Source: Eledone cirrhosa
Lineage: Eukaryota
Direction of reading: 5' to 3'
DNA length: 64,000 nucleotides
Assembly (NCBI GenBank): GCA_964016885.1
Contig: OZ024743.1
Span: 244,342,001-244,406,000 of the forward strand
Numbering within the stretch: the first letter of the stretch is position 1; every line of letters starts with the position of its first letter. Below, in pieces: positions 1 to 64,000 of the stretch. Under the pieces are notes generated by a model. It had not been told where the DNA came from. It saw only the letters and a program-made list of their open reading frames with translations, and made no database searches. Both the position numbers and the translations under genes were made by a program.

Positions 1-160
1 GCCCAGTCTGAGATTCGAATACACAATCGTGAGCCTCTAACCCTAACCAATAAGCCACACGTATTTACGTAAGCAAACAAACACACATACATACATACAT
101 ACATACATACATACATACATACATACATACATACATACATACATACATACATACATACAT

Positions 161-712
161 GGTGGCTGCAACTCGTTTTCGAGTACGGCCACTACTTTAT
201 ATCCATGTAGGAGAACGCCTACCGATGCGCTGAACGAGTGTGACTTTTAAGTCCAGCCAGCGACTTGAAATCTCTTGTACAAACACTACACTTGTGATAA
301 TTATTGACGCATAGTGCTGGGCCCATGATACCATGTGACGACAAGTGCAGAGAGATCTCCAGATATAAAGCAATGCCTGTGTCGTGAAGCTTTTATAGTG
401 AGCAAAGGCACTGCACAAAGCCAGTCCCACTCTCTTAACCAAGATGATATTTACCAAAAAGAAGAGCAAGTCAACATCATTGGATACCATCAGGGTTGCA
501 GGTGTTATATCAGAGTTTTCCTTCTCCTAGAATTCTGCCTTGACAAAGGCTAAGGGATCATCTCTCCCGGTGATTTTGGATGGCCATTGACTCTTAAGAG
601 CTCCTTTGCCCTTTGACAGGTTTTGTTTTTAGTCCTGCAGGATGTCCAAAGTCACCCTCCTCACCAAGAAACCTTGGTGGGGTTGCCAGTTTAGTCGCCA
701 ACGACCCGACCA
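161..712 (-). mobile_element. Non-autonomous RTE-related retroposon with (ATGT)n tail
   Basis: Minus strand carries CTAGGAGAAGGAAAACTCTGATATAACACC, which resembles a motif in RTE-clade 5' UTRs (from memory), and ends CGAGTTGCAGCCACC next to the (CATA)n tract at 86-160. A highly similar copy lies at 57123-57519 in the opposite orientation. Confidence 0.6.
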
Positions 713-738
713 TGAAACACATATACATACATACTGAT

Positions 739-965
739 GATGGCTGCAACTCGATTTTGAGTAATGTCGTCGCTTAATACTTAAACATGAGCATCACAGA
801 CGTGGCTTTTTAATCATGCGAGGGACTTACCTACAGCAGGCAATGCCATGCATCGCAAAAAAATATCACATATCAAGCGATGCTTGTGCTTTAGTCGCCG
901 ACGACCCGACCACGTCAAGGTTGTACTGGGTGACATGTTACTAGTAGCGCCGAAGAGCAACCTGA
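739..965 (-). mobile_element. Shorter relative of the 161-712 element (shared ends, different interior)
   Basis: Shares TGGCTGCAACTCG and TTAGTCGCCRACGACCCGACCA with 161-712; flanked by CATA repeats. Confidence 0.5.
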
Positions 966-2289
966 TATACATACATACATACAAATATATAAAACATTCC
1001 AAAAATTCTACATCTAATAACTCCATGTACACATGTACAGATACAAAGCATGCACACATATAGCTCAAAACATACACCTTCACACATACAATAACATCCA
1101 TACCTGCACACATGCATACATTCAGACATGCAGACATGCAGACATATCTACCTAGTTGATGTGTAAATTCCAATGAAAGCGTCTTGTATCTATGTTAGAA
1201 ACCGACTCCTCTCTATTGGTAAAAATTTGTGAAATTATAAAACCAGAACATACATACATACTCACCGATTCGTTAAACCGTCGAGTGAAGCTCTAAGTGA
1301 TCTCGCAATCTGCAAGAAATAGCAGCCAAGCCTCCTTCAAAATCACACACTATTCTCTCATTAAAAAAAAAGAAAGCAGATCTAGTTGTCTGAGTTAAAA
1401 TGTGGTTGAAGCAACTTAGATCATAGATCTGATAAATGACAAGTGACTTGGGTTTAAACAACTTACTAGCAATAATAGGAGACGTTCAATATTTTTGGCT
1501 TACCAAGAATATTATACGGAAACACCAACGTAACACAAATATTACTTATAGATCTTCATTTTGCCGACACTGCGACATGGTGTTGTATTTATTATAAAGA
1601 GAAAAAACAACAAGAAAAACAAACAAAAAAGCAGGTAAATAAGTTGCAACAAAAATGTCTTCTTGCTTATCGACACAAGTAATGTTGCTGTTTACCCCTA
1701 AGCCAGCTGCGATTGAAGTCAGTTTGCTCGTGATTACCCCGCCTTTTTACCAGTGTTTCTACAACTTCATTACACCTTGTTTAAAGAGAGCGGAGTGTGC
1801 GATCTCAATATTTCACTGTTGTTTCTGGCAGAATGTGTGCTTTCTAATCACGCATTCCTGCAATCAAACGTATTCAAGTCAAGATCATCTTTTTCATCAG
1901 CGTTTCTGCAACTGCATTTTCTCGTGTGAAGACACATGGCTTAATGGTTAGAGTGTTGGAGTCATGACCAAAAGGTTGTGAGTTTGAATCCTAGATTGGG
2001 TGCCACGTTACGTTCTTCATGCTACCTTTCATGATAGAATTAGGGTCCATACAAATGAAGCTCCTGAGAAACTTCCTATGAGAAACAATTGTGTAGGGTG
2101 AACAGCAAATTTCGTTTTTTCTCATTATCTCGTGGCTCTTTCCTGTTTAAAGAGAGCGTGGTGTGTGGTCTGAAGATTTAGCTGCTCTTTTCAGCAAGTA
2201 GTGTGATTGGCCACATAAAGGTCCTCTAGTTGACACATTTAATTAAGGAGGGTTAAGATAGCATGCTTATATCTCTACTGCAGTGGCTG

Positions 2290-2600
2290 AGTACTTAAGG
2301 ACTTGACTTCGCAATCATTACCTCTCGAGGCAAGTGTCCTTTATCATAGCCTCGTGTCAACCCATGTATGTGAGGGAAATTAGATAAATAAAACATGTTT
2401 GGAAGTTGATTGGATGGATTGTACCTGTAATACAAGTTATCAGTCTTGTCACAGAGTGTGTCACGGTAAATCTTCATGGGAGCTGTGTTAAGGGTACACG
2501 TGTTTGTGGAATGCTCAGTCACTTTCACGTTAATTTCAAGAGCTGGCTATTGATCAAAACAACGGAAATACTCATCGTCGAAATCTACGAAGGTTCATTC
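2290..2600 (+). mobile_element. SINE family B copy (other copies ~6965-7195, 28680-28920, 40060-40270, 43640-43770, 48640-48930)
   Basis: Recurrent block GTTAAGGGTACACGTGTCTGTGGA-TGCTCAGCCACTT-CACGTTAATTTC...TCGTCG-AACCGACGGA. The copy at 48640 has a tRNA-like head (TGGCTTGGTGGTTAG...CGATTCCC). Confidence 0.7.
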
Positions 2601-2913
2601 TATTCCTCTACTGCTTCATAATGAAGTATTTACACCAGTTGGTGCTCCTCTTCGATGTCGTCGTCGTTTTCCTCCTCCTCCTCCTCCTCCTCCTCCCCCT
2701 CCTCTGCCTCCTCTTCCTCCTCTGCCTCCTCCGCCTCCTCTCCCCTTCCTCCTCCACTCGCCCTCCTACTTCTCTCTCACTAAGGACCAAAGTACTGCTA
2801 TCAACTTTCAATGATAAAACTGAACAATACTTTCTCTAGTTCACAACAATAAAATGAAATGCTCAAATTTCATAAGATACATTTCAGATTACACGATTGT
2901 TCACATGTTTTAT

Positions 2914-4226
<1,313 letters not shown>

Positions 4227-4825
4227 GCATATACACATACACAACGTTGAAATAAAATCGTAAACTAACACAAACTAATACACGGCCGTTTTGCTCTATT
4301 GATTTGAAGTAAAAGAAGTCAAGAAGTTAGTATTGTGGGATTTATGAGAATCACCCGTATTTTGAGCTCTTTTAAAACTGTCATCTCTCTTTTTTTTCTC
4401 TTTCCTTTTAGTTTGTTTGTTTGTTATATTTTACATTCTTAATTTATCTGTGGACATGGACGTCGCTTGTATTAATTGACAGTGTGTGATTTTGTTAGAT
4501 GTTGTGTACATGGATAGCTTTTAATTGCGACACATACATATACAAGCATATTTACGTGCTTAAGAAGGGATCACATGTGAAATGTGAGTGAATCAGTTAT
4601 AGATACAGAAGGGAAATAAGCTGACAGTTAACATCAAACTACACATGCACTCACACATACACACGCGCGCACGTGTATGTGTTGGACCTCCGTCGGTTCT
4701 GACGACAAGGAGTCCAACAACAGTATAGAGTGCTCGTGAAAGAGTTCACTGCATTTATCGAATCTTCATTTAATGTTGTAGTGTTCAGTATATATATGTC
4801 ACCAGCGTATCATGGTCTGATTTAA

Positions 4826-5048
4826 CCCTTTAGCATTTAAACCGGCCATATCCGGCCAGAATTCTCTGACCTCTTTCTGTTCAAACCGGCCGTAACTGGC
4901 TGCTCATACTGACGTTAAGGTATTGTATTCAAAATAAATAACATCAAAATCTCATAGATTCGTTATTACGTTAGATAATTATGTAAGATAAAGTGTTTCC
5001 CACAAAAATACAATAGTTTGTATTCAGAGTAATGTAAATGTTAAAGGG
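4826..5048. mobile_element. piggyBac-type MITE
   Basis: TTAA on both sides; TIRs CCCTTTAGCATTTA / TAAATGTTAAAGGG. Confidence 0.85.
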
Positions 5049-5506
5049 TTAAAGAACTAGGCATCTCCGATATTTGGGAATATTTCTCATTCTGTTTCAT
5101 ACAGAAAACAAAACATAGAAAGGAAATGAGCCGGTCGTCACATCTAACCAAGGAAACAATGCATTGGTCTTATATAGTGGATACTATCGGTTGGTCGTAA
5201 CTCCTGGTAGAAAGAGGCAGGTTTTGAACTTAGAACACAGAGATTCGGATTAGATATCATGAGGTATTCCGTCTGGCTCATTAATAGTTCCACTAAACCA
5301 CTGCTCCTAGACTAGTATTTTATTTATCGACCCTGAAAAGATGAAAGGAAAAGTTGCCCTCTGCGAGATTTGAACTCAGAACACAGTAAACCAGAACAAT
5401 CCGACTCTACCAATTCTTACACAGCTGAGATAATTGATACGAGATGACTTGATGGGCAGTGAATTGTCCGGATCGTTACACACTCACACGCGCACACACT
5501 CACACG

Positions 5507-5580
<74 letters not shown>

Positions 5581-6002
5581 TGTGTGTGTGCGTGTAAAAC
5601 ACACCATGCCTGGCCGGGAATCGTACTCATGACTATGACCGTGAGCCTAACACTCTATCCTTTAAGCCACGTGCCGTTACGCTCTGTTAAATAAGTGTTT
5701 ATTTAGTGGAAGATTATCCCAGGCAATTAATCTCGTCCCCTTTCATTGACGAAACATCTCCAGATTTACGAGGAATAACGTACCTATCTAAAACCCTGCC
5801 TCACACGATCCCCTAAGTTTCCCATCATTTTGTATTTTTGTTTTTCTACACTAAGTTCCATTCAAAATATCAAGCTACAGAGATATACTAAATGTTTATT
5901 AACTTTTCTTGTTTAGCACGGAACTGCTTTCATTTTATCCTTCTACCATAAACTTGACTTTGTAGTTTTTAACGCAAGGCTTTATACTGGAATGAATATA
6001 TA

Positions 6003-6097
6003 CAGGGTGTCCCCACCAAAATGTATACACAGTTTGATACAGGCAATATTTATTAGAATGCTGTTGAAGTGTATATACATTTTTGGGGGACATCCTG
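6003..6097. mobile_element. Tc1/mariner-type MITE (95 bp)
   Basis: TA flanks; TIRs CAGGGTGTCCCC..AAAATGTATACAC / GTGTATATACATTTTTGGGGGACATCCTG. Confidence 0.85.
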
Positions 6098-6444
6098 TAT
6101 ATATATATATGTACATATATAATCAAAGTGGTCTGTTGCCAACCGGTGTCATCAAACCGGATGTTGCATAACTTCTCAGCAGCCCGTCGGATGAAGATGT
6201 CGAGATCGGTGAGAAGTGATGCTTTGCTGTACCAGGGGCACTGCGGAAGGTTTTCAAAAGAACATTAGATAACGTTTCACTCTGCGATACTGACATGTTA
6301 GCCTTAGCTCAACTGCCGGCTTATAGATTCCACCCCTGTCCTGTCTATAGGATCGAAAGCTTCTACAACGTGTACTAATTAAGTTCTCCATCTATCACTC
6401 ACTCTCTTTCACTTTCTCCCTCTTCCTCTCTTTCTGATCAACTT

Positions 6445-6880
6445 TGTCCTATTCCAAGGTCCGGGTTTGTTCCCCATGCTCTTGCTATCATGTATCAATG
6501 AAATATCTGCAGTCTCCTCCAACGCTTAACCCTATGTAGATGATAAAACCCTTCACTCCTGATTAAAATTCTGTACTCAACCTTCAATCACACGCAATCT
6601 ATTCACCTCAGGCCAAACCAGCCCTACCACCACGAACAGAAGCCATGAAAACATCCTCCAATAATGTTATATCAGTCTTGTTTACTTGTCTTCTTTAACA
6701 GTAGCAAGATACAATCGTTACACAACATGGTGGAAACAGTTCTGTCTCACTCTCTTGCACATTTAAATCCCTCAAAGTCATTACGAATACTAGACTTCAT
6801 AATCTCATAACCACTGATGATCTCTCTTTGCAATCTCACAGCCATAACGTAGCAAAATTTAAATCTCAACTGCATTATTT
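6445..6880 (+). mobile_element. Ancient LINE reverse transcriptase fragment (Jockey/CR1/L2 group)
   Basis: Translates as FQGPGLFPMLLLSCINEI...PYVDDKTLHS and later ITTDDLSLQSHSHNVAK, degenerate forms of the PQGS-L-P-LF--YIND, YADD and LSW--H motifs. Confidence 0.5.
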
Positions 6881-7689
6881 TTACCATTCTCGGTTGACAC
6901 AACCCCTTACTCGAAACCACTTCATTTAAAATGTTATTTATTATGCATATATATGAAATTTTGTGAAGACGTAGGTTTATAAGTTAGGGAGTTCAGCTGG
7001 CAAAAATAAGTTCTAGCTGTAATTAAAAGGGGCAGCTTTGTCTCATACTGTATCAAGCTGAATCTCCCTGAGAACTACGTTAAGGATACGTATGTATGTG
7101 GAATACTCAGCTAAGTGCATGATAATTTAATGAGCAAGTTATTCACTTGTTCGATCAACTGGAACACTTCGACATCGAAACCGACGAAACTCCAACATAC
7201 ATATCCACACAACCACACATAGGTGAATCTTTGGATGGTGCCAAGATTAAGATGCCGCATTCCTGTTTACAAGCATAAGTAATATTGAAGTAAGAGAATA
7301 CGGTTATATTTGGGAACGGTGAGCCGGACATAGAAGGTGAGTCAATAATTTGTTATCTTCCAAAAAATCTTATTATTTACTTGCACTCAGACGACACATC
7401 CTGTTATGAGACAGAGATGAGATGGACCTGCGTCGGTTTCGACGATAACAACCAACTATAAACTGATATTGCTTATGTATTCTATATAGAATGGTCTGGA
7501 GGAACTTACTCTAGGAAGATAATATAATCTACAATAAAGGAATCTATTCCATAATACTCAGCAAATATTCTTGGCTGATTGACATCGATTAACACTAATA
7601 ATGAAACGATACAATCAAATTTAAGATTTGACATCATTAAATTTGTTCAATGGTGTATATTTAGGTTATGTGTTTATATATATATAATA

Positions 7690-8290
7690 TTCGTAGGAAA
7701 ATGGAAAAACTCGGCGTAAGGAAGCTGTTAAAACAGCAAAATACCGCCGAAGCAGCGTTGGGTAAAACATTACCTGGAAGGACAGAAATCAGCGGCTCGA
7801 TGTGAGTTGACTCGAAGAATTGATAGGAAAGAAGAAATAGAATGGATGAGAAGAGATCACAAACATTAAAATACACTCATCAGATTTCAGGCCACCTGCA
7901 GTTTCAACAATGTAACTGAAATTACTGCGAAGAATACGTGGCTCGTAGCAACGGAGAAATAAATATCTCCGTTGATATAATGTGTTGGGACAGGTGAGAG
8001 AGATAGGGAGAGAAAATGGAGTGCGTCCAATCGACCTCAAGTCGTCGCGAGAAAGGAAGAACAGTGACACTGTAAGCAGAATTGGCCTGTAGAAGGGAGA
8101 GGGAAGAAAGAAGGTAAAAGTGAGAAGGAGGTAGAAAAGAAAAAGGAGCAGTAAGAGAAAAAGGGGAGAAAGAAAGAATGAAAGAACGGGGAACAGAGGA
8201 AGAGGGAAGAAAAGACAACTCACCTTAAGCATGGTATCAATCCGCGTTTGAGATATGAGGGCTTGCTTCGTCTTGCTAGAACCAGAATGT
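7690..8290 (-). mobile_element. Probable 3' remnant of a Penelope-like element
   Basis: HSGSSKTKQALISQ resembles the GIY-YIG C-terminus at ~46100. It is followed by a pyrimidine-rich UTR and a decayed hammerhead-like GAAACTGCAG with a GCCAC/GTGGC stem; the left end abuts a TA tract. Confidence 0.35.
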
Positions 8291-8295
8291 ATTCA

Positions 8296-9084
8296 TTAGA
8301 TATGTGTACATAGTCTGTAGCTCTTTTTAAAAAAGTTTTCCAGGACCTCCACATAGCGTTTCTTTATGAATGTGGAAGTGACACCATTTTCTTCGAAGAA
8401 GAATGTGCCAATCAACCCTCTCTCAGAATTGGCAGTCCAGACGGTACATTTAGCCGAATGGAGAAGTTTCGCAGCCACTTCATTGGGTTTCTCTGGACCC
8501 CAGAATACATTGTTCTTAGAGTTAATCTTTCCCTCTAAGTGAAAGTGGGCTTCAGCAGAGATGAACAGCAGATTCAGAAAATTGGGGTTGTTTTTCATCG
8601 TCTCCAGCATTTTATCAGTCATAGCCTCTCTCTTGGTCTTATCAGCTACAGTAAGTTTTGTTTAGTTTGTATTCTATAGAGGTACTTTTTAAGATCCCCT
8701 TTGACAACCCTTCTCCAAGTTTCTGGCTTCTCCTCCGCAGCGAACGTTTTTGGCTCTGTTCAACAGACTCTCGGACCATGTCAGCAAATTCGTGTGTTCG
8801 CTTCCTGGGTCGTCCGGAGTGGGTAGGACGGTCCACAGACATTATATTGAGATTCCCCACTGTCCCATAGGTTTCAACCTTCTTCACCCAGTTTTGTATA
8901 TTGGTTTGAAGGGATATTTGACCATTCCAAAAATTGAAATTACTCCAGGACCCGTTTGCACGAGCCCCACTTATAGTAGTGTTTCAAACAGAAACTTCAG
9001 TTGAGATCTTGTAATCTTTCCACACCTTCCATCTAGCATGTCCTTAAATTTAAGGTTGATAGGGGTAATTTTTTAGTCCCCCTG
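8296..9084 (-). mobile_element. Truncated, frameshifted Tc1/mariner-superfamily transposon
   Basis: TA + CAGGGGGACTAAAAAATTACCCC terminus at 9084; transposase motifs GTVGNL, SGRPRKRT, SLRRRSQKLG, SAEAHFHLEGKINSKNNVFWG, LHSAKCTVW, GLIGTFFFE. The C-terminal part of the DDD/E domain and the other TIR are missing. Confidence 0.88.
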
Positions 9085-9106
9085 TATACATACACACACA
9101 CATGCA

Positions 9107-9175
<69 letters not shown>

Positions 9176-9232
9176 TATATTTAAATATATATACATATAC
9201 ATATATATATATATAATAATAATAATAATAAT

Positions 9233-9413
9233 TGTTTCTACTATTGGCCAGCAATTATCCCAGTACATTACTGGTACTTTCTTTTATCGACCCCGTAAGG
9301 ATGAAAGGCAAAATTAACCTCGGCGGGATTTGAACTCAGAATGGCAAGGGCCGTAACTCTATGCGTCAAAGCATGGCGTCCGACCCTCTACCGATACTGC
9401 CAATTCACCGCCC
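9233..9413 (-). mobile_element. tRNA-derived SINE family A copy
   Basis: Minus strand has A box TGGCAGTATCGG, B box GTTCAAATCC, central TTTGCCTTTCATCCTTACGGGGTCGATAAA and an (ATT)n tail. Confidence 0.85.
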
Positions 9414-9429
9414 TATAATATAATAATAA

Positions 9430-9651
9430 TGATTTCATTTATTAGCCACCAGGGCCGACATGTAGGGGACAATACAAAGACAGGGACAGTGGGGGTTTAC
9501 AATAAGGTCGAGTAAAAGTGTACAAAGGCAGGACTAATTTAACAATGTAGATCTGAAAAATATAAAATAAACTATGCATAAATATAACAAAATAAATTCC
9601 GCGATAGGGGGTGGACGACCCTGGGGAGACTCAGGTACCCCACCAATCCTG
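9430..9651 (-). mobile_element. 5'-truncated 3' UTR of a Tx1-type LINE
   Basis: Homologous to 9669-9897 (GATTTCATTTATT-GCCAC-AGGGCCGACA...CTCAGGTACCCCACCAATCCTGA); (TAA)n on both sides. Confidence 0.85.
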
Positions 9652-9958
9652 ATAATAATAATAATAATGATTTCATTTATTGGCCACAAGGGCCGACATA
9701 TAGGGGACAATACAAAAGACTGGGGCAGTGGGGTCTTACAGAAAAATCGAGTAAACAATATGAATAACAATAAGACAGTAACAATAAAATTACAAGAAAA
9801 AATTCCCCAATAGGGGGGATGACCACCCAGGGTTCGCTAATTCCCCAATAGGGGGGATGACCACCCAGGGTTCGCTCAGGTACCCCACCAATCCTGAACG
9901 ACCCGACGCTTCGAGAGCACCCTGGAAGGGAACCCCTCTCCTCCTCAAATTTACCTAC

Positions 9959-11785
9959 CTACAGCCGCATGACCAGAGTAGGCCCACTCATACGGGCCAT
10001 TCTCGCCACATTCACCCATCTTTCAGCAAATGTAATGGGGGGGGGGCAGCACTTCTCTCTTCACACTCACCTTCCTTTCCAAGTGAAACTTGAAAAAGTT
10101 GATGAGGGATTGGCCGAAGAGAAAAGTGTCTGTCTTCAGTCCTTTCAACCTCGTCCACCATACAACCTCTTTCGCTACTGCCACCAGACAGAGGAAAATT
10201 GCCTGCCCTTCCTGGCCAAAAGAAGGCGGCGGGTCGATCTTCACTATGGACTCAGCCGATAGCCGGATCCGTTCTACACGCGATAACAGCTGTTCAACAT
10301 AACTCCATAAGTCAGTAATGCACGGACATTGGACGAGTGCGTGCAGAACGGTTTCGTCGCTCTGCGCGCAGCTCGGGCAGGTCCGTCTTACAGCACTTCC
10401 GTGCCTGTAGAGTTTATCTCGAACCGGCAGTGTCCCCCGGTAGCACTGCCAAGCGAGGGATTTTTGGAAATTATCCATCGTCCCCGGCTCGAAAGTCCTC
10501 CGGTACAGACTGGTTAGTTCGACTTCGTTGACTCCCAGAGCCTCTCCGAGTGCGTCGTCGCACTTGCCCACCCCTAATCCTCTGTAGAACTCGAGAGTGG
10601 AAGTTCCACTGACCGCATTTGCCTGCCTGGTAGAGGGCAGTGAGTGCCTGGCAACATTCCAGATGCCAGTCATCCAGTCTCGGTCTCTTCTTGACCCAAG
10701 ACTGCAGCTCAGTCAAAGAAACGAGCTGCGGAAAGGCCCGTCTGACAAACGGCGACCACACCTGTTCACTGTTTAGGCAGAATATCTGGAGATGCCTCAG
10801 CTTCAGCGCGTGCCTGCGCATCATTAGCCACGGCATGCCCAGCCCTCCACGTAGAGGGTGCTGGCAGCAGATGGACCGCCTCACCAGCGGAAACTGACCC
10901 CTCCACAAGAATTTGAAGAGGAGCCGCTCCAAGATGGCGAGGCGCGAACGGGGGCAAGGGACGACGGTCAGACGGTAGTAGATGACGGACGCGATGTACG
11001 CGTTCGCCACCTCCGCCCGACCTTTCAGTGATAGCTTCATCCCAGCCCATTTCTGGGTGAAACTGGCTACCCTGCCCGTCACCTCGTCCCAATTCTTATC
11101 CACCTGGAGGTCTGGCCCGAACCAAACCCCGAGCAACTTTACCGGTCCGTCGGTCCAGCGCCTAACGACGCTGTTGGACGGCATGGATTTGCCTCTCCAG
11201 GTGCCGAGTTGCAAGCCCACCGACTTTTCCGGGTTAAGTTTGCTCCCGTCAACCTTTCATATTCCTCCAATAAGTTGCCGACCACCTCGATTTCTGAGGT
11301 GTCCGACACCATCACGGTGATGTCGTCCGCATAAGCCGACACAGCCTTTCCGCGTCCCGGTTCGAGCGGGATGCCCTGCAACAGCTCCAGCTTCCACAGT
11401 AAAGGCTCGAGAGTCAATACGTACAGAATGGAGGAGAGAGGGCACCCTTGACGGACCGATCGGGATACCTGAAACGGTTCCGAGAGGTGGCCATTAATTT
11501 TGAACATCGAGCAGGTGCCGCTGTGCATTGCAGCGATCCAGCTTCTGAAAGCGGGGCCGAAGCCAGCCGCCTTGAGGACAGCCTCCAGGTACCGATGGTC
11601 GACCCAGATGCAAAGATCTGATAGTCGTCGAAAATGGGGGCTAGTGCGCGCGTGTCGGAAATCCTGGTCTCGCTGACGGCAATTACATCCATTTCTAGAG
11701 ACCTGAGGTCGTTGAGCAGGTGACCCTGCTTCCAGGACGATCCCAGGCTTCGAACATTTAAACATCCTACTCTTAATACGGCCAT
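9959..11785 (-). pseudogene. LINE ORF2 (APE endonuclease N-terminus fused by deletion to RT domains and C-terminus)
   Basis: MAVLRVGCLNVRSL...IAVSETR, then VDHRYL...VRQGCPLSSILYVLTLEPL...SAYADDITV, KLLGVWFG, LSLKGRAEV, GGLGMP, CPSCAQSDETVLHALVQC. Several frameshifts; ~1.6 kb is missing at ~11605 relative to the + strand element. Confidence 0.92.
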
Positions 11786-11799
11786 GTTGGCAGGTTAAA

Positions 11800-13785
11800 A
11801 AGAGAGAGAGGAAAGGTTTACTTACTTTCCGGGTTCTTGTGAAGGTCGGGTTGTTCGACCTCCATAGTTGGTGGCGTTTCTTTTGGGAACTCCTTTAAAA
11901 GTCTTCAAGTGGGTTTTACGTTCGGGGTTCCCACGTCCCGAAGAAAGCTGTCTCGTATTTCTTTGTATAAATCGAGCGACATTCGCACCAGAACCAAATC
12001 TTCCGGCACGGGAAATGTGCTCGATTTAAAAATTTCCCCCTCTTTTTGTATATTTTCACTTCGTGCTACGAGGGCCATCAGTTCCTTGTTGGCCCTCCTG
12101 ACGAGCACGAAGTTTTGTATGTTTTGTTGGTGTGATTTTATTTGTTTGCGTGGCTGTGGTGGTGATGGTTTTGGTGGTGTTGTTTCGGTTGTGTTTGTGT
12201 TTGTTGTGAGTACGGTGTCTGTGGTTTCAGATGTTTGTGTGTATATTTGTTCTTGCGTCTGTTTAGGTTGTTTGCGTTTGGGGGATTCTGGTGATGGTGA
12301 TGGTGGTGTTGATGTTGGTGTTATTGGAGAGATGTTTGCGGGGGTGGTGTCTGCGTTTTTTTTTATTGTGGGTGATTTTGTGCTTTGGTGAGTTGTTTTT
12401 TTTTTTGTGTCCTTTTTTTGTATTTTGGGGGATTTGGGTTTTCCCTCATCTTCACTACTGGTAGATGAGGGGTCTGTGTCTGTAAGCGTGTCTGTGTATA
12501 TGTTTATAGTTTTATTGGTGTGTGTATTTTGGGGGGAGGGGAATTTGACAGCTTTCCTCGTTTCCCCCCTGGGTGGTCAATGTTGGTGGTGGTCTTTCTA
12601 TTGGTGTTGTTGTTGGTGGTTTTGCCGGTGCTGGTGTTGGTTGTGGTCCTCGCCTCGGCATCGGCAGCAGTGGAGCCTTTCGACCCCTTGCCTCTTTCAG
12701 CAGTTGAGGGCAGAAGGCTCGCAAATGGGTTTTTTCCCCACAAACAAAACAATGCGGCTCTGTGAATGACCGTCCCATTCTGAAGGCGGATGTGGTCCGG
12801 AATTGTCTTCACATTCTCGGGCCTGATCTGGAGAAGGATCTTCAGGTCAACCCCGGACTAGTCCTCTCTTGCCGTTCTGGTCACTTCTATAGGGACGGTA
12901 TCTGTCCCCTCCACAATAACACATCCCAGAAGCCACTACGTGTCAAGTCCTGGTGGGATTCTGGGAATGCGGAGACGGGCCGTTCTTTTTCCCATGTTGG
13001 AGGGGTACATTATGACCTTGCTGGTTTTGCAAGGAGTCATAGCGTGTTTCATAGCGAGGGCTTCTGACTTGAACAACACCGAAATGGTGCCGTACTGTCT
13101 GCCCCTCTCTATGTATTCGGTGTCATCTCTGATGCACCTCAGCGCGACTTCGACATCTGCTTGTGGGATTAAAGCTGCCCTTTTGGTTTGTGCTGAGATG
13201 CATCTATAATGCACCGTTCTGCGCTCCACTGCCTCAATAGCTTCTACCGGGACAGTTAAGTTGGCCCAGGTTTGCTCATGCTTGATGAGCTTCCATGCCT
13301 GGGCCAACTTATCATCTTTGTTTGAGAGGTCCATGTTGACGCATGGCCTCTTTTTTGCTGCTGCCGCAGCGAAAGTGTTCTTCTTGTTTTCGTTGGGGGT
13401 GTTGTTGTCGTTGTCGTTGTTCTTGTTGGTGTTGTTGTTATCACTGTCGCTGTTATCATTGTTGTCTTTGTTGCCACCGTTGTTCTCGGTGCAGTTGGTA
13501 TTGTTGCTGTTGGTGTTGTCGCTATTTGTTATTATGTTAGTGGTGTTGATATTGTTGTTGCATTTGTCATTTTCTTTTTTTGTTATCTGTATTTTCGTTG
13601 TCGCTGTTACTGTCATTTTTTTCAAAATTAGAGTTCTCATTGGTATCATTGGTGTCTTTGTTTACATTGTTTGTGGTGGTGTTTGTGTTATCAATTTGTG
13701 TTAATTTCGCTGTAGCGCTCCTCTCAACTTCTACGTCCTTGTCGCACGACAGCAGACATATCGCTGGGGGGCGTGGCTCAGCCAT
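11800..13785 (-). pseudogene. LINE ORF1 (gag-like nucleic-acid chaperone)
   Basis: Asn/Thr-rich N-terminus, RRM-like block IERGRQYGTISVLFKS...YPSNMGKRT, zinc knuckle CFVCGEKTHLRAFC; frameshifted. Confidence 0.8.
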
Positions 13786-14974
13786 GTTTTTTTTTCTCCG
13801 TAAATCTTTTAAAATGTAAAAAAACTTCAAATATTTGGGCCAAAAGGGCCAAAAGGCCCAAATATTATACTTTCCCCTTCACAGGGCAAAGTCTAAGGGC
13901 TTATATCCCTTACACAACAAGAAATATTTAACAACAAATAATTTTAAGAGGCAAATAAAGCGACTTACTGGGAGCGAGCAAAAGGCGTCCGAACAGACCG
14001 ATAATAATAATAATAAAAAGGACGAGGTGTTAGATCTTCATTACATTTATTGAGGTGTGATGCGCATTTCGCGATTGATAAACTCAAGGCTCGATCTGTA
14101 TCGATCGGCCCGACTCTGGAATCTAACGAAATGCAGGATTTAGGGCCGACGGAATAGCATTATAGGCCCTAGGACAACTAATGGACTGGGGCCTCTATAT
14201 ATTAAAAATTAACAGCAAACCACTGCATATATAGATTAGCAGTGAGCCCCTAAACCCGACGGCCTCCCAGGAAAGCAGCCACTGTACTCATACCTGATGA
14301 CGGCACTGCTCTGAACTTGACTATTGCATTGGCATCACAGTAATTAAGAAGGATAAGCTACAAATCGTTAAGTCCAAAATGATAGGAAGAAAACAAGTAA
14401 ACATTTTAATAAACAAGATTGGATTGCTTCAATTTTTTCTTGTCAATTCAGACAGATTCTAACTATAATCGAAAAATATGTACAAATTTAGTATCAGTAA
14501 ATTTACCACTGCCCTCGTCGGTGAAGGGGGGGGGGGGATTTGGCCAATTTAGTTGTAGTGATTAGTTTAGCTCATTGCACTCTAAAATGATCTGAAAACT
14601 TCGATATGCGATAAACATAACATGTTCATAATTGTAGCGATATCCAAATAGATGTGTGTTTTGGTAGTTTGGGGAAAAAACTAGTAAAAGACGCATTACC
14701 ACACGGAACTCTCCAAATCTCTCAATATCAATTACCACCAAACTCTCCCGCTCTTTATATCTATTACAGGTAATTCGAAGTCAGACGTGTTTTTCTTCTA
14801 CTGCGAATTTTGGATTAATTTACTTGTTATGTTTTTGCTGTTACCTTTTTACTTGTTATTCTGTAAGTTGAACTTTATTTCTTATTGAATATTGTAGCCA
14901 CTCGCCTATACTGGTGAGCGAGTGGCAATATTTTGTATATTCTTGCCCCTTTTGGGGGTTTAAGAAAAAAAATT

Positions 14975-16615
14975 ATGTCGGAAAAAATGTCAACAACACC
15001 CATTAAGTCCACGGACAACATGCTAACGGAAAGGGATAAAACTAATAACAATTGCCTGGAAAAAATAATAATGACAACAACAAAAACAACAGATGCCATA
15101 ACCAGAACAAATGGAAAAACTGCCACGCCCACAACAGAAAAGGAAAAAGAATCACAAGAAACTAAACCTACTCCTCCCCTCTCAAATGCAAACACCAACT
15201 TGAACACAACGCCAAACAGTGGAGATGTAAATAATAATAATACAAATAACAACGACAGTACTAACAAACAAAACACAACAAACGACAACAGCAAAACAGA
15301 AGAAAGCAACCAACAAAAGAAAATTTCCTTCGCCCAGACGGCAAGGAAATCGATAGAATACGTACAGCAGGACATTAGTAACGCAAAGAAGTTACTGGCA
15401 GAAGCTAAGCAGTACATAGTTCAGGGGGGAAACGGGGCTTTTACAATACCCCCCCCCCCCCCAGGAATGGCTGAAACAAAAAGAACTGAATACAGTGGCA
15501 TTCAGAACGATATCTAATAACACCCAGAAACCAACACAACCAACACAAAAAGACATTGAGTTGGTCCTAAGAGAGAAAATGAGAAATGTGGTCTTTATCG
15601 AAAAAGACAAATTGTACGGAAGTTTGTCCGTACTAATGAAAACAAAGGCAGCGGCCGAGGAACTGTCAGTGACGCCATTGGTGTCAGCAGCGTACACCTT
15701 CTACCCAACATACATGGGTAGAAGGACGTAAAAAATAAAAATCCATAGCTTGATACCCATCATGGACTACTGGTGGGTCCTAACCGGCTTACTGGATCTA
15801 AACGACGACATTCTAATTGCCATAGGAAAGGCTTCGGGTGACGCGTACAATGGAACGGGCCTCGAACTCATAGTGCAAATGAGGCTCGAAAGAATTGCTC
15901 AAATCCCTGAACGCGTCACCCTAGGGGATAAAACCCTCATAAACATTATCGTTGAGGGGAGGCGATCCTCCTGTTTTCTCTGTGGCGTTAGAGGGCATGT
16001 GAGGGCTGTCTGTCCCCAGCTCCAAAAAAGAACAACGCCATTATTACCCACACCAACAACAATTACACAAAATACACCACCACCTCCACCACAAAAACAA
16101 CAAACCACACCACCAACAGTACCACAACGTCAACAAAAACAAACCACCAAGATACGGAACACTGTACCACCCACACAGAAAACAAACACACCAAACACAA
16201 ACACCACCATCACCACAAAAACAACAAACTACACCACCACCACAACAACAAAAACAAGAAAACACAAAAAACACAGTCCCACCCACAAACTCAAATACAC
16301 GCACCGACACAACACCGCCGCAAAATATCCCCCTACCTGCCAATTAGGAGGAGGACCTCCAAACGTCCCAGGACGAAGGAGGTTCTTTCCAATTGATAAA
16401 AAGAAAAAAACGCAAACACATTACAGACACACAAAACTTACGTAGGACCACCCTGTGTGAAACCGGTCAATCGCGTCCTCCTAAACGATTTCCCCACTCC
16501 AAACACCCCAACTCCACCACACACTAATACCCCCACACCACCACAAAACACCACCCCACCCAACAACACCACCCCCATGGAAGTTGTGCAGCCCGGTCAA
16601 TGCGGCGCAGTGAGG
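14975..16615 (+). pseudogene. LINE ORF1 (gag-like)
   Basis: Homologous to the minus-strand ORF1: IEKDKLYGSLSVLMKT...YPTYMGRRT; knuckle CFLCGVRGHVRAVC; Thr/Pro-rich tail; stops and frameshifts. Confidence 0.82.
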
Positions 16616-16648
16616 TAGGCGACCCCTTTTCTTTACTCTAGCTCAAAC

Positions 16649-19600
16649 ATGATTCGATTGAGAGTTGGCTGTCTGAATGTGCGTGGCCTGGGCTCGGCTT
16701 GGAAGCAAGCTAAGCTTCAAAACGACCTCAGGTCACGCGGTGTAAATGTAATGGCGATTTGCGAGTCCCGGGTCAGCAGCGTACGACAGCTGGCCCCTAC
16801 CTTCGATGACTTTGAGATGCACGCATCTCTCTGTCAGCCCAGAGGTGGGGTTGTCGTACTGCTGCAGAAACATCTGGGTCTCGCCGCACAGATTGTTCAC
16901 TCGGACCCGGGAGGTCGATTGCTGGTGCTGGACGTTGACAGTAGTAAAGGCGAGGCCTTTAGGCTGGTGGCCGAGCGTCCCGACTTCTTCCGGCGCCTGG
17001 AGACTTTTAGTGGGGGACTGGAATGGTATCCTAGATGCACGTTGCGACTATGCAGGGGCATGTCCCGATAGAGGGGGCTGTCAAAGCCTCAAGGAGTTAC
17101 TCGGCCGATAGATTTCGACTAGATTGTCCGAATGCCCCAACCTGGACTTGGACCAACCGCACCGGACAATCTAGATCGTACCTAGATAGGATGCTAGTTA
17201 GAGTTAAGGATAGGGACCTAATACGTTGTCCAGATATGCTCATGGTTGACTATTCAGATCACAAACTAGTGACCTGTATAGTCAACCTTGATAGAACCCA
17301 TAGACAGGGACCCGGTTACTGGAAGCTCAACTTGTCCTTACTGCCAAAGGGAGCTTACAGGAACCGGATTAGTACTTTAGTTAAGGAACGGTTGAGGGTG
17401 CAGTCGTCAATAGCAGGTGGCGGGTATCTCTCAAGAGAGTGATTAGATTAGTGTCGATAGGTTATAGTAAGGAACTAGCCTCGGATAGGAATAGAAAGGA
17501 AAGGGAGTTGATAGCTAATGTAGAAGAGGCATTAAGGAGCGGAGACGTGGCCAAAGTGCTAGCGTCGAGAACGGCCTTGAGCCAGTTTTTCGACGCGAAG
17601 CACGAAGGCTGAGTCGTCCGAAGCAATATACGTGCGCTAGGAAACGAGGGGACCAAAGCTGTTAGCTGGGCCCGCGTGACAGAAGCCAAGAGTGGAATTA
17701 AATCCACCATCCGGTCTTTGCGAGACCAGGATGGACGGACGATCCTTGAACCTGAGCAGATATGTGAGGCCTGTCAGGGGTACTTCGCCCAATTGTTCGG
17801 GAGGGACGGGAGGCCGGACGGGGATGTGGATTTCGGTCCATACCTCGACGGTCTGCCGCGTCTTTCGGGCGAGGGGGCGAGGTCCTGTAAGGGGCCGATC
17901 TCGGCTGCTGAAATAGGGAGTGTGCTAAGCCTATGCGGCAAGCGCAAATTTCCAGGCCTCGGTGGTCTGCCCTACGAATCTATATTAGCATGCCGGGCTT
18001 GTTCTCCGGTCTCCTCGAGGCGGTCTACTGCAACTGGCAACAGAACGGGAGAATTCCCAGTTCTGTGACCAAGGGCGTAGTCACGCTGGTGAGGAAGGAC
18101 GAGAACAAGGGGGATGACATAGATAACTTCAGGCCCATAACTCTGCTAAACACAGAGTTAAAGATTTTGGCCAAGGTGTTAGCGAAGAGGTTGGCGCTTG
18201 TCGTCGGGAACCTGGTGGGAGAAGCTAGCAAAGAGGTTGGTGCTTGTCGTGAGCGGACTGGTAGGAGATGCGCAGACATGCGCTATCCCGTCCAGGTCCA
18301 TTCACGACAACCTCCACCTCATGTGATACATCATAGAGAGGGTTGGGAACGAACCCGGCTTTGGTGGGGCCCTGATCAACTTGGATCAGTCTAAGGCATT
18401 CGATAGGGTCGACCATGGTTACATGGATGCGGTGCTAGCGGCGGCTGGTTTCGGGCCCGTTTTCAGGGGCTGGATGGCTGCAATGCACAGCAGCAACACC
18501 TGCTCGAGGGTCAAGGGGAACGGCTACCTCTCGGAGCCGTTCCAAATCACGCGATCCATTCGACAGGGATGCCCTCTCTCCTCTCTCCTGTATGTGCTGG
18601 CTCTCGAGCCACTACTGCGGAAGCTGGAGCTGTTGCAGGGTATCCCCTTGGAACCGGGATTGCGGAAAGCGGTGTCGGCCTACGCCGATGACGTGACAAT
18701 AATGGTGTCGTGCACCTCGGCACCTTACTGGAGGAATATGAAAGGTTCACAGGAGCCAAGCTGAACCGGGACAAGTCCGTCGGTTTGCAACTCGGGACGT
18801 GGAGGGGCAAAACGATGCCCTCCGACGGCATCGTCGGACGCTGGACGGAGGGACCGGTGAAGCTGCTCGGGGTCTGGTTCGGACCGGACCTCCAGGTGGA
18901 GAAAAACTGGGACGAGGTAACGGGCAAGGTGTTTGCACTCGCCCAGAAGTGGGCCTAGTGCAAACTATCCCTGAAAGGTCGAGCGGAGGTGGCGAACGCT
19001 TATATAGCGTCCGTCATCTACTACCGCTTGACCGTCGTACCTTGCCCAGAGAAAACACTCGCTAAAATGGAGCGCGCGCTCTTCCGATTTCTTTGGAAGA
19101 AGCGGGCTCCTTTGGTGAGAAGATCCATCTGCTGTCAACACCCTTCGAACGGAGGGCTGGGGTTGCCGTGGCTGACGATGCGTAGACACGCATTAAGGCT
19201 ATGGCACCTCCAGGTATTCCTCACCGGTCAGCCGGTGTGGGCCCTGTTTGTGAGGCGAGCCTTTCCGAGACTCGTCTCACTCACCGAGCTGCAATCCTGG
19301 GTCAAGCAAAGACCTAGAAAAGTGGGCGACGGGCACATTGAATGTGCCCAAGCGCTCACGGCCCTCTGGCAAGCGGATCCGGCAATCAGTGGAGACTCAA
19401 CCTCAACATTCTATAGAGGGTTGGTGCGCAGTAAGTGCGACGACGCTCTCGGAGAGGCTCTGGGCATGGAGGAAGACGAGCTGGCCAGTCTGTTCGGTAG
19501 GACGTTTGGCCCGGGACCGATGGACAACTTCCAAAAGTCCCTGGCTTGGCAATGTTACCGAGGAGCTCTACCCGTTCGGGACAAGCTCTACAGACACGGG

Positions 19601-20047
19601 CGCCCGGGTAGGGACCCCTCGAAGAATATCTGTCCAAGATGCGTGCGTGATGAGGAAACCGTCGCACACGCATTCGTACACAGCCCGTGCGTTGCTGACC
19701 TGTGGGGCTATGTAGAACGACTACTGTCGCGGGTGGGACCAATCCGGTTGACCACCGAGAACATTGTCACGATCAAACCACCTCCCCCTTTCAAAAACGA
19801 AGGAGAGGCGGTTTTCCTCTGTGTGATAGCCATGGCGAAAGAAGTTGTATGGTGGACAAGGTTGAAAGGGCTGAGGTCAGACACCTTTCTCTCCGGCCAA
19901 CAACTGGTCTTTTTTTTCAAGTACCACTTTAGAAGAAGGATCAGAATGGAGAGAGAGGTGCTCTACCCCAGCAAGTTTTATGAAAGATGGGTGAAAGTAG
20001 CGAGAATGGCCCGAGTGAATGAGCCTTCTCTCTATATCAGCCTGTAG
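16649..20047 (+). pseudogene. LINE ORF2 (APE endonuclease + reverse transcriptase + C-terminal zinc-binding region)
   Basis: GCLNVRGL, GDWN, SYLDR, SDHK, GPGYWKLN, NFRPITLLNTELKILAK, DQSKAFDRVDH, RQGCPLS, AYADD, CPRC..DEETVAHAF; multiple frameshifts and stops. Confidence 0.95.
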
Positions 20048-21599
20048 GTGAGAGAGGAGAAGAATGAGAAGAGGAAGGAAGCACCCGCTCTTTGTGCTCC
20101 TGAAGAGGAGGGTTGCACATTTTTTCGGGGGTGTGTGCGACCCATGTCAACGCCCCTCCCTATTGAGGACATCGATTGTTAAATTTAATTTGTTATATGT
20201 TTTTTACACGTCTTTTTAAATGTATGTAAACTCCCCCCTTTGTATTTGTCCCAATCTTTGATGCCCTGGTGGCAAATAAATAGAAATATATATCAATAAA
20301 CATCAAACTCTCCCCCTCTCTATATCTACTACACGGAACTCTCTTCCAGTCTTCCTCTATATATCAATAAACACCAAACTCTCCCCTTCTCTACATCAAA
20401 CATAATTTTCTTTATATATATTAATAAAACATTATACAAAACAAAAAAAGTACACTACTAGAAATCCCATACGTTATAAAATAGGATGGGTCGGGGTCTC
20501 AATATCTAAACTAAACGACTACTTGTGATTTTTAGAAATCTACGGAGACATCCTAAAAAAATTATTTCAACCTCCCTATTATTTGAGACCTGAGAGTAAG
20601 CAAATTACAGTAATCAAATTGAATAGCAATAGTAAATGGGTTGATTTACTTCCCTTTTATCGGATTCTAACTTATAGTTTTGGCATTCTATTTCTCTATT
20701 TTGAACGCATTAAACTCGTCATACACAAACTGAGGTTAATTTTTGTTAAATTACTCAGGAATAAAACCATTCGATCTGACAAGATTATTAGGTAAAGGGC
20801 CTTAACCCCTGGTGGAGTCGTAGTAATACCGTCCCTAACACACGGCGTGCCTTGGGCATTTTGAATTTAACGGAGTTCGATCCTCTCCAGTTCGGAACAT
20901 AAGCGATTTCTTTCAGAGAAACAAAAGATAGAGGGGGGAAAGGAAAGAGGGGGAGCGAGAGAGAAAGAGAATCGACTCCAGCGTTGAATTGATACTTTAT
21001 TTATTGGCCTCGAAAGGATAAAAGTTGACCGCAAGCGAGATTTGAATTCAATGTGCAGTGAGCTGGAATATTGTTTTTATTTGATGCTCTAACGACTCTG
21101 ACAACTCGCCGCATTCGTAATCAGATTATTACTAATACATTATAGACACCGTAATTCTAGCTATCCCCATTAAATCAAATTTAGATACTTAAACAGATAA
21201 GAAACATTTAATTGTGAAGAGTTTCTACTATAACATTATCGTGTGAATTAAAAATATAAACCAAATAATGGATTCAAATTGATGTTGTTACACTTTCCGT
21301 GTCTGGATCTAGCAGGGTTGTTTAAGGTTGATGTAACAGACCCGTTGATCATACCTTTTGAACTTTGACTAGAGATAGGTGCTTCATATGAAACCCCACA
21401 GTCAGTAACTCTTTCGTTCTTTCTCACGTGTTAGATATAGTGGTGAAAGTGGGGGAATCATTGCATTAATAACTGAACGGAATACAGACCGTATTTTATC
21501 GGTAAACTACAATTTTTAACCTGTCACATTCAAGACGATCTAGGGAGCTGGGTTGGTGACAGCAAGGTTTTTGTCATTGTTGGTGGTTCACCTGACTGG

Positions 21600-21830
21600 A
21601 ATTTTAGGTGATACTCGTGAGGATGGGGTTAGAATGTTTCAGGAGAGAATCGCTGGATAGATTTTATGGACAAAACCAATCGACAGGAGACCGAAGGGTA
21701 GACCCCAAGCAAGATCTTTGGATAATATCCATGAGCTTGGCTGGTCGCGCTTGGGGATCCAGCCCGATCAATTGAAGACGGTTGCTTCTGACAGGAGCCA
21801 CTGGAAGGAGTGTTTGAGGATTAAGTGGGC
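21600..21830 (+). mobile_element. RTE-clade LINE 3' coding fragment
   Basis: ERIAG*ILWTKPIDRRPKGRPQARSLDNIHELGWSRLGIQPDQLKTVASDRSHW matches the RTE C-terminal R-GRP--W-D...A-DR--W pattern. Confidence 0.75.
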
Positions 21831-22441
21831 GAAGAAGCACTTTAGCCTCGGTAATACCGTATCTTGGTTTGCAATATCGGCCCTTATAGTATTGTATAAC
21901 TTGGTGTGCACATCTTCTCTTTTCTTTTTCTCTAACTAATTTTTATTTATTTGTTGCGTAAATTATATCTATTATGTAAATTTTGTTTATATACAGATGC
22001 ATTTTATTTATTTTTTACAAACTTTCCTCCTTTTTAAAGCAACTTACACTACATTAGAGTTAGATATTAGGACAGAATATGTAACTTATTCTGTTGTCTC
22101 CTATCCCTATCTCTCACCTCTCCCTTCTACTTTCTCGATCTCACACCACCTACTAATTTGTTTTGCGCACTTAGTTTCATTGTTTTTCGTTTTCGGTTAG
22201 AAGCACTCCGGCATGTACACACACATTCCTTTTATTTATATATTTAGTCAAAAACATACTCTGTCCTATGTTACCGAATGTTGCCCTCTTGTTTTGTTGT
22301 GTTGCAATCCCGGGTGCGCTACAGGGATTCCAGCTTTAAGCACAGAAATCATAGTGGTCTCTTGTAGTTAACTGACGAAAAGAGATATGCCTGTGTCTTT
22401 TCAGTTCTCCACCCTTGTAGCGTGGGCTCATATTTTGAATT

Positions 22442-22475
<34 letters not shown>

Positions 22476-22495
22476 GTATGTATGTATGTATGTAA

Positions 22496-22539
<44 letters not shown>

Positions 22540-22671
22540 GTGTATTGTTGATGGACGTGAGAATGAGTACTCAATACCGAAGTAGAGGTTAAGTATTAAT
22601 TTTTATTGGTAAATGGGGAGACTTGTTATTCTGGAGTTTCACCTACGCACTCACAGGATCATCAAACAAGG

Positions 22672-22715
<44 letters not shown>

Positions 22716-23919
22716 GTTGGATGTGTCTCTTGATGTGCGCAGTGTTTTGTCAATACCCATATATGGGGGGGGGGGGTTACATCGTTTGGTAAGGGATCCA
22801 GTCAGATGAGATTTTGGTTTGGTTTGATTAACAAGTCTGATGAGCAGATCGAGCTAGAGTCAAGTCTATAGCATGTACATGGATCCTGAGCTACTCATCT
22901 ATGAAACGGTCGTAACTGTGTAGAATCAATAAAGACCTTAATGTGAAACCACGTTTTGTTCTTAATATGTACTAGACCACTCGTGACCCGTTGGGTCACG
23001 TTCATTTCAAAATAGTTTTTTTTAAAATCATGTTCAATCAAAAGTAATTTTTAAATAATTAAAATATACACAGACATGTATATAATGTGATATGAAACTG
23101 GAAGGCCCATATATATACATGTGTGTATGTATATATATATAAATGTGTGTGCATATATATATATATGTATGTGTGTGTGTATATATATGTATATATATAT
23201 AAGGGTGTCTGTGATCTATATAGACTGGTCATAGTCACACACACTCATTCACATGTATGTATACACAACAACACCATCAGCTCTCTCTCTCTTCCATTCT
23301 CCTTCTCTCTATCCTCTCCCTCTCTCTACGTCTCTCTTTCAATCTGCTCTCTCACAACCACTCTCTCTTTCTCTCTCAGTCTCTCTCACTCTCTCTGTTT
23401 ATGAAGGTACCCGGAAAAACCCAATATCGCTGGAACGCGTGCTCCGATTGACGCGAAATTTGTTTTATTCCATTTGTATTCCCATTTCAGAGTCAACTTC
23501 TTTTCAAATTATTGTCTCAGTATACGCCCTTTTGACTGTATTACATTACAGACAAGCAAGCAAAAACAGAGTTTTAGTAGTATATATAGATATATATACG
23601 CGTGCGTGTGTGTGTATGCGTGTGCGTGTGTACAGGATCTAATCGAAGCTGCATGTTTATATATACTGTATATGTAAACATGTAAACATTTTTTATGTGC
23701 GTATTTCTCCACAGATTAAAAAAGATGAACAGCTTGATTCGAGTTTCAATCATCGCTTGAATGATCATGTGCATCTCCACTATCCACAGAGAAATACGTA
23801 TCTAAAGATCTTTATAAACTCAACATAAGCGGAAGGTAACAGCGAACTGGATGTGCCAATTTACATAGTATTAGTGCTTACGGCCTTTACTTTCTATTTA
23901 TCTTCTATTCATAAATCTA

Positions 23920-24050
23920 TCTTCAGATGAAAGACTAGTGTCCGAAACGTTAAGACCTTCTTCCTGCTATTTCAAGCGGTAAACTAATATATTTCTTCCA
24001 TGTTCTGTGCCGTTTGTTTTGTTAATTTTGTTATTTCTATTTACCTTTTA
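23920..24050 (+). mobile_element. Solo Penelope pLTR fragment with mutated hammerhead
   Basis: Homologous to the 3' end of the element at 45430-45553; TCTT-CAGATGA-AAGACTAGTGTCC-GAAACGTT-AAGA. Another decayed copy lies at ~44285-44395 (-). Confidence 0.75.
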
Positions 24051-24324
24051 CACACACACGCGAGCGCACACACACACACACACCCACCCCATATGTATGT
24101 ATATATGTATGTATATATATATATATATGTATGTATATATATATGTGTATGTATGTATATATGTGTATGTATGTATATATATGTGTGTATGTATGAATAC
24201 ATATGTGTGTATGTATATATATATATGTGTGTGTGTATGATGTATATATGTGTGTGTGTGTATGATGTATATATGTGTGTGTGTGTATGATGTATATATA
24301 TATGTGTGTGTGTGTATGTATGTG

Positions 24325-24360
<36 letters not shown>

Positions 24361-25394
24361 TATATATATCAGAAGAGGAAGATCAGTGTGAGACTTGTGA
24401 GGTGATAAAGTACATTATCTTCTGATTGGAAACCTCGTCAGAGTGCCTGTAACAGAATATGTGACAAGTCTTCTTTTAGATACCAAATATATTCAATAGT
24501 GTTGGTGCATTCCATTGCAAAAATCCTCAAAAGATCAGATGATAGTTTTAAATGATTTGGCGGCTTAAGTCTTCCACCCAAGAACAGGAACGGTCTATAT
24601 GTCGGATTTAAATTGACCTGAGGTAATGAATCTTATGCAAAGTGCCGCGCAACTGTGTGGAGCCTAAATATATGTAGATGGGAGGTGACTTTCTTAACCG
24701 TACAGCCATTCTTGCACACCTCAGTAATTACTTGAACAGAGGTTTATGGTGGATTGGCAGTATAGGTAGAGCGTCAGCCAACATGTTTTTCGTTATATAG
24801 TTGCATCCCTTTACGTTCTGAATTCAAATCTCGCCGATGTAAACTTTGCCTTTCATTCTTACAAGGTCAATAAAATAAAGTACCAGTAACGCACTGGTTT
24901 CCATTTAATCGACTTTCCCAAAATTGCTTGCCTTGTGCCTATAAGTAGAAATTATTATTAGTAGTAGTTTGAAATTTAGGGAGGGGAAAATTCAATTATA
25001 TTGACCTCAGTATTTAACTGGAACTTTATTTTATCGACCCCGGAAGGATGAAAGGCAAAGTTGACCTCGCCGGGATTATTGGAATTCGCAGAAATGTCAG
25101 ATCGTCGGAAAAATGCTGTTTGTTCCCACCCTTTATGTTCAAATAGCGATATTAACTTTGAGTTTTATCCGTTCGAGGTCGATAAAAAGGAAGTACCGGT
25201 CAAGTACCTGCCACCTCTCACATTACTGACCATGTTATTATAGTTGTTGTCGTCGTTGTTGTTGTTGTTGTTTTTGTTGTTGTTGTTGTTGTTGTTGTTC
25301 TTCTTCTTCTTCTTCTTCTTCTTCTTCTTCTTCTTCTTCTTCTCCTCCTTCTCCTTCTTCTCCTCCTTTTCCACCTTCTTTTTCTTCTCTCAGG

Positions 25395-25588
25395 CCTGGT
25401 GGATTGGCAGTATCGGTAGAGGGTCGGATGCCATGCTTTGACGCATAGAGTTACGGCCCTTTCCATTCTGAGTTCAAATCCCGTCGAGGTTAACTTTGCC
25501 TTTCATCCTTACGGGGTCGATAAAATAAAGTACCAGTAATGCACTGGTTAAATTGCTGGCCTTGTGCCAAAAGTAGAAACAATTATTG
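25395..25588 (+). mobile_element. tRNA-derived SINE family A, representative copy (others ~5310-5415, 20970-21115, 24745-25215, 28960-29600, 30500-30880, 34590-35000, 38405-38600, 39330-39480, 42690-43040, 49765-49840, 54010-54118)
   Basis: A box TGGCAGTATCGG, B box GTTCAAATCC, core AACTTTGCCTTTCATCCTTACGGGGTCGATAAAATAAAGTACCAG, tail TGGCCTTGTGCCAAAAGTAGAAACAATTATT. Confidence 0.9.
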
Positions 25589-25855
25589 AACACTAAAATG
25601 TTATTTCACTTCAATTTATTTTACAATTACTCATTTTCAATAATTAAAAGAGGTAAAGAAAGGGAAAGGCAAGGGCTTTAGGGTCACAAAATAATGGGAG
25701 TGGGAAGAGGGGATGATGATGGGTTCTAGGCCTAGGGTGCGGCGGTATTGGGGCTGCGCTCCACGGACGAGACCGCAACAGCATTCCCGCGGACATTGGC
25801 CAGTCACACCCGCTGCAACAGCCACGCCATCTCGCGGGGGTCCTTCCTCGAACCG
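25589..25855 (-). mobile_element. 3' fragment of a CRE-clade (restriction-like endonuclease) non-LTR retrotransposon
   Basis: Minus strand reads KDPREMAWLLQRV*LANVRGNAVAV, matching the CRE C-terminal DPRE--F/WL-QRLS-A-QRGNA motif, followed by a UTR with AATAAA. Confidence 0.7.
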
Positions 25856-26099
25856 TATGAGTGTGTGTATATAACTGTTTGTATGTGTGAGTATGATTAT
25901 GTGCATATATATGTCCAAATGTGTGTGTGTGTGTGCGTGTATGTGTGTGTGTATGCGAGTATGCGTGTGTGTTTGTGAGTATGCGTGTATGTTTGTGAGT
26001 ATGCGTGTGTGTTTGTGAGTGTGTATATTTTATAGCTTACGTGTCTAAATTCAGAAATTTGTTTCGTGTGTTTGTAGTATTGTATGTGTATGCAGTGTA

Positions 26100-26195
<96 letters not shown>

Positions 26196-27092
26196 CGTGT
26201 GTCTGTGTCTGTGTGTGTGTGTTTCCAATCTATGTATGTATTTACATGTCTATTTTTTCACATATATGAAATGTGAAAATATATGTATATACATATATAC
26301 GTTTGTTCCATGTGTATGTATATATGTAGTATATATGCATATATATATATATATATAGTATGCGTGTGTTTCCAGTGTGGACGTATGGTTGTAAATACGT
26401 ATATGTATATATATATATGTGTGTTAGCGCGCGTACTTTCAATTGCAAGCCCTCTCACTCTCTCTTTGTCACTCACACACGCACACACACACACACACAC
26501 ACACATTCACACACACACATTCACACACACACACATTCACACACTCACACACACACTCACACACACACAGACACACACACATTCACACACACACTCACAC
26601 ACACACACACACACATTCACTCACACACTGACACAGACACACACACACACACACTTACACACATACACACACACACACACACTTACACACACACACACAT
26701 TCACAAACACACTCACATACTCACACACACGTACCGTTCTCTCGTGATATTGTGCGTTGCACTTCCCAGCACAAACGTAGGCGGCCCAACAAAACGACCA
26801 ATGGCATCGTCTCCGCCGCCGATAACATTGCTACCACCCCCATCTCACTGCCGCCGCCGCCGCATAAACATCCTCGACATCCACCCGACCTCAGCCACAA
26901 CAATAGCAACAACAACATAAACAAGAACAGCAACTGCCGTAACGTGTGCGACATACAGTACAGTGTTAGTGTCTTCAGGTGCGTTCGTCATTGGTGCCAC
27001 ACCTCCCCCTCCCCCTTCGCCTCCTTCACACTGGCATCCGTTCCACCCCTCCCTTCTTCTTATGTACGCATTTGTAGTATGTGTTCACATAT

Positions 27093-27154
<62 letters not shown>

Positions 27155-27184
27155 GGCGGAGGGCAGAGGGAGGGAAATATATTT

Positions 27185-27976
27185 ATACATATACATATCA
27201 TATACTATACATATACTATACTATACATATACTATACTATACATATACTATACTATACATATACATATCATATACTATATATATACATATTATAAACTAT
27301 ACTATACATATACATATACATATACTATACATATACTATACTATACATATACATATACATATACTATACATATACTATACTATACATATACTATACTATA
27401 CATATACATATACATATACTATACATATACTATACTATACATATACATATCATATACTATACATATACATATCATATACTATACTATACATATACATATC
27501 ATATACTATATATATACATATACTATATATATACATATCATATACTATACATATACTATACTATACATATACATATACTATACATATACTATACTATACA
27601 TATACATATCATATACTATACATTTACTATACTATACATATACATATCATATACTATACATATACTATACTATACATATACATATCATATACTATACATA
27701 TACTATACTATACATATACATATCATATACTATACATATACTATACATATACATATCATATACTATATATATCATATACTATATATATACATATCATATA
27801 CTATACATATACTATACTATACTATACATATACATATCATATACTATACATATACTATACTATACATATACATATCATATACTATACATATACTATACAT
27901 ATACATATCATATACTATATATATACTATACTATATATATACATATCATATACTATACATATACTATACTATACAT
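27185..27976. repeat. Complex TACTA/CATA/CATAT minisatellite
   Basis: Directly visible mosaic of ATACT, ACAT and ATCAT units. Confidence 0.95.
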
Positions 27977-28471
27977 AAGTTACATACAACTTAAATCCGC
28001 CTATTAATCGTTAATCTGAACTTTCTCTCTATCTCTCTATCTATCTATCTTTCTCTTTCTCTATCTCTCCCTTCCTCTCGTTCTCTATATCTTCCTCTCC
28101 TTTCCTCCATCTACGACATTCCTCCACCCAGCTTTTCTCCTCTTTCCGCCTCTTTTCTTTATATCTCCCCCTCTTACTCTCACTCTTTCCCGCACGTAAG
28201 TTAAACTTCTGAACTGGGTAACCAGTGATAGTATTTGTAGTAGCTGCTACTGCTACTGTTGCTGTAGTAGTAGTAGTAGTAGTAGTAGTAGGACATATAG
28301 ATATAGATATGTATTTTTAATATGTATATATCTATATAATATAAGTATGTATATAATATAAACATATATATAATATAAACATATATATAATATAAACATA
28401 TATATAATATAAACATATATATAATATACATATATATTTATATATATATATATATGTGTGTGCGCGTTTAA

Positions 28472-28587
<116 letters not shown>

Positions 28588-29809
28588 AGAGAGAGAGCGA
28601 GAGATTATATATATTCATTCCAACATCCTCTGTTTTCCAACAATTAATTACTATTAAAATTATTGGAAGTTCGCTTCATAATCATTAGGTCTCGGGTTCG
28701 ATCTTGGGCTATTCAACTTGTGCCATGTGCGTGGAATTGGTAGACGAAAGAACTGTACTTATATTTCAATATGTCACGCTGAATCTTCCTGAGAATTTCA
28801 TTACGGGGTACACGTGTCTATGGAATCCCCAGTCCCTTACACGTTAATTTCACGTGCAGGCTGTTTGTTCCATTGATCGAACAACTGGAACACTCATCGT
28901 CAAAACCGACGAAGGTCCGTTCCATTCCACTTTTACACTTGCTACACCTTTTTTGCGGTATTTGTTCCGGATTAACCCCGAAGTTGACATTGTCTTCCAT
29001 CGTTCCGGGGTCGCTAAAATAAAGTACTAGTCAAGTACTGAGGTCAATATAATTGAATCCCCTCTTCTTTCCCCTCCCTTCCAAACTACTGGGTTTGTGC
29101 CTCAATTTCAAACTCTATTACTACTAATAATAATAATGGACTCTGTCTTAGGCACAAGGCCAGCAATTTTGGGTGAGGAGGGGGGGGGGTCGATTAAATC
29201 GATCACCGTACATTACTGGTACTTTATTTTATCCACCTCGTATGTATGAAAGTTAAAGCTAACCTCAGAGGGATTTGAACTCAGAACGTAAAAGGCTGTA
29301 ACTCTATGCCGTAAAGCATGTTGACCGACGTTCTACCAATTCTGCCAATCAACCACCCAAACTACTACTACTAATAATGGTTTCTTTATTAGCAACATTA
29401 AGTAAACAATAAAAACGGCACATGACGATACAGGGTAGATTTTTATGCGCATAAAAAGTTTGTAACATCAATTAAAAAATATAGAAATAAACATTGATTT
29501 CTAATTTAGGCACAAGGCCAGTAATTTGGGAGGAATAGGGGAGTCGGTTATTATCGACCCCAGTGCATGACTGGTATTTTGTTTTATTGGTCATGCAAGG
29601 GTGAATGGAAAAGTTTTGTTGTTTGTTTTTTTTGTTTTTTTTTAAGGAACTTTATCCACTACGCTAGAAGCACGGACAATCTAATAATAATAAATATAAT
29701 TATAGAAGAAGAAGAAGAAGAAGAAGAAGAAGAAGAAGGGGATCTTTCTAAAAAAAAAAAGCTTATTGCAACTTATAAGCTGAATACCGATTGCTATCAT
29801 ATATGTGTG

Positions 29810-29895
<86 letters not shown>

Positions 29896-30149
29896 AGAGA
29901 GAGAGATGATAGCATTATTAGTTAGAATCAGCTATTTTTAGAAAGTTTCCCTTCTTCTTCTTCTTCTTCTATTATTATGATTATATCATACCAATGAAAC
30001 AGTTCTAGTCCTGTAGGAGCCATTTCTATATTAAATAACGATGTTTTCACTCTATTAATGTATTGAGTACCTTTTTAACTGTGTTTACTCCCAATTTCAC
30101 TCGGGATTTAAATATATATATATATATATATATATACATGTGTGTGTGC

Positions 30150-30191
<42 letters not shown>

Positions 30192-30364
30192 TAATGGTTT
30201 GTAACTTTAGGTTACTATTGGTACACTAACTTGAGTACTCGGTGCATAGGTGGGTTCGTTTTAGTATAGTACGTGGTATTGTATATTTGGGGTTATACTA
30301 TGGTCGGTCTCCTTCATAAGCTGTGTTAATAATGAGTAGGAACGATATGACAAAGTATCATAAT

Positions 30365-30498
30365 TAAATTTGTTCAGGTGTGATGCACGTTTCACGATTG
30401 ATGAGCTCACGGTACGATCCGCGGATACCTCCCGTTATTAAGGAAACTACGAGTCGTACCTTGAGCTGATCAATCGCGCCACCTGAATAAATGTAATA
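30365..30498. mobile_element. Foldback/MITE-like palindromic element
   Basis: Arms TTCAGGTG..CGATTGATGAGCTCACGGTACGA / TCGTACCTTGAGCTGATCAATCG..CACCTGAA; a single related arm lies at 14040-14095. Confidence 0.65.
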
Positions 30499-31062
30499 AT
30501 TATTTCTACTTTTGGCACAAGGCAAGCAAATACCCAGTGTATTACTGGTACTTTATTTTATCGACCCCGTAAAGATGAAAGGCAAAGTTAACCTCGGCGG
30601 GATGATAGTTTGACACCACGAGCCCTTAACGTATGTTGGAACCCTCGTGGTTCTGGTCCGTCACGGTTACTTTAACTTAACGGAGCACAGCTGATTATTT
30701 GCAGAGAGAAATTAAGAGAGATGTAATGAACAGAGAAGTAATAAAGAATGGACCTGGTACTTTAGTTATCGACCCCAGGAAAATAAAAAGCAAAGTCGAC
30801 ATCAGTAAGATTTGAACTCAGACCGGGAATAAATACCACAAAGCATTCTAGCCAACGTTCTAATTATTTGCCACCTTTATAAACATATATACACCCACTT
30901 ACATAAATTTACTAAGACAGAAAGATAGTATAAACACACGCACACTTGTATCAATTGGCATACATAGCATCTTCCATTCATGTTCTGGTACTTCTATAAA
31001 ACTTTTTGGCGAAATAATTTCTTTATGTATACATACACACATACATACACACATACATACAC

Positions 31063-31093
<31 letters not shown>

Positions 31094-33404
31094 AGCAAGC
31101 GTACGTACATATATGCATACATACATTCTCACACACATGCATGTAACTTTGTAGAAGAGTGTATGTATGAATGAATGTATGCGTGTGTATGTATGTAATT
31201 TTGTATGTATGTATGTATGTATGCGTCTGTATGTATGTAATTTTGTATGTATGAATGAATGTGTGTGTGTATGTATGTAATTATGTATGTATGTATGTGC
31301 ACGATCACCAAATATTTCGCTGAGCGGACAGAGTGACCGAGAAAGTGAGGGGGGAGGAGGAGGGGTATGTGTGTATGTTTGTGTGAGTGAAGTATGAGTG
31401 ACGACGAGAGTGAGACTTACACACATACACACACACAATCACACACAATCACACACACACATGCAATCACACACATACACACTAGATCCTTGGAAGGCTT
31501 GTGAGAGCGACTTATCAATCGTTCACACTCGTGTAGCTTAGCCCGGAGTGGGCCAAATATACATATATATATAACACGGGACTGGCCAACAGAAAAAGTC
31601 TCGCTTTTTGTGCTTGACTGACAAGGACAGGTGTATTTTACCTGTTGGAGACAACTGGAAATAACAGGTGAAAACAGCAGCAGCAACAGCAGCAGCGGCA
31701 AGCAGTAGCACTAAGACAATTTATCAAAGAAAGAAGAAAAGTTGGAGTAACTACTAAAGTGAATGATAAAGAAACATACATATATATACATACATACACA
31801 CACAGATATATATATATATATTTATATATATAAACATACATATATATATGCCTATAGAGAGAGAGATAGGTAGATAGACAGACAGTTAGATAGACAGTTA
31901 GATAGATAGATAGATAGATAGAATCCCAGCGAAGGGCTACCTCAGTTCCGGTTATTAAGCAGGCTTACTCGCTACGAACGCGTTATACGAATTTTACCGT
32001 GTAATCTTTATCTACTCTGTAACTAAGCGTGCATCGAGTACTACCCTGGTCTGTGGTCATCCCGGGTCTCCGTACTGCGAGCACTTCAAACACACATAAG
32101 AAAGTTAAGGAAAAACAGCACAGTAAAACAATACATATTATGATGGTATATTAGTTATACATACATACATACATATATATATGGTGTGTATATATAAAAA
32201 TAAATGTGTCGATATATATATATAATATATATATATATTAGAGCAGTGTAGTGACAAGAAGAGGTGATTTAGAAGAAGAGGAAGGGAACATAAGAATCTG
32301 AAGACGAAAACGACAGCGAAATAGATAGATAGATAGAGCACAACGAAATTACAAGGGGAAAGAAACGAAAGGAAAGAGACAACAAAAGAAAAGAAAAGGA
32401 AAAAAGTGGGGGTTAAAAAAGAAAAAAAGTTTTGTTTGGTTAAAGGAGTTTTCCCTGGCTGTTTATGTTGTTTTTTGTTGAGCGGCATAAGGGGAACATA
32501 CTGGTCTCTCTCTCTCACCCTCTCTCTCTTTTACCCTCTTTCTTTCTCTCTCTCTCTCTCTGTCTCTCTGTCTCTCTGTCCTGTCACTTTGGATTGGGAG
32601 AAGAAAAGAAAGTCTTGCTGCCCGACCAACTGGTCTTCACGCGCTATTTCCAACCAACTGGTCTTCACTTTCGTAAACACACACACACACGCACATACAT
32701 ACATACACACACGTGCACACACACGTACGCACACACATATAAACACATAGAGAGAAGAAAAAGCATATATTCATACATTCATACATTCGTACATACTTAA
32801 GAAACACGCACACTCAGTTTATCTCCTCCTCCCACCTCATTTCATTCTCAATTATTGTTATTATTTATTATTGTTGTTATTAATATATTTTTTTTTTTGT
32901 TGTTATATCCCCTACTTGTTCATTTGTCCTCTCCTCCCTCCTGGTCCCTTATATCTTAATCCCCTCCCCTACACCTTCAGCATCATCACTTCTCCTCTCC
33001 CTATTACTCCCTATCCCTAACTCCCACTTGCTCTCAGTTCCTCGTTATTATTGTTATTATTATTGTTATTACTTTTCATTCTTTATTCACGTATTTTTTT
33101 GTGAATATCCGTTTTCTCCTCTTTCTGCCTCCCCACCTCTCTCTCTCTTTCCCTCCCTTGCCTGCTTTCGTCTCTCCTTCTTCCCCTTCTTTTACAAACT
33201 GTACCCCCTCCCACCTTATTTCTCCTTCTCCTTCTCCACTCTCTCAATCTCCCTCGTCTTCCTTCACTTCCATTCATCACCACCACACTACACATACACC
33301 TATATCTTACATACATCTAACCCACAACACTACAACACTGACATACCGACCTCTTGTGGTGGTTAGTTCGGCGTGTTCTTGTAAGTTGTAGTAGTTTCTA
33401 GTTC

Positions 33405-33430
33405 TTCCTCTCTTTCTCCACACAGAACAG
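33405..33430 (+). promoter_or_regulatory. Splice acceptor upstream of the P450 start codon
   Basis: Polypyrimidine tract TTCTTCCTCTCTTTCTCCACACAG, with a second AG at 33429-33430; implies a non-coding upstream exon. Confidence 0.55.
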
Positions 33431-33490
33431 ATTTCGGCGTGGCGTGCCTGACGTGAGAACGGTTCCCGGCTTGGAAAGAGTCGGCAACAC

Positions 33491-34543
33491 ATGGCCGAAT
33501 CAACCCTTTTACGAAGGGTGGTATCTGGCCACGCAACTAGGGGCCTATGTCGATTACTGCATTCTCGTCGCACACACACACCACACAGTACTAACACTAA
33601 TACTACGTCCACGACCACCACTACTATTACTACTTGTAGTAGTAGTAGTAGTAGTAGTAGTTGTAGTAGAAATAATAATATTTATAGTAATATTCAGGGT
33701 GTAAATCTTTGTTGTAGTAATAATGCTAGTGAATGCAGCAGAAATGTCAGAGATAGTAGCTGTAATAGTAACAGTAGTAGTAGTAATAATAGTTGTAGTA
33801 ATGTTTATAGAACAAGAAAGCACATCGCTTCGTTGACAGCAACAACATTAACAGCAACATCATCAAGTGTAGCGACAACGACGATCTGCACATCATCATT
33901 ATCATCGTCCTCATCACCATCAACATCATCGTCATTAGGAACAACAAACTTATCATCGTCATCGCCTGTACTTGTCTTCTCTTCATTCTCATCACCATCA
34001 TCATCATCTCCATTGTTATTTCCCCCACCACTACCATCATCATCATCGTTGTTATATTCCTCGTCGTCATCAATATCATCAACAACAGCGTTAACAGCAA
34101 CATCACAATCACTAACATCAACATCACCTCAGTTGTCCACTACAACAACACTAACAACAACAACACCAACGCCAGTGTCACAACCATGGACAAGGCGAGC
34201 GTTAGCACTTTCACGGCAGAGTACCGGCGGATTCGATCTGGCTTCCAGGCGGGCCTGTTGTCCTGTCATGGTGACAACAGCTCTTCCGAGAACATCGTGG
34301 TTAACAACATCGATCACAAAGCCTATAGTTCGAACATTGATCACAAACGGTTCTACTACAACTCCTCCTCCTACTACTACTACAATAAAGGCACGATCTC
34401 CCCCAGCTACGACGGGTAAAAATTCATCTGCCGCTGCTCCGTTACCTTTAAAACAACTTCCGGGGCCGAAAGGATGGCCCTTCCTCGGTATTTTCCCCGA
34501 GTTGCTAAGGAAGGAAAACCGTGGATGCATACACAAAGTCCAG
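33491..34543 (+). CDS. First coding exon of a mitochondrial-clan cytochrome P450 (CYP24/CYP27/CYP10-like), partial
   Basis: Arg-rich presequence-like start MAESTLLRRVVSGHATRGLCRLLHSRR; proline-rich hinge PLKQLPGPKGWPFLG followed by IHKVQ and a phase-0 donor CAG/GTAAGT, the same exon-1 boundary as CYP27 (LHQLQ/) and CYP24. The frame is open for 351 codons with an in-frame stop upstream of the ATG. Confidence 0.8.
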
Positions 34544-35789
34544 GTAAGTCAATTATTATCCTTATTATTTTGCATTCTTTGTTCTAACTTATTACATTGT
34601 GTTCAAATCCCGCCGAGGTTAACTTTACCTTTCATCCTTACGGGGTCGATAGAATAAAGTACCAGAAACGCATTGGGTCGATTTAATCGACTTTCCCCTC
34701 CCCAAAATTGTTGGCCTGATGCTTAAATCAGAAACCATTGTTATTTTGCCGATCTGTTTACGCTGTCTTCAAATAATACTAAAACCAACTTAACCTTTCA
34801 TCCTTCAATGATTGATAAAATAAAGTTCTAGTCACCTTATATCAGTCAATATAATCAACTGTTCTGTCCTCCACTCCAGCTTCTTACCTTGTTTTTATGT
34901 GAGAAAAATTAGTCGTATAATTGTCAATATTTTGTGCATCTTTTTGTTTTACGTTCTGAGTTCAAATACAGCCGAGGTCAACTTTGCCGTCTTTTCTCCA
35001 GGGGGTAGTTCTATTTGGCGCTGTGTCAAAATATGACTCCTTATCCCACCTATGTAAAAAAAAAAAAAGTTATTTGTAGCATTATCTGGGTAGCAGTTGG
35101 TAGAATCGGTAGAGCGTTGGACCAAATGTCTTGAGATATAGCTTAGGTGCCTATATTAGCTTCCGTGTTCAAATCGTTGCTGATATAGTAAATGGCTTTA
35201 ACTTAATTATTTTTCAAATCTAAGTTTTGAACCAGGACATTTACAACTCTGCAAAAAAATTTCATCTCACCTCACTTCCCTCCAAAAAAAATTGATTTTC
35301 TTTAGTTTTATTTTTAAATATGAAATTATGGGTCAGCAAGAAAAACAATTCTTTTTCGACGTCTCAAGTACTAAGTTCGATCCTGTCATCAAAATGTATT
35401 CCCCTGTATCTACATTAAGGGAGCGATTGACAAGATGGGTAGAGCACAATGTGGTCGATTGTCAGAATCGGTAGAGTACTTAGTATAAAATGCCTTGCTA
35501 TATTTACTTAAGCCTAATCACCTTTAAATACCGAGTTCGAACCCTGCTGAGACCAATTGTCAGTCGACAAGATAAAGTACCAGTGATATATTTGTATCGA
35601 TTCATTTAACTACATACCGGCTCCTCATGAATGGGCTTGTACTTCAGAATTATTGTTTATAAGCAGTTGTCGTTCAGACCCAGGTCAGTTCTAATCGAAA
35701 GTGTTCCAGCCGTGACTATCCCATCTTTTGTTTTCAGATTACATTTTAGGACATCATTATTCATTATTTCTTGTATTTTTTTCCCCGAA

Positions 35790-36725
35790 AGTAGAATGCA
35801 ATTTGAGGCAGATTTGGCTGTTATTTTTCATTGTTTAGTCCACATCAAGCAACTCTATGATCAAAGGCCAATCATAACCATTCCGTTTTAATGGCATGGA
35901 AGACTACATTATCTAATGTGTTATTTCCTTGTTTGAGACGACAGAGTGAGATTTGACTGCTATTTCTACACGGCTGTTCGACCACATAAAGGTCTCCCTC
36001 ATTGGTTTGGAATGTGTTACAAGCATGTGATCAGTAGTTGTAGTAAAAGGCGGGAAAGTTGAGATAAATAGTAGAGCTACAGTAGTGTCTTACAACATTT
36101 CGGGTTTGTCATTAATGGAATAGCACCTGACTTTGTTCCTCGCCGTTCGGTGTTCAATTCCTACGTAGAGCGACAGAATAACTACCAATATACATTCAGG
36201 GATATGACGATCCAGTGTTAACTCTACTCCCACTACCGTCCTTTCAAATATGTTTCACGTTTTAACAATAAAAAAAAACTGGTCGCACGAGTTGACAAAG
36301 GAGCCATTATATGGTTGTTCGACATGCTAGAAATAGCAGCCAAATTTCTTTCAAATTGCATCCAACTGACTTAAAAAGAGAAAAGACACATTGGTTAATG
36401 TAGTCTCGGATACACTACGCCAAGGAAAAAAAAACCAGACGAGCTGGACGCAGCCGAAACACGTTTAATCTCAGGTCTACTCAGTCAGGGTTGACTTGGG
36501 GCTAAACAACATCACTGGAGCGTGAAAATGTTGTCATTGTTGTTTAGCCCTGGGTGAGCCTTGTTAGAGCAGACAGGCCTGTCTATGATCAAAATTGACT
36601 CCAGCCATGACTATATCGTCTTTTCTCCAGGAATAGTGTATTCTAGACAACATTGCCCAACGTGTCCTTTTTAGGGTGTGGTTTGAGGAAGATTTGGCTA
36701 CTATTTTTAGCATGTCGAATGACCT
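35790..36725. repeat. Cluster of interspersed repeat family C (also ~1300-1460, 1780-1850, 2150-2225, 39080-39135, 40450-40560)
   Basis: Recurrent TTGTTCGAC-TGCTAGAAATAGCAGCCAAAT-TC-TCAAATCACA in both orientations. Confidence 0.65.
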
Positions 36726-39700
36726 CGAGCGTTAATTTGCCGGGCTATAAATTATTCCCTTCTTATGCTTGCTCTAAAAGCCATTATTACCTCTTCCGTG
36801 TCACCGAGCAGTAGAGAAAGGGACCGGGCGTGGGAGTGGGGAGTAGATTCCATGGCCTTTTTATTTATTTATTTATTTATACTGCAACACATTTTAGGTT
36901 TCAGATGGATCTTCCGTCGGTCTCCACGATGTCCATTCAGTTGTTTGATCAATTGAATGTTTGATTCGTCTTGTTAAATTAAAGTATAACTAGCTGAGTA
37001 TTCCACAGATACGTGTGCCTTTATCGGAATGACATAATGCGTGACAAGGCTGGACCTTTGAATTACATGTACAGCCCATCTAACAGGCTTCCGTACAGTT
37101 CCCATCGACCTAATTTCACTTATTAAGCTTGGGTCGGCCTGAGGCTATGGTAAAAACACTTGCTAAAGATGCCGTGTTATAGGTTATAAGTTGTTGGTGT
37201 TTATAAAAAAGGAATGAGTGCCATAATAGTTTGTTTCTGCTCTCTTCTTTTACACGGTGACTCGATTTACTAGAAATAGCAGCTAAAATTCCTTAAAATC
37301 ATAAAAAATGGTGGGTAACGTATTCAAAATATTTTGGATCATCTGCCGGTTTCGATGAAAAATTAAATTAATTTATAAGTGGTTGAGTATTCCAAAGACA
37401 CGTGTACCTTTATTGTAATTTTACAGGCCTCGACTTGGATCGACCTTGGTGATGATAAAAAGTACTTGCATAAGATATCAAGTAGTGAGATCAAACGCGA
37501 GCGTTTATGATTGCGATGTGAACTTTACCACTCGGCCTTCAAGTGTCATAAAACTGGCTGAGTCATTGGCACATCGGATGAAATTCCTCTCGGCATTTAT
37601 TCCGGTATCTTGTGTTCAAGATGGTATATAAAGTATCAGTCTAGAGAGGTGAACTGACAAAATCATTAAAGTGTCAGATACATGTGTTCGAATTGTAAAG
37701 GACCAGGTTCACTAGGATAAAAAAAATACTAACTATAACAATATGGTTTGCCAGACTTAATTTAAAGTAATAAAAAACTTCTTTCTTGGGGCTATTTAAT
37801 TGTAAGAGACTATTTTGAGTTTCTAACTCAATATCTGATAAAGTATCAGATAGAATTATTTGCCTTATTTCTTCTTGTTCTTTATGTTCAAGCTCAAATT
37901 CAGCTGTGGCCCACTTGAACATTAAGATTTGACATAGACACCTAACACTTATGCAATATTAGTGGATTCCACTCTGTTGTAAATGTTAGGGCAAGGTCTC
38001 CTGTTTTAGGACACTTTCCTCCCCTCACCGGTCTTGGAGAAATCCGAAAATGGTCATGGGCTCTGCCCTTTCTCCTGACTAAGCGATAAAATGAAGGAAA
38101 GGAAAGGAGTCGATCGTCAAATTGGATCAAGGAAACTATATTCCCAACGATCTTTCCTTTCTATATACTATTTACTGGTCGCGCTCCTAGCACGAGCAGC
38201 GTGAAATAAAGTATTTTGCGCGAGAACGCAACACGCCGCTCGGTCTCGGTCAAGGAAATCAGTTCAACACCAAATGTCTAAGCAATAAAAAAAAAATGTA
38301 TTCGAAATAAAGGCAACATTGGATGGTTAAGTCTGTAACGTCTTGATTGTGAGTCAACTGAATCAGAAACACTAATTAATTTATCATGATAATACTACAC
38401 TTTGATCTTAGGCACAAGGCTAGCAATTTGAAGGGAAGGGGGAAGTCGATTAAATAACTCCAGTGCGATACTGGTACTTTATTTTATCCACCCCGTAAGG
38501 ATCTATAAAATAAAGTACCAATATTACACTGGACTAGACTTAATCGACTAAACCCTTCTCTTCAAATTGTTGGCCTAGTGCCAAATGTTGGAAAAATTAT
38601 TACAAATGTTGTTGTTAGGTAGTTAATGTTGCTACTGCTGTTGTGTTACACCATTGATGTCGCGGGTGTATTTGTTAATATTGCTAACTGTCGGCCTGAT
38701 ATTGTTTGTGTTACTACTACTGCAACAGTTGTTTTAAATATTGCTATCATAAACCGTTATGTTGTTTAGCCTCACGTCAACTCTGATTCTGCAGATCTAT
38801 GATCAAATACATTCTAGTTAGGGCCGTATTAATCCATGGCTGGTTCCCAAGGTATTTCAGGTCCCATTTGGCGTTTCCATCTTTCACTTCATTAAAGCCA
38901 AAAAGAAAAAAAAAAAAAGAGAAAGAATTCAGAAGTCCATAGTCCCTGCGGGGCCCTTGGGTTTCAGCCTAGTCAACCTTATGAATAATGCAACCCTGAT
39001 TTCCGCCAGGATCATCCAGGAAACGTGTGTAGGAGGACTAAATTATCCAGTGTCTTTTCCTTTCCCAACGCACGCAGTAGAGTGCAATTTGAAGAGAGAT
39101 TTGATTGCTATTTCTAGGAGGTCGAACAACCACTTAAAAGCCACACGCCCGTTACTCGCATTTTTTTACATTGATACAATTGTTATATTGCTACTACTAC
39201 TATTGTTGTTGTAATGATATGTTGTTGCTGTTTTTCTATTCAATGACAATTATCTAATTGTTCATCACCAACTGCTGCCCCTTGTAGGCTGCTATTGGTA
39301 TTGTACCTTTGTATGGTAGTTTTTTTAAAGTGCCGAACTGATAGTCGTTAGAACATCGTTTTTATATGCCTCGATATTTGTTCCGGTTCACTACGCTCTG
39401 AGTTCGAATCCCGTCGAGGTGAACTTTGCTTTTTCTCCTTTTTTGGTCGATAAATAAAGTATCAGTCCAGGGACTAGGTTGCTGGAATTATTAATGGGTC
39501 AGGCAATATTCTAATTCGGCTCCGATAATATGAATGAAATTTACAGCCCAAACTGGCCTCCGACGAGGTTGGATGTATCTCATAGGTTTCTTGGGTGTTT
39601 TACTGAATGTGTGTGTGTGTTTGGGGGACAGTCTTATTATGAAAAGCAATGTCTTGCTCAAAAACACAATGTGCTTGTCCAGTCTAGGAATCCAACACCC

Positions 39701-41067
39701 TAGCCACTAGGCCTCGTGCTATCAGCAATAGAAGGATCTATGGAAACAGCTTTCTTGGTCCTATCTAACGTTCGGTTCCTTTTTTTTTCTTTTCCTTTCT
39801 TAAAGGTAAGGTTTTGATTGGCTAAGAAAAGTTTCGTCCTGAACCGTTACATGAATAACAACCTTTCTAACTGTTCCTTTCTGTAATAACTTTAACCCTT
39901 GCTATACTAATGACCACGGCTGTTTGAGTCGATGCAGCTGTTACAGTTATTACAGATGTGATACAGGTATGACGTCTTGGGTTCGATCTCACTGCGTGAC
40001 ATGGTGGACAAGTGTCTTTACCCTGTCTTGGGCTGAGCCAAGTTTCTCCAATGAAACTGGGTTGATGGAAATTATGGAAACCCGTTGGATAGACTGTGCC
40101 AGTAATTAAAAGGTCCAGCTTTGTCAGATTTTACGTCGTACTGATTCTGCATTTGACTTACATTAAGGGTACACATGTCTATGGAGTACTCAACCACATA
40201 GACATTATTTCACGGGTTGGACATTCAGTTGATTGAACAACTGAATGCTAATCGCCGAAACTGACAGAGGGAGTCATCATTAGTTGTTTTGCACAATAAA
40301 TTTCAAGTAGGATCGAATCGCGTTGCAGTCGACGTTTGACTTACCTTCATAAGAAATTGATAACAAATGTACGAGTACTATATTGGGTTTGATTCAAAGC
40401 AGTATAGAGCTATTTCTATGAAAATGTCTGAATCAACAAGAAAGTCTGTACAGGGTTGTTTGAGTTGCTAAAAATAGTAGAGAAATCGCCCTCAAATCAC
40501 AGTAATTATACATTCGAAAATGCATTAACATATATACAAAAAGATGTGATGGTCATGCATGGTATGCTAAATGTACATGAAAATATTACGACATTCTCAA
40601 GTATCACAAAAGTCATTATTGAATGCTGAAGACTGTTTTCATTGTTATGTGTATTAGATACCTCACTGTTGAGCCTCAGTCAGTCCCGACGAAATGTGTT
40701 CCATTTGTTTGAACAACGAAACAACCTGCTCGCAAACGGTTAAGTCTTCCAGATACGTGTAGTCAGAGCTATTCAGGATGACCCAGTATGTGAGAAGACT
40801 GGCCCTTTGAAGTGTAGGTTGAACTAATCTTTTCCAGTTGAGTAGACTGGTCCAACGTGAAATAAAGTGTCTTTATCAGGAGCAAAACGCGCCACTGAGA
40901 ATCAAATTCGTGACCTTGCTATTGTGACTTGAACATCCTATCCACTAAATCACGCGTTTTTACAAACCTCACTATCAAATACACGCACACGCAACTATAT
41001 ATATCGTTGCTTTTTGTGTGTGTGTATTTTTATAATGCTGAAACTCCCATCAAATATCGCTGACTGG

Positions 41068-41256
41068 CAAAGTGGTTCTACAAAATAATTTCAATTACTC
41101 TATTTCGGGGTTTCGCGGAACCCTTTTTCGTTCAGAAACTTTTGTGGGAACCCCAAAGTCTAATACTGCTATATGGTCACAATATAAATATACTCCTTTA
41201 CCTTTTTTCACGGAACCCTAGACACTCCTTTTTGGAACCCACTTTAGAAACCTCTA
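41068..41256. mobile_element. Decayed hAT (Charlie-like) MITE
   Basis: AGTGGTTCT start, repeated GGAACCC subterminal motifs, TTTAGAAACCTCT end. Confidence 0.4.
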
Positions 41257-41886
41257 CTCTATTTCAATGGTTGGTTCTCAGAAACCCAGGTCATATCCAG
41301 ATTTACAGATTCTGAGTTACAGTATAATAAAGCTCCATTCAAACACCACATTATCATGAGTAAGCTTTTCATACCTCAATAATTGTATACTTCCCAGCGA
41401 GGTTAAGTTTGAATAAGCATTTCCTTTCTTTCTTTATTTTATTATATTTGTTGTTGCCTGCTAATGATCGCTCCTATATTTGAGTATATTGGTATTGATA
41501 TATACACAATGTACACTCGAGTTTCCCATGTTGGATTCCTCCCCAAATTTTCCCTTGGTAAAATTTCTCCCTGGGAGCCAAGTGCCTCCCGTTTGAGAAT
41601 CACCATCTATGTCAACTCTGTGAAGGTGCATGCTTTGGTAGCTTTGGGGTTAGACTTACGATTGTGAGTCCGGTTGCCAACATCTTGTTGTGTCCTTCAG
41701 TAAGATATTTTATTTCACATTGCTCCAGACCACCCAGCTGGAAAAACTTGAGTCGTATCTGTAATTCAAAGGATCGGCCTTATCAAACAACTGGAAAACT
41801 TGTCGTCGGAACCAAATTAATTTTGAAATCACCGACTGGTGTTTGCGGTCCTTTAATCGAAGTGTTTCTACTTGACTTTGTTTTAA

Positions 41887-42527
41887 CCCTTTTGATACCA
41901 ATCCACCTAAAACAGCCTCGGCTTTTCTGAAGAAAAAACAACATATTTTAAAGGTTTTTTACTTATATAAAAACAGTTTATGTCACAAATACCATCTTAA
42001 TGAAATTATAATTTTAGCTATTCTTTTACGAATTTGACTGCTTATAAGCACCCAGCCCTCACTGTAAAGTGATCGTGCAGGTGACACGACAAAAATTATC
42101 CACTCCACACTGTAAAGTGGGTGTGTTGGTGTTACGACAAAAAACACCCAGTACACACTGTAAATGGGGTTGGCGTTAGAAAGGCCATCCAACTGTAGAA
42201 ACCAGGCCAAAATCAATTCTTTATGAGCAAGTCATCTAACCTGGCTTGTCTCACAACGGGACAACTCGTCTAATACATGTTAGCGTGGAAAATGGACATT
42301 AAGCGGTGTTAATGATGATGATGACTTCCTTATGTTTTAAAAATCTACTAAAATATTACAACTAGAATTACGATATAAAATGATAATAAAAAAAAAACGA
42401 TACCCTTCGCCTAACGTTCGTATATTTATTTTTTAACTGCCTGCCCAAAGAGAGGTACGTCTTATAAGCCGTCAAATGCGGTAATTAAAATAAAAAGTAT
42501 TTCATTAAAAATACGGTAACGTAAGGG
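41887..42527. mobile_element. piggyBac-type MITE with a nested SINE (~42050-42325)
   Basis: TTAA flanks; TIRs CCCTTTTGATACC / GGTAACGTAAGGG; internal copy of the GGCATCCAACTGTAGAAA...(GAT)n SINE. Confidence 0.7.
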
Positions 42528-43426
42528 TTAAAAGCTTATTGAGACACCTAGGAAATGGTGAGAAGGCACGTGGCAGTGTGAAAATATCTTAATAGCCATT
42601 GTACGAGGTAATCCTGTCAGCAGTGTGCTCTCTTGTCTTTACTAATCTATTGTGAATTATGTTTTTAACGTTAGGTTCTAGTTAAGGCGATAGAAGGCAG
42701 AATTGTTTGAGCGTCGGACAAAATGCTTTGTTGTATTTGCTCCAGTTATTTACGTAATGAGTTCAAACGTCACTGTGGACAACTTTACTTTCCATCCTTC
42801 CGGGGTTGATAAAATAAAATACCAGTAAAGCACTGGATCGATGTAATCGACTTACCCCGTCCCCCTCTCCACAAGCTGGTGGTCCTTTGTCTAAATTTGA
42901 AACCATTACGTTCTAAGTTGAAATCTCATCCCGGTTAATTTAGCCATTCATTCTTCCGGGTCCATTAAAATAAAGTACGAATCTGTTTCTTCTTCCCCCA
43001 AACATGTTGGCCTTGAGTCGAAATTAGAAACTACTATTATAAAAAGTTGTTATTTATATTATAAGTGCAAGTATGACAGCTGTAATTAAGGAGTTCGCTT
43101 CGTAACACGTGGTTCTAGGTTCATTCCCAATGCGTGGCATCTGGGGCTGGTGTCTCCTACTTTAACTTCGGATTGACCATTTACCTTCTTAGTGAAATTT
43201 GGTACACCGAAACTGAGTGGAAGTCCACCTTGTATGTGTGTCTTTGTTTGTTTGTCCGGCAATGTAACGGCTTGACAAAATGATATCGATAAAATAAATA
43301 CTCGGCTTTAAAAAATAGGTAATGGCGTCGATATGATTGACTTTTAAGGCGGTGTCCTAGCATGGCATCAGCCAAATTACTGAAACCATCAAAATATTAA
43401 AATATTGCGTAAAAATTAATGTAATG

Positions 43427-43617
43427 CAGACCTGCCAACCTCTAAAAACCCGAACGGTGAGTACCATGAAAAGAGTGCCTCCAAACGGGAAGAAATGAGG
43501 CAAAATGGGGAGATTTGACATAATGAAAGCTATATCCATTTTCACAAGAGAAGACATCTCTCACCCATCCCAAAGTGGGTGGGAGATCTTCCCGTCCGAC
43601 GGGGAGAGTTGACTGTC
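43427..43617. mobile_element. Decayed hAT-like MITE
   Basis: CAGACCTGCCAACC start, GGGAGA subterminal motifs, GAGAGTTGACTGTC end. Confidence 0.4.
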
Positions 43618-44777
43618 AATATGTAATTACTAATATGATATAATATATCACCGAATCTCCTAAGGGATTACATTAAAGGTTCATGTGTCTGTGGAAAACT
43701 CACCCACAAATAGACAGTTTCGTTGATCGAACAACTAGAACAAACATCGTCGAATCCGATGGAGGTTCATTTATTTATTTATCTATGTATCTTAATTACT
43801 GTAGTAGTGGTGGTGGTGGTGGTGGTAGTAGTAGTAGTTTTTGTTTGTTTGTTTGAAGGGTGGGGGTGAGTGCTGCTACTGCAGTCACTCATTTCACTAA
43901 AGTTTCTCCTTCATAGTAAATCAAACAGATGGCCTGGCTCAGAACTTTAGCGAGCAAGTAACCCTAATTTTTGACTTAACACTTTTCTCCAGTTCGCACA
44001 CAAACACATACACACATACACACAAGAACTACCTTTTTCAAACATCGTTTCTTCCAGCGCGCACATGCATATGTGTATGTGTGTGAGAGAGAATAGAAAA
44101 AAGAGTGCATACGCATCTGTGTGTGTTGGTGTATTGGTTTTGTTTTACAAGTGCGAATAACTATTACAATATCTTTATGCGAATTATGTAAACTTTACAG
44201 TGTGATTAGATATTCAAAACCGACATACGCACACACATATATACGTATAAATATATATATATGGGGGGGGGGGGGGGTCTTTGCGAAAAGTAAACGGAAA
44301 ACAACACAGCAAAGGATACAATAAAGATATATATTAGCTTGACACTTGATGTAGTAGGGAAAGTGTCTTAACATTTTGGACGCTAACCATTCAAAATTAG
44401 TTGGAAAATATAAGCAGTGTTTTTCATTCTGAACATGCTAATTAAAGAGTTATTAATGCAATTCTCAGACAAATTCAACGTTACATAGTGTGTAAGAAGA
44501 GTGGACATTAAAATTACAGGCACATTTCAGTCTTATTAGTCCTCTCTAGAGCAGCATATTTTATTCAGTTGGCAAGGCAGAGAGTAATCAATAAATACAT
44601 AATGACATGCTACATTTCTTTGTATATATATATATATCAGATAGGGTGTGGTAAATACCAACTAGACCATAACCCACCAGAGTACTCGATACTTGGGATA
44701 GTAGAGTGGCGTTTCGACAGCTAGATCCGAACTGTCAGAACGGCCGGAGCTCAGCAGTCGGGGTCCTAAATCTTTTC

Positions 44778-44866
<89 letters not shown>

Positions 44867-45147
44867 CAGTGGCGAAGAGTAACCTGGAAAGCAGAGCATG
44901 CAGTCCAATCGCCATGGCGGAAAGTGGGGCTATGCAGCCTTACCCCTCCCTCCCATTCCCTCTAGATGACCCTCCCGATCAAAGCCGCATGTAGTGTTAT
45001 CTAGTGTGTGGGTGTGTTATCCTTTTTGTGTCTATACGTTTTAGTAAGCAGCCAAAATTCTGCTTGCTTCAACCGACGCAATTGATCAACTCAAGATTCT
45101 ATAACGCATCCACTGCATGCGTTACATGCACGGACCCTTCGCCCCTG
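44867..45147. mobile_element. MITE with CAGTGGCGAAG/CTTCGCCCCTG TIRs
   Basis: Terminal inverted 11-mers plus an internal inverted GCATGCAGT/ACTGCATGC. Confidence 0.65.
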
Positions 45148-45153
45148 TATATA

Positions 45154-45394
45154 CAGGGGTGGTAAAGTTGGGGGGGGGGGGGGGTATGAGCCCACCCCTA
45201 GTAATTTTTTTCTCCCCAACTAACAGAACATCTATATGTATATGCGCTACAATTTATGTACATGTTGTTTATCGCATATCGAAGTTTTTTTATATATTGG
45301 TTGCTATTTGATAACAGCTAAACTAATCACTACAACTAAATTGACCAAATTTGCCCCCCCCCCACCCGATTCAGAAATGCTTCCACCACCCCTG
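45154..45394. mobile_element. MITE with CAGGGGTGGT/ACCACCCCTG TIRs
   Basis: Perfect 10-bp TIRs in a TA context; interior is homologous (inverted) to 14525-14685. Confidence 0.7.
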
Positions 45395-45425
<31 letters not shown>

Positions 45426-45429
45426 CGTG

Positions 45430-48269
45430 TGTAAAAGGTAAACAGAAATAACAACACAATCGGTACAGTATATGGAAGGGATATATTAGGTTAGCGCTTG
45501 ATATAGCAGGAAGAGGGTCTTAACGTTTCGGACGCTAGTCCTTCATCAGAAGAAAGAATGAGAAATAAGATAGATTGAGGGGACGGGCGGGATGGTATTG
45601 GAAAAAAATGTCTTTAGATAAAAATAACAGGTCCATTCATGTTGACATCTCTTGGAAAACTGTTAGTGCTGGCGTTTTGTGTATGATTTATTTTTTTAGA
45701 AAAGTGGATGATGGAAAAAAAAACCGTTTTGTAAAAAGAGCTATACTTGTGCACGTGCGTATAATAACACACAAGTATGTGTGTTATTATACGTCCGTGC
45801 GAAGCTAAAAAGAAAGGTGTGTGAATATGTGAGTAAAAGAGTGTGTGTGCATGTAAGTACGAAGCTATGAGCAAAAGTATGTTAATATAAGGGTGTGTAT
45901 GTATACAGAGCAGTGAAGGGAAAAGTGGAGTGAGCATATATAGTCGTCATGTATTAGTTGTAAGAGAAGTTTCTAATGATCAAGAAAAAGCGATAGGAAT
46001 CTAGGGGTGTGAAAAGGACGGAGTATTAGAGAAATTGGGGAGGTGAGTTGAGTTTAAGGGGGAAATAGGGCCCAAGGCGGTGAATCAGACTTTGTTCAGT
46101 CCTGGTGCGCGAGGCCTGTGATCCATGATGTAAAAGGACACCCAGGACTGAAACATGTAGGGAAGAATGACTAGAAGAACAGAAATGATGGGCGACAGGA
46201 GTATCCAAACAGAGTCGTATGTCCCTCAAATGTTCGGCAAAACGGTCCGCCATACGGCGTTCCGTTTGTCCGATATATAAAGACCCGCAAAGGGAACACC
46301 GGAGGGTGGATATGCAGGTGAAGGAATGGCGGATACGGAAAGACCCGTTAGGGCCTGTAAGAGTGGAAATAAAGGGACAAGTGAGGGTGGAAATAAAGGG
46401 ACAAGTGTTGGAACGGGAACAAGGATGAGAGACGGCTGGAGTCGTGGGAGAGGACGAAAAGGAACTGCGAACCAGGGCGCGCTTAAAAGCAGTCATGGGT
46501 GGGTTTGGAAAAAAGCGAGAAGTGACGGGGTCAGAAGAGAGGATACGGAAGGAAACGGAGGATATGTCGCCGGAGTGGTAGGGTGATGGGGTGGTAGGTG
46601 AGAGGGAAAGGAACACAGGTGTTAGGAGGGCGGGGGGTGAGGTGAGAGGGCTGTGGTGCGGTCTGTTTCACGGGCGCGGGTGAGAGGGGGGATATCCACA
46701 CTGGATGAAGCAGGAAGCCATGCGAAGGGAATGGGTTTCGAAATCGTCGTCCTGGCTACAGAGTCGACGAAAACGGAGGAATTGGGAATAGGGTATGGAG
46801 TGTTTGGTGTGGGTTGGATGGGAGGAGGTGAAGTCGAGATAAGATTGGGAGTCTGTTGGTTTAATGAAGATGGAAGTAGAGAGGGTGTGATGAGAGTGAT
46901 AAATAGATAGAGAGATATCTAGAAATGCGACAGAAGAATCGGAGACGGAGGCGGTGAAATTGAGAGCAGGTTGGAAAGATTGGACAAAAGAAAGAAAACA
47001 GTCGAGCTGTTTTCGTGATAGAGAGGTGGCGCCGATACAGTCGTCGATATAACGACCGTATAGCTCTGGAGTCGGTCCAGTGCACTAGGAGAAGATCTGG
47101 GCTTCGACGTAGCCAACAAACAAGTTGGCATAGTTTGGACCTATTCTGGTTCCCATCGCTACCCCAGAGACCTGCTGATAAAATTCACCCGAAAAAGAAA
47201 ATCCATTAAGGGTGAGAACAAGCTCAGCCAGACGGAGAAAAGTGGTAGTGCTGGGGTAAGGGGTAGGGTGTAAATCTAAAAATTGTTGGAGAGCGCGGAG
47301 ACCGTCATCATGAGGGATGACGGTATAGAGAGAGGTCACATATCCAGGGTAAAGAGAAGGCGCGTGTGACCAGGAGGGAAGGAGAAAGAGTTGAAGAGTC
47401 TTAGGGCAAGATTTGTATCGTGGATGTGGGGTGAGATTGCCGACCAACGGGGCGAGGATGGTGTCTAAATATTCAGAAATTATCTCGGTGGGGCAGTTGC
47501 ACGCAGATAGGACGGCCGGGATTATTTTGTTTGTGTATTTTGGGGAGGAAGTAGATGGTGGGTGTGCGAGGGGTGCGTACAATAAGGTTGGCGGCTGGAG
47601 GGGGGGGGGGTATCCACGAGTGGGGTCGGGGGATAAAGGGCGGTAAAAAGGGGTATTGTGAAGCTGGCGGAGAGCCTCAGCCCTATAGAGGTCAGCGCCA
47701 CCTTTGTCAGCGGGTTTGATGACAATGTCATCTCGACGCCGAAGGTTGCGAAGAACGGAGAACCCAGTCCGCGTGGTGTTAGAGCGACGAGAATGCTGGT
47801 GGAAATGGAACCGATTCACAGTACGCCGGCAAGTATCGACAAAGGAGTCGAGGGTGCTGAACTGGCCAGAGCTCGGCGTTCAATGTGATTGCCGGTGACT
47901 GAGAGGAGTGAAGTCATCCGTCTGTGTCCATGATGGCGTGTCGTGAAAAGAAGCTTTCAGCTTTAATCGACGGAAGAACCCTTCAATCTCGGCACGTGTG
48001 AGGAACTCGTCGCAGGTAGATGTGGTTGGTATAAAACGCAAACCACGGGTGAGGAGGGTGCGCTCAGCTTCGGAGAGTAGTAGGTCCTGGGGTATGGTGA
48101 CTACAGTGCAGCGACGTGAGGGAATGAAAGAGGCGGAGGGCTCAAGGGGTTTGGGCAAAAGCGTGTGCAGATTCAGTGGTGGGGAGCGGAAAGGGGGTTG
48201 GAGGTGATATGAGTATAGGTGGTGACGGCAGGCGGGGAGCAGAGAGAGTCGAGTTTGTGGTTTTTTACG

Positions 48270-48270
<1 letters not shown>
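45430..48270 (-). mobile_element. Penelope-like retroelement (Neptune-type), decayed
   Basis: LSEAERTLLTRGLRFIP, FFRRLKLK, IVIKPADKGGA, VTSLYTVIPH, FYQQVSGVAMGTRIGPNYANLFVG, YIDD, Cys linker, GIY-YIG YIGQTERRMADRFAEH...VAHHF; 3' UTR with a hammerhead; microsatellites on both sides. Confidence 0.93.
45518..45553 (-). ncRNA. Minimal type I hammerhead ribozyme
   Basis: TCTT-CTGATGA-A-GGAC(TAGC)GTCC-GAAACGTT-AAGA; palindromic ACGT replaces stem III. Confidence 0.85.
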
Positions 48271-48323
<53 letters not shown>

Positions 48324-49338
48324 ATCTGAATAATACTGTCGTTATTATAGACTGTACTGGTTCATTAGTGTTAATATAACGTTAGGGTGAACAATAACAG
48401 TTCAAAGGAGGATGAATTGAGAAAACCTGAAATGAATGTCACCTGGATCTCTGACAACCATTGATTTAGATGAAGGTATTTGTATTTTGGAGGATCCCCA
48501 GTTAACAAAACATCTTTCAGTTTTTTACTGTACAGAATTGCCATTTAATATGTAAACAGATGAAATTGATATTAACATTTTTTTGTTTGTGTGTGTATTT
48601 GTGTATACCTGATCATGTATGTTAATGTGTGTATGCATGTGAAGGTGTGTGGCTTGGTGGTTAGGGTGTTCGGCGCATGACCGTAAAGCCATGAGTGCGA
48701 TTCCCGGCGGTGAATCAAGCCCCGTTGCTCGAATTCAGTTGGATAAAGAGAGTTGTATCTGTAATACAAAGTGCCAGTCAGCCTTGTCACAGACTGTGCC
48801 ACGTTGAATCTCCCTATGAAATACGTTAAAGGTACAAATGTATAAGGAATGCTTAGCCACTTACACGTTATTTCCACGAACAGGCTGGTCAATCAATTGA
48901 AACACTCATCGTCGCAACCGACGGAGGTCCGTAGTAATATTGATTATATATACACACACACACACACACACACTCTATGTATGTGTGTGTGTGTGTATAA
49001 ATATATGCACACAGGCACATATATGTATGAGCGTATATTGCTTCACTAAGAAGCTGTATTTTCATATATGTATATATCTTCATCATTGTTGCAGTTTTTC
49101 TGTTTATTGTTATTGTTATTCGTTTAGACTTTCTATTCTGGGTGAAAAAAGTGAAAGGGCGTTCTTACCTAAATAAAGAAAATAGTTGGGGTGGGGCGGT
49201 TACCACTCTCTGCTCCCGCTAACGTATATATACACATATCTGCAGACCTACACACGTAACATTGCATATATATATTTATTAAAATAACAGATTAAAGTTT
49301 AAGCAAAGAATTTGGATTTTAGTCTTCAAATTTATTAT

Positions 49339-49404
<66 letters not shown>

Positions 49405-49840
49405 GCAGTACTAAATACCATAACAAAATCATTGAATGGAAATAATACGTTATAAAATTATATATAAGACAAACCACAAGCCCTCCATCGCAATTATACT
49501 TTTGAAAAGCATAAGATCTGTGAAACCGGTAAAGGAAATAAATCAATATTCTTAAAAAGATTCCACTTGCATTTTCGATTTCTTTTCCTTATACTTTCAT
49601 CTCGTTTTTTTTTTTTAATAAAAAAAAAACGAGATGAAATAGATATGTATATATATATATTTACATATGTGTGTGTGTGTGCGTGTATGTGTATATATAT
49701 ATATTTATATATATATTTATATATATTTATTTATTTATTTATATAGATGTATATATATATATAGTTCGGCGGCGAATTGGCTGAGTTCAAATCCCACCAA
49801 GGTTAACTTTGCCGTTCATCCTTTCGAGGTCGATAAATAA

Positions 49841-49885
<45 letters not shown>

Positions 49886-49890
49886 TATAT

Positions 49891-50332
49891 AACCAAAGAT
49901 TAATATGATTTATTGGTTACTCAATGAATATAGTTTTATAATAGATTAAAAGCACTCTACAATGAAGTTTTCTGGAGTTATTAATATTATTCAGAATATT
50001 AATAAATGAAGACATTCACATAATCAAAATATATGTTTTATTATATATATTTCGAAGGTACTGTGCTGTTTTTTCAGTACGTCCTCGTCAGATAAAATAC
50101 ATGAATTGATGTATGACATACCTCAACGGTCTTGATGGTTCAATTCCAATGACTGCCAATACTGGAATTGAACCATCAAGACCGTTGAGGTATGTCATAC
50201 ATCAATTCATGTATTTTATCTGACGAGGACGTACTGAAAAAACAGCACAGTACATTCGAAATATATATAATAAAACATATATTTTGATTATGTGAATGTC
50301 TTCATTTATTAATATTCTGAATAATATTAATA
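49891..50332. mobile_element. Head-to-head inverted hammerhead cassette (inverted pLTR-like)
   Basis: 170-bp arms 49979-50148 / 50163-50332 with one mismatch and a 14-nt loop; (TA)n at both ends. Confidence 0.88.
50214..50275 (+). ncRNA. Type I hammerhead ribozyme (mirror copy 50036-50097 on -)
   Basis: TTTTAT-CTGACGA-GGACGTACTG..CAGTACATTC-GAAA-TATATA-TA-ATAAAA. Confidence 0.85.
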
Positions 50333-50974
50333 TATATATAAAGTTGTCAAATAGCTTTCCTGGGTTTGTCACAACTACGAACACTATATGAACTACTATA
50401 TCATCATCATCATCATTATCATCATCATCACCGGTTAACGTCCATTTTTTCCACGCTAGCATGAGTTAGACGAGTTATCCTGTTGTGTGAAATACCAGGT
50501 CAGGTAACCACGTGTTGCTCATGCAGGACTGATTTGGGTTTGGTTCTTACAGCTGGATGCCCTTCCTAACGCCAACAGTGGATTCATTTACTGTTGGCTA
50601 GGCCGAGAGGTGGAAGAGAAAAAAAGCAGTGGGACAATTGTATAGCAGACGAGCGTCGAATTTGTAAAACAAGGATATTTATAAGATCCATCACAATGGT
50701 CAGTTGACCATCAAGCTCTGGGGGATCATAATTCGATACGTTGCATGCAAGATTGTTTAGATCATCAATGGCTGTTTAGCATAGTGGTTAGAGCAGTCAG
50801 CAGGTATTGAGAGATATGAAGTTCGATTCCTGGTAGCTGTCGCTGTCACCTTTTCCCGTCTATATGGGTATTTTACCCGATTTTATAAGCTATTATTTTT
50901 AGCAACCAACTGCGTTTCCTGCTTTAATCTCTCGCTCTCATTTTTTTTCTCATGTATATATGTATACATATACA

Positions 50975-51288
50975 CCCCGTTCTATGTAAAGTTATGTTGG
51001 TGCCGCGCCATCCAGGCCGAAACAAATGAGATCGTGTAGGTGTCACGACAAAAAAACACACAGTCCACGCTGTAATGTGGCCGTGTAGGCAACACGGTAA
51101 AAACCTCCCAGACCCACACTGTAAATGTGGTTGGTGTTAGGAAGGGCATCCAACTGTAGAAAACCTGCCAGACAGTCCTATGCGAGCAAGACAATCACTC
51201 TTGCCTCAAGTGGGACTACCCCCGTCCAAACCCATGCAAGCATCGAACACGGACGTTAAACGTTGATGATGATGATGATGATGATGAT
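50975..51288 (+). mobile_element. SINE-like element family D with (GAT)n tail
   Basis: TTAGGAAGGGCATCCAACTGTAGAAA core and GGACGTTAAACG(TGA)n tail; related copies at 42050-42325 and 50400-50580. Confidence 0.75.
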
Positions 51289-51337
51289 ATACATACACAT
51301 AATATATGTTTTACTTTCGTTTTCCTTGTTGGCATTG

Positions 51338-51403
<66 letters not shown>

Positions 51404-51696
51404 GAAAGAGGGGGAAAGGGAAAGTAATACTCATATTTGTGTGAAAGCCAATAGGTTGTTGTAAGTGCGTAGTACTTGCAGCACCCACATTGAATTGAGT
51501 TTCAGCTGCGTGCCGTACCAAATGCTCCACTCTCTTGTGTATATAATATGATATCTGTGTACTAGTGTTATGTTCTCATAGAAATGCTCAGCCTTTTCAC
51601 AAGTCATACTTATCTGTACAAGTTTATACATTCATATGTGTGTGTATATATATGTATATATATATATACATATGTATATACATATGTATATACATA

Positions 51697-51728
<32 letters not shown>

Positions 51729-51970
51729 CATACATATGTATAATACATATATATGTATATACATATATATGTATATACATATATATGTATATATATATAT
51801 ATATATGTATATACATATATATATATACATATGTATATACATATATATATATACATATGTATATACATATGTATATATATATATACATACATATGTATAT
51901 ACATATATATGTATATATATACATACATATGTATATACATATATATGTATATATATATATATACATATGC

Positions 51971-52048
<78 letters not shown>

Positions 52049-52064
52049 GCATATACATATATAT

Positions 52065-52816
52065 CATCATCATCATCATCATCAACGTTTAACGTGTTCC
52101 ACGCTTGCATGGGTTTGGACGGGGGTAGTCCCACTTGAGGCAAGAGTGATTGTCTTGCTCGCATAGGACTGTCAGGCGGGTTTTCTACAGTTGGATGCCC
52201 TTCCTAACACCAACCACATTTACAGTGTGGGGCTGGGAGGTTTTTACCGTGTTGCCTACACGGCCACATTACAGCGTGGACTGTGTGGCGGGTTTTCTAC
52301 AGTTGGATGCCCTTCCTAACACCAACCACATTTACACTGTGGGTCTGGGAGGTTTTTACCGTGTTGCCTACACGGCCACATTACAGCGTGGACTGTCTGG
52401 CGGGTTTTCTACAGCTGGATGCCCTTCCTAACACCAACCACATTTACACTGTGGGTCTGGGAGGTTTTTACCGTGTTGCCTACACGGCCACATTACAGCG
52501 TGGACTGTCTGGCGGGTTTTCTACAGCTGGATGCCCTTCCTAACACCAACCACATTTACACTGTGGGTCTGGGAGGTTTTTACCGTGTTGCCTACACGGC
52601 CACATTACAGCGTGGACTGTCTGGCGGGTTTTCTACAGCTGGATGCCCTTCCTAACACCAACCACATTTACACTGTGGGTCTGGGAGGTTTTTACCGTGT
52701 TGCCTACACGGCCACATTACAGCGTGGACTGTGTGTTTTTTTGTCGTGACACCTACACGATCTCATTTGTTTCGGCCTGGATGGTGTGGCACCAACATAA
52801 CTTTACATAGAAGGGG
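52065..52816 (-). mobile_element. Inverted near-identical copy of 50975-51288 with an internal 112-bp unit amplified five times
   Basis: Units start at 52175, 52287, 52399, 52511 and 52623. Confidence 0.9.
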
Positions 52817-52911
52817 CTTGTTTATATATATATATATACATATGTATATACATATATATGTATATACATGTATATATGTATATATATATATGTATATACA
52901 TGTATATATGT

Positions 52912-52948
<37 letters not shown>

Positions 52949-53004
52949 CATGTGTATGTATATATGTGTATGTATATATATGTGTATGTATATACATGTG
53001 TATG

Positions 53005-53063
<59 letters not shown>

Positions 53064-53298
53064 GTATATGTATATATATGTATGTATGTATATGTATGTA
53101 TATATATGTATGTATGTATATGTATGTATATATTATATATGTATGTATATGTATGTATATATTATATATGTATGTATATATATGTATATATTATATATGT
53201 ATGTATATATATGTATATATTATATATGTATGTATATATATTTATATATTATATGTATATATTATATATGTATATATATATATATGTATATATATATG

Positions 53299-53413
<115 letters not shown>

Positions 53414-53436
53414 GTATATATATATATGTATATATA

Positions 53437-53932
<496 letters not shown>

Positions 53933-54514
53933 CATATATACATATAGCGGAGGAGAAGGTACATGAGGTAATTAGAAATGGAAGAAGAGTAATAATAATA
54001 ATCTATAATTAATTGTTTCTACTTTAGGCACAAGGCCAGCAATTACTCAGTACATTACTGGTACTTTATTTTATCGACCCCGTAAGGATGAAAGGCAAAG
54101 TCAACCTCGGCGGGATTTGTAATTAATAGTGTATAATAAGGCATGGGGAAGATTACACTATAATAAGGTGTAAAGGTAAGAATAAGGTAAAATATAAAGG
54201 AGGATAAAAGTGGAAATAATACTAAAGATAAAAAATATATATAGAGAATATATAAGGAAATATAAGCGAATATTTGGAGGGGAAAACACAATGTAAAAAA
54301 ACCGATTTTTTTCAAACAATAATAAAAAATAATAAAAGTAATAAAAAATATAATAATTATGGGGGGAGAAAACAGGATAGAGAAATATGATCAAGTGTGA
54401 TTCGTTGAGAGAATATAGGATGATAACAGTTGAGTCCAGTTTATACATCTTAATAATAAATAATAAACAATATGTGTATCAGAGTTGCAGAACCTTCAAT
54501 TCACTTACGGGTTC

Positions 54515-54636
<122 letters not shown>

Positions 54637-54889
54637 ATATATATATATGTATATATGTATATGTATGTATATATATGTATATGTATGTATATATATGTAT
54701 ATATGTATATGTATGTGTATATATGTATATGTATGTATATACATGTATATATGTATATATGTATGTATATATGTATATATATATATATACATGTATATAT
54801 GTATATGTATGTTGTTATACTTTGGGAGGGTCATGTTGCCAATAAGAAACACACGCACCAGTTGCTTTCACTTCAATTTATTATAATAA

Positions 54890-56745
54890 ATTTATAAATT
54901 TAGGAATTTATAAATTTTCGGTTGGTTGGTTGGTTCCACAACCAGACGGTTGTTTATATATTGTCAAAGTTCTTTCGTCACACATCCTGTGACCTCTTCA
55001 GTGACTGGGGATTCTTTTCTTTGTTTCTGTGCCTCTCCTTTGTTCTGTCCTACGCCATCTTGTTTCTGTGTGTCTGTTGTGTGCGCATGCGCCACATCCG
55101 GGTGTCTGTGTGTGTTTATATTCGTTTATTTATTTGTTTATTTACATGTTACAGGTTGGTTGTTTGTTCTATGTGCGTGTGTGTTTTCATTTTGTCCTTA
55201 ATTGTAAGTTGTGATGTTGCTGTTCCACTCATGTTTTCTATTTAATTTTGGTTGTAATTCTTTTATGTTTATTGCCTCTGTGATTTGTTTAAACATTGCG
55301 TCTTTTCTGTGTGTAGATTCTATTTTTATTTCTATGTTCTCTAATTTACCCTTATGTTCTATTTTAGCATGTTGGTAGAGTACAGAGGATTCTTTACTAT
55401 CTTGAAGGTCTCGCCAGTGTTCATTTATCCGTTCCCCTACACTACGAGCTGTCTCACCTATGTACACTATGTTTTTGTCTATACATTGTCCTTCAGTACA
55501 TCTTATGCTATATACTACATTTCTAGTTTTACAGTTAATATGGGGGCTTAATTTACAGGTTATACATTTCTTATCTATACGGGGGGGGGGTCTTTGAAAA
55601 GGGTATGTCTTGCTAATAAGTGTTTTTACGGAGGTACCTGGTCTTTCTACTATCTTAATATTGAGTTTATGTTTATCTAGGGCCCTTCAAAATTTGTAAA
55701 CTAATTCACCTCTAGGGTTTGTATCGATGAACATTACACTCTGGTATTTATTGCTATCATACCATGAGTTTATTCTATTGGCCTTGTTCCTAGTTCTTTC
55801 TATTCTATTCCAAAATTTGCTCCTATACAAGGGGCAGGTCCCATTTGTGTCATTATTTACCATTTTTTCCCATTTGGTTCTGGCTCCTCTATACACTCTG
55901 ATTTTATCTCTCTGATTGTAACCAGAGAACTGCATACGGTGGATGAAGTGTTGTATGTGTCTCTCTAGTTCTTCGGGGTTGCACATGCGGGACACGTTTC
56001 TCATCACCCGTACCAAATCCGCAATCAGTGTGTTAATTTTGGTATGGTCCGAATCAGCTGAGTTTCGGTGGATCAGATATTTGGAAGTCATGGGTTTGGC
56101 ATAATGGGAATGGGGGATTTGTTTTTTGTTATTAATGGTATCTAACCAGAGCTCTGTGTCTAGTACAGGTAATCGATGGTTGGGGTGTTTACTTGGGTAG
56201 TCTATAGTAACTCTAATACTCTGATGGATGGAGTTAGCTATTTGCTGGATGCTTTCCATTGTGTTTTTCTCTAATTCCTGACTGTTATCTAGAGGGGGTG
56301 TTTTAACTACGATGTTTATATCATCAACGTAGCGGGAGTACATTATCAGGGTTAAGGGGTCTTCTAATTGTTCTTTAAGTTTAAGTTTAAGTCTATTGTC
56401 CCACCATACCATGAATAAGTTAGCTATGTCGCCTGCAATGCTAACACCAATGGCTGCTCCTTCCTCTTGGGCATATGTTTTTCCATGAAATTTGAACATA
56501 TGTTCCTTAAGGGTTAATTTTATGCTGGCCGCCACCGCATGTGCAATCATTTTCTTTAGTTCATCGTGGTTTTCGGGTGTCCGTATGGCTCTGGTCCACC
56601 CGTTCCATCTATCTGTGTGGGTTTTCTTGGCCATTGAGGTAATGGTAGGTGGTCTGCCTATTGCTGGTCTTGTAGGGCACAGGTTGCTAAGGTCATAGGT
56701 GTCTAGGTAATTATTACTATAGGTAAGTTTAAGTAGGAGTCCCAT
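54890..56745 (-). mobile_element. Penelope-like retroelement of a second clade (probably Nematis-like), 5'-truncated
   Basis: RT: [53 protein letters not shown]; GIY-YIG: YIGETARSVGERINEH...EAINI...LNRKHEW; hammerhead in the 3' UTR. The clade name is from memory. Confidence 0.9.
54963..55005 (-). ncRNA. Minimal type I hammerhead ribozyme
   Basis: GTCA-CTGAAGA-G-GTCAC(AGGATGT)GTGAC-GAAA-GAAC-TT-TGAC. Confidence 0.85.
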
Positions 56746-56932
56746 ATATCTATGTATATATATGTATATGTATGTATATACATGTATATATGTATATGTA
56801 TGTATATACATGTATATATGTATATGTATGTATATACATGTATATATGTATACATCTATATATGTATGTATATACATGTATATATGTATATATATGTATG
56901 TATATATATGTATATATGTATGTATATATATG

Positions 56933-56967
<35 letters not shown>

Positions 56968-57122
56968 GTATATATATATGTATGTATATACATGTATATA
57001 TGTATATATATATATGTATGTATATATATATGTATGTATATACATGTATATATGCATTTATATATGTATATATGACTATACATATGTATGTATATATGTA
57101 TGTATATACATGTATATATACC

Positions 57123-57519
57123 CCTTAGCCTTTGTCAAGGCAGAATTCTAGGAGAAGGAAAACTCTGATATAACACCTGCAACCTTGATGGTATCCAATG
57201 ATGTTGACTTGTTCTTCTTTTTGGTAAATATCATCTTGGTTAAGAGAGTGTGACTGGCTTTGTGCAGTGCCTTTGCTCACTATAAAAGCTTTACGGCACA
57301 GGCATTGCTTTATTTCTGGAGATCTCTCTGCACTTGTCGTCACATGGTACCATGAGCCCAGCACTATGTCTCAGTAATTGTCACAAGTGTAGTGTTTGTA
57401 CCAGAGTGTTCAAGTCGCTGGCTGGACTAAAAAGTCACACTTGTTCAGCGCATCAGTAGGGGTTCTCCTACATGGATATAAAGTAGTGGCCGTACTCGAA
57501 AACGAGTTGGCAGCCACCA
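57123..57519 (+). mobile_element. Second copy (5'-truncated) of the RTE-related element at 161-712
   Basis: Reverse complement of ~161-556; embedded in (TATG)n. Confidence 0.8.
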
Positions 57520-57942
57520 TATACATGTATATATGACTATACATATGTATGTATATATGTTTAATATATATATGTATATATGCATATATATATGTATATA
57601 TATATATGTATGTATATATGTATATATATATATATGTATGTATATATGCATATATATATATGTATATATATATGTATGTATATATGCATATATATATGTA
57701 TATATATATGTATGTATATATGTATATATATATGTATGTATATATGCATATATATATGTCTATATATGCATATATATATATGTATGTATATATGTATAAT
57801 GTATATATGTATGTATATATGTATAATATATATATGTATATATGCATGTATATATGTATGCATATATATATATATATATGTATATATGCATATATATATG
57901 TATATATGCATATATTGAAAACTTGACTGTCACCACTGAATA

Positions 57943-57981
57943 TGAACCTGAAGATTGCGAAAGTATGAAAATACTTGTTCA
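57943..57981 (+). ncRNA. Minimal type I hammerhead ribozyme on a ~140-bp insert (57916-58055) between TA tracts
   Basis: TGAAC-CTGAAGA-TTGC(GAAA)GTAT-GAAA-ATAC-TT-GTTCA; perfect 5-bp stem I. Confidence 0.7.
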
Positions 57982-58070
57982 ATTAACATTTAACATTTAA
58001 TATTCTACTGTAAATAAAACGAGTAAATCAGAAAAAGCTGGAATTCCTTTTATTAATATATATATATATA

Positions 58071-58905
58071 TGCAAAAGTTTTATTTAAGATTGTTGGGTT
58101 ACAACGAGTAAATATTTTATAACTGATATAAAAGCACTCAACAGTTTCTAGAGTAGGTTTACGATATTAAACAAATGGAAACTATATTTATAAAACCATA
58201 TTTATTTCGTTATATATATTTCTGGGATATCATATTAAAAATATGGTATGCCTTCCTCAGACAAAATACAATACATAAGCTGTTTTATAAATAATTAGTG
58301 ACATACCTTGTGATAATGCAACTTCCATTTAAAAAGTTGATTTGGTAGTGAAACTGTTATGACAGTTATATAGAAAGAAAAACGAAGATGAGAAGAAGAA
58401 GATGAAGAGATGTATGTAAATAAAAAAAGAAGATGAAGAGATGTATGTAAATAAAAAAAGAAGATGAAGAGATGTATGTAAAGAAAAACAACGGAGCGAG
58501 ACAGAGAGACAAGGAGAGAGAGAAACACATTGAGGAGGTGAAAAATATAGTAGGCTGCTTTTGGACAGATGATCATCGTATATGTGAGAGGTTAAGGGAA
58601 GGGATACAGTTAAACTAGTGTATAGGAGAAAAAGAAAGAAATATATTAAAAATATATTATGTCTCATCCATTTGAATTATCAATTTTTATGAATTAGGTA
58701 TTATAATGTAAATATCAGTATTCATGAATGAGACACATATCCATAATTGCATTATTACAAGGTATGCCACTAATTATTTATAAAACAGCTTATGTATTGT
58801 ATTTTGTCTGAGGAAGGCATACCATATTTTTAATATGATATCCCAGAAATATATATAACGAAATAAATATGGTTTTATAAATATAGTTTCCATTTGTTTA
58901 ATATC

Positions 58906-58908
<3 letters not shown>
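58071..58908. mobile_element. Second head-to-head inverted hammerhead cassette
   Basis: 162-bp arms 58160-58321 / 58747-58908 (about two mismatches); 425-bp spacer with a 30-bp tandem repeat; (TA)n at both ends. Confidence 0.85.
58800..58865 (+). ncRNA. Type I hammerhead ribozyme (mirror copy 58203-58268 on -)
   Basis: TATTTTGT-CTGAGGA-AGGCATACCATAT..ATATGATATCCCA-GAAA-TATATA-TA-ACGAAATA. Confidence 0.75.
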
Positions 58909-59002
<94 letters not shown>

Positions 59003-59082
59003 TATATGTATAAGTATATGTATATATATATATATAGGTATGTGTGTGTATATATATATATATGTATATATATATATAGGTA

Positions 59083-59113
<31 letters not shown>

Positions 59114-60254
59114 CGGGAACCTTATAGGCACTCGTTTTATGTGTGTTGTGTTGAGGCATATAACTATATGTATACTCTGGTAATGTATCTTACATTGCCC
59201 ATTGAGTGCGCTGAGATACAACCGGTACTGGCATTGATAAATATGGTGGGTCCGTCGACCCTTATTATATATATATATATATATTTATATATGGTCGGAG
59301 TGGAGATGTGACATTTTTTTTAGAAATCATGACACACACATTCCATGTAGAGTTACAAAGATCCTCTACTGGTGTTTACTTTTGTTTAATCCAGGATCTG
59401 ATATGACTGAGCAAAGAACAAAGATGTTCCATTCGTGACCGTATTGCCTGCTTCTCTGGCATAATGTACCTAGTGATATAACATTCCAATATGTCCTTTT
59501 CTTTAACAATGCTTTCTTTCAAGTTGGTTCTGACTTACTTCAGAGAGGCCAACGTTGCTCTTTCATTTTTTCTGGGTCGATAAAACAAAGTACTGATCCA
59601 GAGTGGAATTCTTAAAGCATTGAATGAGATACCTCGTGGTATTTGCTATGGATGCTGGCATTCTGAGTTTAAATTCCGTTGCTTCTTGGTTGTGTGATAG
59701 ACTAAATCCGTAATCTGGTTTAATACTACCACCTCTCTCTTGGGCATAATTTGTGGAGACCACTCTGTTGCAAGTATGCAGGTCATGTCTCCTTTTCATG
59801 ATACCTCATATCATCCGTTCTTCTACCGGTATGTAAAAGGTCTTAGTCGCAAGCCTTCCCTCTTTGACTAAACTTCATAATCATCATATATCGTCTGCTT
59901 TCTGTAGTAAAAAAAAAATTAAAATAAAAGGTTCAGACTTCTATTGATGACAGGATAAGTTGGCGATGTAACATCAGCAACATCACAAACATCGCCAGTA
60001 CGTTATATATAACCCCATGTGTTAACAGTGCATAAAGTAATATTGCTCAAGCTGTTTATTTATCTGCCCGAACCCCTACCCGCCTTGCTGCCATTATAAC
60101 ATTATGTGACGGTTTCATGTATCACAATATCAATCCACTACGCAATGCCATCTGGAAACACACGATACAAACGTCAAGAAATATATTTGCACACATTCGC
60201 TCACGCACAGAGACCCATACGACCTAACATATGTACGTGCATGTGCGTCTGTAT

Positions 60255-60255
60255 A

Positions 60256-60300
<45 letters not shown>

Positions 60301-60332
60301 ATATGTATATATATATATATATATACTGTATA

Positions 60333-60388
<56 letters not shown>

Positions 60389-60438
60389 CATATATATGTG
60401 TGTATATGTATATATATATATATATATATACATATACA

Positions 60439-60471
<33 letters not shown>

Positions 60472-60904
60472 CTATATATATATATATATATATATACAAT
60501 ACATATATACAATATATATATATACATATACAATATATATATATATATACATATACAATATATATATATATATATATACATATACTGAATATATATACAC
60601 ATATATAGTATATATATATACACATGTACAGTATATATATACACACATATACAGTATATATATATATATACACATATACAGTATATATATATATACACAT
60701 ATACAGTATATATATATATACACATATACAGTGTATATATATATACACATATACAGTATATATATATACACATATACAGTATATATATATACACATATAC
60801 AGTATATATATATATACACATATACAGTATATATATATACACATATACAGTATATATATATATATATATACACATATACAGTATATATATATACACATAT
60901 ACAG

Positions 60905-60940
<36 letters not shown>

Positions 60941-60966
60941 GTATATATATATATACACATATACAG

Positions 60967-61000
<34 letters not shown>

Positions 61001-61097
61001 GAGTATATATATATACACATATACAGTATATATATATATATATGTGTGTATATATATATATAAACATATACACTATATATATATATATATATATATA
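60255..61097. repeat. (TA)n-derived minisatellite with CACATATACAG units
   Basis: Directly visible. Confidence 0.95.
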
Positions 61098-61312
61098 ATG
61101 TGTGGGTGTATTTGTCCTATTTTTTTTTTTATTTATTACATTATACCAACGCAGCACACTGCACTTTCATATCAATGACTTTGTTTTACAATTATTAACT
61201 GTGACCAGATACTCCTTTCTCCTCTTATATCCTGTTTTCTGCAAGGCCTGCTAGGGGCTACTTCACATTCTTTCTACTCGCGTCTACACATGCAACTGGG
61301 AGCATCCTTTTT

Positions 61313-61461
61313 TTCTGTCTGTCCTTAAGGGACTTTTCTTCCTTCTGTCTGTCCTTAAGGGACTTTTCTTCCTTCTGTCTGTCCTTAAGGGACTTTTCTT
61401 CCTTCTGTCTGTCCTTAAGGGACTTTTCTTCCTTCTGTCTGTCCTTAAGGGACTTTTCTTC
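61313..61461. repeat. 30-bp tandem repeat x5
   Basis: Identical TTCTGTCTGTCCTTAAGGGACTTTTCTTCC units with no spacers. Confidence 0.95.
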
Positions 61462-62157
61462 TTTTCTATTGCATTGTAGTTACTATGTTGTCTGTGGGAC
61501 TCCCCTATATCTAACGACTGGTTGTTTGACCTTTGTATCACGACCCTTCTATTCCTCTATGCCAATGATTTTTTCCCAGGTATTTTATGTTTACCTGTCT
61601 ATCAGTTTATCAGTTCTCTCTCAGATTTGTCTCTGTGTTGTCCTCCTGTTGCTCAATTTTAGCCAACATGCGTGCTTTTATGTTGTATTTTCGGACGTCA
61701 TCTGACCTATTTTTGGTATTAACGTTGTGGTAGAACTCAAAGCTTGGGTTTACTGACCTTGCAACAACAAAAAAAAACAAAAAAACGTAGGTCTTGAATA
61801 ATCGGCTCGTGATTGAAAACGTTCGTAATGTTTATTCTGTTTACCTGTTGCTTTTTTTTTATCGGTTTGTATTTTGCCACGTCTATTTCATTGCATTTGT
61901 TTTTTGTCTTGTTTTTCTTTTGCTATATCACATTACACAAAAGCAACATGGTATTCTTTCACCTCCCTGACTTAGGTTCACTGTATGCCAAAACGGTCGA
62001 GATGACTCTTTAGTTATGTCAAGATATGACTAACTCCCAAATGCTGGTGCCACGATTAAATATACCCGGTGTACCTGGTTGAGTGCTGAAGTATATTTAA
62101 ACGATGTGACGACCTATCCAACCTTTGCCAGCAGGGAAAACGAACATTAAATAATAA

Positions 62158-62199
<42 letters not shown>

Positions 62200-63256
62200 G
62201 TGTGTGTGTGTAAATAAAACCGTTATTGCTCCAAACAGTTCGCAAACACCCTAACCGGAATACTAACCTGTACTCATGACTTCTGCCAAACCAAACCGTA
62301 CTCCATCTACCCAGTTTCTCTCAGATCATACCTTATTGCCATAAACAAAGGGCGCATACGATTATGTAGTCTTAGGCATGCAAAAAAGACGGAGAATGAG
62401 TCGAACCGAAGTTGTAGCAAATGACCCTTGAGGGGTTGGAGGGAATCAGGGACCTAACGATTGTGAAACGAGCTTCTTGACAATTTGGCTATTCTGTGGC
62501 CACAAATAATTCGACAGATTTTATTCAAAATACTATACATATATAATTTGCTGAATCAGGTAGTCAAATAAAAGGAAAAGGAAATGAGAATCTGACCGTC
62601 AGATTGGACCAATAAAAATAATATTTCTATTAGCCTTTGCATTGCTTATACTATCTGGCAGAAGAAGCAACATGGAATAAAGCATTTGGCTCAAGAACAT
62701 AACGCATTATTCGGTCTAGGAATTGAACCCACGATTTTATGATCGTAACACCCAAACAACTAGGCCAGAGCTAGATAAAAATGTATAATGCAATCAAACT
62801 ACTTGTTTGTCGCCATATATTAGGAACACTGGTGTCTAGTAACTGGTAATATCTACGAAGTCATTGGACTCTTTAAATATTTTAATATTAAATCTTAAGA
62901 GTGTTTAAGTAACTTTACACTGTAGGAATCATTTAAATAATAAAAATATAAAATAAACTTCTGATTATAAATGTTTAGAAGAGTTCTAGTGTAATGTTGG
63001 TGTATATTTTTGTAGAGAAATAAAAGTTCAAAACAATGTCTGAGTACTTTGAATGTATTTTGTATTCATTTGTTTTTCTATTATTTTTATCGTGTTGACA
63101 AACCCTTTTCAGTCTGTACATGTTCATAACAGATTGTTCTTAAAAACTGATGAAGACTTTGTAGTATGATTGATATCGAATTTAAATGGACATCCGTCGA
63201 TATGAGGCTATTGTACACAGTTATATTAGATTCACACTTGGTGGAAGTGGAGGAGG

Positions 63257-63292
63257 TTTCAACGTTTCGGACATAAGCCCTTCATCGGGAAA
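63257..63292 (-). ncRNA. Hammerhead variant with U4-to-C core change
   Basis: TTTC-CCGATGA-A-GGGC(TTAT)GTCC-GAAACGTT-GAAA; stems covary with 45518-45553. Confidence 0.7.
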
Positions 63293-63543
63293 GTTCGGAT
63301 AAGAGGAGAACAGGAACCCCGAGAGGGACCATGGAGAGAAGTTATAAAGTAAAAAATACAGTATAATGATAAAAATTTATATATATATATATAAATTAAT
63401 ATTTGATGAACATTTACATGTTATAGTTGCAATTGACTAATAAGATCGCTAGAGTGAAAAATCTTAATTCAACAACATAAGGTCTGCCTGTACGATCTAG
63501 AAAATAATAAATCAATACTCACAGACTCATATGGGCAAAAAGC

Positions 63544-63610
<67 letters not shown>

Positions 63611-63648
63611 GTGTCAATAAGAATTGCAGCTTTTTGTAAACTTTATTA

Positions 63649-63735
63649 CATATTACAATTTGTTTCCATATTGATCAGCTCAGATTTGACCATGTGATCG
63701 GATCCTGACTCTTAATCGACACTTCTTCAGATATG
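63649..63735 (-). ncRNA. Type I hammerhead ribozyme with long stem II
   Basis: CATAT-CTGAAGA-[~55 nt imperfect hairpin]-GAAA-CAAATTG-TA-ATATG, then AATAAA and (TA)n. Confidence 0.65.
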
Positions 63736-64000
63736 AGAGTTTACATGGGTGGTCCTATACATATATACAGTTGTGGTTACAAACGAAATAAAAGTAATCA
63801 ATCAACATAATGTGGAAGTTGAATAATCTTATTAACAGTTTGATTCCACGATAGCAGCGGTTTTCAAGATGAAAATATCTAAATCATCAAGGGCATTGTC
63901 TATTTATACATACGTATATATAAATATACGCAGACAAGGCCAAGTAGTTAAGAAGTTCTCTACACAGTCAGGAGGTTCGGTCACATTGCGCGACTTCTTA

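What the first reader, a model, noticed from the sequence alone, without database searches (positions are those of the whole stretch)
58071..58908. Second inverted hammerhead cassette with the same geometry (89-nt tail) from a diverged sister family
Seen: 162-bp arms, 425-bp spacer, TA tracts at both ends. It shares with the 50 kb cassette GGTATG(T/C)CA upstream, GTATTTT(A/G)T-CTGA-GA, GAAATATATATAA, and a tail containing GGTTAC...AAAAGCACTC, but otherwise differs. In both, the inverted copy stops 88-89 nt short of the long copy's 3' end. Inference: a fixed offset in two independent insertions points to a programmed step (defined template boundary or second-strand priming site) rather than random truncation. 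The palindromic TATATA loop 3 mimics the (TA)n target and could serve dimerisation or target annealing.
Basis: partly seen in the sequence, partly recalled or inferred. Interest (0 to 1): 0.75.

Follow-up and report, generated by a model that had tools for sequence, protein, structure and literature searches.

The report
Two-ended Hydra-type Penelope retrotransposon insertion
This cassette is a truncated, back-to-back insertion of a known kind of jumping gene (a Hydra-type Penelope retrotransposon), and because almost every such insertion has one long and one short end, each just before a small conserved hairpin motif, the element's RNA is likely copied into both sides of a cut TA repeat from two fixed starting points.

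Summary
The geometry is real. The cassette is the 3' end of a Hydra-clade Penelope-like element (PLE); an intact 741-aa parent ORF exists in the genome. The '425-bp spacer' is element sequence.

The offset is fixed. In a position-ordered sample, 103 of 108 arm ends fall at two sites, and 40 of 43 head-to-head pairs have one long and one short end. Either arm can be the longer, some pairs share no sequence, and both arms carry the same subfamily haplotype. This favours two first-strand starts on one source over second-strand fold-back.

The 50-kb cassette is a sister family, but its family tail is 92 nt, not 88. Each end lies 5-9 nt before one copy of a twin bulged-hairpin motif. Loop 3 is conserved as a palindrome, not as a TA mimic, and is practically never a junction.

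Inverted copy plus one-sided tail, tail as two RT start sites, and dimer-type hammerheads are published. The strict pairing and twin hairpin were not found in my literature searches, but this scan reported them earlier on other DNA of this genome.

The parts
58056..58071 (.). left (TA)n target run
   Evidence: sequence
58072..58747 (-). long-ended arm: 5'-truncated Hydra-clade PLE copy, element positions -672 to 0
   Evidence: 91.5% match to parent copy L062
58072..58159 (-). 88-nt tail, the interval between the two terminal sites
58132..58154 (-). bulged-hairpin motif 1 (ACTC-YAG-loop-CTG-TT-GAGT-GCTT), starting 5 nt after the short-end site; this copy has a U-G wobble where most copies have C-G
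58203..58268 (-). type I hammerhead motif with palindromic helix/loop III ATATATAT; predicted cut between 58211 and 58210; A opposite A at 10.1/11.1
   Evidence: pattern scan; activity untested
58322..58746 (-). the 'spacer': element 3' UTR/pLTR sequence present only on the long arm, with a 31-bp internal repeat
58347..58352 (-). initiator-like TTCACT; its A (58349, element -277) lies in the cluster of inner arm ends; inferred transcription start
   Evidence: Inr-like TCACT in pLTRs noted in PMC3846280
58747..58908 (+). short-ended (tail-less) arm, element positions -249 to -88, abutting the long arm head-to-head with 1 nt overlap
58800..58865 (+). second hammerhead motif copy, pointing outward
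58907..58998 (.). right (TA)n target run (first TA shared with the element)
   Evidence: sequence
49892..50150 (-). sister family A cassette: long-ended arm with hammerhead 50034-50099, motif 1 at 49950-49978 and 92-nt tail 49892-49983
50151..50332 (+). sister family A cassette: short-ended arm starting at the A of the family's TCACT (50152), preceded by a G (50151) where the element has C; hammerhead 50212-50277

Best explanation
The cassette is a 5'-truncated, head-to-head insertion of a Hydra-clade Penelope-like retrotransposon in a (TA)n run, likely made by target-primed reverse transcription from both DNA ends of the break, starting at two fixed internal sites of one source RNA. Shown: parent element, two discrete end sites, one-long-plus-one-short pairing, shared haplotype of the arms, and a twin motif RCTC-stem-TN-GAGY-GCTT lying 5-9 nt downstream of each end in both families. 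Inferred: the element protein (a dimer is predicted for a relative in PMC11167929) nicks both strands of (TA)n; each RT subunit is positioned by one hairpin and starts a few bases upstream of it; the two cDNAs grow toward each other, stop at random points or at the transcript's 5' start, and are joined with a few bases of overlap or filler. The tail is then simply the distance between the two start sites. The hammerhead is inferred to set neither end.
For: Parent: tandem 3707-bp unit and intact 741-aa ORF L263:4088-6313 with the Hydra motifs. End sites: in a chr-1 sample ordered by position and selected on the hammerhead core upstream of both ends (98 of the first 100 of 1095 hits fetched), 108 arm ends = 54 short (53 at -88/-89, one sister-family fragment at -92), 49 long (+4 to +9, including TA overlap), 3 tandem read-throughs, 2 other of which one is a locus edge; 30 TA dinucleotides are available between -150 and +40. 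Pairs: 40 of 43 long+short, 1 long+long, 0 short+short, 2 with a cut partner; 40 or more of 41 has p=1.9e-11 under independent 50:50 choice. Family A: 20 of 23 pairs clearly long+short. Independence of arms: short-ended arm reaches further 5' in 20 of 40, long-ended in 13, equal in 7 (four of the 40 are cut by locus edges); L160 has arms -49..+6 and -206..-88 with no overlap. One source: over 42 pairs, lineage variants concordant 86 (shuffled 23+-6), discordant 7 (shuffled 115+-12), 0 of 2000 shuffles as extreme; private changes in both arms 4 columns, in one arm 67, so later gene conversion is rare. Twin motif: occurs exactly twice in the 3.7-kb unit, at -82 and +10 (shuffles: mean 0.026, two or more in 1 of 1000); both copies present in family A and motif 1 in a third family; outer pair A-U in copy 1 and G-C in copy 2, inner stem CAG/CUG, CAA/UUG, CAG/UUG. 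Inner ends: 26 of 101 fall in -290..-255 against 6 and 4 in the neighbouring 36-nt windows; in family A 20 of 63 antisense reads leave the template exactly at the A of TCACT, 12 followed by C, of which 5 can be read as the start of the next piece. In vitro precedent: a Poseidon PLE nicks and extends both strands and starts RT at two internal sites that bound the tail (PMC11167929).
Against: No biochemical or RNA data here. Motif 2 lies beyond the long end, so only tandem or circular templates carry it, yet 53 of 101 arms run past the inferred start site and many of these have long ends. The distance from end to motif is not identical (5-7 nt short end B, 3-9 long end B, 8 long end A), and TA overlaps blur it. 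One long+long pair (L209; arms share about 200 nt of identical interrupted microsatellite flank) and one short+short pair in family A (L181) break the rule. Same-haplotype arms could also come from two RNAs if one source was active at a time; 2 of 42 pairs (L085, L091) differ at a lineage variant. In PMC11167929 start-site use did not differ between top and bottom strand, which does not by itself predict strict long+short pairing. The isolated motif and hammerhead regions do not fold significantly better than shuffles (z 0.20, -2.04, -1.05, 0.17).
Confidence: 0.72

Rival explanations
1. Only the short end is set by an RNA signal (hairpin 1). The long end is inherited: transcripts read through a source copy's long end into its (TA)n flank and the nicked target anneals to that (UA)n run. 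Short cassettes could then spread as SINE-like units without motif 2.
For: Many long-ended arms extend far upstream, where a simple two-copy source has no motif 2 at its 3' end. Family A terminal long ends read GGT-T in 42 of 48 while tandem internal junctions read GGT-C in 10 of 10. L209 carries the same flank on both arms.
Against: Motif 2 is kept with a compensatory outer pair in both families, 8-9 nt after homologous long ends. 83 distinct long-end flanks show no clear transduction; the 5 flank-sharing pairs look like insertions beside other repeat families (my reading). 6 of 48 family A ends do carry the internal C.
Confidence: 0.14
2. Both ends are fixed at the DNA level: the endonuclease cuts a transposition intermediate at an internal TA site 88 nt from the end (the 'EN-mediated resolution' suggested in PMC8557442), and the motif is a DNA recognition signal.
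For: Both sites sit on TA overlaps. PMC11167929 cites that the D. virilis endonuclease needs the tail for cleavage.
Against: Non-overlapping arms (L160) and longer short-ended arms are not products of trimming one cDNA. G-U wobbles and compensatory pairs fit a single-stranded structure. In PMC11167929 tail boundaries coincide with RT starts.
Confidence: 0.09
3. The first cDNA folds back or primes a second strand that copies itself and stops 88 nt short of the start.
For: Arms share haplotype; junction palindromes occur.
Against: It requires the inverted arm to be contained in the tailed arm; the opposite holds in 20 of 40 pairs, and L160 has no overlap.
Confidence: 0.03
4. Hammerhead cleavage or loop-3 annealing to (TA)n defines the boundaries.
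For: Loop 3 is ATATATAT in both window families.
Against: The predicted cut is 51 and 139 nt upstream of the two ends in this cassette (coordinates). Loop 3 joins (TA)n once genome-wide. A TA-targeted relative has ATGCGCAT and published TA-targeted Hydra elements have non-TA helix III. This family has A opposite A at 10.1/11.1 yet has 1095 exact core copies. HHR mutants did not affect insertion in vitro (PMC11167929).
Confidence: 0.02

Closest known systems
Hydra clade of C-terminal-endonuclease Penelope-like elements (Craig et al. 2021, PMC8557442; e.g. Hydra-1_Obim, Penelope-13_HM)
   Same: Single ORF with RW(K/R), DKT, CxCx5C linker, CxxC and CxH around the EN E and N; hammerhead near the 3' end; (TA)n targets; Penelope-13_HM has a 5'-truncated inverted copy with an antisense hammerhead. 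By eye the ORF shares long motif runs with Hydra-1_Obim.
   Different: Unit is 3.7 kb against 'generally <3 kb'; RWR instead of RWK; helix III is an 8-nt even palindrome; 10.1/11.1 is A-A in this family; not the same family as Hydra-1_Obim (different hammerhead and N-terminus).
Canonical PLE insertion structure: inverted 5'-truncated copy plus one-sided 30-40-bp tail (PMC8557442 Fig. 2 legend; PMC3846280)
   Same: Head-to-head arms, tail at one end only.
   Different: Tail is 86-92 nt, two to three times the published size; pairing shown here to be near-obligate and either arm can be the longer.
PAc Poseidon element of Anolis carolinensis (Frangieh et al. 2024, PMC11167929)
   Same: Tail corresponds to the stretch between two internal start sites near the pLTR-ORF junction; AT-rich targets; hammerhead apparently not needed for insertion.
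   Different: Here both sites lie upstream of the ATG (long end 49 nt before it), not 111-118 nt into the ORF; each is followed by a repeated hairpin motif; the evidence here is genomic only.
Minimal/dimer-type PLE hammerheads (Cervera and de la Pena 2014, PMC4209133)
   Same: Type I, palindromic helix/loop III, opposite-strand pairs 100-700 bp apart already reported in Schistosoma.
   Different: Family B lacks the usually conserved G10.1-C11.1 pair; activity untested.
L1 twin priming (recalled, not read here)
   Same: Both target ends prime on one RNA source, giving a 5' inversion.
   Different: Here the second start is a fixed site and the arms usually overlap in sequence.

Membership tests
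Hydra-clade PLE | Single ORF with RT and C-terminal GIY-YIG-type EN | tested here: met
   Intact 741-aa ORF L263:4088-6313 with YRDD and a C-terminal IIY...YVG...KLRYNNH stretch; read from the sequence, since Pfam gave no hit
Hydra-clade PLE | RWK motif, DKG changed to DKT | tested here: met
   IRWRAF (R for K) and SDKTNN; definition
Hydra-clade PLE | CxCx5C linker; CxxC and CxH around EN E and N; no CCHH | tested here: met
   CNCRDRSKC, CDLCAEE, LRTNLFSCCRH; no cysteine pair seen by eye inside the GIY-YIG core
Hydra-clade PLE | Hammerhead motif in the pLTR | tested here: met
   Core, stems I-III found; 10.1/11.1 pair non-canonical in family B; not detected by Rfam
Hydra-clade PLE | (TA)n insertion preference | tested here: met
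   Terminal arms run into (TA)n throughout; 36 of 83 long-end flanks have 30 or more nt of pure AT repeat
Hydra-clade PLE | Generally short (<3 kb) | tested here: not met
   Unit 3707 bp, owing to a 1.4-kb non-coding part; a tendency in the paper, not a diagnostic
Hydra-clade PLE | Phylogenetic placement of RT with Hydra references | not tested
   Reference sequences were seen only in a supplement and compared by eye; no tree built
Canonical PLE insertion structure | Inverted 5'-truncated copy and tail at one end | tested here: met
   40 of 43 pairs; 20 of 23 in family A
Canonical PLE insertion structure | Tail of 30-40 bp | tested here: not met
   88, 92 and about 86 nt
Active hammerhead ribozyme | Self-cleavage as monomer or dimer | not testable with these tools
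   Needs an in vitro assay
Non-autonomous retrozyme | Tandem 150-400-nt hammerhead repeats without ORF (definition recalled) | tested here: not met
   The sequence is the 3' end of an ORF-bearing 3.7-kb element
MITE / DNA transposon | Fixed symmetrical terminal inverted repeats and constant length (definition recalled) | tested here: not met
   Ends are asymmetric and inner ends range from -163 to -3706

The most novel reading that the evidence does not exclude
Hydra-type PLEs integrate by obligate two-ended priming: a dimeric RT-endonuclease holds one RNA at two repeated bulged hairpins, and each subunit starts cDNA 5-9 nt upstream of its own hairpin on an opposite end of the cut, the leading cDNA displacing the other. 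This would make the PLE tail and inverted structure the footprint of an RNA-programmed double-start mechanism distinct from LINE TPRT, and would explain why only tandem copies (which carry both hairpins) are sources.
Probability: 0.45. Interest if true: 0.75.

Novelty: new member of a known kind. Interest (0 to 1): 0.42.

Why it matters
How PLEs make their inverted, tailed insertions is stated as open in PMC8557442, and only one element has been reconstituted in vitro (PMC11167929). This young family has an intact ORF, over a thousand near-identical copies, two single-base-defined ends and a candidate 20-nt cis signal, so it gives a direct test. The cassette itself is one ordinary copy of about a thousand, most of the architecture is published, and the scan has reported the same rule on other DNA of this genome.

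Tried and rejected
Rfam at gathering threshold: no hit in the window. Pfam on the ORF: no hit. The repeat finder was swamped by (TA)n. Folding z-scores of hammerhead and tail regions were mostly not significant. Sequencing-run search: no RNA holder listed; no reads were laid, so expression and the start site remain untested. The genome-wide count of short ends (2702, against 773 continuing) was rejected as a clean ratio: four apparent short+short pairs from it proved long+short, because a sister subfamily's tail begins with TATA. The short-end first-base tally used a faulty filter and is not used. Homologue search gave 52 relatives at 28-43% identity, only two named and uninformatively so. Text search of the supplements of PMC11167929 for 'tail' and 'inverted' found nothing; its figures are not held. 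Supplements of the bioRxiv retrozyme preprint could not be seen and may bear on novelty. Rejected readings: MITE, foreign spacer, fixed 89-nt ruler, fold-back, loop-3 priming.

Full report
Observation. The arms (58160-58321, 58747-58908; 162 bp; 98.8%), the 425 bp between them and the flanking (TA)n runs are as described. The 50-kb cassette has the same layout and all listed shared motifs, and the two align over hammerhead and tail. Coordinates below are relative to the long end (0 = 58072). The host is an unnamed 3.0-Gb genome; I did not identify it.

What it is. Near-identical copies are abundant (40 of 1456 candidates scored, 99-100%; 1095 exact copies of a 36-nt core). Extending 20 copies gave a 3707-bp tandem unit and intact ORFs of 741-742 aa. 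The protein has the features listed for the Hydra clade in PMC8557442 section 11: RWR, DKT, CxCx5C, CxxC and CxH. The window cassette is a long arm -672..+6 abutting an inverted arm -249..-88, so the spacer is element sequence. The 50-kb cassette belongs to a sister family A with 998 exact core copies, whose ORF is 51% identical at the N-terminus and 55-60% in the best RT stretches, lower (29-49%) elsewhere.

Is the offset fixed? Yes. I took the first 100 listed core hits on contig C1, a set chosen on sequence upstream of both ends, and fetched loci for 98 of them less one single hit not fetched apart from these (the last pair and last single, 3 hits, were left out, so 97 of 100). Of 108 arm ends, 54 are short (53 at -88/-89), 49 long, 3 read through into the next ORF, 2 are other. 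Of 43 head-to-head pairs, 40 are long+short, 1 long+long, none short+short, 2 have a cut partner. Family A, 51 loci filtered to arms of 86% identity or more: 64 ends; 23 pairs, of which 14 long+short, 6 more with a variant long end, 1 doubtful, 1 short+short, 1 with a truncated partner. The tail is 88 nt in B, 92 in A, and about 86 in a third family seen in flanks (counted by eye). The ends fall at homologous positions, so they are defined by sites and not by a ruler.

How the two arms relate. The short-ended arm reaches further 5' in 20 of 40 pairs, and L160 has arms with no sequence in common; copying back along the first cDNA cannot give these. The arms carry the same lineage variants (86 concordant, 7 discordant; shuffled 23 and 115), while private changes are nearly all in one arm (67 against 4 columns), so the match dates from insertion and not from later conversion. 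One active source at a time would give the same result with two RNAs. Inner ends usually abut within a few bases, and cluster at -290..-255 (26 of 101) at an initiator-like TCACT; in family A 20 of 63 reads stop exactly at its A and 12 of these continue with C where the template gives G, 5 of the 12 being explicable by the next piece. I infer run-off at a capped start; no RNA data test it.

What marks the sites. An earlier scan note (e1-8837782) suggested twin hairpins, and I tested it. The motif RCTC-stem-TN-GAGY-GCTT occurs twice in the unit, at -82 and +10. Both copies exist in family A at homologous places and copy 1 in the third family. The outer pair is A-U in copy 1 and G-C in copy 2, and the inner stem of copy 1 varies while pairing; the inner stem of copy 2 is only 1-2 bp. 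Motif spacing is 92 (B) and 95 (A, counted), tracking tails of 88 and 92. A similar GCTC-stem-TT-GAGC stretch is visible at the 3' end of the consensus printed before Hydra-1_Obim in the PMC8557442 supplement (header not shown). That the motif positions RT is inference.

The hammerhead. Core and stems are present on both arms, with compensatory changes in stem I between A and B. Family B has A opposite A at 10.1/11.1; sister subfamilies have T or C at 11.1 (my sample was selected on A). The predicted cut matches neither end. Loop 3 offers 8-9 nt of match to (TA)n yet joins it once genome-wide (patterns differ in length, so the 1 to 1095 ratio is rough). Loop 3 reads ATATATAT, ATATGTAT or ATGCGCAT in TA-targeted relatives, and published TA-targeted Hydra elements have non-TA helix III. 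Self-complementarity is conserved, TA content is not, which fits dimer folding as proposed in PMC4209133.

Results against my reading. One long+long pair (L209) has about 200 nt of identical flank on both arms, either a later inverted duplication or priming in a read-through flank. One short+short pair occurs in A. Over half of arms pass the inferred start, needing multi-unit, circular or read-through templates. Folding scores are weak. These keep the inherited-long-end rival alive.

Literature seen. PMC11167929: parts 1-2 of 4 of the text and a blank supplement text search. PMC8557442: passages, section 11, supplement passages and part 2. PMC3846280: passages. PMC4209133: parts 1-2 of 4. bioRxiv 10.64898/2026.07.22.740005: passages. 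PMC13282606: passages. Five searches listed no paper that, from title, abstract start or the passages read, reports strict long+short pairing, shared arm haplotypes or a twin hairpin; the library omits most subscription papers. L1 twin priming is recalled.

Verdict. A real, programmed feature; a new family of a known clade with a known architecture and an unusually long tail. The genomic rules sharpen a published in vitro result into a testable two-ended model, already reached by this scan on other DNA of the same genome. Interest 0.42.

Noticed in passing
window 58223-58253 and family B copies: Hammerhead stem II closes with A opposite A at 10.1/11.1 in the youngest family, while sister subfamilies have T or C at 11.1; may be a weakened ribozyme that still spread.
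   Followed up: partly
L032:2640-3040, L039:575-1000, L252: Third family with the same long+short layout, about 86-nt tail, motif 1, and loop 3 ATGCGCAT.
   Followed up: partly
L209 (G000:C1:85478500-85485600): Long+long insertion whose two arms run into about 200 nt of identical interrupted microsatellite in inverted orientation.
   Followed up: partly
L016, L135, L162: Different TA-targeted families sit nested in each other's (TA)n flanks.
   Followed up: no
L237-L239, L266 (contig C10): Three copies with the same flank and a short deletion in the tail, probably a segmental duplication.
   Followed up: no
window 47088-47879 (-): 264-codon open frame containing IVIKPADKGG, resembling the DKG motif of canonical PLEs; likely a remnant of another PLE clade.
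   Followed up: no
window 9957-11605 and 18406-20049: Two 1.6-kb regions 73% identical in opposite orientation with long open frames that look like LINE reverse-transcriptase remnants (label recalled).
   Followed up: no
window 52166-52735 and 50952-51178: 112-bp tandem repeat of about five units with a dispersed inverted relative.
   Followed up: no
window 87-556 and 57122-57597: 476-bp 92% inverted match 57 kb apart.
   Followed up: no
window 9218-9449, 24747-25587, 29129-29396, 30486-30606, 34592-34745, 54010-54124: Dispersed 70-200-bp SINE-like repeat family, many copies in the window.
   Followed up: no
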